Source: Marinicella sp.
GTDB lineage: Bacteria > Pseudomonadota > Gammaproteobacteria > Xanthomonadales > Marinicellaceae
NCBI GenBank assembly: GCA_965230295.1
Contig: OZ246001.1
Span: 608,001-672,000, forward strand
Direction of reading: 5' to 3'
DNA length: 64,000 nucleotides
Shown here: piece by piece, positions 1-64,000 of the stretch
Layout: each line of letters begins with the position of its first letter
How positions within the stretch are numbered: the stretch's first letter is position 1
Program-made: the position numbers and the translations under genes
The notes under the pieces: model-generated
What the model was told of the DNA's origin: nothing
What the model saw: the letters and a program-made list of their open reading frames with translations, nothing else
Databases searched by the model: none

Positions 1-145
1 AGAGTTTTTAATTCCCGGCGTTTAATGGATCAGATGCAAGGGTGTTTTAATGACTGCTGTTGATTTCAGTCGTCATTTTCCAGATGATTGATTGAATCAT
101 GAGCACATGTCATCAATTGATCAAGGTGTGTGTCAATGAAAACCT

Positions 146-916
146 TTAACCGGGGTTGTTTAAAATAATTAACAGCAATATAACCAGCCCTACCAATAAG
201 GTAATCCACCATAAATTGTGCCTCAAAAAGTCGTTGCCAGGCTTGATCTTGGCCTCATCTGCTGGTTGTTCTGCCGGTTGAATCATGGATTCACTGAGTT
301 GAACATTTCTTGGGTGTGAGGGACTGAATTTTGAAAACCCTGAGGTGCCAGGTAATTCAACCCTGTATTTATAAACCGCATTTGAGATCACATCACCATT
401 ACTCAGATTGGCTTGGGCAATTTGCAGGCCATTCAGAAAGGTTTTGTGTTTACTGTCAACAAAATGCAACTCATTGTCCTGACGAAACACATGCCACCCG
501 TCCGCGTGATGTAAGTCATCAATGATAAATTTCCCTGTGGTCTCATCAGCAAAGCTCCTGATACCGTACACTGAAGATTGATTGGTGATCTCGTTGATGG
601 TTACATTGGTGTGGTTCAAATGAGAATCTTTAGGGATGTATTCATCATCCAACAACCTGAATGATAAATCATCAACGGCCAAAACATCGCCGGTATCAAG
701 CAAGCATCTTTCGTGGACTGCCTCATTATTGACTTGTACTCGGTCGTTATACACTTCCAACACACAACCATAACTCTTGTGCATGATGGAAAAATGTCGC
801 CCCCAAATCTTGGGGTGATTTATTTGCACATCACAGTCAAAATCATTACCTACAAGTAAAGTTTTACTGTCCGGAAATGAAAAAGATTTTTTTGTGTTTT
901 CAATAACTAAATACAT
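146..916 (-). CDS. FHA domain-containing membrane-anchored protein
   Basis: N-terminal FHA-like pattern (LVGNDFDCDVQI...GRHFSI...VNN...LDTGDVL), a second degenerate FHA-like segment and a C-terminal TM helix. Confidence 0.7.
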   Translation of the reverse strand: MYLVIENTKKSFSFPDSKTLLVGNDFDCDVQINHPKIWGRHFSIMHKSYGCVLEVYNDRVQVNNEAVHERCLLDTGDVLAVDDLSFRLLDDEYIPKDSHLNHTNVTINEITNQSSVYGIRSFADETTGKFIIDDLHHADGWHVFRQDNELHFVDSKHKTFLNGLQIAQANLSNGDVISNAVYKYRVELPGTSGFSKFSPSHPRNVQLSESMIQPAEQPADEAKIKPGNDFLRHNLWWITLLVGLVILLLIILNNPG

Positions 917-1115
917 CTAAATAAGCCAATTTATCAAAAGATTGTAGCTGCTTTAACGATGAAATATCAATCCTAAATCTAAAATTCTTGAAGCAAATCA
1001 CAGTTTTCTGGAGTCAAATGTACATGCATGAATCTTCATAAAAAACCGGGCATCTGACAACATGACCACTGCTTGGTGTAAAAATTGCCATGTTCTTTTA
1101 TTCAGTGACATCGTT

Positions 1116-1494
1116 GGAGAACTGTCGAACAGTTCGACCAGCGCAGGTAATGAAAGCTTGGTGGTTTACCTGATAAGGTAATAAGCCTTGCTTGAATACC
1201 ATAGCGCGTGCACTCGGTTAGGCAGATCATGTAAGAATGGCGATTTGACAAAGTCAAGAAGCCTTGATGGAATGATCGATAAGCCGTGAAGCCTCGCTGG
1301 TCGCTTCCGCATCGATCCCCAGAACGGGGTGAATGCAGAGAATTGTTGGGAACAATTCCTGCCTGCTCACGCGACAGACCTACATCCCTGTAGGCCAGCC
1401 AGAGGGTGTAAGCCCGAGATAGCAAGCCATGCCCGTCGAGGCCGTTTTCACTTTTGTTTCAACAAAAGTGAATGAAGTCCCAAGGGCATTCCTT
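1116..1494 (+). repeat. Modular palindromic intergenic repeat, copy 1 (~380 bp)
   Basis: Shares head GGA-hairpin-GACC and tail TTTCACTTTTGT...GAATGAAGYCCCAAGRRCATTCCTT with 24739-24887 and 53939-54571; 1307-1367 is nearly identical to 54340-54400. Confidence 0.9.
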
Positions 1495-1534
1495 TATAAT
1501 ATGACGTACAAATTTTAAATGGAGCTGCAAAACT

Positions 1535-2653
1535 GTGGAATTGAGGTCTGTTTTATATTGGATGATGTCTATTGGCACTTTGGTTTTATGCCTGTTGTTT
1601 CCAATAAAATCAACCACCAGCGATCTGAACATGACTGCGATAAACCTGGCTTCATACCTCAAAGTTGAACCCAGATACATTTATTATGCTGACAACCGCT
1701 TCCATGCTCGTGTGATTGGTTCACTTAAAATTGACTTGAAAACAGATGACATGCCAGTCGAATTTATTCGGTACAACACCTTAATCATCAATGATTTTCA
1801 TTTTGAATTAGACACCAAGTACAGTTTGAATTGGCAAATTGGCAACCAAACACATCAAGTGTTGATCAACAAAACCAATGATTCAATTACTTTCTTCGAC
1901 TTCAAGACCAACGACCACACACAGATTTCAGATGTGCACATCCTCATTGAACCAAACACTGAACTGAGTAATCAACTGGCATTCAATCAAGAAGCCTCAT
2001 TTCAAGCGTTGGCTTTTGATGTCATAGAAAACCAATCGGTACTGGCATCCAACATCAGCGAATGGACAGACTTCACCCCCATCAAGTTCAATTCAATCAA
2101 CAGCTACACCAACAGCCAGGATTTACATTTAAAACAGTTGGTTATGCGACTATCTGCTTGGATCCTGTTTTCTGTGGTCATTTACTTGATCATGAAGATC
2201 AGCGGTGTTCATTTGGTGGTTTCGCTGATTTTTGCTTGGGCCATCACTGCCTATTTCTTTGTCAACAACCACACCAAACAAAACCAACAATTAAGCATGT
2301 CATTTGCCGCCGATGGCCAACAGCTGAACCCCCTGGATCAGTCGGCATTAGACATTGCTCAATCCATTGAAAGTAACCTTGACCAAAATCCAGCCTACGA
2401 TGAGGCCTTGAAGTTTGTGTTATTGGGCCAAAATGATTTTTTTCATTTAAGGCTGATTCATCACTTGTTTCAATACAACATAGGGTTGTCACTGAACTTT
2501 GAAGAATTGTTCAAAAAACACGACCAATTTGCTTTTATATTGCTAGATCAAGCCTATTGGTATTGCGAGAATTCAGACAAACATGACTGGCTGGAAAACC
2601 AAATCGAATTCATCATCAAAAATGAAGATTATTGCATAGTGAAAAAGAAATGA
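1535..2653 (+). CDS. Hypothetical membrane protein
   Basis: 372-aa ORF (GTG start) with an N-terminal hydrophobic segment and two central TM helices; stop overlaps the next gene's start. Confidence 0.7.
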   Translation: MELRSVLYWMMSIGTLVLCLLFPIKSTTSDLNMTAINLASYLKVEPRYIYYADNRFHARVIGSLKIDLKTDDMPVEFIRYNTLIINDFHFELDTKYSLNWQIGNQTHQVLINKTNDSITFFDFKTNDHTQISDVHILIEPNTELSNQLAFNQEASFQALAFDVIENQSVLASNISEWTDFTPIKFNSINSYTNSQDLHLKQLVMRLSAWILFSVVIYLIMKISGVHLVVSLIFAWAITAYFFVNNHTKQNQQLSMSFAADGQQLNPLDQSALDIAQSIESNLDQNPAYDEALKFVLLGQNDFFHLRLIHHLFQYNIGLSLNFEELFKKHDQFAFILLDQAYWYCENSDKHDWLENQIEFIIKNEDYCIVKKK

Positions 2654-4068
2654 ATCAGTTGTTGGGCATCATTTATATCATTTACTTCATATCTTTGGGC
2701 TATGGCTTCAGGGTGGCCTTTAACAAAATAAAACAGCAACAACTCATCATTGAAAATAAAACTGATTTCTTTGCCCATGCATTTTTTCAAGGGGTCTTTA
2801 TTCATGTTGTCATTTTCAATTTGTTCCAGTTATTGAATTTATCAAACTCAACGGTGTTAGTGGCCTTGCCTTTGCTTTTGCTTGTTTGCATGGCGTTGAT
2901 TTTTTGGCACATCCTCCACAAAGGCCTACAAGGCCAAACTTTCGTTCCAAAACTTCACAATGTATTGATTACCACTGTTTTGCTGTTGATGTCTGCTTTC
3001 ATTTATTGGAATGGGTCTTTGCTACCAAACATTGCATGGGATTCATGGGCCGTTTGGGAAGGAAAAGCACAACAATGGGTTGAACATGGTTTAAATGTCG
3101 ACATCATGGCTTGGAATGATTGGGTCAACGAAGACACGGCCATCTTTAATGCTTCTGCCAATTACCCCGATGGCCTTTCATTGATATACTTCTTGCCAAA
3201 AGTGTTGTTTCAAGAAGGGTTTGCCATCACCCAAATTGTGGTGCTGTTTGCTTTTGCCATGATGACACTGTTGCTGATCAGTCGCATTGCCAAATTAGGC
3301 GCACCTGTTTATTTACAATTGGCCATGGTACTGGTTATCTACACCACCCCCTTCATCAGCAACCACCTGATGATTCAAGGTTACGCCGACATCTGGTTGG
3401 CCATGTTTATTTTGCTGGTCATGTTGAGCTTGATGGATTACATTGACGACAATAACATGGGGATAGGGCTGACCATCATATGCTATTTGGCCATGTTACC
3501 CATGTTGAAATTGGAAGGCTGGGTGTGGTTATTGTTATTCTTTATGGCCTATGGATTGACGTTATTATCAACCCACAAATCAAAGTATAAAGTTTTGGCA
3601 GGTGTTGCTGGTGTGATATTGGCGTTGGTATTACTTGGTGGGATTGATCTGAATTTTTCGTTTGGAAACATCACCATCACTCACGAGCGCATCACATTGT
3701 TAAACTTATTCGACTTGCACATTAACTTCGTAAACATCACCGAGCCATTGCTGATCAGTTTTTTATGGCAAAATAATTGGTCTTTGTTGTGGCTAGGCCT
3801 GCCTTTCTTATTGTTTACATTTTTCAGCAGGCGCCACAGTCTGGCCAGTCAAGTCTCTCATGTATTCCTTATTTTGGCTCTGGGCTGTATGTTGTTTTTA
3901 TTTTATTTCACTGAAGCCAGTCGATGGGCTCAGGACTTTACAGCCATAAACAGAATCGTCTTACAACTGACTCCCTGTTATTTGTTTTTATTGTTTAAAA
4001 TGATTGTCAGGATCAAAGGCATTCAAGCACCCACAACCAAACAGCAGTCATCAAAAACACCTGAATGA
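2650..4068 (+). CDS. Polytopic membrane protein, putative GT-C (PMT-like) glycosyltransferase
   Basis: About 12 TM segments; WDSWAVW..KA, YP, GYAD and KLEG motifs; lies in a glycosyltransferase cluster; start taken at the ATGA overlap (MNQLLG). Confidence 0.6.
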   Translation: MNQLLGIIYIIYFISLGYGFRVAFNKIKQQQLIIENKTDFFAHAFFQGVFIHVVIFNLFQLLNLSNSTVLVALPLLLLVCMALIFWHILHKGLQGQTFVPKLHNVLITTVLLLMSAFIYWNGSLLPNIAWDSWAVWEGKAQQWVEHGLNVDIMAWNDWVNEDTAIFNASANYPDGLSLIYFLPKVLFQEGFAITQIVVLFAFAMMTLLLISRIAKLGAPVYLQLAMVLVIYTTPFISNHLMIQGYADIWLAMFILLVMLSLMDYIDDNNMGIGLTIICYLAMLPMLKLEGWVWLLLFFMAYGLTLLSTHKSKYKVLAGVAGVILALVLLGGIDLNFSFGNITITHERITLLNLFDLHINFVNITEPLLISFLWQNNWSLLWLGLPFLLFTFFSRRHSLASQVSHVFLILALGCMLFLFYFTEASRWAQDFTAINRIVLQLTPCYLFLLFKMIVRIKGIQAPTTKQQSSKTPE

Positions 4069-4079
4069 CTGCTGTTTGG
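4037..4079. terminator. Inverted repeat between convergent genes, probable bidirectional terminator
   Basis: Perfect 15-bp stem CCAAACAGCAGTCAT / ATGACTGCTGTTTGG. Confidence 0.6.
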
Positions 4080-4090
4080 ATTGTATTCAT

Positions 4091-5824
4091 CTACTTAATG
4101 AACTTCATGCCTTGTTGAAAGATGACATCAACTGGAATGCCGGCAGCATTGATGCGCTCTAACGATTTTTCTAATTGCTGGTTGATGTGCCCCTTATCTT
4201 CAAACCATTGTTTAACCCCAGCATAATCACCCGACCCTTGGTGGGTCAGAATTTTTTCCGATAAAGAGGCCACAGCGGCGGACATTTTTTCTGCATTCAC
4301 CGAATAATGACCTGTGGCTTCATCATAACTGAATGCGCCTTGCTCTGAGAAGTAGTTAAAACGAAGCAGGTTTGCAACACCATGAGCTGAACTTGAACCA
4401 AAACGAACCGAGCGGAAAATGCCTGCCATAAAGGTGGTGTAATAATCCATCATTTCACCCTCTTCCAGCTCACCCAACTTGTGTAATTTCTCCACCATAT
4501 ACAAGCCCAGAATATCGGCTTTGCCTTCTTCTATGGGTGAAGCCAATTCTTTCAATGCCGTTCTGACTGTTCCTTTATCATTGATGGTGTTTTTTACACC
4601 CAGACCATGCGCCACTTCATGAAACATGGTGTTGGCAAAAAACGCATTGAATGTGATGTGCTTTCTTTGTGAAGGTGTCACCAATTGTTCGGCTATGGGA
4701 ACCAAGATTTTTTCAAACTTGGCTTGCATGACATTTTTCAACTGTAACCGACGGGTGCCTTTTTCTAATTGTACACTTTCATCATTGGGCAAATTGATGG
4801 CAATGGTTTTACTACCGGCATTTGAATGGCCTGCATAATAAATGGCATCGTAAGCATTCAAGTCCGAATCCGTACCAGGCGTTTCTTGTTTATAGGCCTC
4901 ATCAACAGGCAATTCGGCTTGCAACTGCGGCAAAAAGGCCGCAAATTTCGCCAGTTTTTCACTCCAGGCCAAGTCTTTTATCAAGACATAAGCTTCATAG
5001 GCGGCTTTATAGCCAAACAACTGATCTTCATAGGTTTCAATAGGACCAATAACCAGTTCGATCGAATTGTTTTTCATGTCCATCCATGCCAAATCAGATG
5101 CCTTGAACTCGTCATTGACTAAGGCCGCTGCTCGCAAGGTGATGTATTTTTTAAATCCTTCATCCTCTGCCAATTCTGCAGCTTGTAACAACAAGTCAGA
5201 AGCTTTTTTAAGTTGGGCAGCATATGCTTCATAGAAGGGTACTGCCACTAAATTTCCAGCCTCGTCTCTCACCACATGGGTGTATAAACTCTTCATGGCT
5301 TCTGAAGCGGTTGCCTCAAATGCCTCTTTATCCAGATCTTTCGGATAAAAGTTAGCACCCAAGAATTTTTGTTCATAGCCCTTCAAGAATGGTTTATCCC
5401 CATCCAAACGATCCCATGGACCATAATTGATGTCAGCGAACTTTCTGAGTCTTTGATCACTGATGCTGTCCAAAAATGCTTGCTTAGGACCATAACTTTG
5501 TAACCAAAACAATTCATCCATAATTTCTGCTGCTGCCACCAACAAGGGCAACATGTCCTTTTGTTGTTGAGACAAATGAGACACATCACTGGTGAGCTTG
5601 AAAGTGGCGTATTTATTCAATAACTCACTGTGCTTTTTAGGTGTTTTTTCGACCAAGGGATCTTTTTGGTATGCCACATTTGAATGGTCTTTAGGTGGCG
5701 CTTGAGTAGATTCTGTCGCCGCCTCTTTTGCGGCGGCCGGATCTTCTGTTGTTGGTTCATTTTGGCAAGCACTGAGGCACAGAGCAAGCAGCATAAAAAA
5801 AGATGATCTTGAATAACTTTTCAC
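4091..5824 (-). CDS. Peptidase M49 family (dipeptidyl peptidase III-like) Zn hydrolase lipoprotein
   Basis: Lipobox LSAC; HEVAHG zinc motif; EEGKAD; GPIETYED; TIAINLPND. Confidence 0.85.
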   Translation of the reverse strand: MKSYSRSSFFMLLALCLSACQNEPTTEDPAAAKEAATESTQAPPKDHSNVAYQKDPLVEKTPKKHSELLNKYATFKLTSDVSHLSQQQKDMLPLLVAAAEIMDELFWLQSYGPKQAFLDSISDQRLRKFADINYGPWDRLDGDKPFLKGYEQKFLGANFYPKDLDKEAFEATASEAMKSLYTHVVRDEAGNLVAVPFYEAYAAQLKKASDLLLQAAELAEDEGFKKYITLRAAALVNDEFKASDLAWMDMKNNSIELVIGPIETYEDQLFGYKAAYEAYVLIKDLAWSEKLAKFAAFLPQLQAELPVDEAYKQETPGTDSDLNAYDAIYYAGHSNAGSKTIAINLPNDESVQLEKGTRRLQLKNVMQAKFEKILVPIAEQLVTPSQRKHITFNAFFANTMFHEVAHGLGVKNTINDKGTVRTALKELASPIEEGKADILGLYMVEKLHKLGELEEGEMMDYYTTFMAGIFRSVRFGSSSAHGVANLLRFNYFSEQGAFSYDEATGHYSVNAEKMSAAVASLSEKILTHQGSGDYAGVKQWFEDKGHINQQLEKSLERINAAGIPVDVIFQQGMKFIK

Positions 5825-6990
5825 GATGGTCTCCTGGTTAAGGTTGCTAGATAGTGTTGTTCTATGGTTTCAACGATCACTGACATGTGATATTTAAAAT
5901 CCCGGGGATGTTTTGAAATGGCTGTGAAATTTTGCTGAATGTCGTCTATTTTTTGGGCAAAATCTTTGGGGTTGTTACCCTCATACACAAATCCTTTGTT
6001 GTAATTGTCTGCCAGCCAACGCATGCCAGAGCCGACAGTATCAGGGACCAAAATAATTTTGTTGTGATACATGGCCTCCAGTAATACCACACCAAATGAT
6101 TCAGCCCGATCATTGGATGCCATACAAAACACATCACAAGTGTCATACAAAGCATGTATCTTTGACCAACTTTGGCTGCCCAATAATTCAACACTTTCAG
6201 TCAGATTCATTTGGTCGATCTGTTGAGATAATCTATGTTTCAATTGCCCATCACCGGCGATCAACAAGTGGCAATTGTGGGTCAATCGCATGGCTTCGAT
6301 CAACATTTTCTGATTTTTATAAAATGTCAACCGACCTAAATTAAACAGTTTGATTTTTTGGATCGGCCATTGCGCTCTGGCCCACTTCAATCCGGAAACT
6401 CTTTTTGCTTCATCCATTGATTCCAGCTCTTGGATTCTCAAGCCCAGTGGCACAACCACGGTTTTGTCGGCATGTTTAATTAATTGTTGGGAATGATCAG
6501 CGTAGTCCTGAGTAGAAACTAAAATACAATCTGACTGTTTTATCAGCCTGTTTTCAATCGGTTTAATGAACAGGTATATTAATTTCATTAACCACCTGCT
6601 GTTTCCGGTAACCATGTCCGAATGCCAGCTGAATACCCATGGTACCTGTTTGATCTTTTTATTCAGCAACAACATGAACAAACTGGGGTTCGGACCATGC
6701 AGGTGGACAATGTCCGGTTTTTGCTGTTGAAACAATTGCTTGATTTGTTTATTCAAGCCTATCATCAATGGGGCAAATAAGATGGGGCGCAATGATCGCA
6801 TCCTGATGACTTGAACACCATCAACCATTGCTGTTGTTTTTTTTGCCGTGATTGTTTGCCATTGGTGGTTGTGAACCAACACCGTCACTTGATGGCCTTG
6901 GCTGACTTGTTCTCGGGCGAGGTCACATAAGTAATGCTCCATACCACCATGGTAGGGTGGGTAGAATTTACCTATGTGCAGAATATTCAT
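5821..6990 (-). CDS. Glycosyltransferase family 4
   Basis: GKFYPPYHGGME, GRLTFYKN, ESFGVVLLEAM. Confidence 0.9.
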   Translation of the reverse strand: MNILHIGKFYPPYHGGMEHYLCDLAREQVSQGHQVTVLVHNHQWQTITAKKTTAMVDGVQVIRMRSLRPILFAPLMIGLNKQIKQLFQQQKPDIVHLHGPNPSLFMLLLNKKIKQVPWVFSWHSDMVTGNSRWLMKLIYLFIKPIENRLIKQSDCILVSTQDYADHSQQLIKHADKTVVVPLGLRIQELESMDEAKRVSGLKWARAQWPIQKIKLFNLGRLTFYKNQKMLIEAMRLTHNCHLLIAGDGQLKHRLSQQIDQMNLTESVELLGSQSWSKIHALYDTCDVFCMASNDRAESFGVVLLEAMYHNKIILVPDTVGSGMRWLADNYNKGFVYEGNNPKDFAQKIDDIQQNFTAISKHPRDFKYHMSVIVETIEQHYLATLTRRPS

Positions 6991-7001
6991 TTAACAACCA
7001 T

Positions 7002-7346
7002 TCAATGCTTGTCTTCATCCTGTTTAAGGGCATCTTCAAGAATGGCCATCTTTTGTGTGAGGCGCCTGATTTTTCTTTCTTTTTTGGTGAGCGCCATGTC
7101 CATGGTCAACATGCGGATCAAAATCATGCTGACTGCAAGCACCAAAAGTAAAGTGGGTGGGTATGTGATGCCTACTTTTGCGGCAACCCAGTCAACGCTG
7201 CTGGGGAAAATAGAAAGTAAAATGGCCGATACTGCCACCAACAACCACCAAGTTGCATAAGGGCCATGCATCTTACCTTTACGAACCAGATATAAAATAC
7301 TGATCGATAAAATGGCTCCAATTATCAGGATTGTTATGTTTGTCAT
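7002..7346 (-). CDS. DUF2304 family membrane protein
   Basis: Three TM helices, GITYPP motif, coiled C-tail (LTQKMAI); coupled to a GT2. Confidence 0.8.
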   Translation of the reverse strand: MTNITILIIGAILSISILYLVRKGKMHGPYATWWLLVAVSAILLSIFPSSVDWVAAKVGITYPPTLLLVLAVSMILIRMLTMDMALTKKERKIRRLTQKMAILEDALKQDEDKH

Positions 7347-8023
7347 TTAGTTGGCCTACTTCCCATATTTGCTATACACAAGGTTGTGGTTTGAATCATG
7401 TACTTTAAAACCACCAACCATGAGCTGAACACCCTAGATTTGCCGTCATTGCGGTCATGCATTTTAACAGGAACTTCATGGATAGTTAAACCCGCACCTA
7501 AAAGTAATAACAACACCCCGACATCCTGGTAATCCAACATACTCGCCGGCCTCGAAGCCAAGACCCGTATGGCTTGTTTGTCATACAACCTGAAACCTGA
7601 TGTCAAATCTTCAATTTTTATGTGAGTGAGCATTTTAAAATACTTCCAGGCCAGTTTTTTCATGCGGCTTAAACGTGATGGAAATGTGCCGATGATGACA
7701 TTCGCCTCACTGTCACTATAGACAGCTGTGAGGGTATTGACTTCATTGGGTAAATGCTGTCCATCAGCATCCATGGTAATGACTTGGTCATACTGGTGCT
7801 GTTCTGCATACCGAATACCAGTTTGTGTGGCGCCCCAGGCGCCCAACTGAATGGGCAATGTCAGACACATCAAACCGTGTTCCTTTACCACTTGAGCTGT
7901 TTGATCTGCACTGGCATCATCAACCACAACGATGTCATGATCCACTTGATCGAGCAACTGGGGTAGTAAATTTGTTAGATTATTTGCCTCATTAAAAGCA
8001 GGAATCACAATAAGTGTCTTCAT
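7343..8023 (-). CDS. Glycosyltransferase family 2 (polyprenol-phosphate glycosyltransferase-like)
   Basis: IPAFNE, VVDDAS, DADGQH, DLTSGFR. Confidence 0.9.
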   Translation of the reverse strand: MKTLIVIPAFNEANNLTNLLPQLLDQVDHDIVVVDDASADQTAQVVKEHGLMCLTLPIQLGAWGATQTGIRYAEQHQYDQVITMDADGQHLPNEVNTLTAVYSDSEANVIIGTFPSRLSRMKKLAWKYFKMLTHIKIEDLTSGFRLYDKQAIRVLASRPASMLDYQDVGVLLLLLGAGLTIHEVPVKMHDRNDGKSRVFSSWLVVLKYMIQTTTLCIANMGSRPTK

Positions 8024-8110
8024 GACTGAAGTATTGTTTTAAAATAAAGCACACGTTATATATCATGTACCCACTTTTGTGGTGTTTTTTTTCAATTATT
8101 TTATCATTTC

Positions 8111-9202
8111 ATGACGGACTTACCTGCTAACAATTCCATTCAAATCATTCACGACTTGTTTCAAATCAAAGGCGGTGGAGAACGGTTGATTCAAACCTTG
8201 TGTGAAAGCACTGGTGCAGACTTACTCACTGGACACATTGGATCGGATACATTTGAATTGAATCATTTGGCTGGACAAGTGCGCGATTTGGCGGCACTCA
8301 GCAACATCAATGGTATAAAAACCTGGCATCTTGCCAGGGCCTTCAGAAATCACCAGCCCAGTCACGAAAGCTATCAGACTGTGATTTACAGCGGTGTGGC
8401 CAGTCCTCTGGCTGTGAAGCAATACCCTGCTGCCAACAACATCTTTTATTGCCACACACCACCTCGTTTTGTTTATGACAAACGAGAACACCATGAAGCC
8501 GAATTGAATCGCATTAAAAAACTGGCATTTAACTTGCTGATCAGGTGGTTCAAACCCCAATATGAAGCCGCCGTGGCACAAATGGATGTGCTCTTAACCA
8601 ATTCGAACTATGTCAAAAAACGCATCAAAGACAACCTCAATTTAGATGCCACTGTGGTGTATCCACCCTGCGATACCAAACACTTTACATGGCAAAGCAC
8701 AGGTGATTATTATTTATCATTAGGTCGCCATGATGACTTGAAGCGCATCGATCAAATCATCAAAGCATTTAACCAGATGCCTGAAAAAAAGTTGGTTGTG
8801 GCATCTGGTGGAAACAACACACCTCAATTGCGACAATTGGCAGCCAACAACCCCAACATCAGTTTCACTGGATGGTTGAATGAATCTGAATTATTACAAC
8901 TGATGGGCGGTTGTTTGGCCACCATTTATATACCGATTGATGAAGATTTTGGCATGTCACCGGTAGAATCTATGGCCGCTGGAAAACCTGTCATCTGTTC
9001 AGATCATGGGGGTTTGTTAGAATCTGTCGTTGATCAAGAGACAGGATTCTATGTTTCAGGTGATGGTTTGCAACACAATCTAATTCAACAAGTAAGCAAC
9101 CTTACGCCAGCCAAAGCTGAAAGCATGCGATCTGCCTGTGAACACCGGGCCAAGGGCTTTGACACCGAATTGTTCTTGAAAAAATTCAAAGAATTTCTGT
9201 AA
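8111..9202 (+). CDS. Glycosyltransferase family 4
   Basis: GGGER, YCHTPPR, EDFGMSPVESMAAGKPVI. Confidence 0.9.
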   Translation: MTDLPANNSIQIIHDLFQIKGGGERLIQTLCESTGADLLTGHIGSDTFELNHLAGQVRDLAALSNINGIKTWHLARAFRNHQPSHESYQTVIYSGVASPLAVKQYPAANNIFYCHTPPRFVYDKREHHEAELNRIKKLAFNLLIRWFKPQYEAAVAQMDVLLTNSNYVKKRIKDNLNLDATVVYPPCDTKHFTWQSTGDYYLSLGRHDDLKRIDQIIKAFNQMPEKKLVVASGGNNTPQLRQLAANNPNISFTGWLNESELLQLMGGCLATIYIPIDEDFGMSPVESMAAGKPVICSDHGGLLESVVDQETGFYVSGDGLQHNLIQQVSNLTPAKAESMRSACEHRAKGFDTELFLKKFKEFL

Positions 9203-9206
9203 ACCC

Positions 9207-9233
9207 GCGACCATTTGACTCTAAACTCAGTCT
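9207..9233 (+). promoter_or_regulatory. Possible ECF-type (autoregulatory) promoter
   Basis: GCGAC-N17-AGTCT directly upstream of an ECF sigma gene. Confidence 0.3.
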
Positions 9234-9265
9234 TATTGGGTATATTGCATCATTTACTTTGAATT

Positions 9266-9817
9266 TTGAGCTATTTTAACCAAACCATCGACGACATCAC
9301 CAAGCACAGTGTATTGAAAGGAAAACAGAGTGCTTGTCGCCAGGTGTATGACATGTTTTCAACACCGGTCTATAACCTGGCTTATCGCATGCTTCAAAAT
9401 GCCGATGATGCCCAGGATGTGATGCAAAACGCATTCATCACTGCTTTTCAAAAAACTTCACAATGGTCGGGCAAAGTGGCTTTTGGTTTTTGGTTGAGAA
9501 AAATCGTGGTCAACCAATGCTTAGACCAGATCAAAAAGAATCACCACCAAATGACCATTGAAGTGGATGAATTGGCCGCACAAAGTGATCAATTACTTTA
9601 TGACCATCAACATGACTTGAGCTTGATGCTGGCAAAGTTGCCACCGCTATCACGTTCTGTCTTGTGGCTTTACGAGGTAGAAGGCATGACCCATCAAGAA
9701 ATTGCTGAGGTTTACCAAATGTCCACCAGTTTCTCTAAGTCACAACTGGCCAGAAGCAAACAACTGCTAACTAAATGGCTACAAAATCAGGAGCAAAATA
9801 ATGAACAACGCTTATGA
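9266..9817 (+). CDS. ECF RNA polymerase sigma factor
   Basis: Region 2 (DAQDVMQNAF, WLRKIVVN) and region 4 (EGMTHQEIAE...SKSQLAR). Confidence 0.9.
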   Translation: MSYFNQTIDDITKHSVLKGKQSACRQVYDMFSTPVYNLAYRMLQNADDAQDVMQNAFITAFQKTSQWSGKVAFGFWLRKIVVNQCLDQIKKNHHQMTIEVDELAAQSDQLLYDHQHDLSLMLAKLPPLSRSVLWLYEVEGMTHQEIAEVYQMSTSFSKSQLARSKQLLTKWLQNQEQNNEQRL

Positions 9818-10271
9818 TGCAAAAATAAACAAGCTGTTACTAGAACAGCCTCAAATGCTGCCAGCCAAAGATGGATTTGATGCCATCATGGATGAAGTTC
9901 ACCATCACCAAAGACAACGCAGCTTCAGGCTACCAGCCCTGGCCGCAGCCGTGCTGGCTGTCGTTTTGTTGTGGCAGTGGCCAAATTCTAACAACAATCA
10001 GTTACAAGAATTGAACTCGTTAACTGACAAAATTGCCTTGATCGAACAGGTGGTACGTAATGAAGTGATTAACCACTCAGTACCAGGTTCCCAGATCTTG
10101 GAAAAAATGGTTTCTATGGAAAACTGGTTGGATCAACTCGATCAGAACATCGCGCAAACTGATGACACCAACCAAAAACTCGAGCTGTTGCATGCCAAGC
10201 TCGAAATACTCGACGACCTTGTGGCATTGCATAAAAAGTACAAGTCACAAGGTTCACATCAAATGATTTAA
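9801..10271 (+). CDS. Putative membrane anti-sigma factor
   Basis: Overlaps the sigma gene; short cytoplasmic N-terminus, one TM helix, helical periplasmic tail. Confidence 0.6.
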   Translation: MNNAYDAKINKLLLEQPQMLPAKDGFDAIMDEVHHHQRQRSFRLPALAAAVLAVVLLWQWPNSNNNQLQELNSLTDKIALIEQVVRNEVINHSVPGSQILEKMVSMENWLDQLDQNIAQTDDTNQKLELLHAKLEILDDLVALHKKYKSQGSHQMI

Positions 10272-10291
10272 TACAGATAACAGGTGAAAAT

Positions 10292-11584
10292 ATGAAATTG
10301 AAAACTGCAATACTGACTGGCCTGATGGGCTTCAGTGGGATGGCTGCTGCGACAACCACCACTGCAAACACCAACGTCAACGTTGAAGTCAAAGACGGCA
10401 CAGGCAAAGTGGTCGTCATCAAAAATGTTGATGGTGATCAACAAACTTTTGAAGAGTCATTTACGGTTGGCCCAGACACCGACATCGATGCTGAAATTGC
10501 AGCCATCATGGAAGCACATGGACTTGACCAAGGCGAAAAGCATGTTCATAAAGAAGTCATCAAATTGGGTGACCACAGCAGCAACAAAATGGTGTGGGTA
10601 CAAAAAAGCGGTGATGTCGACATGAACTTGGTGGGTGGTAAAGCCACCGTGGTCATTAAGAAAGACAACAACGGTGATGTTGAAGTCATTGAGGAAACTT
10701 TTGACATGGAAGATGGTACAGACATCAATGTTCTGGTTGATCAATTGATGGAAGAACATGGCATCGAAGTTGGAGATGCTGAAGTGCATCGCAAAGTCAT
10801 CCAACTAGACAAAAGCTTCACTCGAATTGATGATGACAAGCCACGCATGGGCTTTATGGCCACAGTGAATGATGAAGGCTGGGAAATCATGTCAGTGGTT
10901 CCTGACAGTGGTGCAGCTGAAGCCGGCATCCAAAAAGGTGATGTGGTCATCAGCATCGATGGTGAAAGCACCGCCAAAGATGGTTTAGGTCTGACTGAGT
11001 TCATTGCCATGGATCATCAGGTTGGTGATGTCAGTGAAGTGGTGGTGCTGCGTGATGGCAACACCATTGCCATGAATGTGGCTGCTCGGGTCCTTGATTC
11101 ACCGGACATCATCATGGAAATGAACGGCAAGAACAAATGGTTCTCCTCATCTGGCAAAGATTTTAAATTCACCACTGGTGATTTGGATTCCATGTTCGAA
11201 GGTTTACATGTGGATGTTGAGCATTTGGGCGAAATGGTTGAAGGCTTGGGTGATCATGACATCCGCGTGGTTACCACGGGTGATGCCGATGCCTACTTCT
11301 TCTCTGGCAGTAAAATGAACCAATGGTTGGGTAAGAACCACCACTTTTCAACAGTCACTGAATCCTTGGGCAAATACTTTGGCACCCAACAAGGTGTTCT
11401 GGTCCTGGAGGTTGATGAAAACAATAAACTCGGCTTACAAGACGGTGATGTGATTCTTTCCATCAATGGTGATGATGTTAAATCACCCAAAGATGTGGTT
11501 AAAATCATGTCTGGGTTCAAGACTGATGAGTCATTTGAAATCGAAATCATCCGTGAAAAAGAAACCTTATATTTAGAGTCTTAA
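10292..11584 (+). CDS. Secreted PDZ domain protein with duplicated N-terminal module
   Basis: Signal peptide; two PDZ-like domains (SGAAEAGIQKGDVVISIDG; GLQDGDVILSING). Confidence 0.8.
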   Translation: MKLKTAILTGLMGFSGMAAATTTTANTNVNVEVKDGTGKVVVIKNVDGDQQTFEESFTVGPDTDIDAEIAAIMEAHGLDQGEKHVHKEVIKLGDHSSNKMVWVQKSGDVDMNLVGGKATVVIKKDNNGDVEVIEETFDMEDGTDINVLVDQLMEEHGIEVGDAEVHRKVIQLDKSFTRIDDDKPRMGFMATVNDEGWEIMSVVPDSGAAEAGIQKGDVVISIDGESTAKDGLGLTEFIAMDHQVGDVSEVVVLRDGNTIAMNVAARVLDSPDIIMEMNGKNKWFSSSGKDFKFTTGDLDSMFEGLHVDVEHLGEMVEGLGDHDIRVVTTGDADAYFFSGSKMNQWLGKNHHFSTVTESLGKYFGTQQGVLVLEVDENNKLGLQDGDVILSINGDDVKSPKDVVKIMSGFKTDESFEIEIIREKETLYLES

Positions 11585-11586
11585 AC

Positions 11587-11616
11587 TTGCTATCGCATTC
11601 TGTCTTTTGATAGAAT
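11587..11616 (+). promoter_or_regulatory. Sigma70-like promoter for tRNA-Val
   Basis: TTGCTA-N18-TAGAAT with TG extension, followed by a GC-rich discriminator (ACGCGC). Confidence 0.5.
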
Positions 11617-11630
11617 ACGCGCTCTCTGAG

Positions 11631-11660
11631 AAACAAAGCCCGAATCCGGGCTTTGTTTTT
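11631..11660 (+). terminator. Intrinsic terminator-like hairpin
   Basis: AAACAAAGCCCG-aatc-CGGGCTTTGTTT followed by TT. Confidence 0.6.
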
Positions 11661-11685
11661 GGATTTCAGACTGTTCAAGTCTTGT

Positions 11686-11760
11686 GGACGCGTAGCTCAG
11701 CGGGAGAGCACTTCGTTGACATCGAAGGGGTCACTGGTTCAATCCCAGTCGTGTCCACCA
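11686..11760 (+). tRNA. tRNA-Val (GAC)
   Basis: Acceptor stem GGACGCG/CGTGTCC, TAGCTCAG D arm, anticodon arm CTTCG-ttGACat-CGAAG, GGTTCAATC T loop, encoded CCA. Confidence 0.97.
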
Positions 11761-11786
11761 ATTTTCTTAATCCACCTGCTGTTCAA

Positions 11787-12317
11787 TTACACTGATTGAT
11801 CGTACGCTTCTTTGATCCACCCCATCAATTCATCATCCACATCTGCGACATCAGTCAGTTGGACCCTGTGGGTACACATGGAACCAAATGGTCCAGAATC
11901 CCCGAGCCGATCGGTGGTGGCCTTACCTTTTAACTTCAAACCCAAATCAATGCGTTTCTTGGTGGCTGGTTTAATCAAAGCAAACTGATGTTTCCTGATG
12001 AAACTGACTGCCGTTTTTTTGGGTGTCTCTGTGACATCATCGCCGAACGCCTTGATGTTTTTTTCCAATGTATCGAAGATGGGTTTGAGCGCTTCTTTAC
12101 CTTGGTATTGATTGGACAGCAAATCACCATCATCTTGAGATGCCGCATCTGATGCCCTTGTTTTGTGCGCCACAAAATTGGCAAAGCCATGGGTAAAGCC
12201 GTGCTCTGCTTTCAGAAAATCAATCATTGCTTTGTGTTTGTCAATACCCGTTTTTTTAACCACCGCAACCCAATGCTTTAGGTCTTTGCCAGTTTTTTCT
12301 AACAACCCTTTTTCCAT
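11787..12317 (-). CDS. DUF4287/DUF5655 domain protein
   Basis: EKTGK..HW...LKAEHGFTHGFAN followed by QFALIKPATKKRIDLGL. Confidence 0.75.
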   Translation of the reverse strand: MEKGLLEKTGKDLKHWVAVVKKTGIDKHKAMIDFLKAEHGFTHGFANFVAHKTRASDAASQDDGDLLSNQYQGKEALKPIFDTLEKNIKAFGDDVTETPKKTAVSFIRKHQFALIKPATKKRIDLGLKLKGKATTDRLGDSGPFGSMCTHRVQLTDVADVDDELMGWIKEAYDQSV

Positions 12318-12351
12318 ATCATCACCTCTATTACTTATTTATTGTATTATT

Positions 12352-12768
12352 TCACATAAAACCTATGATGCCACCCATGCAAGTCATGGCAACCACACAA
12401 TACCCTGCATTGATGGCATAAGCTTGGATCGACCTGTGCTCAAATAGATAAAGGATTCCCAATAAGGTAGCAACCCAGCCGAAACCAGCAAAAAAACCTG
12501 CCATCAATCCAAAACTCAAATCTGCATCCGGACCCATAAAAAGCGCCAAATTGATCGCTGCAATCAAAGCCAGTAAAAATGACAAACCAAAAACTTTTGG
12601 CATGTTTCTGCTGGCCAAGTCATCTTCTGTGAGTCCGAATGCTTGCATCCACGCTTTGCCAAACAAGGGCCCATACCAAAGACCACCAACCACAAAGAAC
12701 CCAAACACGGTCGCAGTCAAAATGGCCAACCAGTTAATGTGGCCAAACGATCCCGTCACATCCATCAT
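12352..12768 (-). CDS. DUF1761 family membrane protein
   Basis: INWLAIL...GGLWYGPLFGKAWM; four TM helices. Confidence 0.8.
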   Translation of the reverse strand: MMDVTGSFGHINWLAILTATVFGFFVVGGLWYGPLFGKAWMQAFGLTEDDLASRNMPKVFGLSFLLALIAAINLALFMGPDADLSFGLMAGFFAGFGWVATLLGILYLFEHRSIQAYAINAGYCVVAMTCMGGIIGFM

Positions 12769-12854
12769 ATGCTCCCAATAAAAAAGTCCAATTTAGGTGA
12801 ATCAGGATCAGACGTATTGTAAAAAATTAACCAAGGACTGCCTTACAGTCCTTC

Positions 12855-13676
12855 TTAGTCCAATGGAAAGAAGTTTGGCGGCTCATGCTGCAAGTCCTGG
12901 TTGATGAACTCACTGGGGTTAAACCCTGAAAAGTGTTGAAATTCTTTGATGAAGTGAGATTGGTCTGAAAAACCGCATTGGTAAGCCACATCAGACCAAT
13001 TGATGTTATTTTTGGCTTGAATGGTTAAGAGTAAGTCATTAAACCTTAAGATGCGTTGGTAGTATTTTGGCGTCAATCCGACATATTTTTTGAATTGATC
13101 GATCATGTGTTTTTGTGAATTTGGATAGTTTTTGATGATTTCCGAATATTTTTCTGCAGGCTCGGCTTGTAGTTGTTTTATGAGGATTTGAATATCTTTC
13201 GGTATTGTCAAATTGCGTTCAAAAAGGTCTAACAACCACTGTTCTGCCAGTGCCATTTTATCTGTGGTCAATTCGGCTCGTAAAATTCGCGACCTTAAAT
13301 GTAAGACTTCATTGCCGAAAACCCCGTCTGCGGCAATGACAGTATCATTGAACTGATGCATGGGGCGATGGAAAAAAGGCATGGCACCACCCGCTTTAAA
13401 CTGTACCACCAACATTTCAGAGTTTTCGTGGGCTGAAATGGCCAGATGGTGTTTGTGCATCCCTGAAATCCAAACTTCTTTGAACTCAGCATTGGGTTTA
13501 AGTGTTGCATGGTCAAATGTGTTTCTGGTAAATCCATCCAGTTCAAACAACAAAAACACATGACCCGTTGGTACCACCCTTTCAATAGAATGGTCCGGTT
13601 GAAAGTTCTTGAAATGAAAAATCGACTCAACAAATGGCACCAAAGCTTCAGACAAGTTGTGCTGAGAGAATATCAT
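12855..13676 (-). CDS. AraC family transcriptional regulator
   Basis: C-terminal FKKYVGLTPK and CGFSDQSHFIKEF..FSG HTH motifs. Confidence 0.9.
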   Translation of the reverse strand: MIFSQHNLSEALVPFVESIFHFKNFQPDHSIERVVPTGHVFLLFELDGFTRNTFDHATLKPNAEFKEVWISGMHKHHLAISAHENSEMLVVQFKAGGAMPFFHRPMHQFNDTVIAADGVFGNEVLHLRSRILRAELTTDKMALAEQWLLDLFERNLTIPKDIQILIKQLQAEPAEKYSEIIKNYPNSQKHMIDQFKKYVGLTPKYYQRILRFNDLLLTIQAKNNINWSDVAYQCGFSDQSHFIKEFQHFSGFNPSEFINQDLQHEPPNFFPLD

Positions 13677-13700
13677 TCAGTGCATCAATTACAATAGAAA

Positions 13701-13741
13701 TGGTGTTGAATGACCCAAGCTCATCAGGTCATTCAACACCA
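13701..13741 (-). terminator. Hairpin downstream of the amine-oxidase-like gene
   Basis: Perfect 15-bp stem TGGTGTTGAATGACC / GGTCATTCAACACCA. Confidence 0.6.
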
Positions 13742-13750
13742 GGTTGTTAA

Positions 13751-15538
13751 CTATTCAAAGTCATCTTCAAAGATCAAATCGAATGGGGCCACACAATTAA
13801 CAGTCACTTGTACTGCCGCTGACGAACCACCATTCAGGGTGTAGGTAAAATCATCAGTGGGGTTACCATCATTGCAGTAATCCATCAAGGGCGAATATTC
13901 CACATTCGCACCGGCTGCTCCAATGATGACCGTACCATTGGCAGGTTGAGTTACTGAATCAACAAATCTAGGACCGCCATCAGGATCAAAGTCATTACTG
14001 ATGACATCGATCACTACATCGACCTCATTTTCATTCAAGCTAGCCACATCGGGACTAGCGGTTGGCAAAGAGTCTATACATGCTACAGTGATGTTTACAG
14101 TGGTTGAGGAACCACCATTGAGGGTATAACTGAAATCATCAGTTGGGCTGCCGTCATTGCAATAATCGGCATCAGGCGTGTACAACAGCGCTGACCCTCC
14201 CGATCCAATCACCACAGTTCCATTGACAGGTTGTGTCACTTGACTCACAAATTTAGGGCCACCATCAACATCGGTATCATTGAACAGCACATCTATCACA
14301 TTATCTGTGGTGTTTTCATCGACTGTCTCAATGTCAGCATTGGCTTGCGGTGCAGCACTCAGTTGCCAGTCACCAACAGGATGCAAAGTGGGACCACCGG
14401 TCTTACATAACATGCCATCAGGAGCGATGTCGTTGACTGCAGTTCTATACCAAAACACCAGGTTCTCACCAACCAATGATTCTGGAAGGTTCCCTGGGTC
14501 ATTCACATCACCAACCAAGTTTTCCTCTTCCAATTGACAATCGAACAGAGAATTATCAGGTTGGTCAGCATACTCTGGCACACCATTATTTAATTTGTAC
14601 TTTGTGGCCATCACATCCACTTCATGGAACCCAACTCCGCTGGGATCAGCAGGTACAGCATAATCATCGATTTCGCCTTTTTGTGAATCACCACCGCCTC
14701 CAGCTACCACCCGGTATCCTCTACCACTCACGCTGTCTTTAATCACCCAAGTGACTTCATCAGTAAAAACATTGGGGTCATTGGGTTGACCACTGGTGAT
14801 TTCCCGAAAATCTGCGAACTCAGTGGTCTGTAAGGTTTCTCCACTCGAGTCAGCAATGAACACCTGATCGTCGTTGATGCCATCAATGTCAAAGTTCAAC
14901 CGCCAATAAGCATGATGCCAGTGAGTTGTCGAATTTTGGGTGCCATTTCTGTTCCCAAAACCAAATCGGGGCTGTATGCGACCATCGGCATGAAATATAT
15001 ACCGCACTGAATATTTATACCAAGAAGCCGCATGATTGGTGGTCAAAACCATACGGTCGCTGTATTTTTCAACCTGAACACCAGTGATACAATCTACGGG
15101 GTTGCCAGCCTGGCCTCCTTGAGGCAAATCGAAAGGACAAAAACCAACGCCATTAGAGTCTGTTGCTGAAGTAGAAACATCACATGTGGTTATGGCTGGC
15201 CTGGTTGGGTTTTCAACCACGTCTGCTCTTAAAAACTCTGCATTGTCGTCTTTCCAGTCTCGATAGCACAAACCAGAGGTGTATTGAGCAAACAATATGG
15301 GGACATGCGCACGCTCTAACACCAACAGCTCATTAAAGTAAACATTTCTGACTTCCAAGCTAGACCCCCTTGACGCAGAACTTTGACCGGGTGACAAATA
15401 ACACATTTCCCACACGGGATCGACTGTTGGCCACCCAACATATGTTTCATTGATGTTGGTATCACAAATGGATGGCCCCACTGCAGCTGAAACATGGCTG
15501 GAAACCAGACATGTGAAAATAAGTATCAAGTATTTCAT
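13751..15538 (-). CDS. Secreted copper-amine-oxidase-like protein with two Ig-like (cadherin/Big_9) repeats and a DLIFEDDFE tail
   Basis: Signal peptide; WYKY...DGRI and HWHHAYWRLNFDIDG resemble the CuAO core; two ~92-aa repeats containing DV..ND.D.DG. Confidence 0.65.
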   Translation of the reverse strand: MKYLILIFTCLVSSHVSAAVGPSICDTNINETYVGWPTVDPVWEMCYLSPGQSSASRGSSLEVRNVYFNELLVLERAHVPILFAQYTSGLCYRDWKDDNAEFLRADVVENPTRPAITTCDVSTSATDSNGVGFCPFDLPQGGQAGNPVDCITGVQVEKYSDRMVLTTNHAASWYKYSVRYIFHADGRIQPRFGFGNRNGTQNSTTHWHHAYWRLNFDIDGINDDQVFIADSSGETLQTTEFADFREITSGQPNDPNVFTDEVTWVIKDSVSGRGYRVVAGGGGDSQKGEIDDYAVPADPSGVGFHEVDVMATKYKLNNGVPEYADQPDNSLFDCQLEEENLVGDVNDPGNLPESLVGENLVFWYRTAVNDIAPDGMLCKTGGPTLHPVGDWQLSAAPQANADIETVDENTTDNVIDVLFNDTDVDGGPKFVSQVTQPVNGTVVIGSGGSALLYTPDADYCNDGSPTDDFSYTLNGGSSTTVNITVACIDSLPTASPDVASLNENEVDVVIDVISNDFDPDGGPRFVDSVTQPANGTVIIGAAGANVEYSPLMDYCNDGNPTDDFTYTLNGGSSAAVQVTVNCVAPFDLIFEDDFE

Positions 15539-15602
15539 TTATTGTCCTCTTTTTTAAGTTTTGAGAATAAGCATCTGTCTATTTTTCAATTTTATTATTC
15601 GC

Positions 15603-16169
15603 TCAGTTTCTCAAATGGTGGTTGTATGTCGGGTAAGGTATTGTGCGGTCAGTCAACCTCACAATTGAATGCAAAATGATGGGTTTTGACTCATTGTTGG
15701 CAAAGATGTGAACGCAGCGCAGACCCCGTGAGCACGGTTGATCCTCGCCTTTGTCAGCATAAGTAAAACCACCAAACAGTTCAATAGGCCCCTGTTCTTT
15801 CTGCAAGATGCCTTGTACGGTTGGATGGGCCTTGAATAAATCAAATGCCAGCAGCATTTCTTCTTTTGTGATGCTGCCATCATAATCAACACCGTATACT
15901 TCGCTCAATAACTTACCATCCAAATCGTAGACTCGCATGAATCCCTGTTTTTTATGATAATTATAACCTTGAGCATATTTGCGTTTCAGTTTACCTGCAT
16001 CGGTGTGAATCACATCAACCCATATATCTACGGTTAATTCCAACCAATTTCCATCATCATCTAATGTGATTTTATAGGCCGGGTCCGGTAATTCCTCATC
16101 AAACAATGGTTTATATTCAATGCCATCAACAGTGTTTGATAATAACAAGATAAGCCAGATCAATTTCAT
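15603..16169 (-). CDS. Hypothetical secreted protein
   Basis: Signal-like N-terminus; ATGA overlap with the cytochrome gene; C-x5-C motif (CSRGLRC). Confidence 0.65.
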   Translation of the reverse strand: MKLIWLILLLSNTVDGIEYKPLFDEELPDPAYKITLDDDGNWLELTVDIWVDVIHTDAGKLKRKYAQGYNYHKKQGFMRVYDLDGKLLSEVYGVDYDGSITKEEMLLAFDLFKAHPTVQGILQKEQGPIELFGGFTYADKGEDQPCSRGLRCVHIFANNESKPIILHSIVRLTDRTIPYPTYNHHLRN

Positions 16170-18016
16170 AACGAAACCTCCAGTAAATCAGTGACCATAT
16201 CCACCGGAGCAGATTTACCATAATCTTCCCATAACTGTTTCATGAATGCGCCTCTTGACTGATCTTGAGGACCCACTGACCAGTTACGATCACACATCAA
16301 GTTCTCCGAAGGGGTGCTGTTGGCAGTTGCTTCAGCATCCAGAAAGTCAATATATTCTTTACTGGCAGTTTGATATTTTAATGTGGCAAAGACAGTGATT
16401 GGGAGTTGGGCTCCAGATATGGGAATGGTATAACGCGTGGTGTCGTAATTCACTAAATATTCAGAAGATTGTGGATCTGTTGGATAATTTTGGCCAACTG
16501 GTTTAAGGGTGATGTCATCCCCTCCCCTGAACCCCAATGGTGGAATGCGATTGTCTTTGTAGATGCAATCATTAAGTACGAAGTGAAACATTTTTTGGTT
16601 GCTGCTGTCTTCAATTTCACAAGTATCGTTGAGTTCATTCCATTGGCCTTGTAATGATTCATAAATCTTGATCTGCGGATCTTCAGTCAATACAGCTGTC
16701 ACTGGATCATAAGCCCCAGATTCAAAAAGATCCACCGCCAAATCATCTGTAGCAACCACATTCAACCACATACGCCGACCTTCAGGATAACCTGTTGGCA
16801 ATTTGTGCCCGGTTAAATTGGTTACCCTCACATCAACGACCAAATTGTTGCCATCATTGGAAACCAGTTCCACATCGATTGCTGCACTGTTCAATTGAAG
16901 CATATTGGTTGCGTAGGTGGTGGTCAGGTCCAGCATTTCTTTTATGCCTTGGTCAACCACTTCCAATTGGTCGCCATAAATGGCTTTGATGACTTGAGGC
17001 ACCCATGTATTACCACCTGCAAACTGATGGGTACGCATGTTATTTTCACGATCACCAGGCGCATTGAAAACACAGGCCCTTGAGGCCATGTCAGTTGATT
17101 GAGGCATGTGGCATCCCTGGCAAGTTTGGCCCTCTGTAAGCACTGGTATTTGACCGTAGTCAGCCATTTCTGACCCATCCCGAAAAATCAAATCCGCGAA
17201 TAATGATAATTTCCACTCTGTATATGTCCTTTCTATCGGCATGGGTAGGCTGGTCTCTGTCAATGTTTCATTGTTCCAAAAAAGCTGCGCATAGCTCAGC
17301 ACACCGTTGTTATCTATTTCAGGTGATGACACGTCATGGCAACTGCCACAAAATTCGGCAGATTGGATGAAGCTGGAATAAGACCATTCATGAGGCGGTT
17401 GTCCAACTGGGCTGCCTGCTTCATATTTGTAGGGCCCTTTGCGACAAGGGCCTTGACCTGGAAGGCATTCATCGTCATCCATCCAGACGTTACCATTTTC
17501 AATGATTTGTGGTTCTCCATTGGGCCCATATTGGTCGATGCGATGACAAAAATGACAGGTCACACCGCTGTAATCATTGGTGGCGCTGTTAATGGCTGTA
17601 TGATTGCCTTGAAGTTCACAACCATCAGCGCCATCTACCAAGGGTAAACCTGCACTGGCCGGTTTAACCACATTACCTTTGAACCAACCTTGTGGTGTGT
17701 GACACTTTAAACAAAAATCTCCCACTCCTGGAACATCATTGTTGGCCACATCAAGAGCAGCCCAGAATAAAGGATCTCTGGTGGCTTGAGCTTTCATTGA
17801 ACCAGCCCATGTGGTATAGGGCATGAAATGTTTGTCATTGTCATAGTTAGGGTCGCCAAAGTAGCCAGCATGACAACTGTGGCATTCAGCAGGTCCTGAT
17901 AAACCAAAATTCAACCCAGGCTGGCTGGCGTGTGGAGTGAAATCAATTGGGTCGCCCGCGTGGACTGAATGACTGACACTGCAAACAGTGATTAGATACA
18001 AAAATATACGAATCAT
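16166..18016 (-). CDS. Secreted multiheme (5 CxxCH) cytochrome c
   Basis: Signal peptide; CHSCH, CLKCH, CHFCH, CGSCH, CQGCH; C-terminal GHKLPTG beta domain. Confidence 0.85.
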   Translation of the reverse strand: MIRIFLYLITVCSVSHSVHAGDPIDFTPHASQPGLNFGLSGPAECHSCHAGYFGDPNYDNDKHFMPYTTWAGSMKAQATRDPLFWAALDVANNDVPGVGDFCLKCHTPQGWFKGNVVKPASAGLPLVDGADGCELQGNHTAINSATNDYSGVTCHFCHRIDQYGPNGEPQIIENGNVWMDDDECLPGQGPCRKGPYKYEAGSPVGQPPHEWSYSSFIQSAEFCGSCHDVSSPEIDNNGVLSYAQLFWNNETLTETSLPMPIERTYTEWKLSLFADLIFRDGSEMADYGQIPVLTEGQTCQGCHMPQSTDMASRACVFNAPGDRENNMRTHQFAGGNTWVPQVIKAIYGDQLEVVDQGIKEMLDLTTTYATNMLQLNSAAIDVELVSNDGNNLVVDVRVTNLTGHKLPTGYPEGRRMWLNVVATDDLAVDLFESGAYDPVTAVLTEDPQIKIYESLQGQWNELNDTCEIEDSSNQKMFHFVLNDCIYKDNRIPPLGFRGGDDITLKPVGQNYPTDPQSSEYLVNYDTTRYTIPISGAQLPITVFATLKYQTASKEYIDFLDAEATANSTPSENLMCDRNWSVGPQDQSRGAFMKQLWEDYGKSAPVDMVTDLLEVSL

Positions 18017-18254
18017 GTTGTGTGGTTTTTATGCGGTCAATTTTAAACCCAATGATTATAGGCATAATAAGCACAAATGCCTACTCATCTAAGCATAAAT
18101 TGACATAAAAAGCCGTCTATTTGTACATTTAAGTCAGAAATTTTCGATTTCATCAGCAAATCTGTCCAATTACACTGGTTCTCCATGGCCAAGATTGATT
18201 CTAATTCTGGCCATTCGCAATGAATAATCAACTTAACAATATGAGGAGAAATAC

Positions 18255-18509
18255 ATGAAGTTATTCAAAAGCATAGTTATCGCAAGCCTGTTGTTGGCAC
18301 AAACTGTCATGGCAGCCGTTAACATCAACACCGCCGATGCCGATAAAATTGCCAGTGAGCTCAAAGGAATCGGGCTTTCAAAAGCAACCGCGATTGTGGC
18401 CTATCGAGCCAAAAACGGCCCTTTCGAAACGGTGGAGCAGCTGACCAAAGTCAAAGGCATTGGCTTGAAAACAGTCGAGAAAAACCGCAAAGAAATATTA
18501 TTGAAATAA
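18255..18509 (+). CDS. ComEA family helix-hairpin-helix DNA-binding protein
   Basis: Signal peptide, VNINTA, LKGIG..KA..IV.YR..NGPF, VKGIG. Confidence 0.9.
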   Translation: MKLFKSIVIASLLLAQTVMAAVNINTADADKIASELKGIGLSKATAIVAYRAKNGPFETVEQLTKVKGIGLKTVEKNRKEILLK

Positions 18510-18558
18510 ACCAGAACCATTGAGACTTCTCAGTTTCAAACACATTGACCCGGCTGGT

Positions 18559-18918
18559 TTATAATGAATCAGTCGGGTCCTCTGTTTGTTCTGTGTCTGA
18601 ACTTTTCAAGTACTTAATGGTGACTTCTCTGGATTTGCGATTGATCAACTGGTTTTTTATTTGCTCTTCAGTCAGCAAATTTTCAGCAGATTCGGACAGG
18701 TGTTCAAAAACCTCTTTATAACTGTTGGTCAGGTTATCAATCAAATCGGCCGTCTTGGCAAAATGACTTTCTACATCTTGTTGGTAATTTTGCAACTGCT
18801 CTTCAACCGCTTTAACCGATGGTCCCGTGGTTTTATTTCGCAATGAGAAATACATAAAAAGACCACCAATAACCAATCCAACAATCCCTGCCAATACCAT
18901 GTTCAAAACATCATCCAT
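18559..18918 (-). CDS. zapG: YhcB/ZapG (DUF1043) family protein
   Basis: N-terminal TM; YQQDVESHFAKTADLIDNLTNSYKEVFEHL. Confidence 0.8.
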   Translation of the reverse strand: MDDVLNMVLAGIVGLVIGGLFMYFSLRNKTTGPSVKAVEEQLQNYQQDVESHFAKTADLIDNLTNSYKEVFEHLSESAENLLTEEQIKNQLINRKSREVTIKYLKSSDTEQTEDPTDSL

Positions 18919-18929
18919 TTCATCACCTC

Positions 18930-19262
18930 TTAATCATTTTCTTGTACCAACACCCACGGTGCCACTGTGACTGCTTGCAATTCAGTGCGATTCGCAAGCC
19001 ATTTTTCCGCATGCTCATCATGTGCCCTCACCAACTGTTCCTGTTCCATCCACAGCTTAATCTGATCTGCATTATCGGCATGGATCTGAACCGCCGCTTC
19101 AATCAAATCAAGGCGAGCATCAACCTTGATTAAAATGCCTTTGGCGAAGTGCTTTTGGAGTTCATGAAAACCGATCACACCAAGTTCGCGCTCAAAATGT
19201 TCTCGGGGGGTCATGTCTTCATCTGATTTGACGGGCTGTTCTTGTGTCATTTTTTCTGCCAT
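18930..19262 (-). CDS. DUF2288 family protein
   Basis: ELQKHFAKG...LDLIEAA...AVTVAPWVLVQ. Confidence 0.8.
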   Translation of the reverse strand: MAEKMTQEQPVKSDEDMTPREHFERELGVIGFHELQKHFAKGILIKVDARLDLIEAAVQIHADNADQIKLWMEQEQLVRAHDEHAEKWLANRTELQAVTVAPWVLVQEND

Positions 19263-20092
19263 TAAAATTCAGGTTCTTCACGCCACGGTTGACGGTTTAC
19301 ATAAGTCTGTAAACGCTTGATGGCACCAAAGCACAATTCGTCATCGGAATGACTGAATTGCTCTGTGTATTTATCTACCGATAGTTTAAATTCATTTTCA
19401 TCATTGGAAAAGTCCAGATCACAAAAATCTTCCACCACCCATGACTGAACCTCGATGGCTTCATTGTAGTCTGCAATTTCTGCCAACACCGCTGCTTTGG
19501 TATCTAAATAGGCCCAAGGAATGGGTTCCATGCTCGAGTACAAACTTTGTAAATCAGCATAAATTTTCCATGCTTTTTGCCCATTTCTACACTGTTTATC
19601 GGGCAAGGTTGACAGCATCCAGGCATGGTCATTATAAGCAGCCTTGACATCTCTCAATTGTGCTTCATGCAACAACTCATAGGCTTTGTTACAATCAAAC
19701 GCTTCGCCATCAATTTGGTATATGTGGTAAATACTTAAACGGTAAAAGGCTTCACCATGGCCCGCATCTGAGGCTTTCTCAAACCACTGCTTTGCTTCTG
19801 GGTAAGATTGGTCCTGATAAAACATTTTACCCAATTCAAACATCCCGTGAACGTAACCCATTTCGGCCGATTTCATAAACCATTCTTTGGCTTTTACCAA
19901 GTTTTTTTCAATCCCCATTGACCCGTCAGCAAATGCCGAAGCAATGAAAAAGGCACTTTCGGCATGGCCTGCTTCAACTTGCTCCAATAATGCAGTAGGT
20001 ATGATGGATTCTTCGGCTGGCACAATGACATCTTGAGTCGCCTCAACCCCAGTTGAAAGCAACAGGATGATCAAAGTGATTATTTTATCCAT
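19262..20092 (-). CDS. Secreted Sel1/TPR repeat protein
   Basis: Sel1 repeats (AKEWFMKSAEMG, AKQWFEKASDAGH); YLDTKAA. Confidence 0.8.
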   Translation of the reverse strand: MDKIITLIILLLSTGVEATQDVIVPAEESIIPTALLEQVEAGHAESAFFIASAFADGSMGIEKNLVKAKEWFMKSAEMGYVHGMFELGKMFYQDQSYPEAKQWFEKASDAGHGEAFYRLSIYHIYQIDGEAFDCNKAYELLHEAQLRDVKAAYNDHAWMLSTLPDKQCRNGQKAWKIYADLQSLYSSMEPIPWAYLDTKAAVLAEIADYNEAIEVQSWVVEDFCDLDFSNDENEFKLSVDKYTEQFSHSDDELCFGAIKRLQTYVNRQPWREEPEF

Positions 20093-21387
20093 TGTAAAAA
20101 TTTGCGACCTCTGTGTTGGTAATCAGTAAATGCATCAAAACTCGGCGCACCTGGGGAAAACAATACCGTGTCGCCAGGTTCAGAATCCTGTTTTGCTTGC
20201 ATGACTGCCTGTTTTAAATCTGCTACATATATACATTGTGTTTTTATGGCTTGATTCAAGATCAATTGCTGAATTTTTTTGCCATTTTGACCACTGCAAA
20301 CAATCATTTTAGGTGAACTTTCATGCAACTTCTCAACCCACCATGACCAGTCTATCCCACGATCATAACCACCGACCAGCAAAATGGTGTTTTTCATGTC
20401 TACAGTAGACAAAGCGGCCCAAGTGGCATGCGGGGTTGATGAAATGCTGTCATTGATGTAGCTGACTCCTGCTAACCTTGCCACTGTTTCAAGACGATGT
20501 GGTAAAGCTTTGAATGTCTTTAATTCATTGATGACTGTCTTGATGTCTAGACCCAATAGGCCCATCACTGTACAGACGGCAGCAGCATTGCTCAGATTAT
20601 GCACCCCTTTCAGTTGCCAGCCATATACCGAAATCAAGGCTTTGTCTTGATACATCAACACCCCATTGAGCACATAAAACCCTTGCTGGTCTTCAAAATA
20701 GTTTATGTCAGCTTCCAGTGGTTGTTGTAACAACCAATCAGCGCTGTTTGGGTCTTTGGCATTCAGCACCACTTGTTGGGCATGTTGCAGCAGTTGCCAT
20801 TTATCAGCATGGTACTGTGTTTCACTTTTATGCCAATTCAAGTGTTCGCTGTATAGATTTAACAACAGTGCCATATCGGCTTTAATTGCACCATCTTGGG
20901 CCTGATAACTGGAGGTCTCTAAAACCACATAGTCATACTGTTCTAGACATGCAATCAATGGGACACCAAAATTCCCTGCCAACACCACCCGATGGCCTTG
21001 GGCTTGTAAAACAGCAGTCATCATGGCACTGGTGGTACTTTTGCCTTTGGTTCCCGTCACTGCGATGACACAACCTGACTTTTCATTACTGAACCACAAC
21101 GCAGATGAGCTGATGATTTGGCACGAAGCATTCATAGCTGTTGCTTGGTACGGGCTGATTCCCGGTGACTTGATCACCACATCAAATTGGTCCAACACTT
21201 GTGTGGTCACTGCTGCCGTCATGAACGTCACTGTATCATTGTTAATTTCATTGATTTCTTCAGCCGGACAGAGGATGGTGAAATTCAATTCAGGACAGCG
21301 CAACTTCAAATAATCAGCTGTGGCTTTGCCCTCGACACCGTAACCCCAAATGGCCACTTGGGCTGTTTTGAGCCGTTCAAGTAACAT
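20080..21387 (-). CDS. murD: UDP-MurNAc-L-Ala--glutamate ligase (MurD2-type)
   Basis: SPGI, VTGTKGKSTT, ETSSYQ, HRLE, NDSIS, SPGAPSFD; directly downstream of murL. Confidence 0.85.
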   Translation of the reverse strand: MLLERLKTAQVAIWGYGVEGKATADYLKLRCPELNFTILCPAEEINEINNDTVTFMTAAVTTQVLDQFDVVIKSPGISPYQATAMNASCQIISSSALWFSNEKSGCVIAVTGTKGKSTTSAMMTAVLQAQGHRVVLAGNFGVPLIACLEQYDYVVLETSSYQAQDGAIKADMALLLNLYSEHLNWHKSETQYHADKWQLLQHAQQVVLNAKDPNSADWLLQQPLEADINYFEDQQGFYVLNGVLMYQDKALISVYGWQLKGVHNLSNAAAVCTVMGLLGLDIKTVINELKTFKALPHRLETVARLAGVSYINDSISSTPHATWAALSTVDMKNTILLVGGYDRGIDWSWWVEKLHESSPKMIVCSGQNGKKIQQLILNQAIKTQCIYVADLKQAVMQAKQDSEPGDTVLFSPGAPSFDAFTDYQHRGRKFLQWIK

Positions 21388-22735
21388 CGGTCAATACCTG
21401 CTTAAAATTTCGCTTTTCTGGTAATCCATGCCCTTTACTGGCAGTCATGATGGTGACGGCTTCAGCGGCTTCAATCACCGGCATTTGTGTCAGCCAAGAT
21501 TTTACTTTAGGGTTATTCTGCCAATCCGGATGCGCTGACAACAGCTGTAATGCCAGGCGACATTCCTGTTCTTCGCCCACACACTCAAATGGCTTAACAC
21601 CCTGGATACCCAATAATGATTCAAATAACTCATCCAGTTGGTCGTCTGCCAACAAATTCTTTCTGAAAATACCCAATAATTTATCTTTCGAGACAAAGGG
21701 TGCCAAACACAGAAACACAAATGCACATTTGGGGCAGTGGCCACACCAATGGTGTGCTTCGTTTTGCGAACCGGCTAAATGAAAGTTCCGATTACAACTG
21801 GAGAAATGAGGAAAATAGCGTTCGAGGTGTGAAAATTTTTTCACAATGGCCAACTCTGAAAATGGCCTCAACAATGAAAAACAATCCAGGTCTTTGGCGA
21901 TTTGTTCCTCAATCACCTGCTGCCATAGCAACTCATAGGCCAGTGATTTTGAATGTTGATGATTGACCCACTGACCCGATTCAGCTTTGAAGTTACCGAC
22001 TTCAGCTGATCGTTCATTGGAAAACACCACAGAATCAAAATCAAATATCAAAGCAGCGGCCACTGCGACACAGGCATTTATGGCAGTGATGGGCACATGA
22101 CCATTGAAAGCTCCGGCGGCATTGGCCTGCGACAATTTACCGTCCACTTGCCGCTTAATTTGCAGCAGTGGCAAACCCGTTTCATGAGCTACGCCCTGGA
22201 TAAATTCAGATTGACCCACCATGAATAAACTGGCCTCTTCACCCATGGATTTGATGGCTTCAATGCTGACCAAAGAATCCTTGCCACCTCCTATGGCCAC
22301 CAATGAACGGGGGGCTAAATGCGAAGTTTGTGCTACAAGCACCGAGGCTTGTTGCCCTGTAAATTGGATGTGGTCCAGCCAGGGTAAACCATTTTCAAAG
22401 GCCAATTCAGCCAACCCAGCTTGCCAGGTTTGGGTCAACCACTGTGCCTGCAATTCACTGGGCGTTCGACCAGTAAATGACAATTTTGGGGACAAGGTGG
22501 TTTTGTAATAACTGACTCCAGCCATCCAGTGCAAACAATCAAAAGCAGCCTGCAGTGGTTTTTTGACTTTTTTCAAGCGTTTTGGGTCTGGCTTGGGGAA
22601 TTGATAGGATTCAGTGAAATCGCCGAACTCAGGATTTGAGTACCTCAGCTCAAGTGTGCCACTGTCGACACAGAAATCCCAGTCTTTGAAACAGAATCCC
22701 ATACCAAACTTTGCTTCAGGATGGGCTCCCATCAA
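21377..22735 (-). CDS. murL: UDP-MurNAc-L-Ala-L-Glu epimerase MurL
   Basis: AGVSYYK, IGGGKDSLVS, NGHVP, SNERSA, NHQHSK, SSCNRNF, WCGHCPKC, KPFECVG. Confidence 0.85.
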   Translation of the reverse strand: MMGAHPEAKFGMGFCFKDWDFCVDSGTLELRYSNPEFGDFTESYQFPKPDPKRLKKVKKPLQAAFDCLHWMAGVSYYKTTLSPKLSFTGRTPSELQAQWLTQTWQAGLAELAFENGLPWLDHIQFTGQQASVLVAQTSHLAPRSLVAIGGGKDSLVSIEAIKSMGEEASLFMVGQSEFIQGVAHETGLPLLQIKRQVDGKLSQANAAGAFNGHVPITAINACVAVAAALIFDFDSVVFSNERSAEVGNFKAESGQWVNHQHSKSLAYELLWQQVIEEQIAKDLDCFSLLRPFSELAIVKKFSHLERYFPHFSSCNRNFHLAGSQNEAHHWCGHCPKCAFVFLCLAPFVSKDKLLGIFRKNLLADDQLDELFESLLGIQGVKPFECVGEEQECRLALQLLSAHPDWQNNPKVKSWLTQMPVIEAAEAVTIMTASKGHGLPEKRNFKQVLTDVT

Positions 22736-24048
22736 TCACCTGCAATGGTCATTTCTTCTATCAGCCATGAGCCAGTTTGAATCTTGCTGCGGGTATCAAC
22801 ATCATCACCCACTGCCAACAAAGACTGGTACATGTCCTTCAAATGCCCTGCAATGGTTAATTCACTGACCGGAAATTGAATTTCGCCATGCTCTACCCAA
22901 AACCCTGAAGCACCGCGAGAGTAATCACCGGTGACTGCGTTCACTCCTTGGCCCATCAGTGATGTGACATACAGACCTTTTTGCATGTTTTTTAACATGT
23001 CAGTGGTATTTTCTGTGGGAGAATCTACACTCAAATTGTGTGCCCCACCTGCGTTTCCGGTGGTTTGCATACCCAACCTTCGGGCTGAATATACAGACAG
23101 TAAAAAACCACTCAGCACACCCTGGTCAATGAGGTTTCGCTGTTGGGTTTGCACCCCGTTACTGTCAAAATTACGGCTGGCGAATCCAGCCGCCAGAAAT
23201 GGATTTTCGTTCAAACTGAACCAAGCAGGAAATATGGCTTTATTCAGATCATCTTTTAAAAAACTGGCTTCTTGATACAAAGCACTGCCACTGATGGCAG
23301 ACAGGGCATGCCCAAGCAGTGATTTGGCACATGATGGATCAAATAAAACCGGCGCCTTGGTTGATTTGACTTTCTTTGAACCCAATCGCTTTAACGTGCG
23401 TTCAGCCGCTTTGGCTCCCAGTTCACCAAGCGGCATCAATGAATCAATATCGCGACTGGCATCCCACCAATACTCTCGCTCCATGAGCCCGTTTTGAGTG
23501 GCAATGGCCACCACACTGGCTGATACGTTGCTGCCTCGTTTTTCACCAAAGAAACCGGCTGAGTTGGCATAAATACTGTGGCCTTCACCGAGTTGAACAT
23601 TGGCTTCATCTACATTGATTTCAGCACCTGCTTGACTGGCATAATCAACAGCGCCTTGGTTGGCCATCAAGGCCATGTCCACCAATTCATCTGCCGTTCT
23701 TTGGTTCTCATACTGGGTTTTCAAATCTTTAAAGTCAGAACAGAATAAATGTTCATCAGCCAAGCCTGCGGCCTCATCAGCCTCGGTCAGGCTGGCAATG
23801 GCCACCGCTTTCTCAATGGTTAAATCGATATTGGCCGGATCAATCACAGCTGTAGATGCAGATCCTTTGGCTTGATTCTTGTACGCTGTCACAATCAGGG
23901 ATTTATCATGGTTATTTTCAATGGTATCCACTTCACCATCACGACAACTGACCGACACACCAGATCCCTCTGAATAAACCACTTCAGCTTCAGTGGCACC
24001 TTGTTTTGTTAATTTTGCTAAGACTTGTTCTATGATCGCAGATGACAT
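22732..24048 (-). CDS. pmbA: Metalloprotease PmbA (TldE)
   Basis: TTGNAGGAHN, GQGVNAVTGDYSRGASGFWVE. Confidence 0.92.
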   Translation of the reverse strand: MSSAIIEQVLAKLTKQGATEAEVVYSEGSGVSVSCRDGEVDTIENNHDKSLIVTAYKNQAKGSASTAVIDPANIDLTIEKAVAIASLTEADEAAGLADEHLFCSDFKDLKTQYENQRTADELVDMALMANQGAVDYASQAGAEINVDEANVQLGEGHSIYANSAGFFGEKRGSNVSASVVAIATQNGLMEREYWWDASRDIDSLMPLGELGAKAAERTLKRLGSKKVKSTKAPVLFDPSCAKSLLGHALSAISGSALYQEASFLKDDLNKAIFPAWFSLNENPFLAAGFASRNFDSNGVQTQQRNLIDQGVLSGFLLSVYSARRLGMQTTGNAGGAHNLSVDSPTENTTDMLKNMQKGLYVTSLMGQGVNAVTGDYSRGASGFWVEHGEIQFPVSELTIAGHLKDMYQSLLAVGDDVDTRSKIQTGSWLIEEMTIAGD

Positions 24049-24180
24049 TTTTGATTGGTATTTTGGCTGTTCAATAAGGGTGACAGTTTACAAGATTTGA
24101 CACAGACTTTGTCAAAATGATACCTCACTATTTAGTACCTTTTTGGTATCATTCAAGTTTCTGAACAAAAATGGTCCTCA

Positions 24181-24732
24181 ATGAGCCGAAAAAGCAAACA
24201 CAACAACCCCTCTGAAAACCATACACAAGACGATGAAGTCATCAGCAAAACCCAAAAAAAGCAAATGGTTCATGAGTTACAAGAACTGGCTAAAGTCATC
24301 ACCGGCATGCCAAAGAAGAAAATCGCTCAATTAGACCTGTCTGACAATTTCCTGGATGCCATCAACGAGTCCAAACGCATCACCAGTCACATAGCCAGAA
24401 AAAGACATTTCCAATACATGGGTAAACTACTGCTCAAAGCCGATCACACAGCCATCAAAGCACAGATTGAACAAGTTGAGAACAGTGACGGCCACTACCA
24501 AGTCAGAGATGCGGTGATTAACTTATGGATTGAACATTTTGTCGAGCATGAAAAAAAACTGTTTGATCATCTGTACCAGCACCATGACAATGAATTACTC
24601 AGTGCCCTCAGACAAACTTTAAGAAATCACCGCAAAAAACCTGATAACACGGCCAACCGGAAAAAACTATTTCAAGCACTGCGTCAGCTTGACCAGCAGA
24701 TTGAATTACCCAATCCGGTGACCTTGGTCTGA
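24181..24732 (+). CDS. yjgA: Ribosome-associated protein YjgA/DarP
   Basis: SKTQKKQMVHELQ...ARKRHFQYMGKL; divergent from pmbA as in other gammaproteobacteria. Confidence 0.85.
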   Translation: MSRKSKHNNPSENHTQDDEVISKTQKKQMVHELQELAKVITGMPKKKIAQLDLSDNFLDAINESKRITSHIARKRHFQYMGKLLLKADHTAIKAQIEQVENSDGHYQVRDAVINLWIEHFVEHEKKLFDHLYQHHDNELLSALRQTLRNHRKKPDNTANRKKLFQALRQLDQQIELPNPVTLV

Positions 24733-24738
24733 CTCAAT

Positions 24739-24887
24739 GGAAAGCTGCTGAGCAGCTTGACCCGCCGAGCCGGTTGGTGAGCCTTGCGAAACAGAGGCGA
24801 AGAGCGCGAGGTAGCATGTCATGTTCGCCGTGGTCGCTTTCACTTTTGTCAGGAACAAAAGTGAATGAAGCCCCAAGAACATTCCTT
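24739..24887 (+). repeat. Modular palindromic intergenic repeat, copy 2 (minimal, ~150 bp)
   Basis: First ~37 nt nearly identical to 53939-53975; tail nearly identical to 1446-1494 and 54547-54571. Confidence 0.9.
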
Positions 24888-24899
24888 AGTTAATGGCGC

Positions 24900-25592
24900 C
24901 TATTCAGCATCTGATATTTTAAGCCCCACACCTGGGATGGTGTGTAGCAGTTGTTTGTCGAAAGGTTTGTCGATGGTTTTGCGTAAAATATACAAATGGC
25001 TGCGCAACACATCTGAATCTGGAATCAAGTCACCCCATAACTGCTGTGCCAGCTGATCTTTTGACACCACTTCTGGTGATTTTTTCATCAAAATTTTCAA
25101 AATTTGCAGGCCAGTGGGAGAGACTTTCAGTTTTTGTTTTTCTCGGGTCACCTCCATTGTCCCCAGGTCAAATACCAAGTCACCCACTTTCATTGCTTTG
25201 CTGTCAAATTCACCTCTATGACGCCTGATCATGGATTGCAACCTGGCAATCAATTCATCAGGGTTAAAAGGTTTGGCCAAATAATCATCGGCACCCGTAT
25301 TGAACCCCTTGAGCTTGTCGCCAATCTGGTCTCTGGCTGTCAACATGATGATCGGTACATCAGATTTGGCTTCCCTACGGATTTTATCGCATATCTGAAA
25401 ACCATCTAATCCAGGTAGCATCACATCCAATATCACTGCATCGTAGGGGTTGGTGACTGCCAAATGAAGACCAGTGATACCATCTGCTGCAAAATCCACT
25501 GTAAAGTCAGCCAACTCTAAATGGTCAGCAATGGTTTGAGCCAGGGCTTGGTGGTCTTCCACTAATAGTACATTTGTGCTTTTCTGAGTCAT
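24900..25592 (-). CDS. OmpR family response regulator
   Basis: REC domain (VED, LDVMLPG, LTA, KPF) plus winged helix. Confidence 0.93.
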   Translation of the reverse strand: MTQKSTNVLLVEDHQALAQTIADHLELADFTVDFAADGITGLHLAVTNPYDAVILDVMLPGLDGFQICDKIRREAKSDVPIIMLTARDQIGDKLKGFNTGADDYLAKPFNPDELIARLQSMIRRHRGEFDSKAMKVGDLVFDLGTMEVTREKQKLKVSPTGLQILKILMKKSPEVVSKDQLAQQLWGDLIPDSDVLRSHLYILRKTIDKPFDKQLLHTIPGVGLKISDAE

Positions 25593-25601
25593 GACTATAC
25601 C

Positions 25602-26936
25602 TTATTGATTTGTGGCCAAGATTTCAACTTCTGGCAGGGTTAAAATGGCTTGGGTTCCTGCTCCCAGCTCGCTTTCAAATGAAATGTCCCACTGGCATTG
25701 TTGACACACCATATCAACGATGGACAGCCCCAGTCCAAAGCCTTTTTCCTCACCGTGTTCATCCGCCCGATAGAAGGGTTCCATGATGCGTTTCAGTTGT
25801 TCTTCATTCATGCCCTTGCCATTGTCTTGTATGATGATATTCGAGCCGTCCACCACAACAGTGATTTCTGCGGATTCAACTGAATAAATACATGCATTTC
25901 GAACCAAATTACTGATCACAATAGCAAACAACTGTTCTGAAATATGGGCTTGAATCAGGTTTTTCGGTTGCCAATTCAATTTGATGTTTCGAGGGTCAAA
26001 TAATCTGATGGTATCTTCAACAGTGCTTTTCAATAAATCATTGATTAACAGTGGTTCATCGGAAATTTCAATCACTTCATCACGTGATAGCATCAACAAC
26101 GCTTCTATCAATGCCTGCATGTCCTCAATCATGGGTTGCATGCGATCGACCAGTTGATGCCCTTTGTCTGTAAGTTCCTGGCGTTTCAACAATGACATGG
26201 AACCTCGCAACACCGTCAGTGGTGTTCTGAGTTCATGTGAAGCATAACGTGAGAAATTGCGTTCTCGATTGATCAATTCTGAGATCCGATCAGAGAAATT
26301 TTGGAAGGTATCAATCAAAGTATTAACGTCAACATTGCCAATTTTTTTGATGTCATCAAATTCCAGATCGTGCAAACCTGAACGCGATATTTTCGCACTT
26401 TCTAAACGGTTGACCAACTTCAACACCGGAGAAAAGGCACGCTTAGAAAACACAAATGAAATGAATGCCGGCAAATACACGATCAACAACACGATGATCA
26501 ACGGTGTGATACCAAAATACAGCGCCAGCTTGGATACTTGCGCTTCTTCAAACACCAAAATCAGTTTTCTGTTGCCCTTCTCCGTCACGTAAGCGATGGG
26601 TTTTTTGCCATTGATTGATATCCTTTGGTATTGCTCAGTGATGTTCTTCAGTGCTGCAGGCACTTTTGAGTAATCATCATCGTAAATCATGTAACCGGTC
26701 AGATTCATGGTTACAGGTAACGGAAAATCAGGTTTTTGTGCTTTGTGCTCCCAATAAAATTCCGCTTCACCTATCAAGGCCTCCTTGATCAGCACGTCTT
26801 CTACCACTTTTGCGGCACCAATCACGCCCCCAATGGTAGCAATGCTGATGAAAATAATTTGGAAGATGAACACCTTATTGAGGCGGCTGACCATGCTCCC
26901 TTTGGCTGCTTTGTTCTTTTTGACCGTTTTTTTCAT
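25602..26936 (-). CDS. Sensor histidine kinase
   Basis: Two TM helices, SHELRTPL, NLVRNA, DNGKG, GFGLGLSIV. Confidence 0.93.
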   Translation of the reverse strand: MKKTVKKNKAAKGSMVSRLNKVFIFQIIFISIATIGGVIGAAKVVEDVLIKEALIGEAEFYWEHKAQKPDFPLPVTMNLTGYMIYDDDYSKVPAALKNITEQYQRISINGKKPIAYVTEKGNRKLILVFEEAQVSKLALYFGITPLIIVLLIVYLPAFISFVFSKRAFSPVLKLVNRLESAKISRSGLHDLEFDDIKKIGNVDVNTLIDTFQNFSDRISELINRERNFSRYASHELRTPLTVLRGSMSLLKRQELTDKGHQLVDRMQPMIEDMQALIEALLMLSRDEVIEISDEPLLINDLLKSTVEDTIRLFDPRNIKLNWQPKNLIQAHISEQLFAIVISNLVRNACIYSVESAEITVVVDGSNIIIQDNGKGMNEEQLKRIMEPFYRADEHGEEKGFGLGLSIVDMVCQQCQWDISFESELGAGTQAILTLPEVEILATNQ

Positions 26937-27976
26937 GAACTGGATGACTGTTGTTTACTGAACAAATAATGCGCCACAAACCACTGCCTACCTTGGTCAT
27001 AACCGAACAACTCGGCACATGACATGAAGAAAATTCGCCAGCGCTGAAACCACAATTTGGCCTCGGCACCATAAACTTGATCGAAGATTGGCATTATTTG
27101 TGCTTTGTTTTGGTCCATGTTTTCCAACCAATGATTAGAAGTTTTTTCATAATGCTGACCAGAGTTTAGCCAACGTCTTTCTATTTTAAGTTGTTCTTGA
27201 AAATGATAAAAGGTGTCTGCCGCAGGCATTTGCCCACCGCTGAAAAAGTACTTGGCCATCCAATTATCTTCACCTTCAGCGATAAAAGGATACATCAAAA
27301 AACGATGACAAAATACATGCACAAACAATTTACCATCGGGATTAAGCCAACCAGCAATGTTTTTAAATAAATTTTGGTAATTCCTGACATGTTCAAACAT
27401 TTCAATTGAGATCACACGATCGAACTGTTGGTGCAGTTCCAGCTCGTTGATGTCACATGTGATGATGTTGATATTTTCAAACCCTTTGGCTTGTGCCTGA
27501 GACATGATGTGGCGACGTTGTGAATTTGAATTAGAAACACCTGTAATTTTAGAGTTGGGCAATTTTTCTGCCAAATACAAGGTGATTGACCCCCATCCAC
27601 ACCCTAACTCAAGAATGTCTTGACCATCTATGAACTGTCCACGTTCAAGGTAAAGTGCCAACATGGCCTCTTCTGCCTCATCCAAAGTTTCATTATCATG
27701 GTAGTAACACGATGAGTATTTTCTTCTGGCACCCAAGGCATATTGATAAAAATCGGCATCCACTTCGTAGTGTTGCTCATTGGCTTTGTCGGTATCGATG
27801 GCCAATGCAGAAGTTTTGATCTCTTCGAGAAACTCATGGTACCTGGCATCACATTGTTCTACATCATCTGCTTTTTCCTCTACCAACCGCTGCCTGACCA
27901 ATTTTCTGATGCCTGCTCTGACCACAAAGTCAGGTAAATAGCCTTTCTCGATCCATTGAATCAGTGTTTTAATCAT
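26933..27976 (-). CDS. SAM-dependent methyltransferase, CFA synthase-like
   Basis: ANEQHYE, LELGCGWG, SIEMFEH; start taken at MIKTLIQW. Confidence 0.88.
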   Translation of the reverse strand: MIKTLIQWIEKGYLPDFVVRAGIRKLVRQRLVEEKADDVEQCDARYHEFLEEIKTSALAIDTDKANEQHYEVDADFYQYALGARRKYSSCYYHDNETLDEAEEAMLALYLERGQFIDGQDILELGCGWGSITLYLAEKLPNSKITGVSNSNSQRRHIMSQAQAKGFENINIITCDINELELHQQFDRVISIEMFEHVRNYQNLFKNIAGWLNPDGKLFVHVFCHRFLMYPFIAEGEDNWMAKYFFSGGQMPAADTFYHFQEQLKIERRWLNSGQHYEKTSNHWLENMDQNKAQIMPIFDQVYGAEAKLWFQRWRIFFMSCAELFGYDQGRQWFVAHYLFSKQQSSSS

Positions 27977-28748
27977 TTTGGGGTCTCCATAGTATAAAAG
28001 GACTGGTTTTGTCCATATAGTCTCTGTAAGCTTGTCCACGTTTTTTCAAGGCTTGCTGTTCTGAAAATGGGATGCCGGTCAATTTCAACAAAAACAACAG
28101 CATCAAAAAGACCACGGCAATTGACCACCAAAAATATTCACTGCCCCACAACAATATGGGATAAACAAACCAATGCAACCACTCGAAAAAGTAATTGGGG
28201 TGTCTGGAATAACGCCACAAACCCACATCACACACTTTTGAAGTGTCATGACTGCGTTTAAAACTCAACAGTTGTCGATCAGACACTGTCACCCCTACCA
28301 GAGCCACACCACCGACAATCAGACTGGTCACGACCTGTGACCATTGCAACTGGGCTGTGGTCAGCACCCAATATGCGGTCAGCGAAAACAGGACTGACAG
28401 GCCAGCCTGAAACATGAAAAAGGACAGAAATTTAATTTGGGTGTTAGCTGACCAGTGGGCCCTTAAATTTTGATATCGACTGTCTTCATGGTTGGCATCA
28501 TAGCGATCGACCAAATGAAACAACAACCGGCTGTACCATATGACTGGGAAAACAAACACCACCCACATGGTCAAATCATCAGCGGGAATCAGAAACATAT
28601 AAATCACCGTACAAACGATGATACCTAAGGTCCAAGCTATGTCTACGGTATCGGCATTGTTGTTTTTGCGCTGAAGATGCCAGGCAAATAACTGTAACAA
28701 TACACATGCCAGGGATGCATAAACAATGGGGTGATTAAGCCACAACAT
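27969..28748 (-). CDS. DUF1295 family membrane protein
   Basis: VDIAW, EDSRY, GLWRYSRHPNYFFEW, GIPFSE. Confidence 0.88.
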   Translation of the reverse strand: MLWLNHPIVYASLACVLLQLFAWHLQRKNNNADTVDIAWTLGIIVCTVIYMFLIPADDLTMWVVFVFPVIWYSRLLFHLVDRYDANHEDSRYQNLRAHWSANTQIKFLSFFMFQAGLSVLFSLTAYWVLTTAQLQWSQVVTSLIVGGVALVGVTVSDRQLLSFKRSHDTSKVCDVGLWRYSRHPNYFFEWLHWFVYPILLWGSEYFWWSIAVVFLMLLFLLKLTGIPFSEQQALKKRGQAYRDYMDKTSPFILWRPQND

Positions 28749-29259
28749 TTTTGTTCAACTCCTTGTTCTGGGTGAGTAACACCAGTGCCGCAAAATACAG
28801 CAGCCATGTGATACCAACAAAGGACATGGCTTGCCACAAATTATTGATCGAGATGGCACCTAATTTGGCTGCTGAAAAGTAACTCAATGGTGCGCCAATC
28901 AACATGAAGGCCCCACCGATGATTGGATTATTCAACAACCATTGCATGCCCACACGGACAGTGGCCGCAAAGCCTACCCACAACATCATGATCCATGCCG
29001 GTGGCAAATAACTGACTTCATGCAGGGTATGGCTGTAGGTGATGACGCCTTGAAATGCCAGAAACCCGTCAAACAACAATCCACACAACACACTCAAGAC
29101 CATGATTTTGCGATCAGTTTTGTTGATGCCCTGATAGATGAATGTAACCAATAACAGCAGGCTCAGCATCAGCAATGCCGGCCACAACATCTGGTTCGCC
29201 GCACCCAAAACACTGGCAAACCACAACAAATTCAGTAAAGTGATGTTGATCAATATCAT
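28735..29259 (-). CDS. DUF2878 family membrane protein
   Basis: PAWIMMLWVGFA, GAPLSYFSAAKLGA; start at the TAATG overlap. Confidence 0.8.
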   Translation of the reverse strand: MILINITLLNLLWFASVLGAANQMLWPALLMLSLLLLVTFIYQGINKTDRKIMVLSVLCGLLFDGFLAFQGVITYSHTLHEVSYLPPAWIMMLWVGFAATVRVGMQWLLNNPIIGGAFMLIGAPLSYFSAAKLGAISINNLWQAMSFVGITWLLYFAALVLLTQNKELNKNVVA

Positions 29260-30521
29260 TATTTTACGGCCAAAATAGCATCTCTGCGATTGAGTGATTT
29301 GGCAAACACCAAGTGAACATCGCTGATCGCCCTTTCGATGAAACCACCTTCGCAGTAGCTGAAATAGAAGCGCCACATGCGTTGAAAGTCTTTGCCATAA
29401 CCCGCTTGTTCAATGGCATCAATGTTTTGATTGAATTTGTCGTGCCAATCCCTCAATGTAAAAGCGTAGCTTTCACCAAAATCTTCAAGATTAATCAGTT
29501 TCATTTCTGTGCTCTTGGCATTGGCGGTTGCAATGGCACCCACTGATGGGATGAAACTACCAGGAAATATGTATTTCTTGATGAAATCGACCGATTTCAA
29601 TGCCATTTCATAGCGGTGGTCTTCAATGGTGATGGCTTGGATCAAAGCCAGTCCATCAGGCTTGAGTAAATCATCACACTTTTTTAAATAAGTGGGCAAA
29701 TAATGGTGACCCACGGCTTCAATCATTTCTATAGAGACCAACTTGTCAAATTGACCATTCAACAATCGATAATCTTTTTTCAGCAAAGTGATTTGATCCT
29801 CTAAACCTTTGGCACTGATTTGTTCTGCTGCATAGGCATGCTGCTCTTCTGAAATGGTGGTCGTGGTCACATGACAGCCATAATTTTCAGCGGCATAAAT
29901 GGCAAAACCACCCCAGCCTGTGCCAATCTCGACCACTTGGTCGGTAGGCTGTAATTGTAATTTCTCACAGATGGTTCTGAGTTTCCTTTCACTGGCCACT
30001 TCCAGATCTTCATCAGATGTGTGGTAAATGGCCGATGAATACATCATCCTGGCATCTAAAAATTCCTTGAACAAATCATTGCCTAAATCGTAGTGACCAG
30101 CAATGTTCTTTCGGCTGCCTTTGAGTGTATTTTTATTAAAGAAATGCCCCACCTTCAGCAACGAATTCTTGATCCTGGCACTGCCGCCTTCCATGTTATC
30201 CAGTAAAGACCTGTTGCGAACAAAAATTTGTATCAAGTGCGTCAAATGATCACAGTCCCAATCACCAGCGATGTAAGACTCTGCTGCTCCAACACTGCCT
30301 TGAAAAGCCACATCTGAATAAAAGTTATCATTGTGCAAACTGATCACGGCTTTGAGGTCTGCCTGCTCATCACCAAACACATAGGTTTCATCAGGAGCAT
30401 GGATGGTCAGTTGGGCTTGTTTCAACTGATTCAAATGCTGAATGACTTGTTTCTTGATGAAACTTTTCATCCACCCAGCTTTGCTTGATCTTTTACTGCT
30501 TAAGGCTTCACTGTGGTTCAT
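29259..30521 (-). CDS. cfa: Cyclopropane-fatty-acyl-phospholipid synthase family methyltransferase (UfaM-like)
   Basis: NIAGHYDLGN, MMYSSA, EIGTGWGG, SIEMIEAVG, FIKKYIFPG, YFSYCEGGF. Confidence 0.88.
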   Translation of the reverse strand: MNHSEALSSKRSSKAGWMKSFIKKQVIQHLNQLKQAQLTIHAPDETYVFGDEQADLKAVISLHNDNFYSDVAFQGSVGAAESYIAGDWDCDHLTHLIQIFVRNRSLLDNMEGGSARIKNSLLKVGHFFNKNTLKGSRKNIAGHYDLGNDLFKEFLDARMMYSSAIYHTSDEDLEVASERKLRTICEKLQLQPTDQVVEIGTGWGGFAIYAAENYGCHVTTTTISEEQHAYAAEQISAKGLEDQITLLKKDYRLLNGQFDKLVSIEMIEAVGHHYLPTYLKKCDDLLKPDGLALIQAITIEDHRYEMALKSVDFIKKYIFPGSFIPSVGAIATANAKSTEMKLINLEDFGESYAFTLRDWHDKFNQNIDAIEQAGYGKDFQRMWRFYFSYCEGGFIERAISDVHLVFAKSLNRRDAILAVK

Positions 30522-30572
30522 GGTATTGTCTCCAACGGTTCAACGTCCCGTAATGTTTGTTGTATCAAATTC

Positions 30573-31361
30573 TTATTTCAAGGTTTTCGGGTGGGCAAAA
30601 AAAGGTACTCGTTTCAGCCATAATTTTAAGGCTTGCCAATAAATGCCCAGCGACATTTTCCAAGGTTGAAATGACCTCTTCAATGCAAAGCTGTTGATGT
30701 TATTTTCCATAACAGGTGTGATTTTCGTGTCTAAAACAACATTCAAAACATTCACGTCATTTTTATCCACTGCCATCCTCACCCCTATTCTTTCTGGGGA
30801 AACACTGAAATCCCAGCGGTAAGACATCTGCATGTCCATAAACGGTGAAATATGGAATTGTTTAGCAAAAGAAAACGCGTAATTGCCTTGATTGATGATG
30901 GCTTGATGGCAGTCATGAAGATACAAGTGTTTTTCACCCCATGGGGTGTTGGTGATTTCAGACACGATGTAACGCAATTTTTGATCGTTATAACAAAAAT
31001 AGAAATTAACCGAATTGAATCCATACCCTAAAAACCGGGGGTGGGTGAACAAAAACACCTGCCCCTTAAATTCAAGGCCTGTTTGTTGTTGCAAAAAGGA
31101 CTCAAGTTTCTCCTTGATTGGCAATTGTTCCTGATTGATGTAATCTTTGTCATGAAGGCTAAAAACTGCGAATTTATTGTGTTGCCAAAACTTTGATTTT
31201 TCTGTCCATTGGTTGAATTTATCCAAGTCAAACAAACACCAACACATTTGATACTTAAAGCGGTGTTTTTTGGGTACTTTGCGGTTGTGGATCACATAAC
31301 CATCCGCAAACCCGGGTCGAATCTGGCTGAGTTCTTTGATCATTTGTTGACCCAGATTCAT
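30573..31361 (-). CDS. DUF1365 family protein (UfaO-like)
   Basis: HNR..PKKHRFKY, GYGFNSVNFYFC, EITNTPWGEKH, KQFHISPF, IYWQALKLW. Confidence 0.88.
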   Translation of the reverse strand: MNLGQQMIKELSQIRPGFADGYVIHNRKVPKKHRFKYQMCWCLFDLDKFNQWTEKSKFWQHNKFAVFSLHDKDYINQEQLPIKEKLESFLQQQTGLEFKGQVFLFTHPRFLGYGFNSVNFYFCYNDQKLRYIVSEITNTPWGEKHLYLHDCHQAIINQGNYAFSFAKQFHISPFMDMQMSYRWDFSVSPERIGVRMAVDKNDVNVLNVVLDTKITPVMENNINSFALKRSFQPWKMSLGIYWQALKLWLKRVPFFAHPKTLK

Positions 31362-32596
31362 AACAACCCTTTCAACAAAGCAGCCACTTCGACACCACTT
31401 CTTGCACCATCCTCATGAAAGCCCCAACCCAAATAAGCGCCACAGTAATAAGTGTTCTGCTGTCCTTGTAATTGTTGGATTTGTTTCTGTGCCACCAATG
31501 TTTCCCGGGTATAAACAGGGTGGTGGTATTTTTTGGACAATAAGATTTTATTCGGGTCTATGTATTCATTTTGATTCAAGCTCACCACCACCGGGGTGTC
31601 ACAGGGCAATGACTGTAATAAATTCATGTAATAATTGACGGTACAAACAGGCTTGGCTGTGGCGTGTTTGTTAACGCTCCAACTGGCCCAGGCTTGTTTA
31701 TTTTTCGGCAACAGGCTGGCATCGGTGTGTAAATCCATATGATTTTCTACATAAGGGATACCACTGAGTGCAACTTGTTCTGCCTGACTGGGTTGGGACA
31801 ACATCTGCAAGCTGGTGTCCGTGTGGGTGGCAAAAACCACATAATCAAAGGTTTCTGCTCCTGCCTGGGTCACCACCTCCACTTGAGGACCACCGCGGTT
31901 AACTGCATACACAGTCGTGTCCAATTTTATTTTTCCAGTCATGTGCTCTTCAATGGCTTTGACGTAAGCTTTTGAACCCTGCTTGATGGTTCGCCATTCT
32001 GGACGTTGGTTGATTTGCAACATCTGGTGATTTTTCATGAACTGTAACATGAACACCAAAGGGTAATCTTGTACTGAGGCAAAGTCGCCGGACCACAGGG
32101 CACTGACCATCGGAATGATGTGTTCTTCAATGAAATAATCACTGTAATGGTGCTGTCGAAGGTAGTCAAAAACGCCGACTTCTGTGCCAGATGCCATGAT
32201 CTCTTCAGCTTGGCCATAAAAACGCTTGATGTCCAACAACATGCGATAAAATTTAGGCTTGAACAAATTTGATTTTTGACAAAATAAGGTTCTTAAACTG
32301 GTGGCGTTGTACTCTAAACCTGTGACTCGATTGGCCACCGCAAAACTCATGTCCGATTTGATGGATTCAACCCCATATTTCTTCAACATCGCATTGAAAT
32401 GTACGTACACATCTTCATTGAACACGATAAAGCCCGTATCAACATTGATGGTTTTGCCATCAACCATTACAGTTTGCGTATTGGCATGACCACCCAAATA
32501 ATCAGCTTGTTCATACAAAGTGTAATCGACTTGACCATTAAGTTGATCTGCCACCATCAAGCCACTGACTCCCCCACCGATGATTGCTACTTTCAT
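31358..32596 (-). CDS. FAD-dependent oxidoreductase (UfaD-like)
   Basis: GGGVSG, GGHANT, VDTGFIVFN, GAYLGWGFHEDG; start at MKVAII (ATGA overlap). Confidence 0.88.
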   Translation of the reverse strand: MKVAIIGGGVSGLMVADQLNGQVDYTLYEQADYLGGHANTQTVMVDGKTINVDTGFIVFNEDVYVHFNAMLKKYGVESIKSDMSFAVANRVTGLEYNATSLRTLFCQKSNLFKPKFYRMLLDIKRFYGQAEEIMASGTEVGVFDYLRQHHYSDYFIEEHIIPMVSALWSGDFASVQDYPLVFMLQFMKNHQMLQINQRPEWRTIKQGSKAYVKAIEEHMTGKIKLDTTVYAVNRGGPQVEVVTQAGAETFDYVVFATHTDTSLQMLSQPSQAEQVALSGIPYVENHMDLHTDASLLPKNKQAWASWSVNKHATAKPVCTVNYYMNLLQSLPCDTPVVVSLNQNEYIDPNKILLSKKYHHPVYTRETLVAQKQIQQLQGQQNTYYCGAYLGWGFHEDGARSGVEVAALLKGLL

Positions 32597-33513
32597 GTCC
32601 GGGCCTTGATCCTTTTTTTGTTCAACAATTCTTGATTGGGGTATTTCAGATCCCAGATCAGTCCCACTTTGTCCATCATGTATAAGACATAATAACTGAG
32701 GTCGATTTGCCACCATTTGAACCCTTGTTTGACTGAACCAGGACTGCAATGGTGGTTGTTATGCCACCCTTCTCCCAAGGTCAAAATGGCCAACAAGAAA
32801 TTATTCTTACTGTCATCCTTGGTTTCATAACTGCGAAACCCGAATACATGAGCCAATGAGTTGATGCAATATGTGATGTGAGATAACAACACCGTTGACA
32901 CAAAGTAACCCCAGATCACCAATTGCCAGCCAGAGGTATCAAGCTGTGGGTAACTGGTTTGCAACACACTGCCCAATCCAAATAACAACACCGCAAAGAG
33001 TATGGGAAATAAGATGTCAAATCGATCAATGAATTTCAACTCAGGGAATTTTTCCAGATCTTTGACATATTGCGACTTAACAGCAAAATTCTTCTTCATT
33101 AAAAACCATTTCAAGTGACTGTGCCAAAATCCATCTCTGGGAGAGTGGCTGTCTTCTTCAGAATCTGCATGAATGTGGTGATGCCTGTGGTGGGCCGCCC
33201 ACCAAATGGGCCCTCTTTGGGTTGCTGTGGCCCCCAAAACCCCAAAAACAGCCTGGAGCCAACGGTATGTTTTGAATGATTTGTGGGAGAAATAACGGTG
33301 ATAGAAAGCCGTAATGGCAAACATGCGCACCACATAGGACAACAAACAGATCAATACAGCCACCCATGAAATGCCGACAATAAAAACAAACAAACAGGCC
33401 AAATGAATGGCAATGAATGGAATGATTCTGCTCATATCAATGGCATCAGGGTTCTCTAACTGCTCAACTTGGCTTTGGGTGTTGTCAAACCATTTAGTGA
33501 TTGTGTTTTTCAT
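32593..33513 (-). CDS. Acyl-CoA (delta-9-like) fatty acid desaturase
   Basis: His boxes HRYFSH, HRHHH, HNNHH. Confidence 0.9.
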   Translation of the reverse strand: MKNTITKWFDNTQSQVEQLENPDAIDMSRIIPFIAIHLACLFVFIVGISWVAVLICLLSYVVRMFAITAFYHRYFSHKSFKTYRWLQAVFGVLGATATQRGPIWWAAHHRHHHIHADSEEDSHSPRDGFWHSHLKWFLMKKNFAVKSQYVKDLEKFPELKFIDRFDILFPILFAVLLFGLGSVLQTSYPQLDTSGWQLVIWGYFVSTVLLSHITYCINSLAHVFGFRSYETKDDSKNNFLLAILTLGEGWHNNHHCSPGSVKQGFKWWQIDLSYYVLYMMDKVGLIWDLKYPNQELLNKKRIKART

Positions 33514-33652
33514 TAAGGCAAAATTTATAGGATGAGAATATGATAGAAATCCGTCGGTGAAGATCCTGTGAATGATGATTCTCAATTCTTCACATCAAAT
33601 ACACATGGGTCCAATTACGATGGGAGCTTTAAATGACATTGTTAACAACTGC

Positions 33653-34207
33653 ATGAAAACTCTGATCGCAATTTCAGTGGCCACATTGCTGTTATACGCA
33701 TGCAGCAGGGCGCCAGATTTGAAACCAAATCGAACCGCTGAACAGTATTTTGCTCACTTGGCCAACACACCGGCAACCACAGAACATGACGTGGCACGAA
33801 TTTTTGGTAGAATATTCACTGATTTTAAACAAGGTGCGACTGAAGACAACATCAGGTCAGTTTACGCAGACCAACTGTATTTTAATGACACCTTTAAAAT
33901 CATAGACAACATTGATGAACTTGTTCATTACATGTCACATTCAGCCGGTAATGTTGAAAGTACTGTGGTTGATATATTAGATGTGATTCATACCGATCAG
34001 GATTATTTCATCAGGTGGTCTATGGAAATGAAATTTAAAGTTAAGGGTAAAGCCGTTTTTTCTCAATCCATAGGCATGACCCAACTGCGATTCAATCCAG
34101 CTGGCAAAGTGGTGTTCCATCAGGATTTTTGGGATTCCTCTGAGGCCTTTTATGAGCATTTACCATTTTTGGGACGATTTGTTAAAAAAGTAAAAACCAT
34201 GTTATGA
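33653..34207 (+). CDS. SnoaL/NTF2-like lipoprotein
   Basis: Lipobox LYAC; YA..LYFND, HQDFWD, YEHLPFLG. Confidence 0.75.
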   Translation: MKTLIAISVATLLLYACSRAPDLKPNRTAEQYFAHLANTPATTEHDVARIFGRIFTDFKQGATEDNIRSVYADQLYFNDTFKIIDNIDELVHYMSHSAGNVESTVVDILDVIHTDQDYFIRWSMEMKFKVKGKAVFSQSIGMTQLRFNPAGKVVFHQDFWDSSEAFYEHLPFLGRFVKKVKTML

Positions 34208-34217
34208 GGAAAGATCC

Positions 34218-34754
34218 ATGAAACTCCTGTTCTCAATTCTGGCTTTGATAATTGCTGGCTCAGTGCGTGCCACTGAACACTTGCCCTCTACAATCGATCA
34301 AAATAACAACCAATACGAACGTTGCAACGCATTCACCTTAAGGTATGCACTGGTCATCAAAGTGGTGGAGATTGGGTGGTATGCGCCCAACTGTTCAGAA
34401 GCTTCTACCATCCTGGAAACCGGCAATAAAATAGTTCGCTTTCATTACTTGAAAAATGTGGATGCTGATTTTTTTAAAGAAAGTGCCGAAGAATACTTTT
34501 TATTGAATTTGGATGATGAAGTATTACAAAAACAATTGACCGAACCCTTGCTGGCTTTCAATGCAGGATATACAGACATTACTGGTGGTGAATATTTTGA
34601 CCTGGTACATTCAGGGGGTAGTCAACTCAGTTTGTATAAAAACCATGAATTACTGACTGTCTCCGACAACAGTGTGTTTTCACAAGCCTATTTTAATATT
34701 TGGTTTGGTAGGAAACCTGTCATCAGTAAATTAAAAAACGCCTTCAGCAATTAA
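34218..34754 (+). CDS. Chalcone isomerase-like secreted protein
   Basis: Signal peptide; FSQAYFNIWFG..P...LK C-terminus; typical member of cfa clusters. Confidence 0.65.
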   Translation: MKLLFSILALIIAGSVRATEHLPSTIDQNNNQYERCNAFTLRYALVIKVVEIGWYAPNCSEASTILETGNKIVRFHYLKNVDADFFKESAEEYFLLNLDDEVLQKQLTEPLLAFNAGYTDITGGEYFDLVHSGGSQLSLYKNHELLTVSDNSVFSQAYFNIWFGRKPVISKLKNAFSN

Positions 34755-34771
34755 ACCAAAACCCAAAAAAG

Positions 34772-34793
34772 GTTTTGATGTCGACATCAAAAC
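34772..34793. terminator. Perfect 22-bp palindrome between convergent genes
   Basis: GTTTTGATGTCGACATCAAAAC equals its own reverse complement. Confidence 0.5.
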
Positions 34794-35804
34794 TTAAGCG
34801 ACCACCCTATTCCTACCTTGTTGTTTGGCCTGGTATAACTTGTTATCCGCCAGTTTTAGCATGTCCTCTATCGATTTAGATGGCCCATTGATCACCATGC
34901 CTACGCTGACTGTGACCTCGTGATTCTGCATTTTCTCGATCTTCATTTTTTGGGTTGTTACTCTGATAGATTCTGCCAACTTATAGGCAGATGTATCATA
35001 TGAAAGTGGTATTAATATTAAAAACTCCTCTCCTCCGATTCTGAAAGACTCGCCTTGATCTTTGGTCGCAGATTCAATGATCTGTGCAAACTCTATCAAC
35101 ACTTGATCACCGATGGCATGCCCGTATTGATCATTGATTTCTTTGAAATGATCCAAATCTAACAGCAACATCCCTAATTGTTCTCCTGTTTCCACCGCTG
35201 CTTCTTGCATCTCGTTGAAAATTCGCTCCAATAATATGCGATTATAGAGGTTTGTGAGGTGGTCCTTCACTGCCATTTTTCTGAGTTGGTTTTTGGTTCT
35301 TTGGTTGGCAAACTCGTAAGCGTGCGACAGTATCCAAAACAATGAAGATGTGAAGAAAACATTGCCATAAGAGACATGCTCGGACATCGATGGATGACCA
35401 CTGAACCTCGCCAGAAAAAACCAGGCAGATGTGCTGAAGAAAACAGCTGTGACCATGAACCCGACTTTCACACCCAGCAACAGATAAGAAACCATGGGAA
35501 TCACCAATGCCCAGATAAAAATGCTGTCTGATGACTTTTCAGAAGAAAATGCATAAGTCAAGAATGAGCAAAACAATAACACATAAATCAATGACAGCAG
35601 CTCAATATTGACGTTATCTTTATGCCAATACATATAAACAAGGACTGTCAATGAAAAGGCCGCAACAAAAAACTCAAGTCCAGCCAACAAATAGTGATTG
35701 CGATACACATTCAATACGGCAAACACTGATGCAGCCACCACCGATGACAGCAAAAACACTTGCAAGACTATTTTCTTATGTTTGTCGACTTGACGGTTTA
35801 ACAC
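34794..35804 (-). CDS. Membrane-bound diguanylate cyclase
   Basis: About 6 TM helices; DLDHFKEINDQYGH, GGEEF, GRN. Confidence 0.92.
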   Translation of the reverse strand: MLNRQVDKHKKIVLQVFLLSSVVAASVFAVLNVYRNHYLLAGLEFFVAAFSLTVLVYMYWHKDNVNIELLSLIYVLLFCSFLTYAFSSEKSSDSIFIWALVIPMVSYLLLGVKVGFMVTAVFFSTSAWFFLARFSGHPSMSEHVSYGNVFFTSSLFWILSHAYEFANQRTKNQLRKMAVKDHLTNLYNRILLERIFNEMQEAAVETGEQLGMLLLDLDHFKEINDQYGHAIGDQVLIEFAQIIESATKDQGESFRIGGEEFLILIPLSYDTSAYKLAESIRVTTQKMKIEKMQNHEVTVSVGMVINGPSKSIEDMLKLADNKLYQAKQQGRNRVVA

Positions 35805-35913
35805 AGGGCAGCCACTTTTTACTCACACCCATCCATGTTAGATGAAATTCATCCAATTAACCAGTCAAGACAGCTACTTCATCGAAACTGTGGCCTGTTA
35901 ACAGGCCCCAGTC

Positions 35914-36861
35914 TCACAAATTATTCCGCAACCCCAATTCATATGGGTAAGGAGACAGGTATTTTTGGTTCAACAAGTACTCAACCTGGTAGATTTCCAC
36001 ATAATGCTTCAGCATGGTGATGGGTACGATCAAGTGGACTTTCTGCTCTTTGTATCGTTCAATCAGATTGATGATCGACATTTTCACTTCAGACGGCAGT
36101 TGAGATTTTAAGAAACCCAACATATGTAACAAGACATTGACGTGGTTATTAACTTTAGCCACATGAGTAAGGCATTCGGTAAACAGTTGAAAATAGGCGG
36201 TTAGAATTTCATCAATCGGCCCCACACCTGCATCAGCCACCAATTGCCCAAGCTTTCTGTAATGTGCTTCAGAATGTGCTTGTAAGAGGAACTTATAGCG
36301 GGTGTGAAATGCCACCAGATTTTTAGGTAATGGATCAGCCAAAACATGTTCACGCCAATCATGGTTCGCGAACACTCGGATGATGAAATTTTCGCGCAAT
36401 CTGATGTCATTCAGTCGACCGGCTTCTTCCATAGGCAGTAAAGGATGGTGTTGTTTTAATTGATAGGCAAATGCCCCCATCGCTGGTTCAGTCTCAGGCA
36501 TGCCATTTTGATTGTAAACTTTTACCCTGAACACGCCGCAACTGGGTGATTTTTGCATGAAGATATAGCCACATAAGTCCTTCAATTCCGGTGCTTTGAG
36601 ATCGGCCAATTGGTGCAATTGATCGGTGTAGTCCTGGCTTTGGTCAGTGACATTTTTAACCCTGATTTGATTGTTTTCATTCACCAATCTGATGGGTTCC
36701 CTGGGTATACCCATACCAATTTCTACTTCAGGACAGATGGGCACGAATTCAAACCATTCGGACAAAATCTGACTACAAAAAGGCGAGTTTTTATGTGAAC
36801 CATTGAACCTGACTGGCTGACCCAGCAAACAAGCACTGATGCCGACCCTGATTTTTTTCAT
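35914..36861 (-). CDS. YbgA family (DUF523/DUF1722) protein
   Basis: GISACLLG..VRFNG, CPEVEIG, KSPSCG, FHTRYK, PYPYEL. Confidence 0.88.
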   Translation of the reverse strand: MKKIRVGISACLLGQPVRFNGSHKNSPFCSQILSEWFEFVPICPEVEIGMGIPREPIRLVNENNQIRVKNVTDQSQDYTDQLHQLADLKAPELKDLCGYIFMQKSPSCGVFRVKVYNQNGMPETEPAMGAFAYQLKQHHPLLPMEEAGRLNDIRLRENFIIRVFANHDWREHVLADPLPKNLVAFHTRYKFLLQAHSEAHYRKLGQLVADAGVGPIDEILTAYFQLFTECLTHVAKVNNHVNVLLHMLGFLKSQLPSEVKMSIINLIERYKEQKVHLIVPITMLKHYVEIYQVEYLLNQKYLSPYPYELGLRNNL

Positions 36862-36922
36862 ACCGTATCTCTGTTCCAAAATGACAGGGTAATTCACAGC
36901 ATGTCAAAAATGTGTAAAAAAA

Positions 36923-38758
36923 TCAGGCTTTGGGTGTTTTTTTCCGCGCCTTGTTTTTTGGCTTGGCTTTGCCTTTCCTGATCGACTTGCGTTTTTTGTT
37001 CTTACTCTTGAAATCCTTTTTCGGCCGCTTGGCTTTTTTAGGTCCATCACCCATTCTTTGAATTTCACTTTTTCTGCCGCATATCCGACCGCCCCACAAC
37101 AGTGACAGGATTTCTTTCGGCATGTCTGCAGGTAAATCAACAGTGGTGACGTGCTCATAAATATCAATCTGACCCACGTAATCACGATCCAACTCAGCTT
37201 CATTACAAATCATTCCAACAATGTTACTGGGTCTGACACCGTGTTTTCTGCCTACTGAAAGTTGAAAACGCTCCATTTTAATGTCTGGATGGGCATTCAA
37301 AGGGACCGGGGTAGGATCGATGAAGTCATTGTCAATGTTCCTCTGGGTTCTCCGATGTGGCTGCCCGCTTTCTGACCGACTGTCTTGCTCCGAAGTTTTG
37401 ATGCCCTTGTTGCGTTCGTGTCTTTCACCTTTGGTCTCTGTCAGCAACATGCCTTTATCACCATGAATCATGTAGGCCAGTGCAGCTGCAATTTGTTTGG
37501 GTGAAAAATCAGTCTCTTGCTCAAATTCATCAACCAGTTGTTGATAAATTGATAAATCCTTGGCAGCCAGGGTCTCAATGATTTGGTTTTTAAACCGCAT
37601 CATGCGGTTGTCATTGATGTCAGCAACCGTAGGAATTGTCATGGATTCTATTGGCTGATTGGTGGCTTTTTCTATCATCCTCAACATCCGCTGTTCTCGG
37701 CGTGAGATGAACAAGATGGCCTCACCTGAACGACCCGCCCTGCCTGTGCGGCCGATGCGGTGTACATATGATTCTGTGTCGTAAGGGATGTCATAATTGA
37801 TGACGTGACTGATGCGGTCCACATCCAACCCGCGAGCCACCACATCAGTACCAATCAAGATATCAATCGAACCATTTTTCAATTTTGATACCAACCGTTC
37901 ACGCTGCTTTTGCACCATATCGCCATTCAAGGCTTCTGCAGAAAACCCACGGGCTTGTAGTTTTTCTGCCAACTCTTCTGTGGCCATTTTGGTGCGTACA
38001 AAAATCAACACCCCATCAAAATCCTCTACCTCCAAAACCCGAGTCAACGCTTCTAATTTTTTCATACCACTGACCATCCAATAACGTTGTTTGATGTTTT
38101 TGGCTGTGGTGGTTTTGGTTTCTATCTTGATGTCAACCGGCTGATGTAGATGATTGACAGCCACTTTTTTAACTTCTTTGGGCATGGTGGCTGAAAACAA
38201 GGCAATTTGCCGATCTTTAGGTGTGTGGCTTAATATCCAATCGACATCATCAATAAAACCCATACGCAGCATCTCATCGGCTTCATCCAACACCAAGGTA
38301 TTCAGCTCATCCAGTTTCAAGGTTTTTCGACGCATGTGGTCCATCACCCGTCCTGGCGTGCCCACCACCACTTGAACGCCACGTTTCAACTTCCTCAATT
38401 GGATGTCATAGCTCTGACCACCATAAATGGGCAAGACATGGAATCCATCTATATGGCGTGCATAAGACTGAAAAGCCTCTGCCACCTGGATCGCTAACTC
38501 ACGAGTCGGCGTTAACACCAACACTTGAACATGTTTGGCTTGCATGTCCAGTCCTGAAATAATCGGTAAGGCAAAAGCAGCGGTTTTACCGGTACCTGTT
38601 TGGGCTTGTCCAAGCACATCTTTGCCGGCCAAGATTGGCGGAATACTGGCTTCTTGAATCGGAGAAGGTTGTTCATAGCCATTTTCCTGAATGGATTTAA
38701 GAATGGCTGGTGAGAGGCCTAAATCATTGAATGAATGGATTTTGTTGGATTTTGACAT
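36923..38758 (-). CDS. deaD: DEAD-box RNA helicase DeaD/CsdA
   Basis: AQTGTGKT, PTRELA, DEADEM, SAT, HRIGRTGRAG; DbpA-type RNA-binding C-terminal domain. Confidence 0.9.
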   Translation of the reverse strand: MSKSNKIHSFNDLGLSPAILKSIQENGYEQPSPIQEASIPPILAGKDVLGQAQTGTGKTAAFALPIISGLDMQAKHVQVLVLTPTRELAIQVAEAFQSYARHIDGFHVLPIYGGQSYDIQLRKLKRGVQVVVGTPGRVMDHMRRKTLKLDELNTLVLDEADEMLRMGFIDDVDWILSHTPKDRQIALFSATMPKEVKKVAVNHLHQPVDIKIETKTTTAKNIKQRYWMVSGMKKLEALTRVLEVEDFDGVLIFVRTKMATEELAEKLQARGFSAEALNGDMVQKQRERLVSKLKNGSIDILIGTDVVARGLDVDRISHVINYDIPYDTESYVHRIGRTGRAGRSGEAILFISRREQRMLRMIEKATNQPIESMTIPTVADINDNRMMRFKNQIIETLAAKDLSIYQQLVDEFEQETDFSPKQIAAALAYMIHGDKGMLLTETKGERHERNKGIKTSEQDSRSESGQPHRRTQRNIDNDFIDPTPVPLNAHPDIKMERFQLSVGRKHGVRPSNIVGMICNEAELDRDYVGQIDIYEHVTTVDLPADMPKEILSLLWGGRICGRKSEIQRMGDGPKKAKRPKKDFKSKNKKRKSIRKGKAKPKNKARKKTPKA

Positions 38759-38864
38759 GATGATTGAGGCACTGCTGAAAAAGTGTGCGGATTATATAGC
38801 AAGCCGAACCAAATAACACAATTAAACGGTGTTAATCCAGTTTATAGCGCAGTTTCATTCAAAA

Positions 38865-39962
38865 TCAGGACTTGTTGACCAAACTCAAGTCATTTTTATA
38901 CAAAGTCATCAGCTTCTTATCCATGACCTTATACCAAAGCGCAGGGATGTATGCCAACAAAAACATGCCCATATAACCTGTAGGCAGTTGAGGTGCTTCT
39001 TCGAAGTGACGCAGGCTTTGATAATGGCGTGCCGGGTTGGCATGGTGATCAGAATGCCTTTGTAAATGAAAGAGCACCAAATTTGAAATCAAGTGATTAG
39101 AATTCCAGGAATGAACCGGCTCACACCTTTGGTATTTACCGTGGGCATCTTTTTGTCTCAATAAACCATAATGTTCAATGTAGTTCGCACTGGTTAACTG
39201 CCACCAAACGATCGGTGCATGTATCATCAAAATCAATAAAGCTGTCCACCCAAATAACCATGTGAACAGGGTGTAAATCAAGGCGGTCAAATAATAAGAA
39301 TGTAATATTTGATTGTCAGTTGAGTACCAGGCCAACCCTTTTCGAGCCAAACGTTGGGTTTCTATTTTCCAAGCCCGCTTGAGGCCCCCTGGGTATTCTC
39401 TCAAGGCAAAGCGATAAATACTCTCTCCCATTCGTGCACTGGCTGTGTCTTCAGGTGTGGCCACTTCTTTATGATGGCCGGCATTGTGTTCAATGTTAAA
39501 ATGTCCATAGGCGCCACTGGCCAACGCCAGCTTAGCCAGATTCTTATCAAGACGAGATTTTTTATGCCCCAATTCATGACCTAAATTGACAGCAAGGCCT
39601 CCAAACACTCCCAAAGTCAATATGATCACAGCATGCATCCACAGTGACAACGATTCAGTCACTAAAAACTCAATGGTGTAATACATCACAAAAAAATGCA
39701 GTGGTAGCATCAAGTATAAAACCCAATTGTAATAGGTGACCGCCTCTAGCTCAGGCACCTGTTGTTCATTCGGATTGCTGTTGTCTTTGGCAAAAATCAA
39801 ATCCAACAAGGGAATGATAAAGTAGATAAAAACCAAAGGAATGAACAGCATCGCTGGGATTTGAGTTTGTTTAAACAAAACCATACCAAGCAAACCAACC
39901 AAGGGCATTAATGTGGACAGTATCCAAAGGTATTTTTTCGGCTTTTGTGATTGTTCAGTCAT
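38865..39962 (-). CDS. alkB: Alkane 1-monooxygenase
   Basis: HELGHK, EHNAGHH, NYIEHYG, LQRHSDHHA. Confidence 0.92.
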   Translation of the reverse strand: MTEQSQKPKKYLWILSTLMPLVGLLGMVLFKQTQIPAMLFIPLVFIYFIIPLLDLIFAKDNSNPNEQQVPELEAVTYYNWVLYLMLPLHFFVMYYTIEFLVTESLSLWMHAVIILTLGVFGGLAVNLGHELGHKKSRLDKNLAKLALASGAYGHFNIEHNAGHHKEVATPEDTASARMGESIYRFALREYPGGLKRAWKIETQRLARKGLAWYSTDNQILHSYYLTALIYTLFTWLFGWTALLILMIHAPIVWWQLTSANYIEHYGLLRQKDAHGKYQRCEPVHSWNSNHLISNLVLFHLQRHSDHHANPARHYQSLRHFEEAPQLPTGYMGMFLLAYIPALWYKVMDKKLMTLYKNDLSLVNKS

Positions 39963-40006
39963 TTTGTCTTACCATCAAGTCAACGAATAATTTTAACATA
40001 TTAGCA

Positions 40007-40028
40007 ATTGACTGACCGGTCGGTCAAT
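40007..40028. promoter_or_regulatory. Palindromic operator upstream of alkB (TetR-family-like)
   Basis: ATTGACTGACCGGTCGGTCAAT is 20/22 self-complementary and overlaps a minus-strand TTGACC-N18-TAATAT. Confidence 0.6.
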
Positions 40029-40196
40029 AGTATTTATAATTTTCAACAATTTTTTTGATTTATTTTGAAAGAAGAAACTACAGGACACTGGTTATCATGT
40101 GTAAATTTGCGATAAGATATTAACTGAGCATCAAGGCTGACTTGAAATATTTGATTAAAGGCAAATATAGGCACTGAGATAAAATTATTTTTTGCT

Positions 40197-40517
40197 ATGT
40201 CCGATAAACAGAATAAACATGAACTGGGTGCAGAACTGCTTGAACAGACAGACACTGAGTTCAAAGAACCCAAAATGTATAAAGTGATGCTTTTGAACGA
40301 TGATTACACACCCATGGATTTTGTCATCGAAGTTTTACAAAAGTTCTTTGATATGGATGAACAAAAAGCCACTCAAATCATGCTCCATGTGCATACCCGG
40401 GGACAAGGCTTGTGTGGCATTTACACCCATGAAGTGGCTGAAACCAAAACGGCTTTGGTGAACGAATATGCCAGAGAGTATGAACATCCTTTGTTGTGTA
40501 TTGCGGAGGTGGTGTGA
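40197..40517 (+). CDS. clpS: Clp protease adaptor ClpS
   Basis: [22 protein letters not shown]. Confidence 0.95.
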
Positions 40518-42799
40518 TGTTAGACATTCATTTAGACCAAAGCATCAATAAAATTTATAAATTGGCACGCAAGCGCCGCCATGAATTATTGACCATGGAA
40601 CATTTGATGTTGGCTTTGATCAACAACAAACATGCCAGCCAAATATTGAACACCGTTGGCGCAGATAAACAATTACTACAACAGGAATTGGAGGTTTTGA
40701 TCGGACAACATGTCAAAATCCTGCCCGCAGACTCAGAGCTGGAAACCCAACCTACCCTGGCCTTCAGGCGCGTCATTCAACGGGCCATTTATTCTGCCCA
40801 ATCTGCAGAATTGAAGAATGTAACCGGAGACCGGGTGTTGGTCGCCATGTTTGATGAAATGGATTCTCATGTGGTTTATTTATTGAACAAACAAGGGATC
40901 ACTCGATTTGATGTGGTGCGCAGCATCGCTCATGGCGACACCGATTCGATCGATGACCCATTAAAACCAGACACCATTGAGCAAAATGATGAGCCATTGG
41001 CTGAAGTTGAGAAAAAGGATTCCGGCAAAGAATTTTTGGTCGACCTCAATGCCAAAGCGGCAGCTGGCGACATCGATCCTTTGATCGGTAGGACCGAAGA
41101 GCTAGAACGCATGATCCAAATTTTGATGCGTCGATCAAAAAACAATCCTTTACTGGTCGGCGAACCCGGTGTTGGTAAAACAGCCATCGCTGAAGGACTG
41201 GCCTTGCATGTCGTCAATAAACAGGTACCACAGGTGATGCAAGATGCCCATGTTTTTGCTCTGGACTTAGGTGGATTGTTGGCAGGAACAAAATACCGAG
41301 GAGACTTTGAAAAACGATTAAAAGCGGTGATCAAGTACATCCAGGGGATTGAACATGCCATCATGTTTATCGATGAAATTCATACCATCATTGGGGCAGG
41401 TGCCGTCTCAGGTGGGTCTTTAGATGCTTCAAATTTATTGAAACCTGCACTCAGTAAAGGAGCTTTGCGCTGTATTGGCGCCACCACACAAGAAGAAGTT
41501 CGCAATGTCTTTGATCGTGATCGAGCCTTGTCCAGAAGATTCCAAAAAATAACCATCACAGAACCCACTCAAGACGAAGCCATTGAAATCATCAAAGGAT
41601 TACAACCCCACTTTGAAGCGTTTCATGGAGTCAACTATGAAGAATCTGCCATCACGGCTGCTGTCAAGATGTCGGCCAAGCACATCAGTGATAAATTTTT
41701 GCCTGACAAAGCCATCGATGCCATCGACGAAGCAGGTTCATGGCAAAAAATAAATGGTCTTCAAGATCAAGCCATCATCGATTCAGACATCAAACGTGTG
41801 GTTGCATCGATCGCAAAAATTCCTGTCGATGACTTGAATCATGAAGACGGTCAACAATTACAAGCCATCGAACGCAATTTACAACATGTGATTTTTGGCC
41901 AGGATGAGGCCATTGATACACTGGCCACAGCCATTAAGATGGCACGCGCAGGCTTGAATCGTGACAACCGCACCGTTGCCAATTTGATTTTTGCTGGACC
42001 AACTGGTGTCGGAAAAACTGAAGTGGTGAAACAATTGTCACACCATTTGGGTTTGAAGTTGATTCGATTTGACATGTCAGAGTACATGGAACCGCACACA
42101 GTGGCGAAAATGATCGGTGCCCCACCAGGGTACGTTGGCCATGACCAAGGCGGTTTGCTGACCGATAAAGTACACCAAACACCTCACAGCATTGTTTTAC
42201 TTGATGAAATCGAAAAAGCACACCCGGATGTGATGAACATCTTGTTGCAAGTTATGGATAATGGAAAATTGACAGACTCTAACGGCAGAGAAACTGATTT
42301 TCGCAATGTGTTGTTGGTGATGACCACCAATGCAGGTGCTGCAGCATTCAGCCAGAATAGCTTTGGATTCTTAGATCAAGACCACAGCTCAGACGCCATG
42401 ATTGAATTAAACCGTCATTTCACCCCTGAATTCCGCAATAGATTAGATGCCATTGTGCCATTTCAGTCGTTAGAAAAAGTTCACATTGAAAAAATAGTTG
42501 ATAAGATCATCATTGAATTGGAACAACAATTAAAAGACCCAGGCATCACCTTCAGTATCAGCCAACAAGCCAGAGAATGGTTGGTTGGTAAAGGTTATAA
42601 CCCGGAGATGGGCGCCAGACCGATGCAAAGAGCCATTGACCAGCACGTGAAGAAACCATTGGTTGATGAAATACTGTTTGGACAGCTGAAAAATGGTGGA
42701 TTGGTCAAAATCAGTGTCATCAATGATGAACTGAATTTTGAAATCATTCCAAGCAGGTTGCTGTTGTCTGCTGTGGAGGAAAGTCCAACAGCACATTGA
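40517..42799 (+). CDS. clpA: ATP-dependent Clp protease ATPase ClpA
   Basis: Two AAA modules (GEPGVGKT, GPTGVGKT) with no middle domain; follows clpS. Confidence 0.95.
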   Translation: MLDIHLDQSINKIYKLARKRRHELLTMEHLMLALINNKHASQILNTVGADKQLLQQELEVLIGQHVKILPADSELETQPTLAFRRVIQRAIYSAQSAELKNVTGDRVLVAMFDEMDSHVVYLLNKQGITRFDVVRSIAHGDTDSIDDPLKPDTIEQNDEPLAEVEKKDSGKEFLVDLNAKAAAGDIDPLIGRTEELERMIQILMRRSKNNPLLVGEPGVGKTAIAEGLALHVVNKQVPQVMQDAHVFALDLGGLLAGTKYRGDFEKRLKAVIKYIQGIEHAIMFIDEIHTIIGAGAVSGGSLDASNLLKPALSKGALRCIGATTQEEVRNVFDRDRALSRRFQKITITEPTQDEAIEIIKGLQPHFEAFHGVNYEESAITAAVKMSAKHISDKFLPDKAIDAIDEAGSWQKINGLQDQAIIDSDIKRVVASIAKIPVDDLNHEDGQQLQAIERNLQHVIFGQDEAIDTLATAIKMARAGLNRDNRTVANLIFAGPTGVGKTEVVKQLSHHLGLKLIRFDMSEYMEPHTVAKMIGAPPGYVGHDQGGLLTDKVHQTPHSIVLLDEIEKAHPDVMNILLQVMDNGKLTDSNGRETDFRNVLLVMTTNAGAAAFSQNSFGFLDQDHSSDAMIELNRHFTPEFRNRLDAIVPFQSLEKVHIEKIVDKIIIELEQQLKDPGITFSISQQAREWLVGKGYNPEMGARPMQRAIDQHVKKPLVDEILFGQLKNGGLVKISVINDELNFEIIPSRLLLSAVEESPTAH

Positions 42800-42803
42800 A
42801 GAA

Positions 42804-43022
42804 TTATTTACTGCGGAATGTGATGCGACCTTTACTTAAATCGTAAGGTGTGAGTTCAACTGTAACGGTATCGCCAGTTAATATTCTGATGTAGTGTTTA
42901 CGCATGCGACCTGAAATGTGAGCGGTTACAATGTGACCGTTCTCCAATTCAACTCTGAACATGGTATTAGGTAAGGTATCAATCACTTTACCTTCTAATT
43001 CAATTACGTCTTCTTTCGCCAT
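42804..43022 (-). CDS. infA: Translation initiation factor IF-1
   Basis: [11 protein letters not shown]...[15 protein letters not shown]. Confidence 0.98.
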
Positions 43023-43187
43023 ATATTTACAAGTTTAAAAAACGCGTATTCTATCAGATCTATTTCAATCTTGCATAAAACTTATCAGAAGTTATTCAGC
43101 CTTGATTCAGTTATTCAAACCCCGTCTCAAAACCGGGGGCAGTTAACACTCAATGAATGGGCATGGGTGAGTTTTTACTGTTTCAGT

Positions 43188-43859
43188 TTAATTCAATTGC
43201 CAGTCTATAGGTCTATGACCAGCATCAGTTAAGTATTGATTACATTTGGAAAAATGATGACAACCCAGAAAACCCCTGTGAGCAGACAAAGGAGATGGGT
43301 GCGGCGCTTTTAAGATCAAATGTTTAGCCGGGTCAATTTGACTGCCCTTTTTTTGCGCATAGGCGCCCCAAAGCATAAAAACCACATGCGCAGCTTCGCG
43401 GTTGATGAGCTCAATGATTCGATCGGTGAATTGTTCCCAGCCTCGGCCCTGGTGACTGGCCGCATGGGCCTGTTCTACACTCAGCACACTGTTCAGTAAC
43501 AACACCCCTTGTTTGGCCCAAGCAGTTAAATTACCCGAGCTGTTGTTGATCCCTAAATCTTGGCTGATTTCTTTAAAAATGTTAACCAAAGATGGTGGTG
43601 ACCTGACCCCATCTGGCACAGAAAATGACAAGCCGTGTGCCTGACCTGGACCGTGGTAAGGATCTTGCCCTAATATGACCACTTTAACTTGCTCTAATGG
43701 CGTGGTGTTGAGCGCATTGAACATCAAATTTCCAGGAGGGTAAATGTGTTTTCTTTGTTGTTTTTCTGCCTGGAGGAACGATCTGAGCGAGCGCATATAA
43801 GGCTTTTCAAATTCAGGCTGTAAGTGCCTCAACCAGCTGGGATCAAGTTGTGGGGTCAT
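43188..43859 (-). CDS. ung: Uracil-DNA glycosylase
   Basis: GQDPYH, GVLLLN, HPSPLS. Confidence 0.97.
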
Positions 43860-44665
43860 GTATTGTTTTGGGTTTTTTCACGATGGAACTGGGTAAACCG
43901 GATTTGAAACTTAATTTTTTTCACCAGGGCCTCCTGGTTGACAGGCTTCCCAATCAGGTCATTGGCACCTAAGTTCAAAATTTGTTTTTGATTCTCGGTA
44001 TTTTCATCCCCTGTCATGATCACAAATGGCATTTCTATTTTATCCATGCCTAAATCATTGCGAACATAGTCCAGAATTTCCAAGGCGGTTTCATTGTTTT
44101 TCAGGTAATAATCTGTCAGGACCAGTTCAAATTGATCATAAGCACTTTCTTTGGTTGGGATGAGTGCTTTGGCGTCGGTCACGTTGATGGTGTGGGTGAT
44201 TTCCAAATTATGATTTTGTAACAGTTTTTTGGTGGCATGAGCCACCACGGCTGAATCTTCAATATACAGGATCTTGCCATTGATTTGGTCATCTGGACGC
44301 AGTAATCCTCGCAGGAATATTTCCAAGCCTTTTTGGCCTGCTGCTTTATCGATGTAGTCAGTCACATCGCTGGTTAACATGCGGTCTTTTAAACGGGCAT
44401 CAACATCACCTGAGACAATGATGACCGGTAGGTAGTGATGATTTTCCCTGACGTATTGGCATATGACAGTGCCATCATCATCCGGCAGGCGCAAAGCAGA
44501 AATGATTAAATCAACACGATTGTTTTGTAGTTTATCAATGGCTTGTGCCACAGTGTCCACAGAAAATACATCTGTATATGGCCTGATTTTTTTAACCAGC
44601 TTCTCTGTCAATCTTCTGGCTAACTTAGAAGAGTCAGCAATCAAAACTTTTTGTGATTCACTCAT
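43856..44665 (-). CDS. Tandem receiver-domain response regulator
   Basis: Two REC folds, no output domain. Confidence 0.8.
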
Positions 44666-44748
44666 GCGATCATTGTACACCAATCATTGCTATCCAACGG
44701 GCCGATTGTCTAAATTTGTGTGTGTCATCATAAAATCAAAGCCATTTC

Positions 44749-45684
44749 TTATAAATTTCTGATGTGGTTGGTGGCACTGATTCTGGCACCTGCCCATGAA
44801 ATGAACACCACGATTATAATAAACCACATCACTTCAAAGCCAAAAGGCGTTCTTAACTGAATAGATTGGCCGAAGGATGCTGACAATTCCTGGATGGGGG
44901 CAGCCAACCACCATAAAGTCAAATTCAACAACAAAATAGCGAGCATGGCCGCAACCAAGCCATAATAAATCCCGCCATATAAGAACCGCCGGCGTATCTG
45001 TCCAGCTGTGGCGCCGAGTAATTTCTTCAAACCAATCTCGCCCTTGTGAGCTGACACTTCACTGCCAATTGAGTGGCTCAAAAATACAAACACGATGATC
45101 AAGAAAACCACTATGCTGGCTTGCATCAAATAATAAAATGCTTGGGTGAGTGATTTAAGCTGATTGAACCAATCAGAATCAAAACTCACATAATCAATGT
45201 CTGCGTGTAATTGCAGTTTCTGAGTCATGCTTTGAATCTGTTCGGTGGTGGCATTGGGGTGTGGCTTAAGTAAAATTTGATCAGGCAATTCGTGGGTTTT
45301 GATCACGTCAATGATTTGGTTCAATTGTGGGTCTTCATTGAGGTTGGCTTTGATGGTGTCATTATCGACCACAGTGACTTCAGCAATCAGGTTTCGGTCA
45401 TTCAAATCATGCTTCAACGCCGTAACTTGATTGACATCCAAGCCTTTTTTTAAGAACAGCGCGACACTGCCCTGCCCTTGCCACTGATCCTCCACTTCAG
45501 CAAAATTTTGCCACATGGTCCACATGATCAATGGTAAATAAAAACAAATGCCCAGGGTTATGACCGTAAACAAACTGGCATAAGGAGATTTCAATGGCAT
45601 TCTGAAGCCTTCTGCCATGGCCCTTAGGTGGCCCCGGTACCAGCGTTTGAATGGACTTGGAATTTGTTTAGCGGGTTGATTCAT
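44749..45684 (-). CDS. ftsX: Cell division permease FtsX
   Basis: Four TM helices, LPD, EI..KLLGAT...IRRRFLY.G; follows ftsE. Confidence 0.85.
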   Translation of the reverse strand: MNQPAKQIPSPFKRWYRGHLRAMAEGFRMPLKSPYASLFTVITLGICFYLPLIMWTMWQNFAEVEDQWQGQGSVALFLKKGLDVNQVTALKHDLNDRNLIAEVTVVDNDTIKANLNEDPQLNQIIDVIKTHELPDQILLKPHPNATTEQIQSMTQKLQLHADIDYVSFDSDWFNQLKSLTQAFYYLMQASIVVFLIIVFVFLSHSIGSEVSAHKGEIGLKKLLGATAGQIRRRFLYGGIYYGLVAAMLAILLLNLTLWWLAAPIQELSASFGQSIQLRTPFGFEVMWFIIIVVFISWAGARISATNHIRNL

Positions 45685-46352
45685 GACGGTCGGTAATCAT
45701 CTATCAATTGTCCTGAATCCAGAATCAAAACCCGTTTCCGCAATCGTTTGATCAAAATCAAATCATGAGAAGCAATCACCACCGTGGTACCCGCATCATT
45801 GATTTTCATGAACAGCTCCATCAATTCCAGTGACAAATCAGGGTCTAAGTTACCTGTGGGCTCATCTGCCAACAAAATGTCCGGCTTACTGACAATGGCC
45901 CGAGCGATTCCAACCCTTTGTTGTTGCCCACTGGACAATTGACTCGGATAATATTGTAGTTTTTCGGCCAAGCCAACTTGCTGCAATATGACTCGAGACT
46001 GTTTCAAACTTTCACTTTGACCATATCCCCTGATCCATAAAGACAAAGCCACATTGTCTAGAATCGTGCGGTTCTCTAGCAGCCTGTGGTCTTGAAAAAT
46101 CATACCCAGGCCCTGGCGGTATTTGGGCAGTTGATGTTCCTTTAACTGTCTCAATTGATAACCATTGACATTGGCCTGACCATAACTCATTTCTTCAATT
46201 TTCATGATGAGTTTCAGAATTGAAGTTTTACCCGCACCTGAATGTCCTGTGAGGAACAGCATCTCACCAGCTTCAACTCCAAAACTGACATCCGCCAAGG
46301 CTTTGTTGTGTTTGCCATAGGACTTACTGACTCGGTTGAATTCTATGATCAT
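45681..46352 (-). CDS. ftsE: Cell division ATPase FtsE
   Basis: TGHSGAGKT, FQDHRLL, LSSGQQQRVGIARA, ADEPTGNLD. Confidence 0.92.
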   Translation of the reverse strand: MIIEFNRVSKSYGKHNKALADVSFGVEAGEMLFLTGHSGAGKTSILKLIMKIEEMSYGQANVNGYQLRQLKEHQLPKYRQGLGMIFQDHRLLENRTILDNVALSLWIRGYGQSESLKQSRVILQQVGLAEKLQYYPSQLSSGQQQRVGIARAIVSKPDILLADEPTGNLDPDLSLELMELFMKINDAGTTVVIASHDLILIKRLRKRVLILDSGQLIDDYRPS

Positions 46353-46369
46353 GCTTAAGAATATCTGGG

Positions 46370-47587
46370 TTATTGAATGATGGTATTGATTTGAAAAATA
46401 GGCAACAACATGGCCAAAACGATAAATAATACCATCAAACCGACAAATAAAATAGCCAAAGGCTGGATGGCCCCAATCAGGGTTTTGATTTTATTCTCCA
46501 CATCTTTTTCCTGAACCAAGGCGGATCTGACCAACATTTGACTCAGTTGTCCACCTTGTTCACCAGAATGCACCAATTTTATGCTCAATGGCGGGAATTG
46601 CCCTGTATTTTTCATCGCTTGTGCCAACGAGCTGCCTTCTCTGACCGCTGTTGCTGTTTGTTCACAGGCTTGTTTAATGATTTCATTGTTGACCACTTTT
46701 TTGGCCAAGGATAAAGAGGACACGATGGGTACTGCACTTTGCGTCAAAATGCCTAATGTGCGGGTAAACCTGGCCGCCTGTGCGACGCGGATTAACCGGC
46801 CGATACCAGGCACCCTTAATAGCAGTTGGTGCCAAGCCAATCGAAACGGCGGGTAATTGCGCAACACCAAAAAGCCCACCAATAACAACAGCATAAACAG
46901 CAACAGATACAAGCCGTAGTTTGACAAAAAACCACTCAATGATATCAATACCCGAGTCATGGCTGGTAATTGAACTTGGCTGCTTTCAAAAACCTGAATC
47001 ACTTTAGGCACAATATAAACCATCAAACCAGCCACCACCAATATGGCTGTCACCATCAACACCATGGGGTAAATCAACGCTGAAGTAGACTGCTTGCCCA
47101 TTTCATCACGTGTTTCTAAATAGTCAGCAAGCTGTAACAGCACGGGTTCTAACTGACCTGACTGTTCACCGGCTTCAATACTGGTTGCAATCAGTTCATC
47201 AAAAGCTTTAGGAAAAATTCGCATCGCAGACGCCAATGACTGCCCTTCCATAACTTTGGCGTGGATGGTGGATAGAATTCGCTCACTGTTCTTGCTTTCA
47301 CTTTGTTCTATCAATGTTTTCAAGGCATCATCAATGGGCAGACCGGCTTGCACCAGAGTGGCCAATTGTCTGATCAACAATGGCAATTCAGTTTTCTTTA
47401 ATGACAACCGTTGAGTTCGCAGCTGGCTTTGGTTTTGAGGGGAGCGCTCTATGACTTGAGATATTTGGACAGGGGTCAGCGCTTGGTTGCGCAACAATTG
47501 CCTGGCTTGTTTTTCGTTGTCAGCCTGGATGATGCCTTTTTTCTGCTTGCCACTGGAATCTATAGAGGTGTATTCAAACGCTTCCAT
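46370..47587 (-). CDS. gspF: Type II secretion inner-membrane protein GspF
   Basis: RQLATLVQAGLP, GEQSG.L, IYP; follows gspE. Confidence 0.88.
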   Translation of the reverse strand: MEAFEYTSIDSSGKQKKGIIQADNEKQARQLLRNQALTPVQISQVIERSPQNQSQLRTQRLSLKKTELPLLIRQLATLVQAGLPIDDALKTLIEQSESKNSERILSTIHAKVMEGQSLASAMRIFPKAFDELIATSIEAGEQSGQLEPVLLQLADYLETRDEMGKQSTSALIYPMVLMVTAILVVAGLMVYIVPKVIQVFESSQVQLPAMTRVLISLSGFLSNYGLYLLLFMLLLLVGFLVLRNYPPFRLAWHQLLLRVPGIGRLIRVAQAARFTRTLGILTQSAVPIVSSLSLAKKVVNNEIIKQACEQTATAVREGSSLAQAMKNTGQFPPLSIKLVHSGEQGGQLSQMLVRSALVQEKDVENKIKTLIGAIQPLAILFVGLMVLFIVLAMLLPIFQINTIIQ

Positions 47588-47592
47588 CGATT

Positions 47593-49077
47593 CTACCCAC
47601 TGTGTATGACACGTAAAATTTCATCAACCGTGGTCTGACCTGCCAACAGCTTTTCCCTGGCATCAGCTTGGATGCTGGAGTGAACCTGGTGGGCATAAGC
47701 GGCCAACTCACTTTCAGCTTTGTTCTGATGAATCATGCTTTTGAGTTGCTGATCCATGGTGATGATTTCAAACACACCCAGCCGACCCGAATAAGCTTGA
47801 TTAACCGGCAATGTTTCATCGGCCTGGAAAATCGAAGTGGTGTCACTTGGCAGAGACAGGGCTTGGATCATCTGTGCATCCAAAGCTTGGGGTATTCGCG
47901 TTTCGGGATCTAGCTGTTTGACCAATCGTTGCGCAATAACAGCCTTGACAGATGATGCCAACAAGAACGGTGGCACTCCCATATCAATCAGTCGTGTGAT
48001 GGCCCCAACCGCTGTGTTGGTGTGTAAAGTAGAAAAAACCAAGTGTCCTGTTAAACTGGCCTGAATCGCAATTTCAGCCGTTTCTAAATCGCGTATCTCA
48101 CCAATCATGATGACATCTGGATCTTGACGCAAGATGGCACGCAATCCCCTGGCAAAAGACATGTCAACCTTGCTGTTGACTTGAGTTTGGCTGATACCTT
48201 CCAAATGGTATTCAATGGGATCTTCTATCGTCATGATATTGCGCGAACGCTCATTGATGGCTTCAATCGCAGCATATAAACTGGTGGTTTTACCAGAACC
48301 CGTCGGGCCAGTCACCAAAATGATGCCATGGGGTAATTTAACCAATTGCTGCATCATATCTAAATGGGCTTGGTTCATGCCCAATTGTTTCAAACTTAAT
48401 TGGCCTGCTTGTTTATCCAACAGCCGCATCACGATGCGTTCACCAAATGCACCAGGGATGGTTGAGACCCTCACATCGATGGGATGGGCCGCAATTTTCA
48501 ATGAGATGCGTCCGTCTTGAGGCAGTCGCTTTTCAGCAATGTCTAATTTGGACATGATTTTTACCCGCGAAGCAATCATTTGAGCCAAGGATCGATCTGG
48601 GGTCAACACCTCTTGTAACTCACCATCCACTCGATACCTGATCGACAAATGATTTTCACCAGGTTCAATATGAATGTCTGAAGCATTGACCTTAACTGCA
48701 TCAGCCAACAAGGCATTGATCAGACGGATGATTGGGGCATCGTCGTTACTCTCTAACAAGTCTTCTGGTTCTGCCAACACTTCAGCTATTTTTGTTAACT
48801 CTGCTTCGCTGCTGTCTAAATCAGCCACCACATCATCGGTCATGGATTGTTGGTGGTGGTAGATTTTTTGGATGACTTGCTGGTATTCCTCAACCGCAAA
48901 AAAGGTCATTTCAACTGGCTTTTTACTCAGCCGCTGCAATTCAGCAATGGCTGCAGGTGATGCCTTTTTGGAAACAGCCAAGGTGATGGTGCCATCTGGT
49001 TGTTGCTGTAAGATGGTGGCCCCGCGATTTTTCGCAAAGCTGTAAGATGGCAACTTAACAGGGGTGAATTCAGACAT
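47593..49077 (-). CDS. gspE: Type II secretion ATPase GspE
   Basis: ASDIHIE, LDIAEKRLPQDG, GPTGSGKTT, LRQDPD, GHLVFSTLH. Confidence 0.92.
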   Translation of the reverse strand: MSEFTPVKLPSYSFAKNRGATILQQQPDGTITLAVSKKASPAAIAELQRLSKKPVEMTFFAVEEYQQVIQKIYHHQQSMTDDVVADLDSSEAELTKIAEVLAEPEDLLESNDDAPIIRLINALLADAVKVNASDIHIEPGENHLSIRYRVDGELQEVLTPDRSLAQMIASRVKIMSKLDIAEKRLPQDGRISLKIAAHPIDVRVSTIPGAFGERIVMRLLDKQAGQLSLKQLGMNQAHLDMMQQLVKLPHGIILVTGPTGSGKTTSLYAAIEAINERSRNIMTIEDPIEYHLEGISQTQVNSKVDMSFARGLRAILRQDPDVIMIGEIRDLETAEIAIQASLTGHLVFSTLHTNTAVGAITRLIDMGVPPFLLASSVKAVIAQRLVKQLDPETRIPQALDAQMIQALSLPSDTTSIFQADETLPVNQAYSGRLGVFEIITMDQQLKSMIHQNKAESELAAYAHQVHSSIQADAREKLLAGQTTVDEILRVIHSG

Positions 49078-49082
49078 CAAAT

Positions 49083-50966
49083 TTACTGGTCGTTAGATTC
49101 AGCACCATCCAATGCCGGTAAGGTTGGCTCGCCTCGCCTGAAAGCTTCAGGTGAAATTTCATCCAACTGCTGTTGACGAATTTCATTGTAACGCTGTTTA
49201 CTGATGGCCTCTTGCTGTAAGTCATCACGCAATATTTGCGGGTGAATAAAAATCATCAAATTACGCTTGGTGCGCGTGCGCTTTTTGGTTCTGAATAAAT
49301 TTTTAATCAGAGGGATGTCACCAAGCACCGGTACTTTCTTAATGGTCTCTTGGACCGAATCATCGATCAAACCACCCAATACCAATATGGAATCATCTGG
49401 AATCATCACTGAAGTACTTAATGTACGTTTCTTGGTCACCAAATCAACAGCACTCACCGCTGTGGCATCGATGCTGGAAATCTCTTGTGCAATGTCAACC
49501 ACAATTTGGCCACCTTCATTGATGTGTGGTGTGACAGTCAGTGACAAGCCCACATCTTCACGCTGAATGGTGGTGAACGGGTTGGGCGTACCTTGTGAGT
49601 CTGAATTTCCGGTTGCGGAAAATTGCCCGGTCACGAAGGGCACTTCTTGACCCACAGACAGCGAAGCTTCCTGATGATTTAAGGTAACCACCGAAGGTGT
49701 TGATAAAATGTTGTTGTTACCATTGATACCGATGGCTTTCAATAAACCACCAAATTTCAGGATTTGCTCGCCATTGTTTCCGGTTCCAAAATTCAAGTAC
49801 CCCAAATTCAAACCGCCTGCCAACAAACTACCAAATACATCGACTGGATCGTCTGCACCCAAGTTAGGCAAGGTGTTACCTGTGAATGACCCGCCGACTA
49901 TACCGTCATCACTGTCGCCAGCTATCGGCGCAAACCAATCCACTCCCAGTTCTTTGGAGTTATCCACTGACACCTCAGCAATGATGGCTTCGATCAAAAC
50001 CTGTTGTCTTCTGATATCAAGCATCTCAACAGCTTGCTGGACATTGCGATAAATGGCTGGTGGTGCATTGATCACCAGAGAATTGGTTTCCATATGGGCT
50101 TGGATACTGACATTTTGTTCTGTATTCTCACCTTGGCCACGCTTGGCCAATGTTTCCAAGATCGGAACCAACTTATCAGCAGAAGCGTATTTCAAATACA
50201 CCACTTGGGCTTGTGTGTTGGTATCCAAAGGCACGTCCAAACGTGAAATGATGTTCATTATTTTGGTTTTCAATGATGGATTGGCATTGATAATCACCGC
50301 ATTGGTTCTGGTGTCTGGCACAATTTTTGATTGTGGCCCCAAAGCATTGGATGTCTCCAACAGTTGAGACAAGGTGTCAGCCACATCCTGGGCATTGGCA
50401 TATTGCAAGGGGATCAGGTCGATTGATGAATCAGATTTTCGGTCAATGTTATTGATCAACTGTTCCATTTTATCCACATTGGCGGCTTTGTCCGAAACGA
50501 TCAACAAATTCGAATCTTTGTTACTGATTAATTTGGCTTTGTTGTTCATTGATTTAAGCATTTGCATCACTTCTTCTACAGGAATGTGTTTGATGCGGAA
50601 TATTTTTGTCATCAATTGATCCGGGTGATCACTGGTTAAACCAGCCAAAGGGTTACTTTTTGCAATGGGTATGATCTTGATGGTGTCGCCTTGGGTTTCA
50701 GTAGTGAAACCATTGACACTTAAGATGGATAAAAACAAATCGTAGATCTTGTCTTCTGGCACCGGCTGACCTGAAATCACAGTGATCTTACCGGTCACTT
50801 CAGGGTCAATCACAAAATTCTTGCCAGTGATGTCACTGATGGTTTCTACCAATAACCTGATTTCCGTGTCCTGCAAATTCAGAGTGTGCATGTGATTTTC
50901 GGCCCAGGTGTTGCCAGCTATTGCCAAAAAGAACAGACAGATTAGGGTTATTCGCGTTTTTTTCAT
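49083..50966 (-). CDS. gspD: Type II secretion secretin GspD
   Basis: N0 domain (ISDITGKNFVIDP), N-domain repeats, QVLIEA, KVPVLGDIP. Confidence 0.92.
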   Translation of the reverse strand: MKKTRITLICLFFLAIAGNTWAENHMHTLNLQDTEIRLLVETISDITGKNFVIDPEVTGKITVISGQPVPEDKIYDLFLSILSVNGFTTETQGDTIKIIPIAKSNPLAGLTSDHPDQLMTKIFRIKHIPVEEVMQMLKSMNNKAKLISNKDSNLLIVSDKAANVDKMEQLINNIDRKSDSSIDLIPLQYANAQDVADTLSQLLETSNALGPQSKIVPDTRTNAVIINANPSLKTKIMNIISRLDVPLDTNTQAQVVYLKYASADKLVPILETLAKRGQGENTEQNVSIQAHMETNSLVINAPPAIYRNVQQAVEMLDIRRQQVLIEAIIAEVSVDNSKELGVDWFAPIAGDSDDGIVGGSFTGNTLPNLGADDPVDVFGSLLAGGLNLGYLNFGTGNNGEQILKFGGLLKAIGINGNNNILSTPSVVTLNHQEASLSVGQEVPFVTGQFSATGNSDSQGTPNPFTTIQREDVGLSLTVTPHINEGGQIVVDIAQEISSIDATAVSAVDLVTKKRTLSTSVMIPDDSILVLGGLIDDSVQETIKKVPVLGDIPLIKNLFRTKKRTRTKRNLMIFIHPQILRDDLQQEAISKQRYNEIRQQQLDEISPEAFRRGEPTLPALDGAESNDQ

Positions 50967-51829
50967 GGTTGAAACTCTGATAAGTTGAGGTTAAGGTTCA
51001 TTTTACGGCCATTTCGCATCACCGTAACATTCACATCTGCATTGCTTTCTAATTGTTTTTGGAGGGTCAGGATGTTTTGATAGGATATCTCCACACCATT
51101 AACCGCTACAATTTGATCATTGGAGCGCAAACCTTGTTTGACCAATGCACTGCTGCCGGATAATTGGGAAACCCGCAAGCCGGCAATTTGTCCCTGATTG
51201 TCTCTGACCACACTGACCTTACTGGCCATTTGTGCGATTTTATTCGGATCATACTTCTGCTGATCTAACATCTCTTGCCAGTCAGATGACTTTTTGATGT
51301 GATTTGCTATCCGTTGGGATGATGCTTCACGGTTAGCCACAGTTGGATTTTTTCTGGGTTGGGTGCTGGTTGAAATGTTGCGGCCTTTACTGAGGGACAA
51401 CTTTTCATTGCGATTGCCTGAACGCTTAAGCACCAAATGGTCATCATGGATGGCTGCCAGTTCAGCCAAACCAAATACATCGTCGCCGACTTGAAACTTC
51501 TTCTCATCACCTTGGGTATTGCGTATATAAGCACGACCTTGAGCAGGATCATCACTGGCAAAAATACCAGTCACGATCAGATTCAAAGCCGTTTCACCTT
51601 GCAGTAAATCAAGCGGTAACTCGGTTTCTGAAGAGGAACCAAATAGGTGGTAAGTGGATGGCTTTGGGCGTTGGTTGAAACTGGTCAGTTGAGTGGGTCT
51701 TGCAGTGACGGCTTCGATGTCACTTGCCTGGTGTTTGGGGAACAAAACAAACTGCACCCACAACCAAGCAATCAGCCCCAGCAGCACCCAAGTAATGATT
51801 GGTTTTAAATGTTTTTTGTAACTACTCAA
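50963..51829 (-). CDS. gspC: Type II secretion protein GspC
   Basis: TM helix, HR domain (LIVTGI), C-terminal PDZ; precedes gspD. Confidence 0.8.
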   Translation of the reverse strand: MSSYKKHLKPIITWVLLGLIAWLWVQFVLFPKHQASDIEAVTARPTQLTSFNQRPKPSTYHLFGSSSETELPLDLLQGETALNLIVTGIFASDDPAQGRAYIRNTQGDEKKFQVGDDVFGLAELAAIHDDHLVLKRSGNRNEKLSLSKGRNISTSTQPRKNPTVANREASSQRIANHIKKSSDWQEMLDQQKYDPNKIAQMASKVSVVRDNQGQIAGLRVSQLSGSSALVKQGLRSNDQIVAVNGVEISYQNILTLQKQLESNADVNVTVMRNGRKMNLNLNLSEFQP

Positions 51830-51999
51830 GGAGCCTCTGAAAAATGTCTAAAATCTTTACTTGGCATGAATCTCATTTCAAGCACTGCTTTGGGTCATTT
51901 TAAGGTGCGGTGAGCAACTTTGCAATAACCCAGAACAATCTTAAAACAGTTCAGGATTTTACCGAATTCGGCTTTTTTGAGGCTCCTGGATTCAATCCA

Positions 52000-53772
52000 T
52001 CAAAACTCTGCTTCAGTGATGTCCATTAAGGTCTGGGCACCCGTCATGATGGTGGCTTTCAATGAATGACATCTGGGTAGAATTTTATTGAAGTAAAAGG
52101 CAGCAGTTTTCTTTTTTCCACTGTAAAAATCTGCACCCAACTGACCTTTGTTGTTTTCTGCTGAGGCATACATTTGTGCCCAGAAATAGGCCAGGACCAC
52201 ATAGCCAGACAACATCAGGTAATCCACTGATGCAGCACCCACTTCGTCTGGATTCTGCATGGCTTGACCAACGATGTGTTGTGTCACCTCTTGCCACATA
52301 TTGAGGTAACTTTGTAAATCATCATTCAACGGTGTGTTGTTGTCGTTGATGAAGGCCTGAATCAAATCAGCTATTTCACCCAATTGGCCTTTTTGCATCA
52401 TCAACATTTTACGCCCTGTCAGGTCAAGTGCCTGAATGCCGGTTGTGCCTTCATATAAGGTGAAAATCTTGGCATCACGGTGCCATTGTTCCTGGCCATG
52501 TTCACGGATGTAACCGTGTCCACCGTAAACCTGAACACCATAATTGGTGGCTTCCATCGCGACTTCGGTTAAAAATGCTTTGATGATGGGCGTTAAGAAT
52601 GCCAACAGTTGTTCTGCTTTTTGCACCTCATCAGCATCCTGACTGTGTTTGATCACTTCAATTTTTTGACCCACAAAATAAGCCATCGCACGGTTACCTT
52701 CGGCAAAGGCTTTTTGAGTCAACAACATGCGTCTGACATCGGCATGAACGATGATTGGGTCAGCCGGTTTATTGGGTAATTTAGGTCCTGTGGCAGAGCG
52801 CATTTGTAAACGGTCTTTGGCATAGGCCAAAGCATTTTCATAGGATGCTTGGGTGGCTGACAAACCTTGAATGCCGGTGTTTAAGCGTGCGCCATTCATC
52901 ATGGTAAACATGATTTTTAAACCATCATTGCCTTCGCCGATCAAATAACCTTTGGCATCATCAAAGTTCATCACACAGGTGGCCGAGCCATTCAAGCCCA
53001 TTTTGTGTTCAATACTCGCTGCTGCCAATGAATTGCGTTCACCCACTTCGTTGTTTTCATTCAACATGAATTTAGGCACCAAAAACAAAGAGATGCCCTT
53101 GGTCCCTTTGGGCGCATCCGGCAATCTGGCCAACACCAAATGAACGATGTTGTCTGCCAAATCATGCTCACCGGAGGTGATGAAAATTTTGGTACCTGTG
53201 ATTGCATAGAGCTTATCGTCAAGCGGTTTTGCCGAGGTGTTCACCAAACCCAAATCTGTACCACAGTGAGGCTCGGTCAGACACATCGTACCTGTCCATT
53301 CACCGGTGGTTAATTTGGGTAAGAACTGCTGTTTATGTAAGTCAGAAGCGAAATGCTCAATCAATTCCCGGGCACCATGGGTTAATCCCGGGTAGTTAGA
53401 CCAACCTGGACAGTAATAAGTGTTGAGCTCGCCCAAAATCAACTGCAACCAATAACTCAAACCTTGGCCACCATATTCAGGGTCACCATCCAATGAAGCC
53501 CATCCAGATTCGCAATAGTCTTTATAAAGTTGTTTAAAGCCATCTGGTGTGGTCACAGTATCGCCTTCATGACGACATGCCTGCTCATCGGCATTGCGAT
53601 TTAGGGGGCCTGCATTTTCATGCAAAAACTTTGAGGCTTCTTCCACAATGGTCATGAATGTTTCGGCATCGATCTCTTCATGCACACCGAGGTTTTGATA
53701 ATGAGAAGTGAGGTCAAGCACTTCATCGGCTATGAACTGAATGTCTTTAATTGGTGCGGGTATATTGGCCAT
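52000..53772 (-). CDS. Acyl-CoA dehydrogenase
   Basis: TMCLTEPHCGTD, GTKIFIT, EHKMG, QVYGGHGY, YEGTTGIQALD. Confidence 0.95.
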   Translation of the reverse strand: MANIPAPIKDIQFIADEVLDLTSHYQNLGVHEEIDAETFMTIVEEASKFLHENAGPLNRNADEQACRHEGDTVTTPDGFKQLYKDYCESGWASLDGDPEYGGQGLSYWLQLILGELNTYYCPGWSNYPGLTHGARELIEHFASDLHKQQFLPKLTTGEWTGTMCLTEPHCGTDLGLVNTSAKPLDDKLYAITGTKIFITSGEHDLADNIVHLVLARLPDAPKGTKGISLFLVPKFMLNENNEVGERNSLAAASIEHKMGLNGSATCVMNFDDAKGYLIGEGNDGLKIMFTMMNGARLNTGIQGLSATQASYENALAYAKDRLQMRSATGPKLPNKPADPIIVHADVRRMLLTQKAFAEGNRAMAYFVGQKIEVIKHSQDADEVQKAEQLLAFLTPIIKAFLTEVAMEATNYGVQVYGGHGYIREHGQEQWHRDAKIFTLYEGTTGIQALDLTGRKMLMMQKGQLGEIADLIQAFINDNNTPLNDDLQSYLNMWQEVTQHIVGQAMQNPDEVGAASVDYLMLSGYVVLAYFWAQMYASAENNKGQLGADFYSGKKKTAAFYFNKILPRCHSLKATIMTGAQTLMDITEAEF

Positions 53773-53774
53773 AA

Positions 53775-53792
53775 TTCAAACGTTTGTTTTAA
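53775..53792. promoter_or_regulatory. PsrA-type operator
   Basis: TTCAAAC-GTTT-GTTTTAA resembles the PsrA box (TTCAAAC-N4-GTTTGAA) and lies next to the start codon of a beta-oxidation gene. Confidence 0.65.
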
Positions 53793-53938
53793 AAAGAAAA
53801 GCATTTTAACATTGCTTATGTGAGAATAAAATAAACCAGCAGTAAATTTTGTGACTAAATCGAACAGCCGCTGGGTCAGTCTGCTCTACTTATGTGAAAT
53901 TGGGAAAAAACACACGAAGGTATATGCCTTGAATTCAC

Positions 53939-54571
53939 GGAAAGCTGCTAAGCAGTTTGACCCGCCGAGCCGGTTAGGCAAATCATGCAATCATGGCGAT
54001 TTTGCAAAGCAAAGAAGCCTTGATGTAATGATTGATTAGCCGTGAGCTTTTGTTATAGCGGCCGCTATCGCTCCTAGCTATCGCGGCAGACCTACATCCA
54101 TGTAGTCACCTCTGATACCGGCATCCTGCCTCCTCAGAGGACTTACTTCCATGTAAGCCAATCAGAGGCGAAGAGAATAGCCAATGAGCATATGGTGATT
54201 TGACGAAGTCAAGAAACCTTATGTGAATGGCGTTATAGCACAGGCAATGAAAGTTGGGCGGTTTTATCGAAGATAAAGAAGCCCGATTTGAATGCCGCAG
54301 TGCGTGCGAGGTAGCAAGTCTTGTTCGCCTCGGCAGCTACCGCATCGATCCCCAGGACGGGGTGAATGCAGAGAATTGTTGGGAACAATTCCTGCCTGCT
54401 ATCGCTGCATACTTACATCCATGTAAGCAGTCGTTTTCACTTTTGTCTGGAACAGACATGCAGTGCGAAGCAACTGCTCAGACAATAGTCTGTAAAGGTC
54501 GGTTTATTTGCGCAGCAAATATGAAGACCTGTCAGACCATGAACCAGAATGAAGCCCCAAGAACATTCCTT
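53939..54571 (+). repeat. Modular palindromic intergenic repeat, copy 3 (largest, ~630 bp)
   Basis: Same head and tail as copies 1 and 2; contains modules homologous to 1141-1211, 1215-1289 and 1307-1367 plus extra hairpins. Confidence 0.9.
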
Positions 54572-54572
54572 T

Positions 54573-55697
54573 TTAAAATGACTTGAGCGCTGACAAAAGT
54601 GCTTGATTCACCAGATCAATCCCGGCATTGTTGAAATGTGTTGGATCTCCAAAATACTGGCACGATTTTTTATCGGCAAACAAATCACGCAAGTCGATTA
54701 ACTTAAAATTTGGGTGATCATCAAAAGCGGCAATGATTTGTTGGGTAATGATTCCCGCATTTTGCGGTTTGTAGATGTAATCATGTGACTCATGTTCTGG
54801 CAACAACAACAAAACAAAATCTTTATTTTGTTGCAAGACATGGTCAATCAAAGTCGTCCAATTCTTGATCAATTGTGCCTGATTTTTCACCGGAGGCACC
54901 GGTAAATTTTTAGCGGCCCTCAGTTTTGCTATCGGGGTGCTGCAACTGCGATGTATAAAACTGAAGCCATCTAACTCAGTCACTGTGTGATCGATCACAC
55001 GGGTACTTTGAATGCAATCATCGATGGTTTTTAAAGGGTGTGCACACAGGTCATCTTTAACTTCTTTTTTGAAATTCAAAATGGCATCAATTGAGCCTTT
55101 TCTATTGGCGTATCTAATCCTGTTAAACCTGAATTTCGGGTTGTTAATGAATGCTTTTATGTCTGCAAAGTAAGTGACCCATGCCAACGAATAAAAGTGT
55201 CTTAACCACTCGTCATAAGGATGCAACGGCCGATAATTATCAAAATCCATGAATGCTTTGAAAGGCCATGCAACCTTGTATTGCTTATTCATATAGCTGT
55301 AATGAGCAAAGCCGTTTTCACTGATGCCAAGCATCACGCCTTGAAGTGAAGACATGTTCGCCATTGACCAGTCAATGGTGGTTTGGATGGACACAAAGTT
55401 AGCACTGCCAAATGACATTCGGGTGTGGACCAAACCTTGTTTCTGGCGTAACGCTGCAACATGTTGGTGGTTGATGCCCCAGTCCACCCTTGAATCGCCC
55501 ACTGTAATCCAGTTGATTTGATCAAGACCCTGGGACTCAATGGCTTTCAATCTATAGGTGACATCTCCTAAAAAAGATTCAGGCTTAACCCATTTGTCAT
55601 ACCACCCCACTCTGAGCATGATTTCGGTGATTAAAAACAAGCCCAGCAACACCACCCAGGGTAACCAGAATTTTTTATGTTTAAAAAATGACCACAT
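54573..55697 (-). CDS. SGNH-like periplasmic O-acyltransferase partner (AlgJ/DltD-like)
   Basis: N-terminal TM, GDSR and DPTH motifs; follows an MBOAT; start at MWSFF. Confidence 0.7.
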   Translation of the reverse strand: MWSFFKHKKFWLPWVVLLGLFLITEIMLRVGWYDKWVKPESFLGDVTYRLKAIESQGLDQINWITVGDSRVDWGINHQHVAALRQKQGLVHTRMSFGSANFVSIQTTIDWSMANMSSLQGVMLGISENGFAHYSYMNKQYKVAWPFKAFMDFDNYRPLHPYDEWLRHFYSLAWVTYFADIKAFINNPKFRFNRIRYANRKGSIDAILNFKKEVKDDLCAHPLKTIDDCIQSTRVIDHTVTELDGFSFIHRSCSTPIAKLRAAKNLPVPPVKNQAQLIKNWTTLIDHVLQQNKDFVLLLLPEHESHDYIYKPQNAGIITQQIIAAFDDHPNFKLIDLRDLFADKKSCQYFGDPTHFNNAGIDLVNQALLSALKSF

Positions 55698-55698
55698 A

Positions 55699-57108
55699 TC
55701 AGAACTGGAAATACATGAATGATTCGGCTTCCTGCGCACCAAAAAACACCAACAACAAGAGGAACAGTGATTGCCAGGTGACGTATGTCATGGTGCCCAT
55801 TTGGGTACAACGTTCAGCAAAACCATAATTAAAAGTCACTTTATGTAGCACCATTAAACCAACGACCAACGGGAACCCGAAACCATAAAAATCACTCAGT
55901 CTAACACCACCACTCATGGTAAAGATGTTTTCAATCATTTGAGTGCTTTGAGAAAAATCTTCCGCCCTGAAGAAAATCCACGCAAAACACACCAGATTAA
56001 AGACCAACATCCACTTCAATAACCTGACCCACTTAAGCTCTAAATTCCAAGATAAGGCCGGGTATTGTGCCAGTTTTCTTTCAATGGCAAGGTACACCCC
56101 ATGTAAAACACCCCACACGGCAAAGTTCCATGAAGCGCCATGCCATAAACCGCCCAAAAACATGGTTAAAAATAAATTTCTTTGCGTTTTCCAAGACCCC
56201 TTTCTGTTACCACCCAGGCTGATGTAAAGGTAATCTCTCAACCACCTAGATAAAGTCATGTGCCAGCGTCGCCAGAAATCCTGCACAGATAAGGCCACAT
56301 AAGGGTGATTGAAGTTTTTAGGAAACTGGAAGCCCAACAACAAGGCCACACCAATGGCAATGTCGGTATAGCCCGAGAAATCAAAATAGATTTGAAAAGC
56401 GAATGCATACACGGCAATCAGGGTCGTGATACCGCTCACACCTTCAGGATCATTGAAAACCGGATCTGCAATCAGGGCCAAATTATCAGCAAACACCACT
56501 TTTTTCACCAAGCCCAAAGTGATGATGAACACCCCTTTTTGCGCCATGTTAAAACTGAAGTGGCGTTTTTCATCAAGCTGTTGAAAGAATTCGGAGGCCC
56601 GTACAATTGGACCTGCAACCAGCTGAGGGAAAAATGAAACAAACAAAGCATAATCTGAAATTTGATGCCTGGGCGTGAGTTCTTTTCGATAAATATCGAT
56701 TGTGTAACTCAGACTTTGAAAGGTATAAAATGAAATACCAACCGGCAACAAAATATCTATGGCTGCCAACTGGTAATCATAACCAGTTGCCGCCATCACC
56801 TGATTGGCGCTGTTAAACACAAAATTGATGTATTTAAAGAACCCCAATATACCCAGGTTAACCAATAAGCTGATGTTTAAATATTTTCTGGGGTTATCGG
56901 CTTTGAAACACTTCAAACCGATGACGTAATCGGCACAGATGGTGACATAGATCAGAATCAAATAGGTCCAGTTCCACTGTCCATAAAAGAAGGCACTGGC
57001 AGCAACTAAAAACCAAATTTCCAGCCTTTTTGAATAAATCCGACACAATGCACTGACCAGCAACACCACAACCAGAAAAACAAAAAAGTCGACACTGTTA
57101 AAAAGCAA
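55699..57108 (-). CDS. MBOAT O-acyltransferase (AlgI/PatA-like)
   Basis: LPVGISFYTFQ, FPQLVAGPI, DFSGYTDIA, FWRRWH, GLWHGA. Confidence 0.93.
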   Translation of the reverse strand: MLFNSVDFFVFLVVVLLVSALCRIYSKRLEIWFLVAASAFFYGQWNWTYLILIYVTICADYVIGLKCFKADNPRKYLNISLLVNLGILGFFKYINFVFNSANQVMAATGYDYQLAAIDILLPVGISFYTFQSLSYTIDIYRKELTPRHQISDYALFVSFFPQLVAGPIVRASEFFQQLDEKRHFSFNMAQKGVFIITLGLVKKVVFADNLALIADPVFNDPEGVSGITTLIAVYAFAFQIYFDFSGYTDIAIGVALLLGFQFPKNFNHPYVALSVQDFWRRWHMTLSRWLRDYLYISLGGNRKGSWKTQRNLFLTMFLGGLWHGASWNFAVWGVLHGVYLAIERKLAQYPALSWNLELKWVRLLKWMLVFNLVCFAWIFFRAEDFSQSTQMIENIFTMSGGVRLSDFYGFGFPLVVGLMVLHKVTFNYGFAERCTQMGTMTYVTWQSLFLLLLVFFGAQEAESFMYFQF

Positions 57109-57208
57109 ATTTAAATAAAGATCCGTTTACAAATCTTTTGCCAATGAGAAAACTGGATTTTACCAAATAAGCCTTCAGTAGCCAGAATTTATTTTAGACC
57201 ACCACTGA

Positions 57209-58132
57209 TTAACTCTTGATTGCGTTGAAATAGTCTGACATTTCTGCTCGCATGGCTTGATCAGGGACTTGTCCAATCAGAGATTGCATGTTTTCTTGCA
57301 TGTGAGTTAATTGACTGGTGGCAGGAATGGCACAGGTCACTGCTGGATGTGAAATCACGAATTTCAAAAAAAACTGTGCCCAGCTGTCACAACCGATCTC
57401 GCTGGCCCAATCTGGCAGTTGTTTGCCAGCCACACGGGTGAACAGGCCACCTGTCTGGAAAGGCCGGTTGATGATAACCGCAACACCACGATCTTGAGCC
57501 AAAGGCAGCAGGTAGTTTTCTGCTTCCCGATCCTGGATGTTGTAGGTGAATTGTACAAAGTCTATGCGGTGCGACCTGATCAAATCAATCAACTCACTGT
57601 GACGTCGCCCATGCGAAGTGGTGACTCCTGTGTACTTGATTTTCCCCTCAGCTTTCCATTGATTTAAAGTCGTTAAATGCTGCTGCCAATCCAACAGGTT
57701 ATGTACTTGCATCAAGTCCATGTGGTCCAGCCCCCAAAGTTTGATTGACTGATTCATTTGTTCAATGCCCATTCGCTGGCCTGGAATCCATACTTTTGTA
57801 GCAGCAAACAATGATTTTGCCTTGTTCACTTGAGGCAAAACAGCACCCAATAATTGTTGGGCATTCCCATACATCGGTGAGGAATCAATAAGCTGGCCTC
57901 CACCCGCAAAAAATGCCTCAAGTATGGCCACATATTTGTTCAGATTGATTCGTTCTGGAGAATGATCAAAGGTAATCCATGTTCCCATACCTACGGCTGG
58001 AATGGACGCCCCGGTTGAAGGGATGGTTTTTTGCAACAGCAATGAACCATTTTTCGCCAATAAGGAATTTGGAAGTTTTATGGCCAGTCCCATCAAGGCC
58101 ATGGCTTGCAACAGTTTTCTGCGTGTGTACAT
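57209..58132 (-). CDS. Aldo/keto reductase with Tat-like signal
   Basis: TRRKLL; GMGTW, IDSSPMYG, ATKVW, QVHNL, IPATS. Confidence 0.9.
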   Translation of the reverse strand: MYTRRKLLQAMALMGLAIKLPNSLLAKNGSLLLQKTIPSTGASIPAVGMGTWITFDHSPERINLNKYVAILEAFFAGGGQLIDSSPMYGNAQQLLGAVLPQVNKAKSLFAATKVWIPGQRMGIEQMNQSIKLWGLDHMDLMQVHNLLDWQQHLTTLNQWKAEGKIKYTGVTTSHGRRHSELIDLIRSHRIDFVQFTYNIQDREAENYLLPLAQDRGVAVIINRPFQTGGLFTRVAGKQLPDWASEIGCDSWAQFFLKFVISHPAVTCAIPATSQLTHMQENMQSLIGQVPDQAMRAEMSDYFNAIKS

Positions 58133-58209
58133 GAATCAATCCACCTCTTGATTGATTATATGGACTGAAATACTTGTGATTGGTTCCCATAGTTTCATTT
58201 ATTCAGACC

Positions 58210-58234
58210 AGAGTGGCGTGTGTGACGCCACTCT
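58210..58234 (-). terminator. Hairpin downstream of 58256-58774
   Basis: AGAGTGGCGT-gtgtg-ACGCCACTCT. Confidence 0.5.
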
Positions 58235-58255
58235 TTGTTACCCTTGGTTACCCAC

Positions 58256-58774
58256 TCATTGTTTGATTTTCTTGATCTCATTATTCAACATGAACACTTC
58301 TTTTTCAAACTGTTGTAAGTCGTATTTTTGTTGTAATTGACTCAATTCGTGGTTGTATTCCTTGATACCATATTGGTAGTACAAGTCTTTGATTTCCGCC
58401 TCGAAACCAGGGTAATAAATTCCAAATGATCCGGGGTGCAAGAACGGGCACGACAAACACCTTGGCGGAAATGGTGATTTTAACCAGGCAGCCAAATCCA
58501 GTTCTGGAACGGTACTGGTTCTTGGACCACAAGGCAAAGACCTCGATGGATCGACCGACACGGATCTGGGGTCCGGGGCTCGAGGGAACATGCTCACATA
58601 GTTGGCAATAATGTTCGCTTCGTTTTCCTGGCATGCGGCTTCTGTTTCACCTGCCGGCTGCGCGCTGTGATCATCAGTAAATACCACCAGTGAACTGTAA
58701 CCAGTGGTGAACGATTGTGCCCAAGAACCTGAGAAACCCAGACTTAAGATGGTGATTAATAATATTCTTTTCAT
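58256..58774 (-). CDS. Hypothetical secreted protein with CxxC
   Basis: GGAG SD, signal peptide, PRCLSCP, helical C-terminus. Confidence 0.7.
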   Translation of the reverse strand: MKRILLITILSLGFSGSWAQSFTTGYSSLVVFTDDHSAQPAGETEAACQENEANIIANYVSMFPRAPDPRSVSVDPSRSLPCGPRTSTVPELDLAAWLKSPFPPRCLSCPFLHPGSFGIYYPGFEAEIKDLYYQYGIKEYNHELSQLQQKYDLQQFEKEVFMLNNEIKKIKQ

Positions 58775-59161
58775 GATTTTACTCCTTAAATAATTAAATT
58801 TTTCTTCACCGATTCAGATCAGTGACGTCAATTTAAGTCGTATAGAAAGCAAAATTCATGACATGCAGGGGGTGCAATTACGACAGCCAGTGATTGAATT
58901 GAGAACAGTTTCACAATATGGCTGAAGCGACGAATCATTTGTCCTTGAACCATTGACAAGTATGGTTATGAACACCAGAGACCAATGTGCTTATTGATTT
59001 AAGTAACCCAACTAAAATATTTTTGTCTCAGTCCCTTTTCAGGTGAGTATGCCTTATAGGCTACACAGGTTTATCAATGATGATGTCATGGTTTTTGTAC
59101 TAATTACGTAATAAATACAGAGGCTCGTGTGAGTCTATTATCTTTAAATTGTGGGGTGTAT

Positions 59162-59401
59162 ATGAGAAAGACAGGATTGTGTGTGATCCTTTTGTTCAGC
59201 CAACTGGCGTTTGGGCAATTGGAGATTAACAAAAAACTGATAGGTCATTCCGGCCAGCAATCAGAAAGTGACAACTATGAGCTGACAGCCAATATTACAC
59301 AGGGCATCAGTAATCAAAATATGTTGTCTGCCAACTATGCGTTGCAAGCTGGTTTCTGGCAGGAGAACACAGATTTAATTTTCAAAAGTGATTTGGATTG
59401 A
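59162..59401 (+). CDS. Small secreted protein with DLIFKSDLD tail
   Basis: Signal peptide; two S..Y.L repeats ending in GFW; start at MRKTG. Confidence 0.7.
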   Translation: MRKTGLCVILLFSQLAFGQLEINKKLIGHSGQQSESDNYELTANITQGISNQNMLSANYALQAGFWQENTDLIFKSDLD

Positions 59402-59410
59402 GGTGGGGTT

Positions 59411-60796
59411 ATGAAATATATGAAGATATTATTGTTGGCAGTCGTTTCGACTTCGGTTATGGCTGTACCATTAACAACGGAGTTTACTTTTCAGGGTGAG
59501 TTGATAGACTCAGGATCACCAGCCAATGGTGACTTCGACGTAAACTTCAGGTTGTACGATACTGCAGCCGGCGGTTCGGAAGTTGGTACTGTAGTATTTG
59601 TAGACGATTTAACTGTGAGTAACGGTTTGATCCAAACCGACATCGATTTTGGAGATGTACCATTCATGGGAGAGGCTGTTTGGGTACAGGTTGAAATCAG
59701 GCCGGGTACCAGTGTGGGAGCCTTTGAGGTTTTGAGCCCAAGACAAAAGGTCACATTAACACCATATTCAATACAGTCTATGTTTGTTGCCGATGGTGGC
59801 GTCACTTCCAGCAGCATCGCTAATGATGCTGTGGGTACCGCAGAAATTGATTCATCAGAAGTACAACAACGCGTTTCAGGAACCTGCCCAGTGGGTTCTG
59901 CCATGCGTGTGATCAATGAATCTGGGACAGTGACTTGTCAAGCAGCAGATGACAATGACTGGAGTATCGTGGGCAATTTCACCAGTTCAAACACACCTTT
60001 TGTGGGAATCAATACCACCAGCAGTATCGGCTCAGGATCATTCATGGTCAAAAGTCCTTTTTCAGATACATTCGGTGGCATGTTTGTGGATGTGGATGGC
60101 ACAGGATTTGAACAACCATTTTATGGCTATGCCACCAATGGTAGTTTTCGGGCATGGTCAGAATTCAATGAAAACGCCGATCAAATACGCTTCAATATCA
60201 ATAACAGCTACAAATTGGCCCTAGACAGCAATGGAAGATTGGGTGTTAATGAAACCAACCCACAACGAAACCTGCATGTGGACGGGAATGCAAGAATTGA
60301 AGATTTGGGTTTTGTTGGGTCTGGTCGTGCACAGGTCTTGGTCGAACCTGATGGTGATCTCGTCACAGGTCCCACAACACACACCATTGCCGTTCCACCG
60401 GCCGCTTTCACCGTTGAAGAGCCAGGTGACAGTTTTCAAAAAGTTTTGGGTAACGGACATGCCTTTATTCTGAGTGGTTTTGGTGCCTTATCAGCACCGG
60501 TGTATTTACCGGATGGCGCTGTTGTGACACGAGTGGATGTATGGTATCTGGACAATTCTGTTCAGGACTTGACTTTACGGCTCAGGCGCTCATCTCACAC
60601 TTCGATCAGTAACAGTGACCTGGCTGCTATTCTACCCAGCGGGAGTGTGGCAGGTATTCGTACCGCAGCGGATACCAGCATCAGTGTTCCAACGATTGAC
60701 AATGATGCCTTTTCCTATTATTTCAGGGTCTTTTCAAGCAATTGGACAGGTGTCAACATGGGTATCAGGGCCGTGAAGATCACATACAGATTATAA
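59411..60796 (+). CDS. Secreted fibre-like beta protein
   Basis: Signal peptide; FTFQGEL.DSG.PANG N-domain; VGINTT and GRLGVNETNP..LHVDG repeats; LPDGAVV C-domain. Confidence 0.7.
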   Translation: MKYMKILLLAVVSTSVMAVPLTTEFTFQGELIDSGSPANGDFDVNFRLYDTAAGGSEVGTVVFVDDLTVSNGLIQTDIDFGDVPFMGEAVWVQVEIRPGTSVGAFEVLSPRQKVTLTPYSIQSMFVADGGVTSSSIANDAVGTAEIDSSEVQQRVSGTCPVGSAMRVINESGTVTCQAADDNDWSIVGNFTSSNTPFVGINTTSSIGSGSFMVKSPFSDTFGGMFVDVDGTGFEQPFYGYATNGSFRAWSEFNENADQIRFNINNSYKLALDSNGRLGVNETNPQRNLHVDGNARIEDLGFVGSGRAQVLVEPDGDLVTGPTTHTIAVPPAAFTVEEPGDSFQKVLGNGHAFILSGFGALSAPVYLPDGAVVTRVDVWYLDNSVQDLTLRLRRSSHTSISNSDLAAILPSGSVAGIRTAADTSISVPTIDNDAFSYYFRVFSSNWTGVNMGIRAVKITYRL

Positions 60797-60818
60797 AGTT
60801 GATTGACAGAATAAAGAC

Positions 60819-60850
60819 ATCACACAGGCATGTCTTGTCTGTGTGATTTC
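60819..60850 (+). terminator. Terminator hairpin
   Basis: ATCACACAGGCA-tgtct-TGTCTGTGTGAT followed by TT. Confidence 0.55.
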
Positions 60851-60964
60851 AGGGTATTGAATAAACAGTTTAAACGCAATTAAAAACCACATGCTCAGAA
60901 ACGAGAAAACCCCATGGTTTGGGGCTTCCTAGATCATTCTTTAAGTTTTATTCTAAGGTGTCAG

Positions 60965-61438
60965 TTAGAACGGGATTTCGTCATCAAAGTCATCGAAATT
61001 CGGTGCCGGGTTGTTGTTTTGTTGTTGCTGTTGGTTGTTGGCTCTGGGTGCAGATGGCATGGACTGACCACCACCGCCAAAACCACCTGATCCGGAATCG
61101 CCACCTCTGCCACCCAGCATTTGCATTTCATTGGCCAGGATTTCTGTGGTGTAACGGTCTTGACCGTTCTGGTCTTGCCATTTGTTGGTCCTCAACTTGC
61201 CTTCAATGTAGACTTGGCTGCCTTTTTTCAGGTATTCACCGGCTATTTCAGCCAAACGGCTAAAAAACACCACACGGTGCCATTCTGTTTTTTCTTGTCT
61301 GTTGCCTTCCTTGTCTTTCCAGCTTTCTGTGGTTGCCACAGAAATGGTGGTTACTGCTGCGCCAGCTGGGGTGTACCTGACTTCAGGATCATTTCCTAAA
61401 TTGCCAACCAAGATGACTTTGTTGATGCCTCTTGCCAT
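60965..61438 (-). CDS. ssb: Single-stranded DNA-binding protein
   Basis: [27 protein letters not shown] tail. Confidence 0.98.
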
Positions 61439-61623
61439 GATGTGGTTCCTAAAATTTAAAGGTAGATTATAGGGTGCACCTTGATCTGATTCAACAGCGT
61501 ATCTTGATTTAGAATGAGATAAAACACCCTACGTGTGAGAAATCATTGACGGGTAAATAAGAATACAGCTAAAGATAATGAGGGTTCAAATTCAGACAAT
61601 GGCTTTTATTTGGAGCAAAAGCA

Positions 61624-62148
61624 ATGAAACGGATCCCACAGCAAGGGTTTACTTTGATTGAATTGATCATCGCATTAAGTATGTTGTCGATATTGACAGC
61701 CTATGCCATACCCAATTACCGAACTTTTAAATTAAACAAAAGCATGACCACAGAAGTGAATCGCTTGGTGGCCACCATCAATTATGCAAGGAGCAAAAGC
61801 ATCATTCTTCAAGAACATGTGATCCTGTGTGCCACCGAATCTTACATCAGTTGCGACGGCAACAGTCAATGGCACCTGGGGTGGATGGTGTTTGTAGACT
61901 TTGACCGAAACAAGGTGTTTGGCGAGAATGACCTGATGCTGCAAAATGAAATCAGCATGACCGGAAACTTAACGGCCAGAACTTCGCAATTCAGACCCCG
62001 GATCAGGTTTGATCAAACCGGGTTTGCACCAGGTACCAACTTAACCATACGATTTTGTGATGAGCGCGGCCAGGAGCATGGCAAAGCCATCGTGATCAGC
62101 AATGTAGGACGCCCCCGAGTGGCTCAATCAATCAACACCTGTGGTTGA
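61624..62148 (+). CDS. GspH/FimT family minor pilin
   Basis: GFTLIEL prepilin motif; GWMVFVD; GRPR. Confidence 0.88.
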   Translation: MKRIPQQGFTLIELIIALSMLSILTAYAIPNYRTFKLNKSMTTEVNRLVATINYARSKSIILQEHVILCATESYISCDGNSQWHLGWMVFVDFDRNKVFGENDLMLQNEISMTGNLTARTSQFRPRIRFDQTGFAPGTNLTIRFCDERGQEHGKAIVISNVGRPRVAQSINTCG

Positions 62149-62149
62149 G

Positions 62150-62476
62150 TTAATTGGTGGTAAAACTTTCGCCACAGCCACATGAACCTGTGGCATTGGG
62201 GTTTTTATAGACAAAGATTTGGTTGATGCCTTGTTTCTCATAGTCAATCACAGTGCCTTGAACCTTATCGATGGCATCTTTGGGGACGATCAACGTCACA
62301 CCTTTGTCTTCAAGTGTTACTTCGTCTGCTTTGACTTCATGCGCCAGGGCCACATCGTATCCCCAACCAGAACAACCCATCTTTTTCACAGCCACCCTGA
62401 AACCAAGAGCGGCTTCATCCAATGACATGAAGTGTAAGATCCTATCTGCGGCTTGTTGGGTTAATTGTAATGACAT
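62150..62476 (-). CDS. HesB/IscA family Fe-S assembly protein
   Basis: GCSG and NPNATGSCGCGESF; start at MSLQLT. Confidence 0.92.
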   Translation of the reverse strand: MSLQLTQQAADRILHFMSLDEAALGFRVAVKKMGCSGWGYDVALAHEVKADEVTLEDKGVTLIVPKDAIDKVQGTVIDYEKQGINQIFVYKNPNATGSCGCGESFTTN

Positions 62477-62585
62477 GGTTTTTAAATGTTTTCCTAGGTC
62501 AATGATTAATATGCGGGAGTTTACGCTGAATTCAAGAAAAATTGTAGTGAGAATTGAGATATATACAGCAGTTTTTCTCTTGGGC

Positions 62586-62616
62586 AAAAAAAAACAGCAA
62601 CCTTCCTTGGCTGCTG
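62586..62616 (-). terminator. Intrinsic terminator of the phasin gene
   Basis: Minus strand CAGCAGCC-aaggaa-GGTTGCTG followed by T9. Confidence 0.85.
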
Positions 62617-62659
62617 CTGGGGGACGAGGTACAAACTCGTGATTGATTATGCGCTTAAA

Positions 62660-63055
62660 TTAAGCGGCTTTTTTCTCAATCTTTTTGATTTCTTTGATCA
62701 AAGTTTCAACACGCTTGCTCAAACCTTTCAAATCATCTGCAGTTGGGATGTCCAATTTGTTCAAGGCACTTTCAACTTTGGTTTCAAAGACGTTTTCAAT
62801 TTTGTTGAACTGCTTTGAAGCGATGTTTTTGATGTTGTTTAATTTGCCTTCAGTTTTCTTGGTCAGTTTATCCACTGATTTTTTAGATTTTTTCTCTAAA
62901 GATTGGCCTTCTTTCAATAAGTTGCCATAAAACTTGTTGGCTTCTTTTGAAACATTGTCATAAACTTTAGTGGCTTCTTTCTGTGCGATTGAAACGACAC
63001 CTAAGCCGGCTAATACTGCATTTTTTACTGATTCTTTAACTTGTTTTGTATTCAT
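62660..63055 (-). CDS. Phasin family (PhaF/PhaI-like) PHA granule-associated protein
   Basis: LAGLG...LLKEG..LE, FETKVESALNKLDIPT..DL..L..RV; GAGG SD. Confidence 0.8.
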   Translation of the reverse strand: MNTKQVKESVKNAVLAGLGVVSIAQKEATKVYDNVSKEANKFYGNLLKEGQSLEKKSKKSVDKLTKKTEGKLNNIKNIASKQFNKIENVFETKVESALNKLDIPTADDLKGLSKRVETLIKEIKKIEKKAA

Positions 63056-63172
63056 GTGACACCTCATTAAGTTGTGTTTTATTGTTGATGTGCGTATAGT
63101 AATCAGCAGTTGTAGAGTAAACACACTAAACCACATAATTTTTAAAATAAATCATAAAAATCTTAAAAAATC

Positions 63173-63934
63173 ATGAATATCAATAATTGGGAAAACACCG
63201 AAGATCAATTTATCAAAGCCATGGATGAGGATGAGCTTTTGTCAAACTGGGACCAGTTACATGCAGCCGACCTGGCCACTGCCCCTGAAGGAGAGCTACT
63301 TGCCGCTTGGTTGTTGTTTCATAATGGCCACTATGCACAAGCTGCCGAAGCTGCTCAAGAACTGGGTGCAGCAGGATTGCCGGTGTTGTTGCGTTCAGTG
63401 GTGGCCTACACCGATTACATTTGTGAAGATGAAGAAGAATGCACGCAGCTTTTGGAACAAGCTTATTTAATGGGTGAATCATCTGATACCGATGAAGTCA
63501 ATGGTCTTTTCACCACAGCCTTGGCCATGGGCAGGTACTCACAATCAATTTCTATCACCAAAGCCTTGTCTAAAGGATTGGGTGGCAAAGTCAAAAACAT
63601 CTTAACTGCTGTACTTGAAGCGGAACCGGGTCATGCTGAGGCTCATTTAGCCATGGCCATGTACCATGCTGAAATTATCGATAAAGTCGGTGCCACATTG
63701 GGCGGTTTAACTTATGGCGCGAAACCGAAAATCGCGCACCAACACATTGATCAGGCCCTTGAGTTGGTATCCAATGCCATCAATTTAATCGAGGCAGGCA
63801 ATGCCATGATTTTACTTAAAGGTGATAAAGGTATGGATGAGGCCACAGATTTATACAGCCAGGCAGCTGAAGTTGAGCCATTAGACGCGCTGCAAGCCAT
63901 GGACGTTGATTTTGCCGCCTCTCAACTGGAATGA
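63173..63934 (+). CDS. Hypothetical TPR-like helical protein
   Basis: WDQLH..D, GRYSQSISI.KAL..GLGGKV, YHAEIIDKVG. Confidence 0.75.
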   Translation: MNINNWENTEDQFIKAMDEDELLSNWDQLHAADLATAPEGELLAAWLLFHNGHYAQAAEAAQELGAAGLPVLLRSVVAYTDYICEDEEECTQLLEQAYLMGESSDTDEVNGLFTTALAMGRYSQSISITKALSKGLGGKVKNILTAVLEAEPGHAEAHLAMAMYHAEIIDKVGATLGGLTYGAKPKIAHQHIDQALELVSNAINLIEAGNAMILLKGDKGMDEATDLYSQAAEVEPLDALQAMDVDFAASQLE

Positions 63935-64000
63935 AATGAACTGCTGTTTTGTTGTGACTTAGGCCAACAAGCCTGCAGGTAACATGGATTCAGCTTTGTC

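Follow-up and report, generated by a model that had tools for sequence, protein, structure and literature searches.

A Marinicella family of mosaic intergenic repeats whose hairpin cassettes are probably gained and lost at fixed points of a common scaffold

Module order differs between the copies of an intergenic repeat in Marinicella, and we consider it likely (with a probability of about 0.7) that it does so because small hairpin cassettes are gained and lost singly at fixed points of a scaffold, and that whole composites spread as units. The window, by which we mean the whole stretch of 64,000 nucleotides that was analysed, contains three copies, all of them intergenic, and these are in all probability members of a Marinicella-specific, non-coding, intergenic mosaic repeat family of about 100 elements. 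The part common to the members is a scaffold of 149 nt, to which longer members add self-contained hairpin cassettes at a few fixed points: H1-type hairpins (A, B and Bl), D-units, a 49-nt C core and E, of about 92 nt. Some cassettes are near-identical across scaffold subfamilies that have diverged by 15–40%, and one cassette type is found at different points in different subfamilies.

Copies in the window and extent of the family

A sequence-only reading of this DNA had divided copies 1 and 3 into modules A, B, C and D, and inspection of both regions together with a repeat scan confirmed the position of every module. The true ends of the two elements (1116–1494 and 53939–54571) are an addition to that reading, and copy 2 (24739–24887), which is the scaffold alone, was absent from it. 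In brief, the order is B–A–C–D–core in copy 1 and A–D–D–Bl–B–core–C–D–E in copy 3. Copies 2 and 3 belong to subfamily I, with the left end GGAAAGCTGCTGAGCAGCTT, and subfamily II, with the left end GGAGAACTGTCGRACAGTTC, includes copy 1. Copy 2 lies between two convergent genes with stops at 24730–24732 and 24900–24902, and copy 3 ends 2 bases short of the stop of the next gene. The features, in which a dash within a loop or site marks the cassette junction, are as follows.

1116..1494, + strand: copy 1, a complete subfamily-II element of 379 nt, delimited by the 13-copy subfamily-II alignment and by left-end and right-end scans; full order L' hairpin, B, A, C-filled D-unit, P2 3' strand/core, R hairpin, right end
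1116..1139, +: hairpin L' at the terminus of copy 1, GAACTGT/ACAGTTC; the first covarying helix of the scaffold
1141..1211, +: B-type hairpin cassette of copy 1, between the L' hairpin and the CTCGGTT stretch, from comparison of filled and empty sites
1215..1289, +: A hairpin cassette of copy 1, 85% identical to 53971–54045
1290..1399, +: D-unit of copy 1, with the helix GTCGC/GCGAC closing the loop TTCCGCAT–CCTGCTCAC; enclosed by GCTGG/CCAGC
1307–1367, +: C of copy 1 as placed by the sequence-only reading
1313..1361, +: C core of copy 1, a 49-nt two-hairpin cassette in the D-unit loop, from empty sites and the identity contrast with its flanks
1379–1394, +: D hairpin of copy 1, 3' of the D-unit loop
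1400..1494, +: 3' half of the scaffold of copy 1, starting with the P2 3' strand
1414–1446, +: scaffold core of copy 1
1447–1472, +: R hairpin of copy 1
1470–1494, +: right-end motif of copy 1
24739..24887, +: copy 2, a minimal subfamily-I scaffold of 149 nt
24821..24826, +: ATGTTC, 5' strand of the long-range helix of copy 2, with its partner GAACAT at 24877–24882
53939..54571, +: copy 3, a complete subfamily-I composite of 633 nt; full order L, A, empty D-unit, empty D-unit, Bl, B, core, C-filled D-unit, R 5' arm, E, right end
53971..54045, +: A hairpin cassette of copy 3
54046..54108, +: first D-unit (X-D) of copy 3, empty, homologous to the D-unit of copy 1; loop TATCGCT–CCTAGCTATC closed by CCGC/GCGG, D hairpin next
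54109..54160, +: second D-unit (Y-D) of copy 3, empty, with 12 copies in the genome; loop TACCGGCAT–CCTGCCTCC, closing helix CCTCTGA/TCAGAGG, D-type hairpin next
within 54087–54160, +: two D-type hairpins of copy 3
54175..54236, +: Bl, a B-like (H1-type) hairpin cassette of copy 3, 3' of CAGAGGCGAAGAG, at the same place in other species
54237..54307, +: B-type hairpin cassette of copy 3, directly 5' of the core
54306..54338, +: scaffold core (K) of copy 3
54340–54400, +: C of copy 3
54346..54394, +: C core of copy 3, inside the third D-unit (about 54325–54432)
54411–54428, +: D hairpin of the third D-unit of copy 3
54455..54546, +: E cassette of copy 3, in place of the R hairpin 3' arm
54547..54571, +: right-end motif GAATGAAGCCCCAAGAACATTCCTT of copy 3

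When copies 1 and 3 are compared by BLAST the matches are non-colinear, with B of copy 1 aligning at 54241, A at 53971, C at 54340 and D at 54082–54105, and since the E-values range from 6e-14 (A) to 2e-29 (C) the module matches are far beyond chance. That C differs at about one base in 60 while A and B are more diverged was borne out: C is identical at 60 of 61 positions, as against 64 of 75 (85%) for A and 52 of 73 aligned columns (71%) for B. As had been described, C precedes the core in copy 1 but follows it in copy 3. The D of copy 1 is closest to the first D of copy 3 (54082–54105, 22/24) and not to the D that follows C (54411–54428, 13/18), and the 'D-type hairpins' reported for copy 3 are present but are actually parts of two further empty D-units.

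About 124 merged places in the genome (a single contig of 4,008,074 bp with 44% G+C, on which the window spans 608001–672000) match the three copies. The 25-nt right-end motif occurs 116 times at up to five mismatches, and the left hairpin gives 102 matches, eight of which are four perfect palindromes that are each counted on both strands; pairing of left and right ends yields 81 complete elements of 149–633 nt, 14 of them exactly 149 nt long. Nine copies reach 600 nt or more, seven of these being exactly 633 nt, and no locus longer than 656 nt was found in the genome. Seven other long copies are 95–98% identical to copy 3 over their full length, with matches that stop at the element ends, and the composite therefore multiplies as a unit. 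A catalogue of module order in all copies, which the sequence-only reading had proposed, distinguishes more than 40 motif-defined architectures among the 81 complete elements, with A present in 46, D in 41, E in 39 (plus two with a second E type), B-type hairpins in 34, Bl in 23 and C in 21, all of these counts being regular-expression motif matches and hence approximate. Module order is constant within subfamily I, and all modules of an element share one orientation. The sole reversed module belongs to an adjoining element (3614211–3614760).

A DNA search detected the scaffold in 18 of the 23 other Marinicella genomes searched; of 17 genomes from outside the genus one matched, weakly. A covariance model of the scaffold found it in none of 150 genomes from other families of the class; as far as was searched, the scaffold appears to be confined to the genus Marinicella. 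Other Marinicella genomes carry A with the first D-unit, D with Bl, and B in the same arrangement. Judged by titles and the beginnings of abstracts, none of the papers listed by a literature search on Marinicella genomes describes these repeats.

Cassette junctions and changes of place

The earlier suggestion that each module has moved or recombined on its own, and not all at the same time, is supported by five results: the identity of the C core as against its diverged flanks, filled and empty sites with the same junction in both C slots, the gain or loss of C at least twice in subfamily II, the occurrence of B-type hairpins at three or more sites, and C–D units outside any scaffold in two other species. 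The description of the order as shuffled is an overstatement, however; the order does differ, but paralogous target units contribute to the difference and the orientation is one throughout.

Precise filled and empty sites were found for five cassettes, namely B, A, C, the D-unit and E. In subfamily II, in which an alignment of 13 copies shows modules that are present or absent with base-precise junctions, B is bounded by GGCGCA and CTCGGTT on either side, with the empty site GGCGCA–CTCGG in the copies at 1508474, 1811142 and 1402889; A lies between CGGTT and GGCGAAGCC, with the empty site CGGTT–GGCGAAGCC in the copy at 759520; and the D-unit is placed at the tip of the P2 hairpin. In a D-unit, a YCCGCAT–CCTGC-type loop is closed by a short helix and the D hairpin comes next; the 49-nt C core is joined to CCGCAT on its left and CCTGCT on its right. 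E, of which there are 39 full-length copies, takes the place of the 3' arm of the R hairpin.

There are 24 element-borne copies of the C core, 19 in the post-core D-unit of subfamily I and five in the post-A D-unit of subfamily II. Copy 3 has three D-units, to the first of which the single D-unit of copy 1 corresponds; C fills the post-A unit in copy 1 and the post-core unit in copy 3, and part of the apparent reordering is due to these paralogous target units. Empty and filled C sites show the same junction, CCGCAT–CCTGCT, in both slots: the empty subfamily-I slot, the counterpart of that of copy 3, lies at genome position 2017179, and the subfamily-II slot is empty in at least six copies. 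Between the subfamilies the C core is 98.8% identical, whereas its flanks are 57% (left 20 nt) and 67% (right 40 nt) identical (17 × 4 pairs), and in one representative pair the core matches at 49 of 49 positions versus 38 of 60 in the flanks (Fisher p = 3e-7). E is 99.3% identical between the subfamilies, versus 85.2% for the adjoining 25-nt right end (27 × 5 pairs). Identities of the K region upstream were set aside, since the stretches compared there are not homologous where a copy carries C–D. Outside C, copy 1 differs from three subfamily-II copies without C at 7–10 of 173 shared columns and from three other C-bearing copies of the subfamily at 14–15 of 173 shared columns; the C-bearing copies are not nearest kin, and C has therefore been gained or lost at least twice at this site.

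B-type hairpins, with the consensus AGCRCAGG ... GYAGYGCGTGC, occupy a first site directly 3' of the L' hairpin in subfamily II, a second nested within the 5' stem of A (for example at 1836739 and 3077329) and a third, used in subfamily I and also in a small number of subfamily-II copies (1892930, 3614432 and 3497296), directly 5' of the core. With respect to the P2 arm, B is on the 5' side in copy 1 and on the 3' side in copy 3.

Modules are also found free of the scaffold. Two genomes in which the DNA search detected no scaffold (G015 and G003) contain C-filled D-units, within 1.5 kb of which no scaffold was found by the covariance model with filters off; G015 has in addition an adjoining empty D-unit and a C-like insert within a D hairpin, and G018 has tandem empty D-units beside a P2-region fragment only. 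The search for stand-alone modules proposed by the sequence-only reading thus succeeded for C–D units in other species, whereas in this genome nearly every candidate A, B, C or D lies in a diverged or truncated scaffold. The exceptions here are two H1 apex motifs (2499649–2499805), a D-like hairpin (1247246) and a partial C-like hairpin (1985627).

Deletion does take place in these elements: E has lost an internal segment between CAGAC repeats at 1584050 and 3281470, slippage deletions and expansions occur inside elements (a 28-nt triplication is found at 3334762), and deletions between paralogous hairpins are seen, for example at 3334398. Together with the constant module order of subfamily I, this would be in keeping with the descent of all copies, by deletion only, from one long colinear ancestor that had every module at every slot. 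Such an ancestor predicts, however, that the C cores of the two slots should be as diverged as the D-units (57–67%) and not 98.8% identical, and it faces the same contrast for E; furthermore, the two subfamilies differ in the side of the P2 arm that carries B, the C-bearing copies are not monophyletic within subfamily II, and C–D units occur in other species without a scaffold. The C and E contrasts, the B sites, the non-monophyly of C and the free C–D units therefore lead us to reject this ancestor, and we regard it as highly improbable. The sequence-only reading had set against its own account a history of deletion alone from one colinear ancestor, with nothing stand-alone or reordered; both reordered and scaffold-less modules exist.

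A different reading is that the cassettes are not mobile and that ectopic gene conversion or template switching accounts for their distribution, with new positions arising by unequal exchange between paralogous hairpins. The approximately 100 homologous copies would provide many partners for this. A hairpins that have an outer stem in common differ in their apical hairpins, reflecting apex swaps; A and Bl are fused in one element at their common AAGAAGCCTT, with all between them deleted; and element 2934276 is a chimera of the L' hairpin of subfamily II with the B and core of subfamily I. Thus, apex swaps, fusion and chimera indicate that recombination between paralogous hairpins adds to the variety, and CCGCAT–CCTGCT with a few more bases is common to both C slots. 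As the whole explanation, recombination nevertheless appears unlikely. In either slot the C site has near-identity over only 9–10 nt to its left and 6 nt to its right, whereas RecA-dependent exchange usually needs far more homology than about 10 nt plus 6 nt; the subfamily-II flanks are alike in C-filled and C-empty copies, and therefore no conversion tract is visible; and the C–D units in species without the scaffold require another route. This near-identity in both slots still leaves room for short-homology copying between copies, which is the main rival to a step at the replication fork.

Scaffold fold, insertion and possible mechanism

We aligned 48 minimal scaffolds, of which 19 come from this genome and the remaining 29 from other species, and RNAalifold gave 41 pairs in five helices. 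These make up the terminal hairpin, the long irregular hairpin P2, the R hairpin and a long-range helix around the latter. Pairing is maintained in 98.7% of cells versus 91.8% in shuffles, and both-side changes are found in 19 pairs and 131 cells versus 9.4 and 28.5, values that none of 500 shuffles reached, the relatedness of copies within one genome making these statistics, like the others given here, overstate independence. When the partners are slid by 1–3 columns pairing is 33–43%, a comparison that favours the structure since it was derived from the same sequences. In subfamily II, and likewise in some of the other species, the long-range helix ATGTTC/GAACAT (24821–24826 with 24877–24882, alignment columns 86–91 with 142–147) reads ATGTCC/GGACAT, with both-side changes in four of its six pairs and, at one of these, in 21 sequences. 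The U-G pair 37:59 and the G-U pair 40:56 are G-U in 46–48 of the 48 sequences. In 62 of the 81 elements the fold of the L-to-R strand is more stable than that of its complement, by a mean of 6 kcal/mol, and the G-U counts of whole-element folds are similar on the two strands (713 versus 705); the strand asymmetry is therefore modest. In this predicted fold the cassettes would be located at or beside loops, bulges and junctions.

Five covarying helices, one of them long-range, and invariant G-U pairs on one strand could also point to a structured transcript, in which case the scaffold would be a multi-copy non-coding RNA or a part of mRNAs, and the cassettes, at or near loops and junctions, would be expansion segments tolerated at helix tips under selection on the transcript. 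Scaffolds are 81–89% identical between species, a figure biased upwards because it is the best of many copies, whereas the genes flanking copy 2 are 66–77% identical. This explanation is improbable, for the elements are oriented without regard to the genes beside them (22 convergent, 17 divergent and, in tandem, 21 sense and 21 antisense), there are no conserved promoter-like positions upstream, and the strand bias of the elements tracks replication and not transcription. A search of the whole window against Rfam 15 at the gathering score returned only a tRNA (11686–11757), and copies 1 and 3 gave nothing meaningful at E up to 5.

The orthologous intergenic site of copy 2 is empty in six relatives, and the elements are therefore insertions relative to other species. 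No target site duplication was found, since among the 81 elements no k-mer of 2–5 nt shared by the flanks exceeded shuffled controls at any offset. Of the 102 left-end matches, 77 have C at base −4, which is followed by three mostly A/T positions; the commonest target tetramer, CAAT, accounts for five of 81, and there is no fixed 4–5 nt target 5' of the left end. The right end is followed by two W positions and then a T, the latter found in 77 of 116. Terminal inverted repeats are limited to GGAAAG ... CATTCC, which are 5/6 complementary, and the termini of subfamily II are GGAGAACTGTC opposite GGACATTCC.

The positions of the origin (about 1.71 Mb) and of the terminus (about 3.82 Mb) follow from the cumulative GC skew, the strand of the genes and the location of dnaA at 1,721,237. 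On this basis, the L-to-R strand is the nascent lagging strand for 80 of the 116 right ends (p = 5e-5). The same is true of 59 of the 81 complete elements, among them 49 of 64 in subfamily I and all nine long copies; in subfamily II the count is 10 of 17, which is not significant. The bias is stable to a shift of the origin by 0.1 Mb. It hints at a single-strand step, and could instead be due to selective loss of one orientation.

For the gain and loss of single cassettes that we favour, we tentatively propose, at somewhat less than even odds, that a cassette would enter or leave in a precise, site-directed event on folded single-stranded DNA at the replication fork, the agent being either an unrecognised enzyme or short-homology template switching. 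Deletion between paralogous hairpins would produce more variants, and the composites would then multiply whole. The whole internal fold is conserved beyond the needs of known hairpin-recognising transposases, which counts against our account. A bolder and rather doubtful idea is that the 149-nt scaffold might be the working part of a new mobile system, a folded strand of fork DNA or RNA that holds its two ends close to each other and offers its loops as landing sites, with C and E entering loops of the CCGCAT–CCTGC type without duplication through a host enzyme or an unrecognised one and not through a transposase from a known family; if this were true, the 49-nt C core and the E cassette of about 92 nt would count among the smallest of bacterial site-specific mobile units.

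A self-comparison of the genome revealed no transposase-bearing long repeat of 500 nt or more, and the genome contains neither a parent insertion sequence with the same ends nor TnpB. It has a single Y1 transposase gene (L056:1300–1863), flanked by GACTTCAGTC hairpins of another family with about 41 copies. G003, in which there is no scaffold, has an orthologue of this gene, and G019 and G021, which have many elements, lack it; Pfam Y1_Tnp matches 16 of 24 genomes of the genus and none of G021 (99% complete), G019 and G016, all three of which are rich in elements. The Y1 transposase accordingly shows no link to the elements, in view of the other hairpins at its flanks and of a pattern of presence across the 24 genomes that does not match that of the elements.

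Membership of known classes was also considered. The D hairpin (CCTACA-loop-TGTAGG) has GTAG at its 3' foot on both strands and the other cassettes are untagged, the modules do not alternate, and the RAYT-like gene is neither flanked by the same hairpins nor co-occurring with the elements, which led us to reject assignment to REP/BIME. MITE membership was rejected in the absence of both a target duplication and a parent insertion sequence. As regards IS200/IS605-type features, hairpins and the lack of duplication are found, TnpB is absent, and the Y1 gene is present and unlinked. The combination of conserved end modules with variable, independently folding internal modules is shared with BOX, a likeness of architecture only.

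Related repeats and significance

The closest analogues of the Marinicella family appear to be the mosaic repeats BOX, BIME and ERIC. ERIC (IRU), as reportedly described by Wilson and Sharp 2006, is an imperfect palindrome of about 127 nt in enterobacteria, with longer variants that carry inserts at fixed internal sites and with substitutions that preserve the structure. Elhai et al. 2008 reportedly described small dispersed repeats in cyanobacteria that insert into one another and into hairpins. Compared with these, the Marinicella family appears to have more cassette types and sites and to be confined to a single genus, and we claim no likeness in sequence.

With the PATEs derived from IS200/IS605, the Marinicella elements share subterminal hairpins, the lack of target duplication and of clear terminal inverted repeats, and a bias of orientation relative to replication; they differ in having no TnpA/TnpB partner with matching ends and no fixed target tetranucleotide. 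The coupling of IS200/IS605 to replication was reportedly described by Ton-Hoang et al. 2010. If the better-folding strand is the active one, the replication bias of IS608 is presumably opposite in direction to that of the Marinicella elements.

BOX, from streptococci, has the structure boxA–boxB(n)–boxC, to which S. suis adds boxD, boxE and boxF (PMC3049150). It is likewise a composite intergenic repeat with fixed end modules and variable, self-folding internal hairpin modules (PMC3049150), and since in both BOX and the present family the internal modules fold alone, their number can change with the rest undisturbed. Neither has a proven dedicated enzyme. In BOX it is chiefly the number of copies of a single tandem module that varies, whereas the Marinicella family has several cassette types at six or more distinct points, one of them nested in another, and a scaffold with a covarying long-range fold; the phylum differs, and the two were compared by architecture and not by sequence.

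REPs, BIMEs and REPINs resemble the Marinicella elements in being abundant, short extragenic palindromes arranged in mosaics that are thought to be handled as single-stranded DNA, and in the single-copy Y1 transposase per genome (PMC2817692, PMC3116915, PMC3337134 and PMC3733652). REPs are defined in PMC3733652 as short GC-rich palindromes with a GTAG or CGTC tag at one end. The Marinicella D hairpin is instead CTAC...GTAG and not a GTAG head followed by a palindrome; the REPs of a BIME alternate in orientation, whereas the Marinicella cassettes share one; and, unlike a RAYT gene, the RAYT-like gene of Marinicella is flanked by other hairpins and does not co-occur with the elements.

In practical terms these findings are of modest value; the elements are markers of insertion polymorphism between genes, and they will confuse short-read assembly and annotation in Marinicella. 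Mosaic repeats of the BIME, BOX and ERIC kinds were described decades ago, and for the puzzle of how their modules are put together the Marinicella family provides unusually clean material, with five cassettes that have base-precise sites, identical young cassettes in two diverged subfamilies of the same genome, a covarying scaffold that marks the constrained parts and a replication-strand bias that points to a single-strand step.

Rearranged scaffolds and parts outside elements

Besides its complete elements, the mosaic hairpin family (a 149-nt scaffold carrying cassettes) is represented on the single contig of this genome (4,008,074 bp, whose coordinates are used here) by rearranged forms and isolated parts, which are listed together with a further short repeat.

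1313102-1313532: tandem array in which a diverged 122-nt scaffold without the left hairpin is present four times, head to tail
701199-701372: fold-back form
205228, 918514, 1195501, 2086825, 2100562, 2122440, 3144763: solo right-end hairpins, AAGGAATG-loop-CATTCCTT
902117-902139, 1199636-1199658, 2341473-2341495: stand-alone perfect palindromes, GGAAAGCTGCTSAGCAGCTTTCC
381493-381665, 2290357-2290529, 1028800-1028960: short repeat of the CACTTCGG...GCTCAGTG type

The array is the sole tandem array seen in the family. Two right ends face each other in the fold-back form: an inverted one, accompanied by the 3' arm of the R hairpin, is fused to the second E type and a normal one. The solo right-end hairpins occur without an upstream scaffold, and the palindromes, which are located outside all elements, correspond to the left hairpin lengthened by its own GGAAAG head. 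The short repeat sits within the loop of the R hairpin in two mosaic elements, and a separate cluster of its own is found at 1028932.

A second hairpin family and other features of the window

1669221-1669880 (1260-1919 of its locus, L056): RAYT-like Y1 transposase gene, 187 aa, single copy
window 11686-11757: tRNA gene
window 13800-13882 and 14085-14167: direct repeat of 83 nt, 77% identical, spacing 285 nt

On either side of the Y1 transposase gene lie hairpins based on GACTTCAGTC / GACTGAAGTC, a 10-mer with 18 + 23 occurrences genome-wide; these hairpins are a second REP-like family, distinct from the mosaic elements. Some copies adjoin mosaic elements, for example at 1862500, 2113605, 3094489 and 3219335. 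Within the 64-kb window, the tRNA gene is the only Rfam match, and the direct repeat, which was found in the repeat scan, resembles repetition inside a coding sequence and bears no relation to the mosaic elements.

Bases flanking the element ends

Genome-wide, the base at position -4, upstream of the left end, is C in 77 of the 102 left-hairpin hits (for example at 24735 and 1112 of the window), the next three bases being mostly A/T, and no counterpart to this feature was found at the right flank of the elements. The motif TAWAAT lies within a few bases 3' of 13 of the 116 right ends, compared with 0.8% of random genomic 18-mers, and may stem from a preferred target sequence or from a -10-like box that faces outward.

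Follow-up and report, generated by a model that had tools for sequence, protein, structure and literature searches.

Bacterial genomes commonly contain small interspersed repeats, in most cases simple hairpins associated with a known transposase. The BOX elements of Streptococcus pneumoniae and the BIMEs of enterobacteria are mosaic intergenic repeats with a fixed head and tail and variable internal units, which fold as single strands, have no transposase of their own and are built as strings of simple hairpins or palindromes. IS200/IS605 elements and PATEs leave no target-site duplication (TSD), show a flank preference on the 5' side, carry hairpins near their ends and have a replication-linked orientation; in single-stranded DNA (ssDNA) transposons of the IS608 type, the active strand lies on the lagging-strand template.

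BIMEs are also described in PMC3184786, which presents the MITEs ERIC, Correia, RUP and Nezha as intergenic sequences of 100-400 nt that occur in tens to hundreds of copies, often beside gene ends, and that have terminal inverted repeats (TIRs), TA or other duplications and one long hairpin. A further class, described in the portion of PMC11109978 that we consulted, is that of the 'mobile/repeat sequence candidates' (MRSC) of the Breaker-laboratory surveys, for example MRSC-65-2: multi-copy, structured motifs of inconsistent orientation, often near transposase, integrase, nuclease or helicase genes, for which that portion leaves open whether DNA or RNA is the active form.

Here we describe a repeat family from a Marinicella genome represented by a single contig (4,008,074 bp, 44% GC). 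The window, by which we mean the whole stretch of 64,000 nt that was analysed (G000:C1:608001-672000), contains three copies.

Copies in the window, the genome and the order

The initial annotation had recorded three copies on the same strand, and direct reading confirmed all three on the plus strand, together with the start, internal motif and end that they share. Each copy opens with GGA followed by a 7-bp hairpin and GACC, contains CGAGRTAGCAWGYC (CGAGATAGCAAGCC in copy A, CGAGGTAGCATGTC in copy B, CGAGGTAGCAAGTC in copy C) and has the 3' end TTTCACTTTTGT...GAATGAAGYCCCAAGRRCATTCCTT. A repeat search of the window recovers the blocks common to the three, and the covariance model R1, run over the whole window, returns exactly three loci, which are copies A, B and C, the best being copy B (E = 1.5e-44). 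The copies, and the parts of the largest of them, are as follows:

1116-1494, plus strand: copy A, 379 nt, read directly; diverged head subfamily GGAGAACTGTCGAACAGTTCGACC, carries modules
24739-24887, plus strand: copy B, the bare 149-nt scaffold, read directly
53939-54571, plus strand: copy C, the 633-nt full architecture of scaffold and all modules, read directly
53939-53975, plus strand: head of copy C, comprising GGA, helix P1 (AAGCTGC/GCAGTTT), GACC and the 5' strands of helix P3; borders ±2 nt
53976-54041, plus strand: module a, a type I hairpin (GGCA..GGCGATTTTGC-AAA-GCAAAGAAGCC..), in the 5' strand of P4
54051-54155, plus strand: modules f1 and f2, type II hairpins with the ends CCTACATCCATGTAG and CTTACTTCCATGTAAG, in the terminal loop of P4
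54174-54302, plus strand: modules b and c, two type I hairpins, at the junction of P3 (3' strand) and P5
54329-54428, plus strand: module g, ~100 nt, located after the 5' strand of P5 and before P6; two hairpins and a type II-like end
54454-54545, plus strand: module T, ~92 nt, replacing 5 nt of the 3' arm of P6
54546-54571, plus strand: tail GAATGAAGCCCCAAGAACATTCCTT; its GAACAT supplies the 3' strand of P5, a long-range helix

Copy A lies between divergent ORFs (146-916, minus strand, and 1535-2653, plus strand) and copy B between convergent genes, whose stop codons lie 6 nt upstream and 12 nt downstream of it. Copy C is flanked on one side by an acyl-CoA dehydrogenase gene (52000-53772, minus strand), whose 5' end faces it, and on the other by a 389-aa gene (54573-55742, minus strand), whose stop codon is 1 nt from the end of the element. 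A Pfam search with a 110-aa ORF within copy C returned no family.

Against the 4.0-Mb genome, blastn of the three copies gave 578 HSPs in 132 clusters. Head and tail profiles built from fifteen copies of ~149 nt had 74 and 178 matches, respectively, and pairing of heads with terminal tails yielded 65 complete elements of 136-634 nt; R1 gave 107 matches at E ≤ 0.001, or ~100 loci, since one long copy may score twice. The ends of the elements are sharp (GGAAAGC...CATTCCTT) and their flanks are mutually unrelated. The expectation of the initial annotation that many more copies would exist was thus borne out in the genome by 65 complete elements and 107 model matches, and in relatives by R1 matches (E ≤ 1e-5) in 22 of 24 Marinicella genomes. 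At this threshold we count 84 matches in the genome under study, 80 in G019, 75 in G021, 47 in G023, 21 in G016, 18 in G002, 15 in G001 and 10 in G014, then 9 down to 1 in the remaining genomes, with 0 in G003 and G010. The exact tail motif is also present in named records, either from M. gelatinilytica or from MAGs labelled Marinicella or 'Lysobacterales'.

An order-wide sample had R1 matches in 13 of 121 genomes and 4 of 55 genera. Outside the genus, there are 15 matches in G033 (best 79.9 bits), nine weak ones in G024 and a single weak one in G031; G033, from one other family of the order, holds a GC-rich version of the repeat. Each species has its own consensus, with the heads GGAAAGC, GGAGAGC or GGAGTGC and matching tails, and two subfamilies can occur together in one genome, as in G021. 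In three species (G000, G008, G015) the core unit also forms tandem head-to-tail arrays. The 633-nt copy had no match among PLSDB plasmids and INPHARED phages (blastn, distant mode), and a scan of IMG/VR with the core motif gave 0.

A covarying fold with modules in its loops

Copy B was aligned with 53 copies, each ~149 nt long, that came from 12 further genomes. The RNAalifold consensus for this alignment contains 41 predicted pairs, distributed over six helices: P1, P3 in two parts around P4, a long-range P5 enclosing the hairpin P6, and a short G-C helix. P5 pairs ATGTTC with the tail's GAACAT, and its variants are ATGTTC/GAACAT, GTGTTC/GAACAC, ATGTCC/GGACAT, ATGCCC/GGGCAT, ATGCTC/GAGCAT and ATGATC/GATCAT. 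Two-sided changes affect 24 of the 41 pairs, versus 5-10 when partners are slid by 1-3 columns; the same sliding lowers the pairing cells from 97.7% to 36.0-40.8% and the covariation score from 0.282 to 0.041-0.056, and 0 of 500 shuffles attain the observed covariation values, all of these being figures that shared descent of subfamilies inflates and that overstate the number of independent events. The same helices are predicted in the GC-rich copies of G033 (57-62% GC), from a different family of the order, and in the tandem-array units of the three species above, which have no P1. Between the helices, the unpaired bases GACC, GGTTGG, the tandem G.A of GAGC/GCGA, ATCAGA, GCCGTGGTCGC and GAAGNCCCAAG are invariant across the genus and G033.

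By these models, the fold is that of the GGA...CCTT strand, as judged from consensus energy, the excess of G.U over A.C and the z-scores. The RNAalifold consensus energy is -40.4 kcal/mol for this (plus) strand and -12.2 for its complement. G.U cells outnumber A.C cells by 162 to 15, a count that includes two invariant G.U pairs in P4 and falls to 39 to 13 (hand count) when these are omitted. For the 633-nt copy, the predicted energy is -228 kcal/mol (z = -7.0) on the plus strand and -215 (z = -4.5) on the complement, and for the 149-nt copy -53.6 (z = -2.3) and -47.8 (z = -1.9), respectively. Strong covariation and the better folding of one strand agree with the initial annotation, which had taken the repeat for a non-autonomous element structured as a single strand.

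A presence/absence map of 65 aligned copies resolves the family into one 149-nt scaffold and blocks that are either wholly there or wholly missing, occupy fixed slots and combine freely. Fourteen copies are 149 nt long and one is 150 nt; seven are 236 nt, three 356 nt, three 420 nt and seven 633 or 634 nt, and further sizes are 213, 215, 269, 300, 453, 485 and 550 nt. The commonest form in the other species retrieved is the 149-nt one, and among the matches listed the 633-nt form is confined to G000. The 150-bp copy had originally been called a bare scaffold and the two larger copies scaffolds enlarged by hairpin modules, and both descriptions hold on this map.

The modules are of two kinds. 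Type I comprises a, b, c, d, e and part of T, hairpins of ~65 nt that share the motif GGCA-ATGA...GG(C/T)G(A/G)TTT-[short hairpin]-AAGAAGCC...TGAATGCC and whose stems vary from module to module by compensatory changes; T holds a type I-like version, GGTCGGTTTATTTGC-GCA-GCAAATATGAAGACC, with 44 genome matches, and the P6 domain of the scaffold carries the same motif as GGTCGC-TTT...hairpin...TGAAGCCCC. Type II comprises f1, f2 and the end of g and has a terminal palindrome, for example CCTACATCCATGTAGG; the GTAG palindrome is found only at the end of an optional type II module. A purine-rich internal-loop hairpin recurs up to ~6 times per element. A K-turn in the type I internal loop was considered and rejected by hand, the bulge strand having no 3-nt bulge with G-A.

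Every module lies within loops or junctions of the predicted fold, with precise breakpoints that coincide with helices. No duplications were seen at module borders in the aligned copies, and two modules replace a few scaffold bases rather than being plain insertions. Searched one by one with blastn, the modules match almost solely within catalogued copies. Twelve loci behind uncatalogued module matches were checked against the family profiles, which match nearby at eight of them, and the three of the 12 that were read are all truncated or diverged copies of the family; neither the genome search nor these 12 loci revealed an isolated module outside the family. The same module kinds fill different slots in different species, in a comparison made without the loci L158 and L159, and thus modules appear to move between slots by some route.

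In a tree built from the scaffold only, the architectures form nested groups and each architecture clusters, which argues that it is copied as a unit. One group contains the 149-nt form with 213, 215, 197 and 269 nested inside; others unite 236 with 300, then 356, 420, 485 and 550, and 633 with shorter relatives, some of which (434, 376, 453, 500) resemble losses. Given that the 149-nt form is commonest elsewhere, that the tree lineages are nested and that the larger size classes are slightly more homogeneous, it is plausible that the 149-nt scaffold is ancestral and the larger forms derived. The data fit modules that are both gained and lost, with whole architectures being copied. Growth by nested insertion of independent elements, in the sense of the initial annotation, is not supported, as the borders have no duplications and no module was seen outside the family; modular growth from an ancestral 149-nt scaffold is plausible. 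Since the type I motif is shared with P6, internal duplication, recombination and loss fit the modules at least as well as insertion does.

Turnover, orientation and the search for a copying enzyme

In at least eight relatives (G022, G012, G017, G007, G003, G023, G019 and G004), match coordinates put the spacer that holds copy B at no more than a few tens of bases, and four that were read measure 6 to ~31 nt. In G021, the same convergent spacer is filled from stop codon to stop codon by a different member of 354 nt. This spacer is one clear case of lineage-specific occupancy. Among 14 context loci from 10 genomes, no orthologous flanks are held in common, and scaffold identity within one size class is 90-96%, compared with ~66-75% between species for neighbouring genes; together with the spacer, these observations point to turnover. 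At ~66-75% identity in flanking genes, the spacers of the 23 other genus genomes do not align with those of G000, and around locus L023 synteny with G003 is lost. Beside one copy, a duplicate of the rRNA operon stops exactly at the element, and there is no empty site there. When contigs of three runs were examined over 20 kb containing three copies, they ended at the repeats, with no bridging contig and no empty site among them; their 'joints' connect different copies. No insertion or excision event was caught in these contigs or in the genus genomes. Each of 14 metagenome loci has at most one full-length copy.

On a crude ORF map of the genome, the copies are intergenic. The 65 complete ones are divided among the four arrangements of neighbouring genes as 21, 18, 16 and 10, and between co-directional genes 16 are sense and 21 antisense, so that orientation appears unrelated to transcription. 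About one third of the copies lie only a few bases from a stop codon. Orientation is linked to replication: relative to an origin at ~1.71 Mb and a terminus at ~3.82 Mb, both placed by GC skew, the folding strand runs against the leading-strand direction in 49 of the 65 complete copies and in 73 of 106 terminal tails, and when tails in the tandem array are left out it lies on the leading-strand template in 69 of 102 (p = 4.7e-4). The bias has the same sign in every gene context (convergent 14:4, divergent 6:4, tandem-antisense 18:3, tandem-sense 11:5). Because it places the well-folding strand mostly on the leading-strand template, opposite to the IS608 rule, it may reflect selection against hairpins rather than the mechanism of copying.

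No TSD was found by eye in the 20-nt flanks of any of the 65 complete copies, in agreement with what had been seen for the three in the window. In G000, 50 of 65 copies have a C at position -4 followed by three mostly A/T bases, as do 47 of 59 from 12 other genomes; a weaker T at +3 is present in 46 of 65 and 36 of 59, respectively. This conserved C, four bases 5' of the GGA start, had been missed on the first reading of the window. The C-W-W-W of the 5' flank is degenerate, with no fixed tetranucleotide, and no alignable empty site distinguishes target from element. The two termini have a weak inverted match of 7 out of 11 (GGAAAGCTGCT versus GGAATGTTCTT).

The genome, 97.9% complete, contains no match to the reverse-transcriptase (RT) domain RVT_1 (PF00078), to the TnpB domain or to the IS110 transposase, with positive controls for all three; Y2_Tnp is likewise without a match, in a search in which control genomes were also silent. 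A retroelement such as a group II intron or retron was rejected for want of an RT in the genome. There is a single rve gene, unrelated, and a single Y1_Tnp gene, of 187 aa; both lie outside 608001-672000, so the window is free of transposase and RT, as first noted. A self-megablast of the genome revealed no multi-copy unit of at least 700 bp beyond rRNA, tuf and repeats internal to genes, and therefore the genome seems nearly free of insertion sequences (IS); two 'IS-like' duplicates of 1.2-1.7 kb proved to be tuf and a repeat without an ORF. Among 379 flanking ORFs, no neighbour recurs, the largest paralogue clusters having 11 and 7 members and being generic. Rfam families, including ribozymes, group I and II introns and bridge and omega RNAs, gave no match: the whole window contains one tRNA only at the gathering threshold, two chance-level matches surround copy C at E ≤ 10, and seven loci from six genomes had 0 matches at E ≤ 1. 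No full match to a known family of this collection thus emerged.

That the family might be a classical MITE, an internally deleted DDE-type IS moved via its TIRs, with the size classes as deletion derivatives of the 633-nt form, is suggested by its small size, intergenic position and copy number, by the weakly inverted ends (7/11) and by the loss-like members of the 633-nt clade (434, 376, 453, 500). We consider this extremely improbable, and the initial annotation had also set it aside: a TSD is present at 0 of 65 copies, the genome holds a single rve gene and no multi-copy unit of at least 700 bp that would qualify as a parent IS, the other species retrieved most often carry the 149-nt form, with the 633-nt form only in G000 among the matches listed, and the module breakpoints fall precisely at helices.

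A second candidate is a REP/BIME-like or IS200/IS605-PATE-like element whose ssDNA form would be mobilised in trans by a Y1 HUH transposase (RAYT/TnpA). It would account for the absence of TSDs, the one-sided preference for C-W-W-W 5' of the start, the hairpins close to the ends and the tie between orientation and replication; the genome does have one Y1_Tnp gene, and type II modules end in a GTAG-bearing palindrome. REPs tagged with GTAG are reportedly known. Nevertheless, we regard this as quite improbable. The palindrome that occurs in inverted copies on both sides of the Y1_Tnp gene is a different one and makes up a small REP family of its own, so that the idea of finding copies of the present family beside a RAYT gene came to nothing. 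Y1_Tnp is found in 16 of the 24 genus genomes and the copy number does not follow it: G019 (94% complete) and G021 (99% complete) are without the gene yet have 80 and 75 matches, and G003 and G010 show the reverse, with the gene and 0 matches. A Y1 TnpA bearing the family's ends was found neither in the genome nor in the relatives searched (24 genus genomes). In addition, the orientation bias is opposite to the IS608 rule, and the conserved fold covers the whole element rather than its ends alone. REP/RAYT was rejected on the differing palindrome and the absence of co-occurrence, in line with the earlier view that this is no REP/BIME array, and the IS200/IS605 PATE failed on the missing TnpA and the strand bias.

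What is copied, and comparison with known systems

The reading that we favour, with a probability of about 0.55, is that of a non-autonomous interspersed 'mobile/repeat' family whose unit is a nucleic-acid fold of ~120-150 nt and not a pair of transposase-binding ends. The GGA...CCTT strand would form the six helices with invariant unpaired bases between them, and optional modules of two kinds would be carried in loops and junctions, like the expansion segments of a structured RNA. Each architecture would be copied whole into new intergenic sites, in many cases directly beside a stop codon; the process would leave no TSD, and a C lies four bases upstream of the start. We infer that the elements move as whole units, that the form copied or selected would be a single strand, either ssDNA at the replication fork or RNA, and that copying would be done by a host enzyme or by another enzyme. 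From the ~70:30 bias with respect to replication and the indifference to gene direction, a single strand at the DNA level is somewhat more likely than a transcript.

The invariant unpaired bases and the modules placed like expansion segments are more typical of functional RNA than of selfish DNA, and it is possible, though we lean against it, that the family is a functional structured RNA, perhaps catalytic (self-cleaving or self-ligating) or protein-sequestering, with the DNA copies as its genes or processed copies and the modules as peripheral domains. This would explain why a covarying six-helix core with many invariant unpaired bases has been kept across families, why one strand tolerates G.U far more than A.C, why modules are limited to loops and junctions, and why a purine-rich internal-loop hairpin is repeated up to ~6 times per element; head-to-tail arrays of the core in three species would be expected of multimeric precursors. 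Against it, scans for promoters and terminators in copies B and C gave nothing above shuffles, neither kind of signal being conserved within or next to the element, and the flanking sequences have no relation to one another; orientation to genes is random, so that read-through would yield sense RNA at only about half of the loci; the genome has no RT for a step from RNA to DNA; and the Rfam searches of seven loci from six genomes (E ≤ 1) and around copy C (E ≤ 10) gave no match. Even so, the RNA-function reading is probable enough for the family to deserve bench work.

A bolder proposal, which we consider rather unlikely, is that the core of 120-150 nt represents a new class of functional nucleic-acid fold, able to drive or guide its own propagation, with the modules as true expansion segments. 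As RNA, such a fold might cleave and ligate itself, and processed monomers might then explain the sharp ends and the head-to-tail arrays; as DNA, folded ssDNA might be taken into the nascent lagging strand by a route that needs no dedicated transposase.

Returning to the interspersed mobile/repeat family that we favour, several of its features are unusual: a complex covarying fold kept genus-wide and also in a second family of the order, growth and shrinkage by modules placed like RNA expansion segments, and an orientation bias that is linked to replication with a sign opposite to that of known ssDNA transposons, all in a genome with ~100 copies, almost no IS, no RT and no co-varying transposase. 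This makes the family a clean system in which to study the copying of 'orphan' structured repeats and to ask whether their active form is DNA or RNA, and its range from 0 to ~84 matches over 24 genomes makes it feasible to seek a partner by comparing gene content.

Like BOX and BIMEs, the Marinicella family has a head, a variable middle and a tail, a single-strand fold and no transposase of its own. Unlike them, it retains a core in which a long-range helix is combined with unpaired bases that do not vary, and its modules are placed in loops and at junctions; its unit, a fold of six helices and 149 nt, is not the 20-40-nt tagged palindrome of REP/BIME-RAYT systems, and BIMEs go with RAYT whereas this family does not. 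The taxa are unrelated and, on a comparison of descriptions, so are the sequences. With IS200/IS605 PATEs the family shares the absence of TSDs, hairpins near the ends and a link to replication, and its degenerate C-W-W-W on the 5' side may correspond to their flank preference, but it has no matching Y1 transposase, a bias of opposite sign and a structure kept over its whole length. As with the MITEs described in the consulted parts of PMC3184786, its members are small, intergenic and multi-copy, often at gene ends and with a predicted fold; it differs from them in having no TSD, a weak TIR only and a multi-domain fold.

We found no literature on the family or on Marinicella repeats, and as far as could be found the family is undescribed, although a related unnamed motif may be present in the figures or supplements of PMC11109978; with the MRSC described in the portion of that source consulted, we found no relation by sequence or through Rfam. 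The MRSC are the class that it most resembles, in having many copies, an orientation inconsistent with respect to genes and a structure backed by covariation. It departs from what that portion describes in that no transposase or integrase recurs as a neighbour among the 379 flanking ORFs, in its much larger fold of six helices, one of them long-range, and in its modules, which occupy fixed slots and give elements of 149-634 nt.

Positions of family copies and tandem arrays

In the Marinicella genome G021, the spacer orthologous to the one that holds copy B (the bare scaffold, lying between two convergent genes) is occupied by a different member of the modular family, 354 nt long (locus L106, G021:C53:16250-16720), whose first base is the G in the TAG stop codon of one gene and whose last base falls 1 nt short of the stop of the other. 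In G000, the genome carrying the window, there are two rRNA operon copies, at 4715-10815 and 787432-793532, and directly past the last base common to both of them starts a further family member:

G000:C1:793535-793674, minus strand, diverged copy of the modular family

Core units lacking P1, the first hairpin of the family fold, were observed in tandem, head-to-tail, in G000 and in two other Marinicella genomes, G008 and G015; every unit of these arrays ends exactly at CATTCC.

G000:C1:1313022-1313530, tandem array, four units of 122 nt
L161 (G008:C50), tandem array, three or more units of 155 nt
L162 and L163 (G015), tandem arrays of two units, 150 and 132 nt

Open reading frames and other repeats

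Two ORFs fall wholly within the long copies A and C:

window 1102-1425, minus strand, ORF of 107 aa, copy A
window 54254-54586, plus strand, ORF of 110 aa, copy C

A Pfam search with the 110-aa ORF returned no family, and both ORFs are probably artefacts; ORFs of this kind make gene mis-annotation possible in every long copy of the family. The sole Rfam match in the window is a tRNA gene:

window 11686-11757, plus strand, tRNA gene, 64.6 bits

G000 is almost devoid of insertion sequences. It contains one rve-type integrase (2687642-2687956), and no multi-copy units of at least 700 bp were found beyond the two rRNA operons, two tuf genes, repeats inside large genes and the following repeat, whose copies are 99.9% identical, contain no ORF of at least 120 aa and have no match in Rfam:

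G000:C1:1827740-1829484 and 3240985-3242729 (loci L095, L098), 1745-bp repeat

The Y1_Tnp gene and its palindrome

The one Y1_Tnp gene that G000 has is located outside the window:

G000:C1:1669300-1669863 (locus L022, 1300-1863), Y1_Tnp (RAYT-like) gene, 187 aa

On either side this gene is bordered by a short palindrome (..GTTGACTTCAGTCAAC.. / ..GTCGACTGAAGTCGACGCTCC..), present as inverted copies. A loose pattern of the palindrome has 139 matches genome-wide, a few dozen of which, judged by eye, are the full palindrome. Several of these REPs are separated from modular-family copies by 25-120 nt; the palindrome shows no sequence relationship to the family. The gene and its flanking palindrome are an ordinary REP/RAYT pair.
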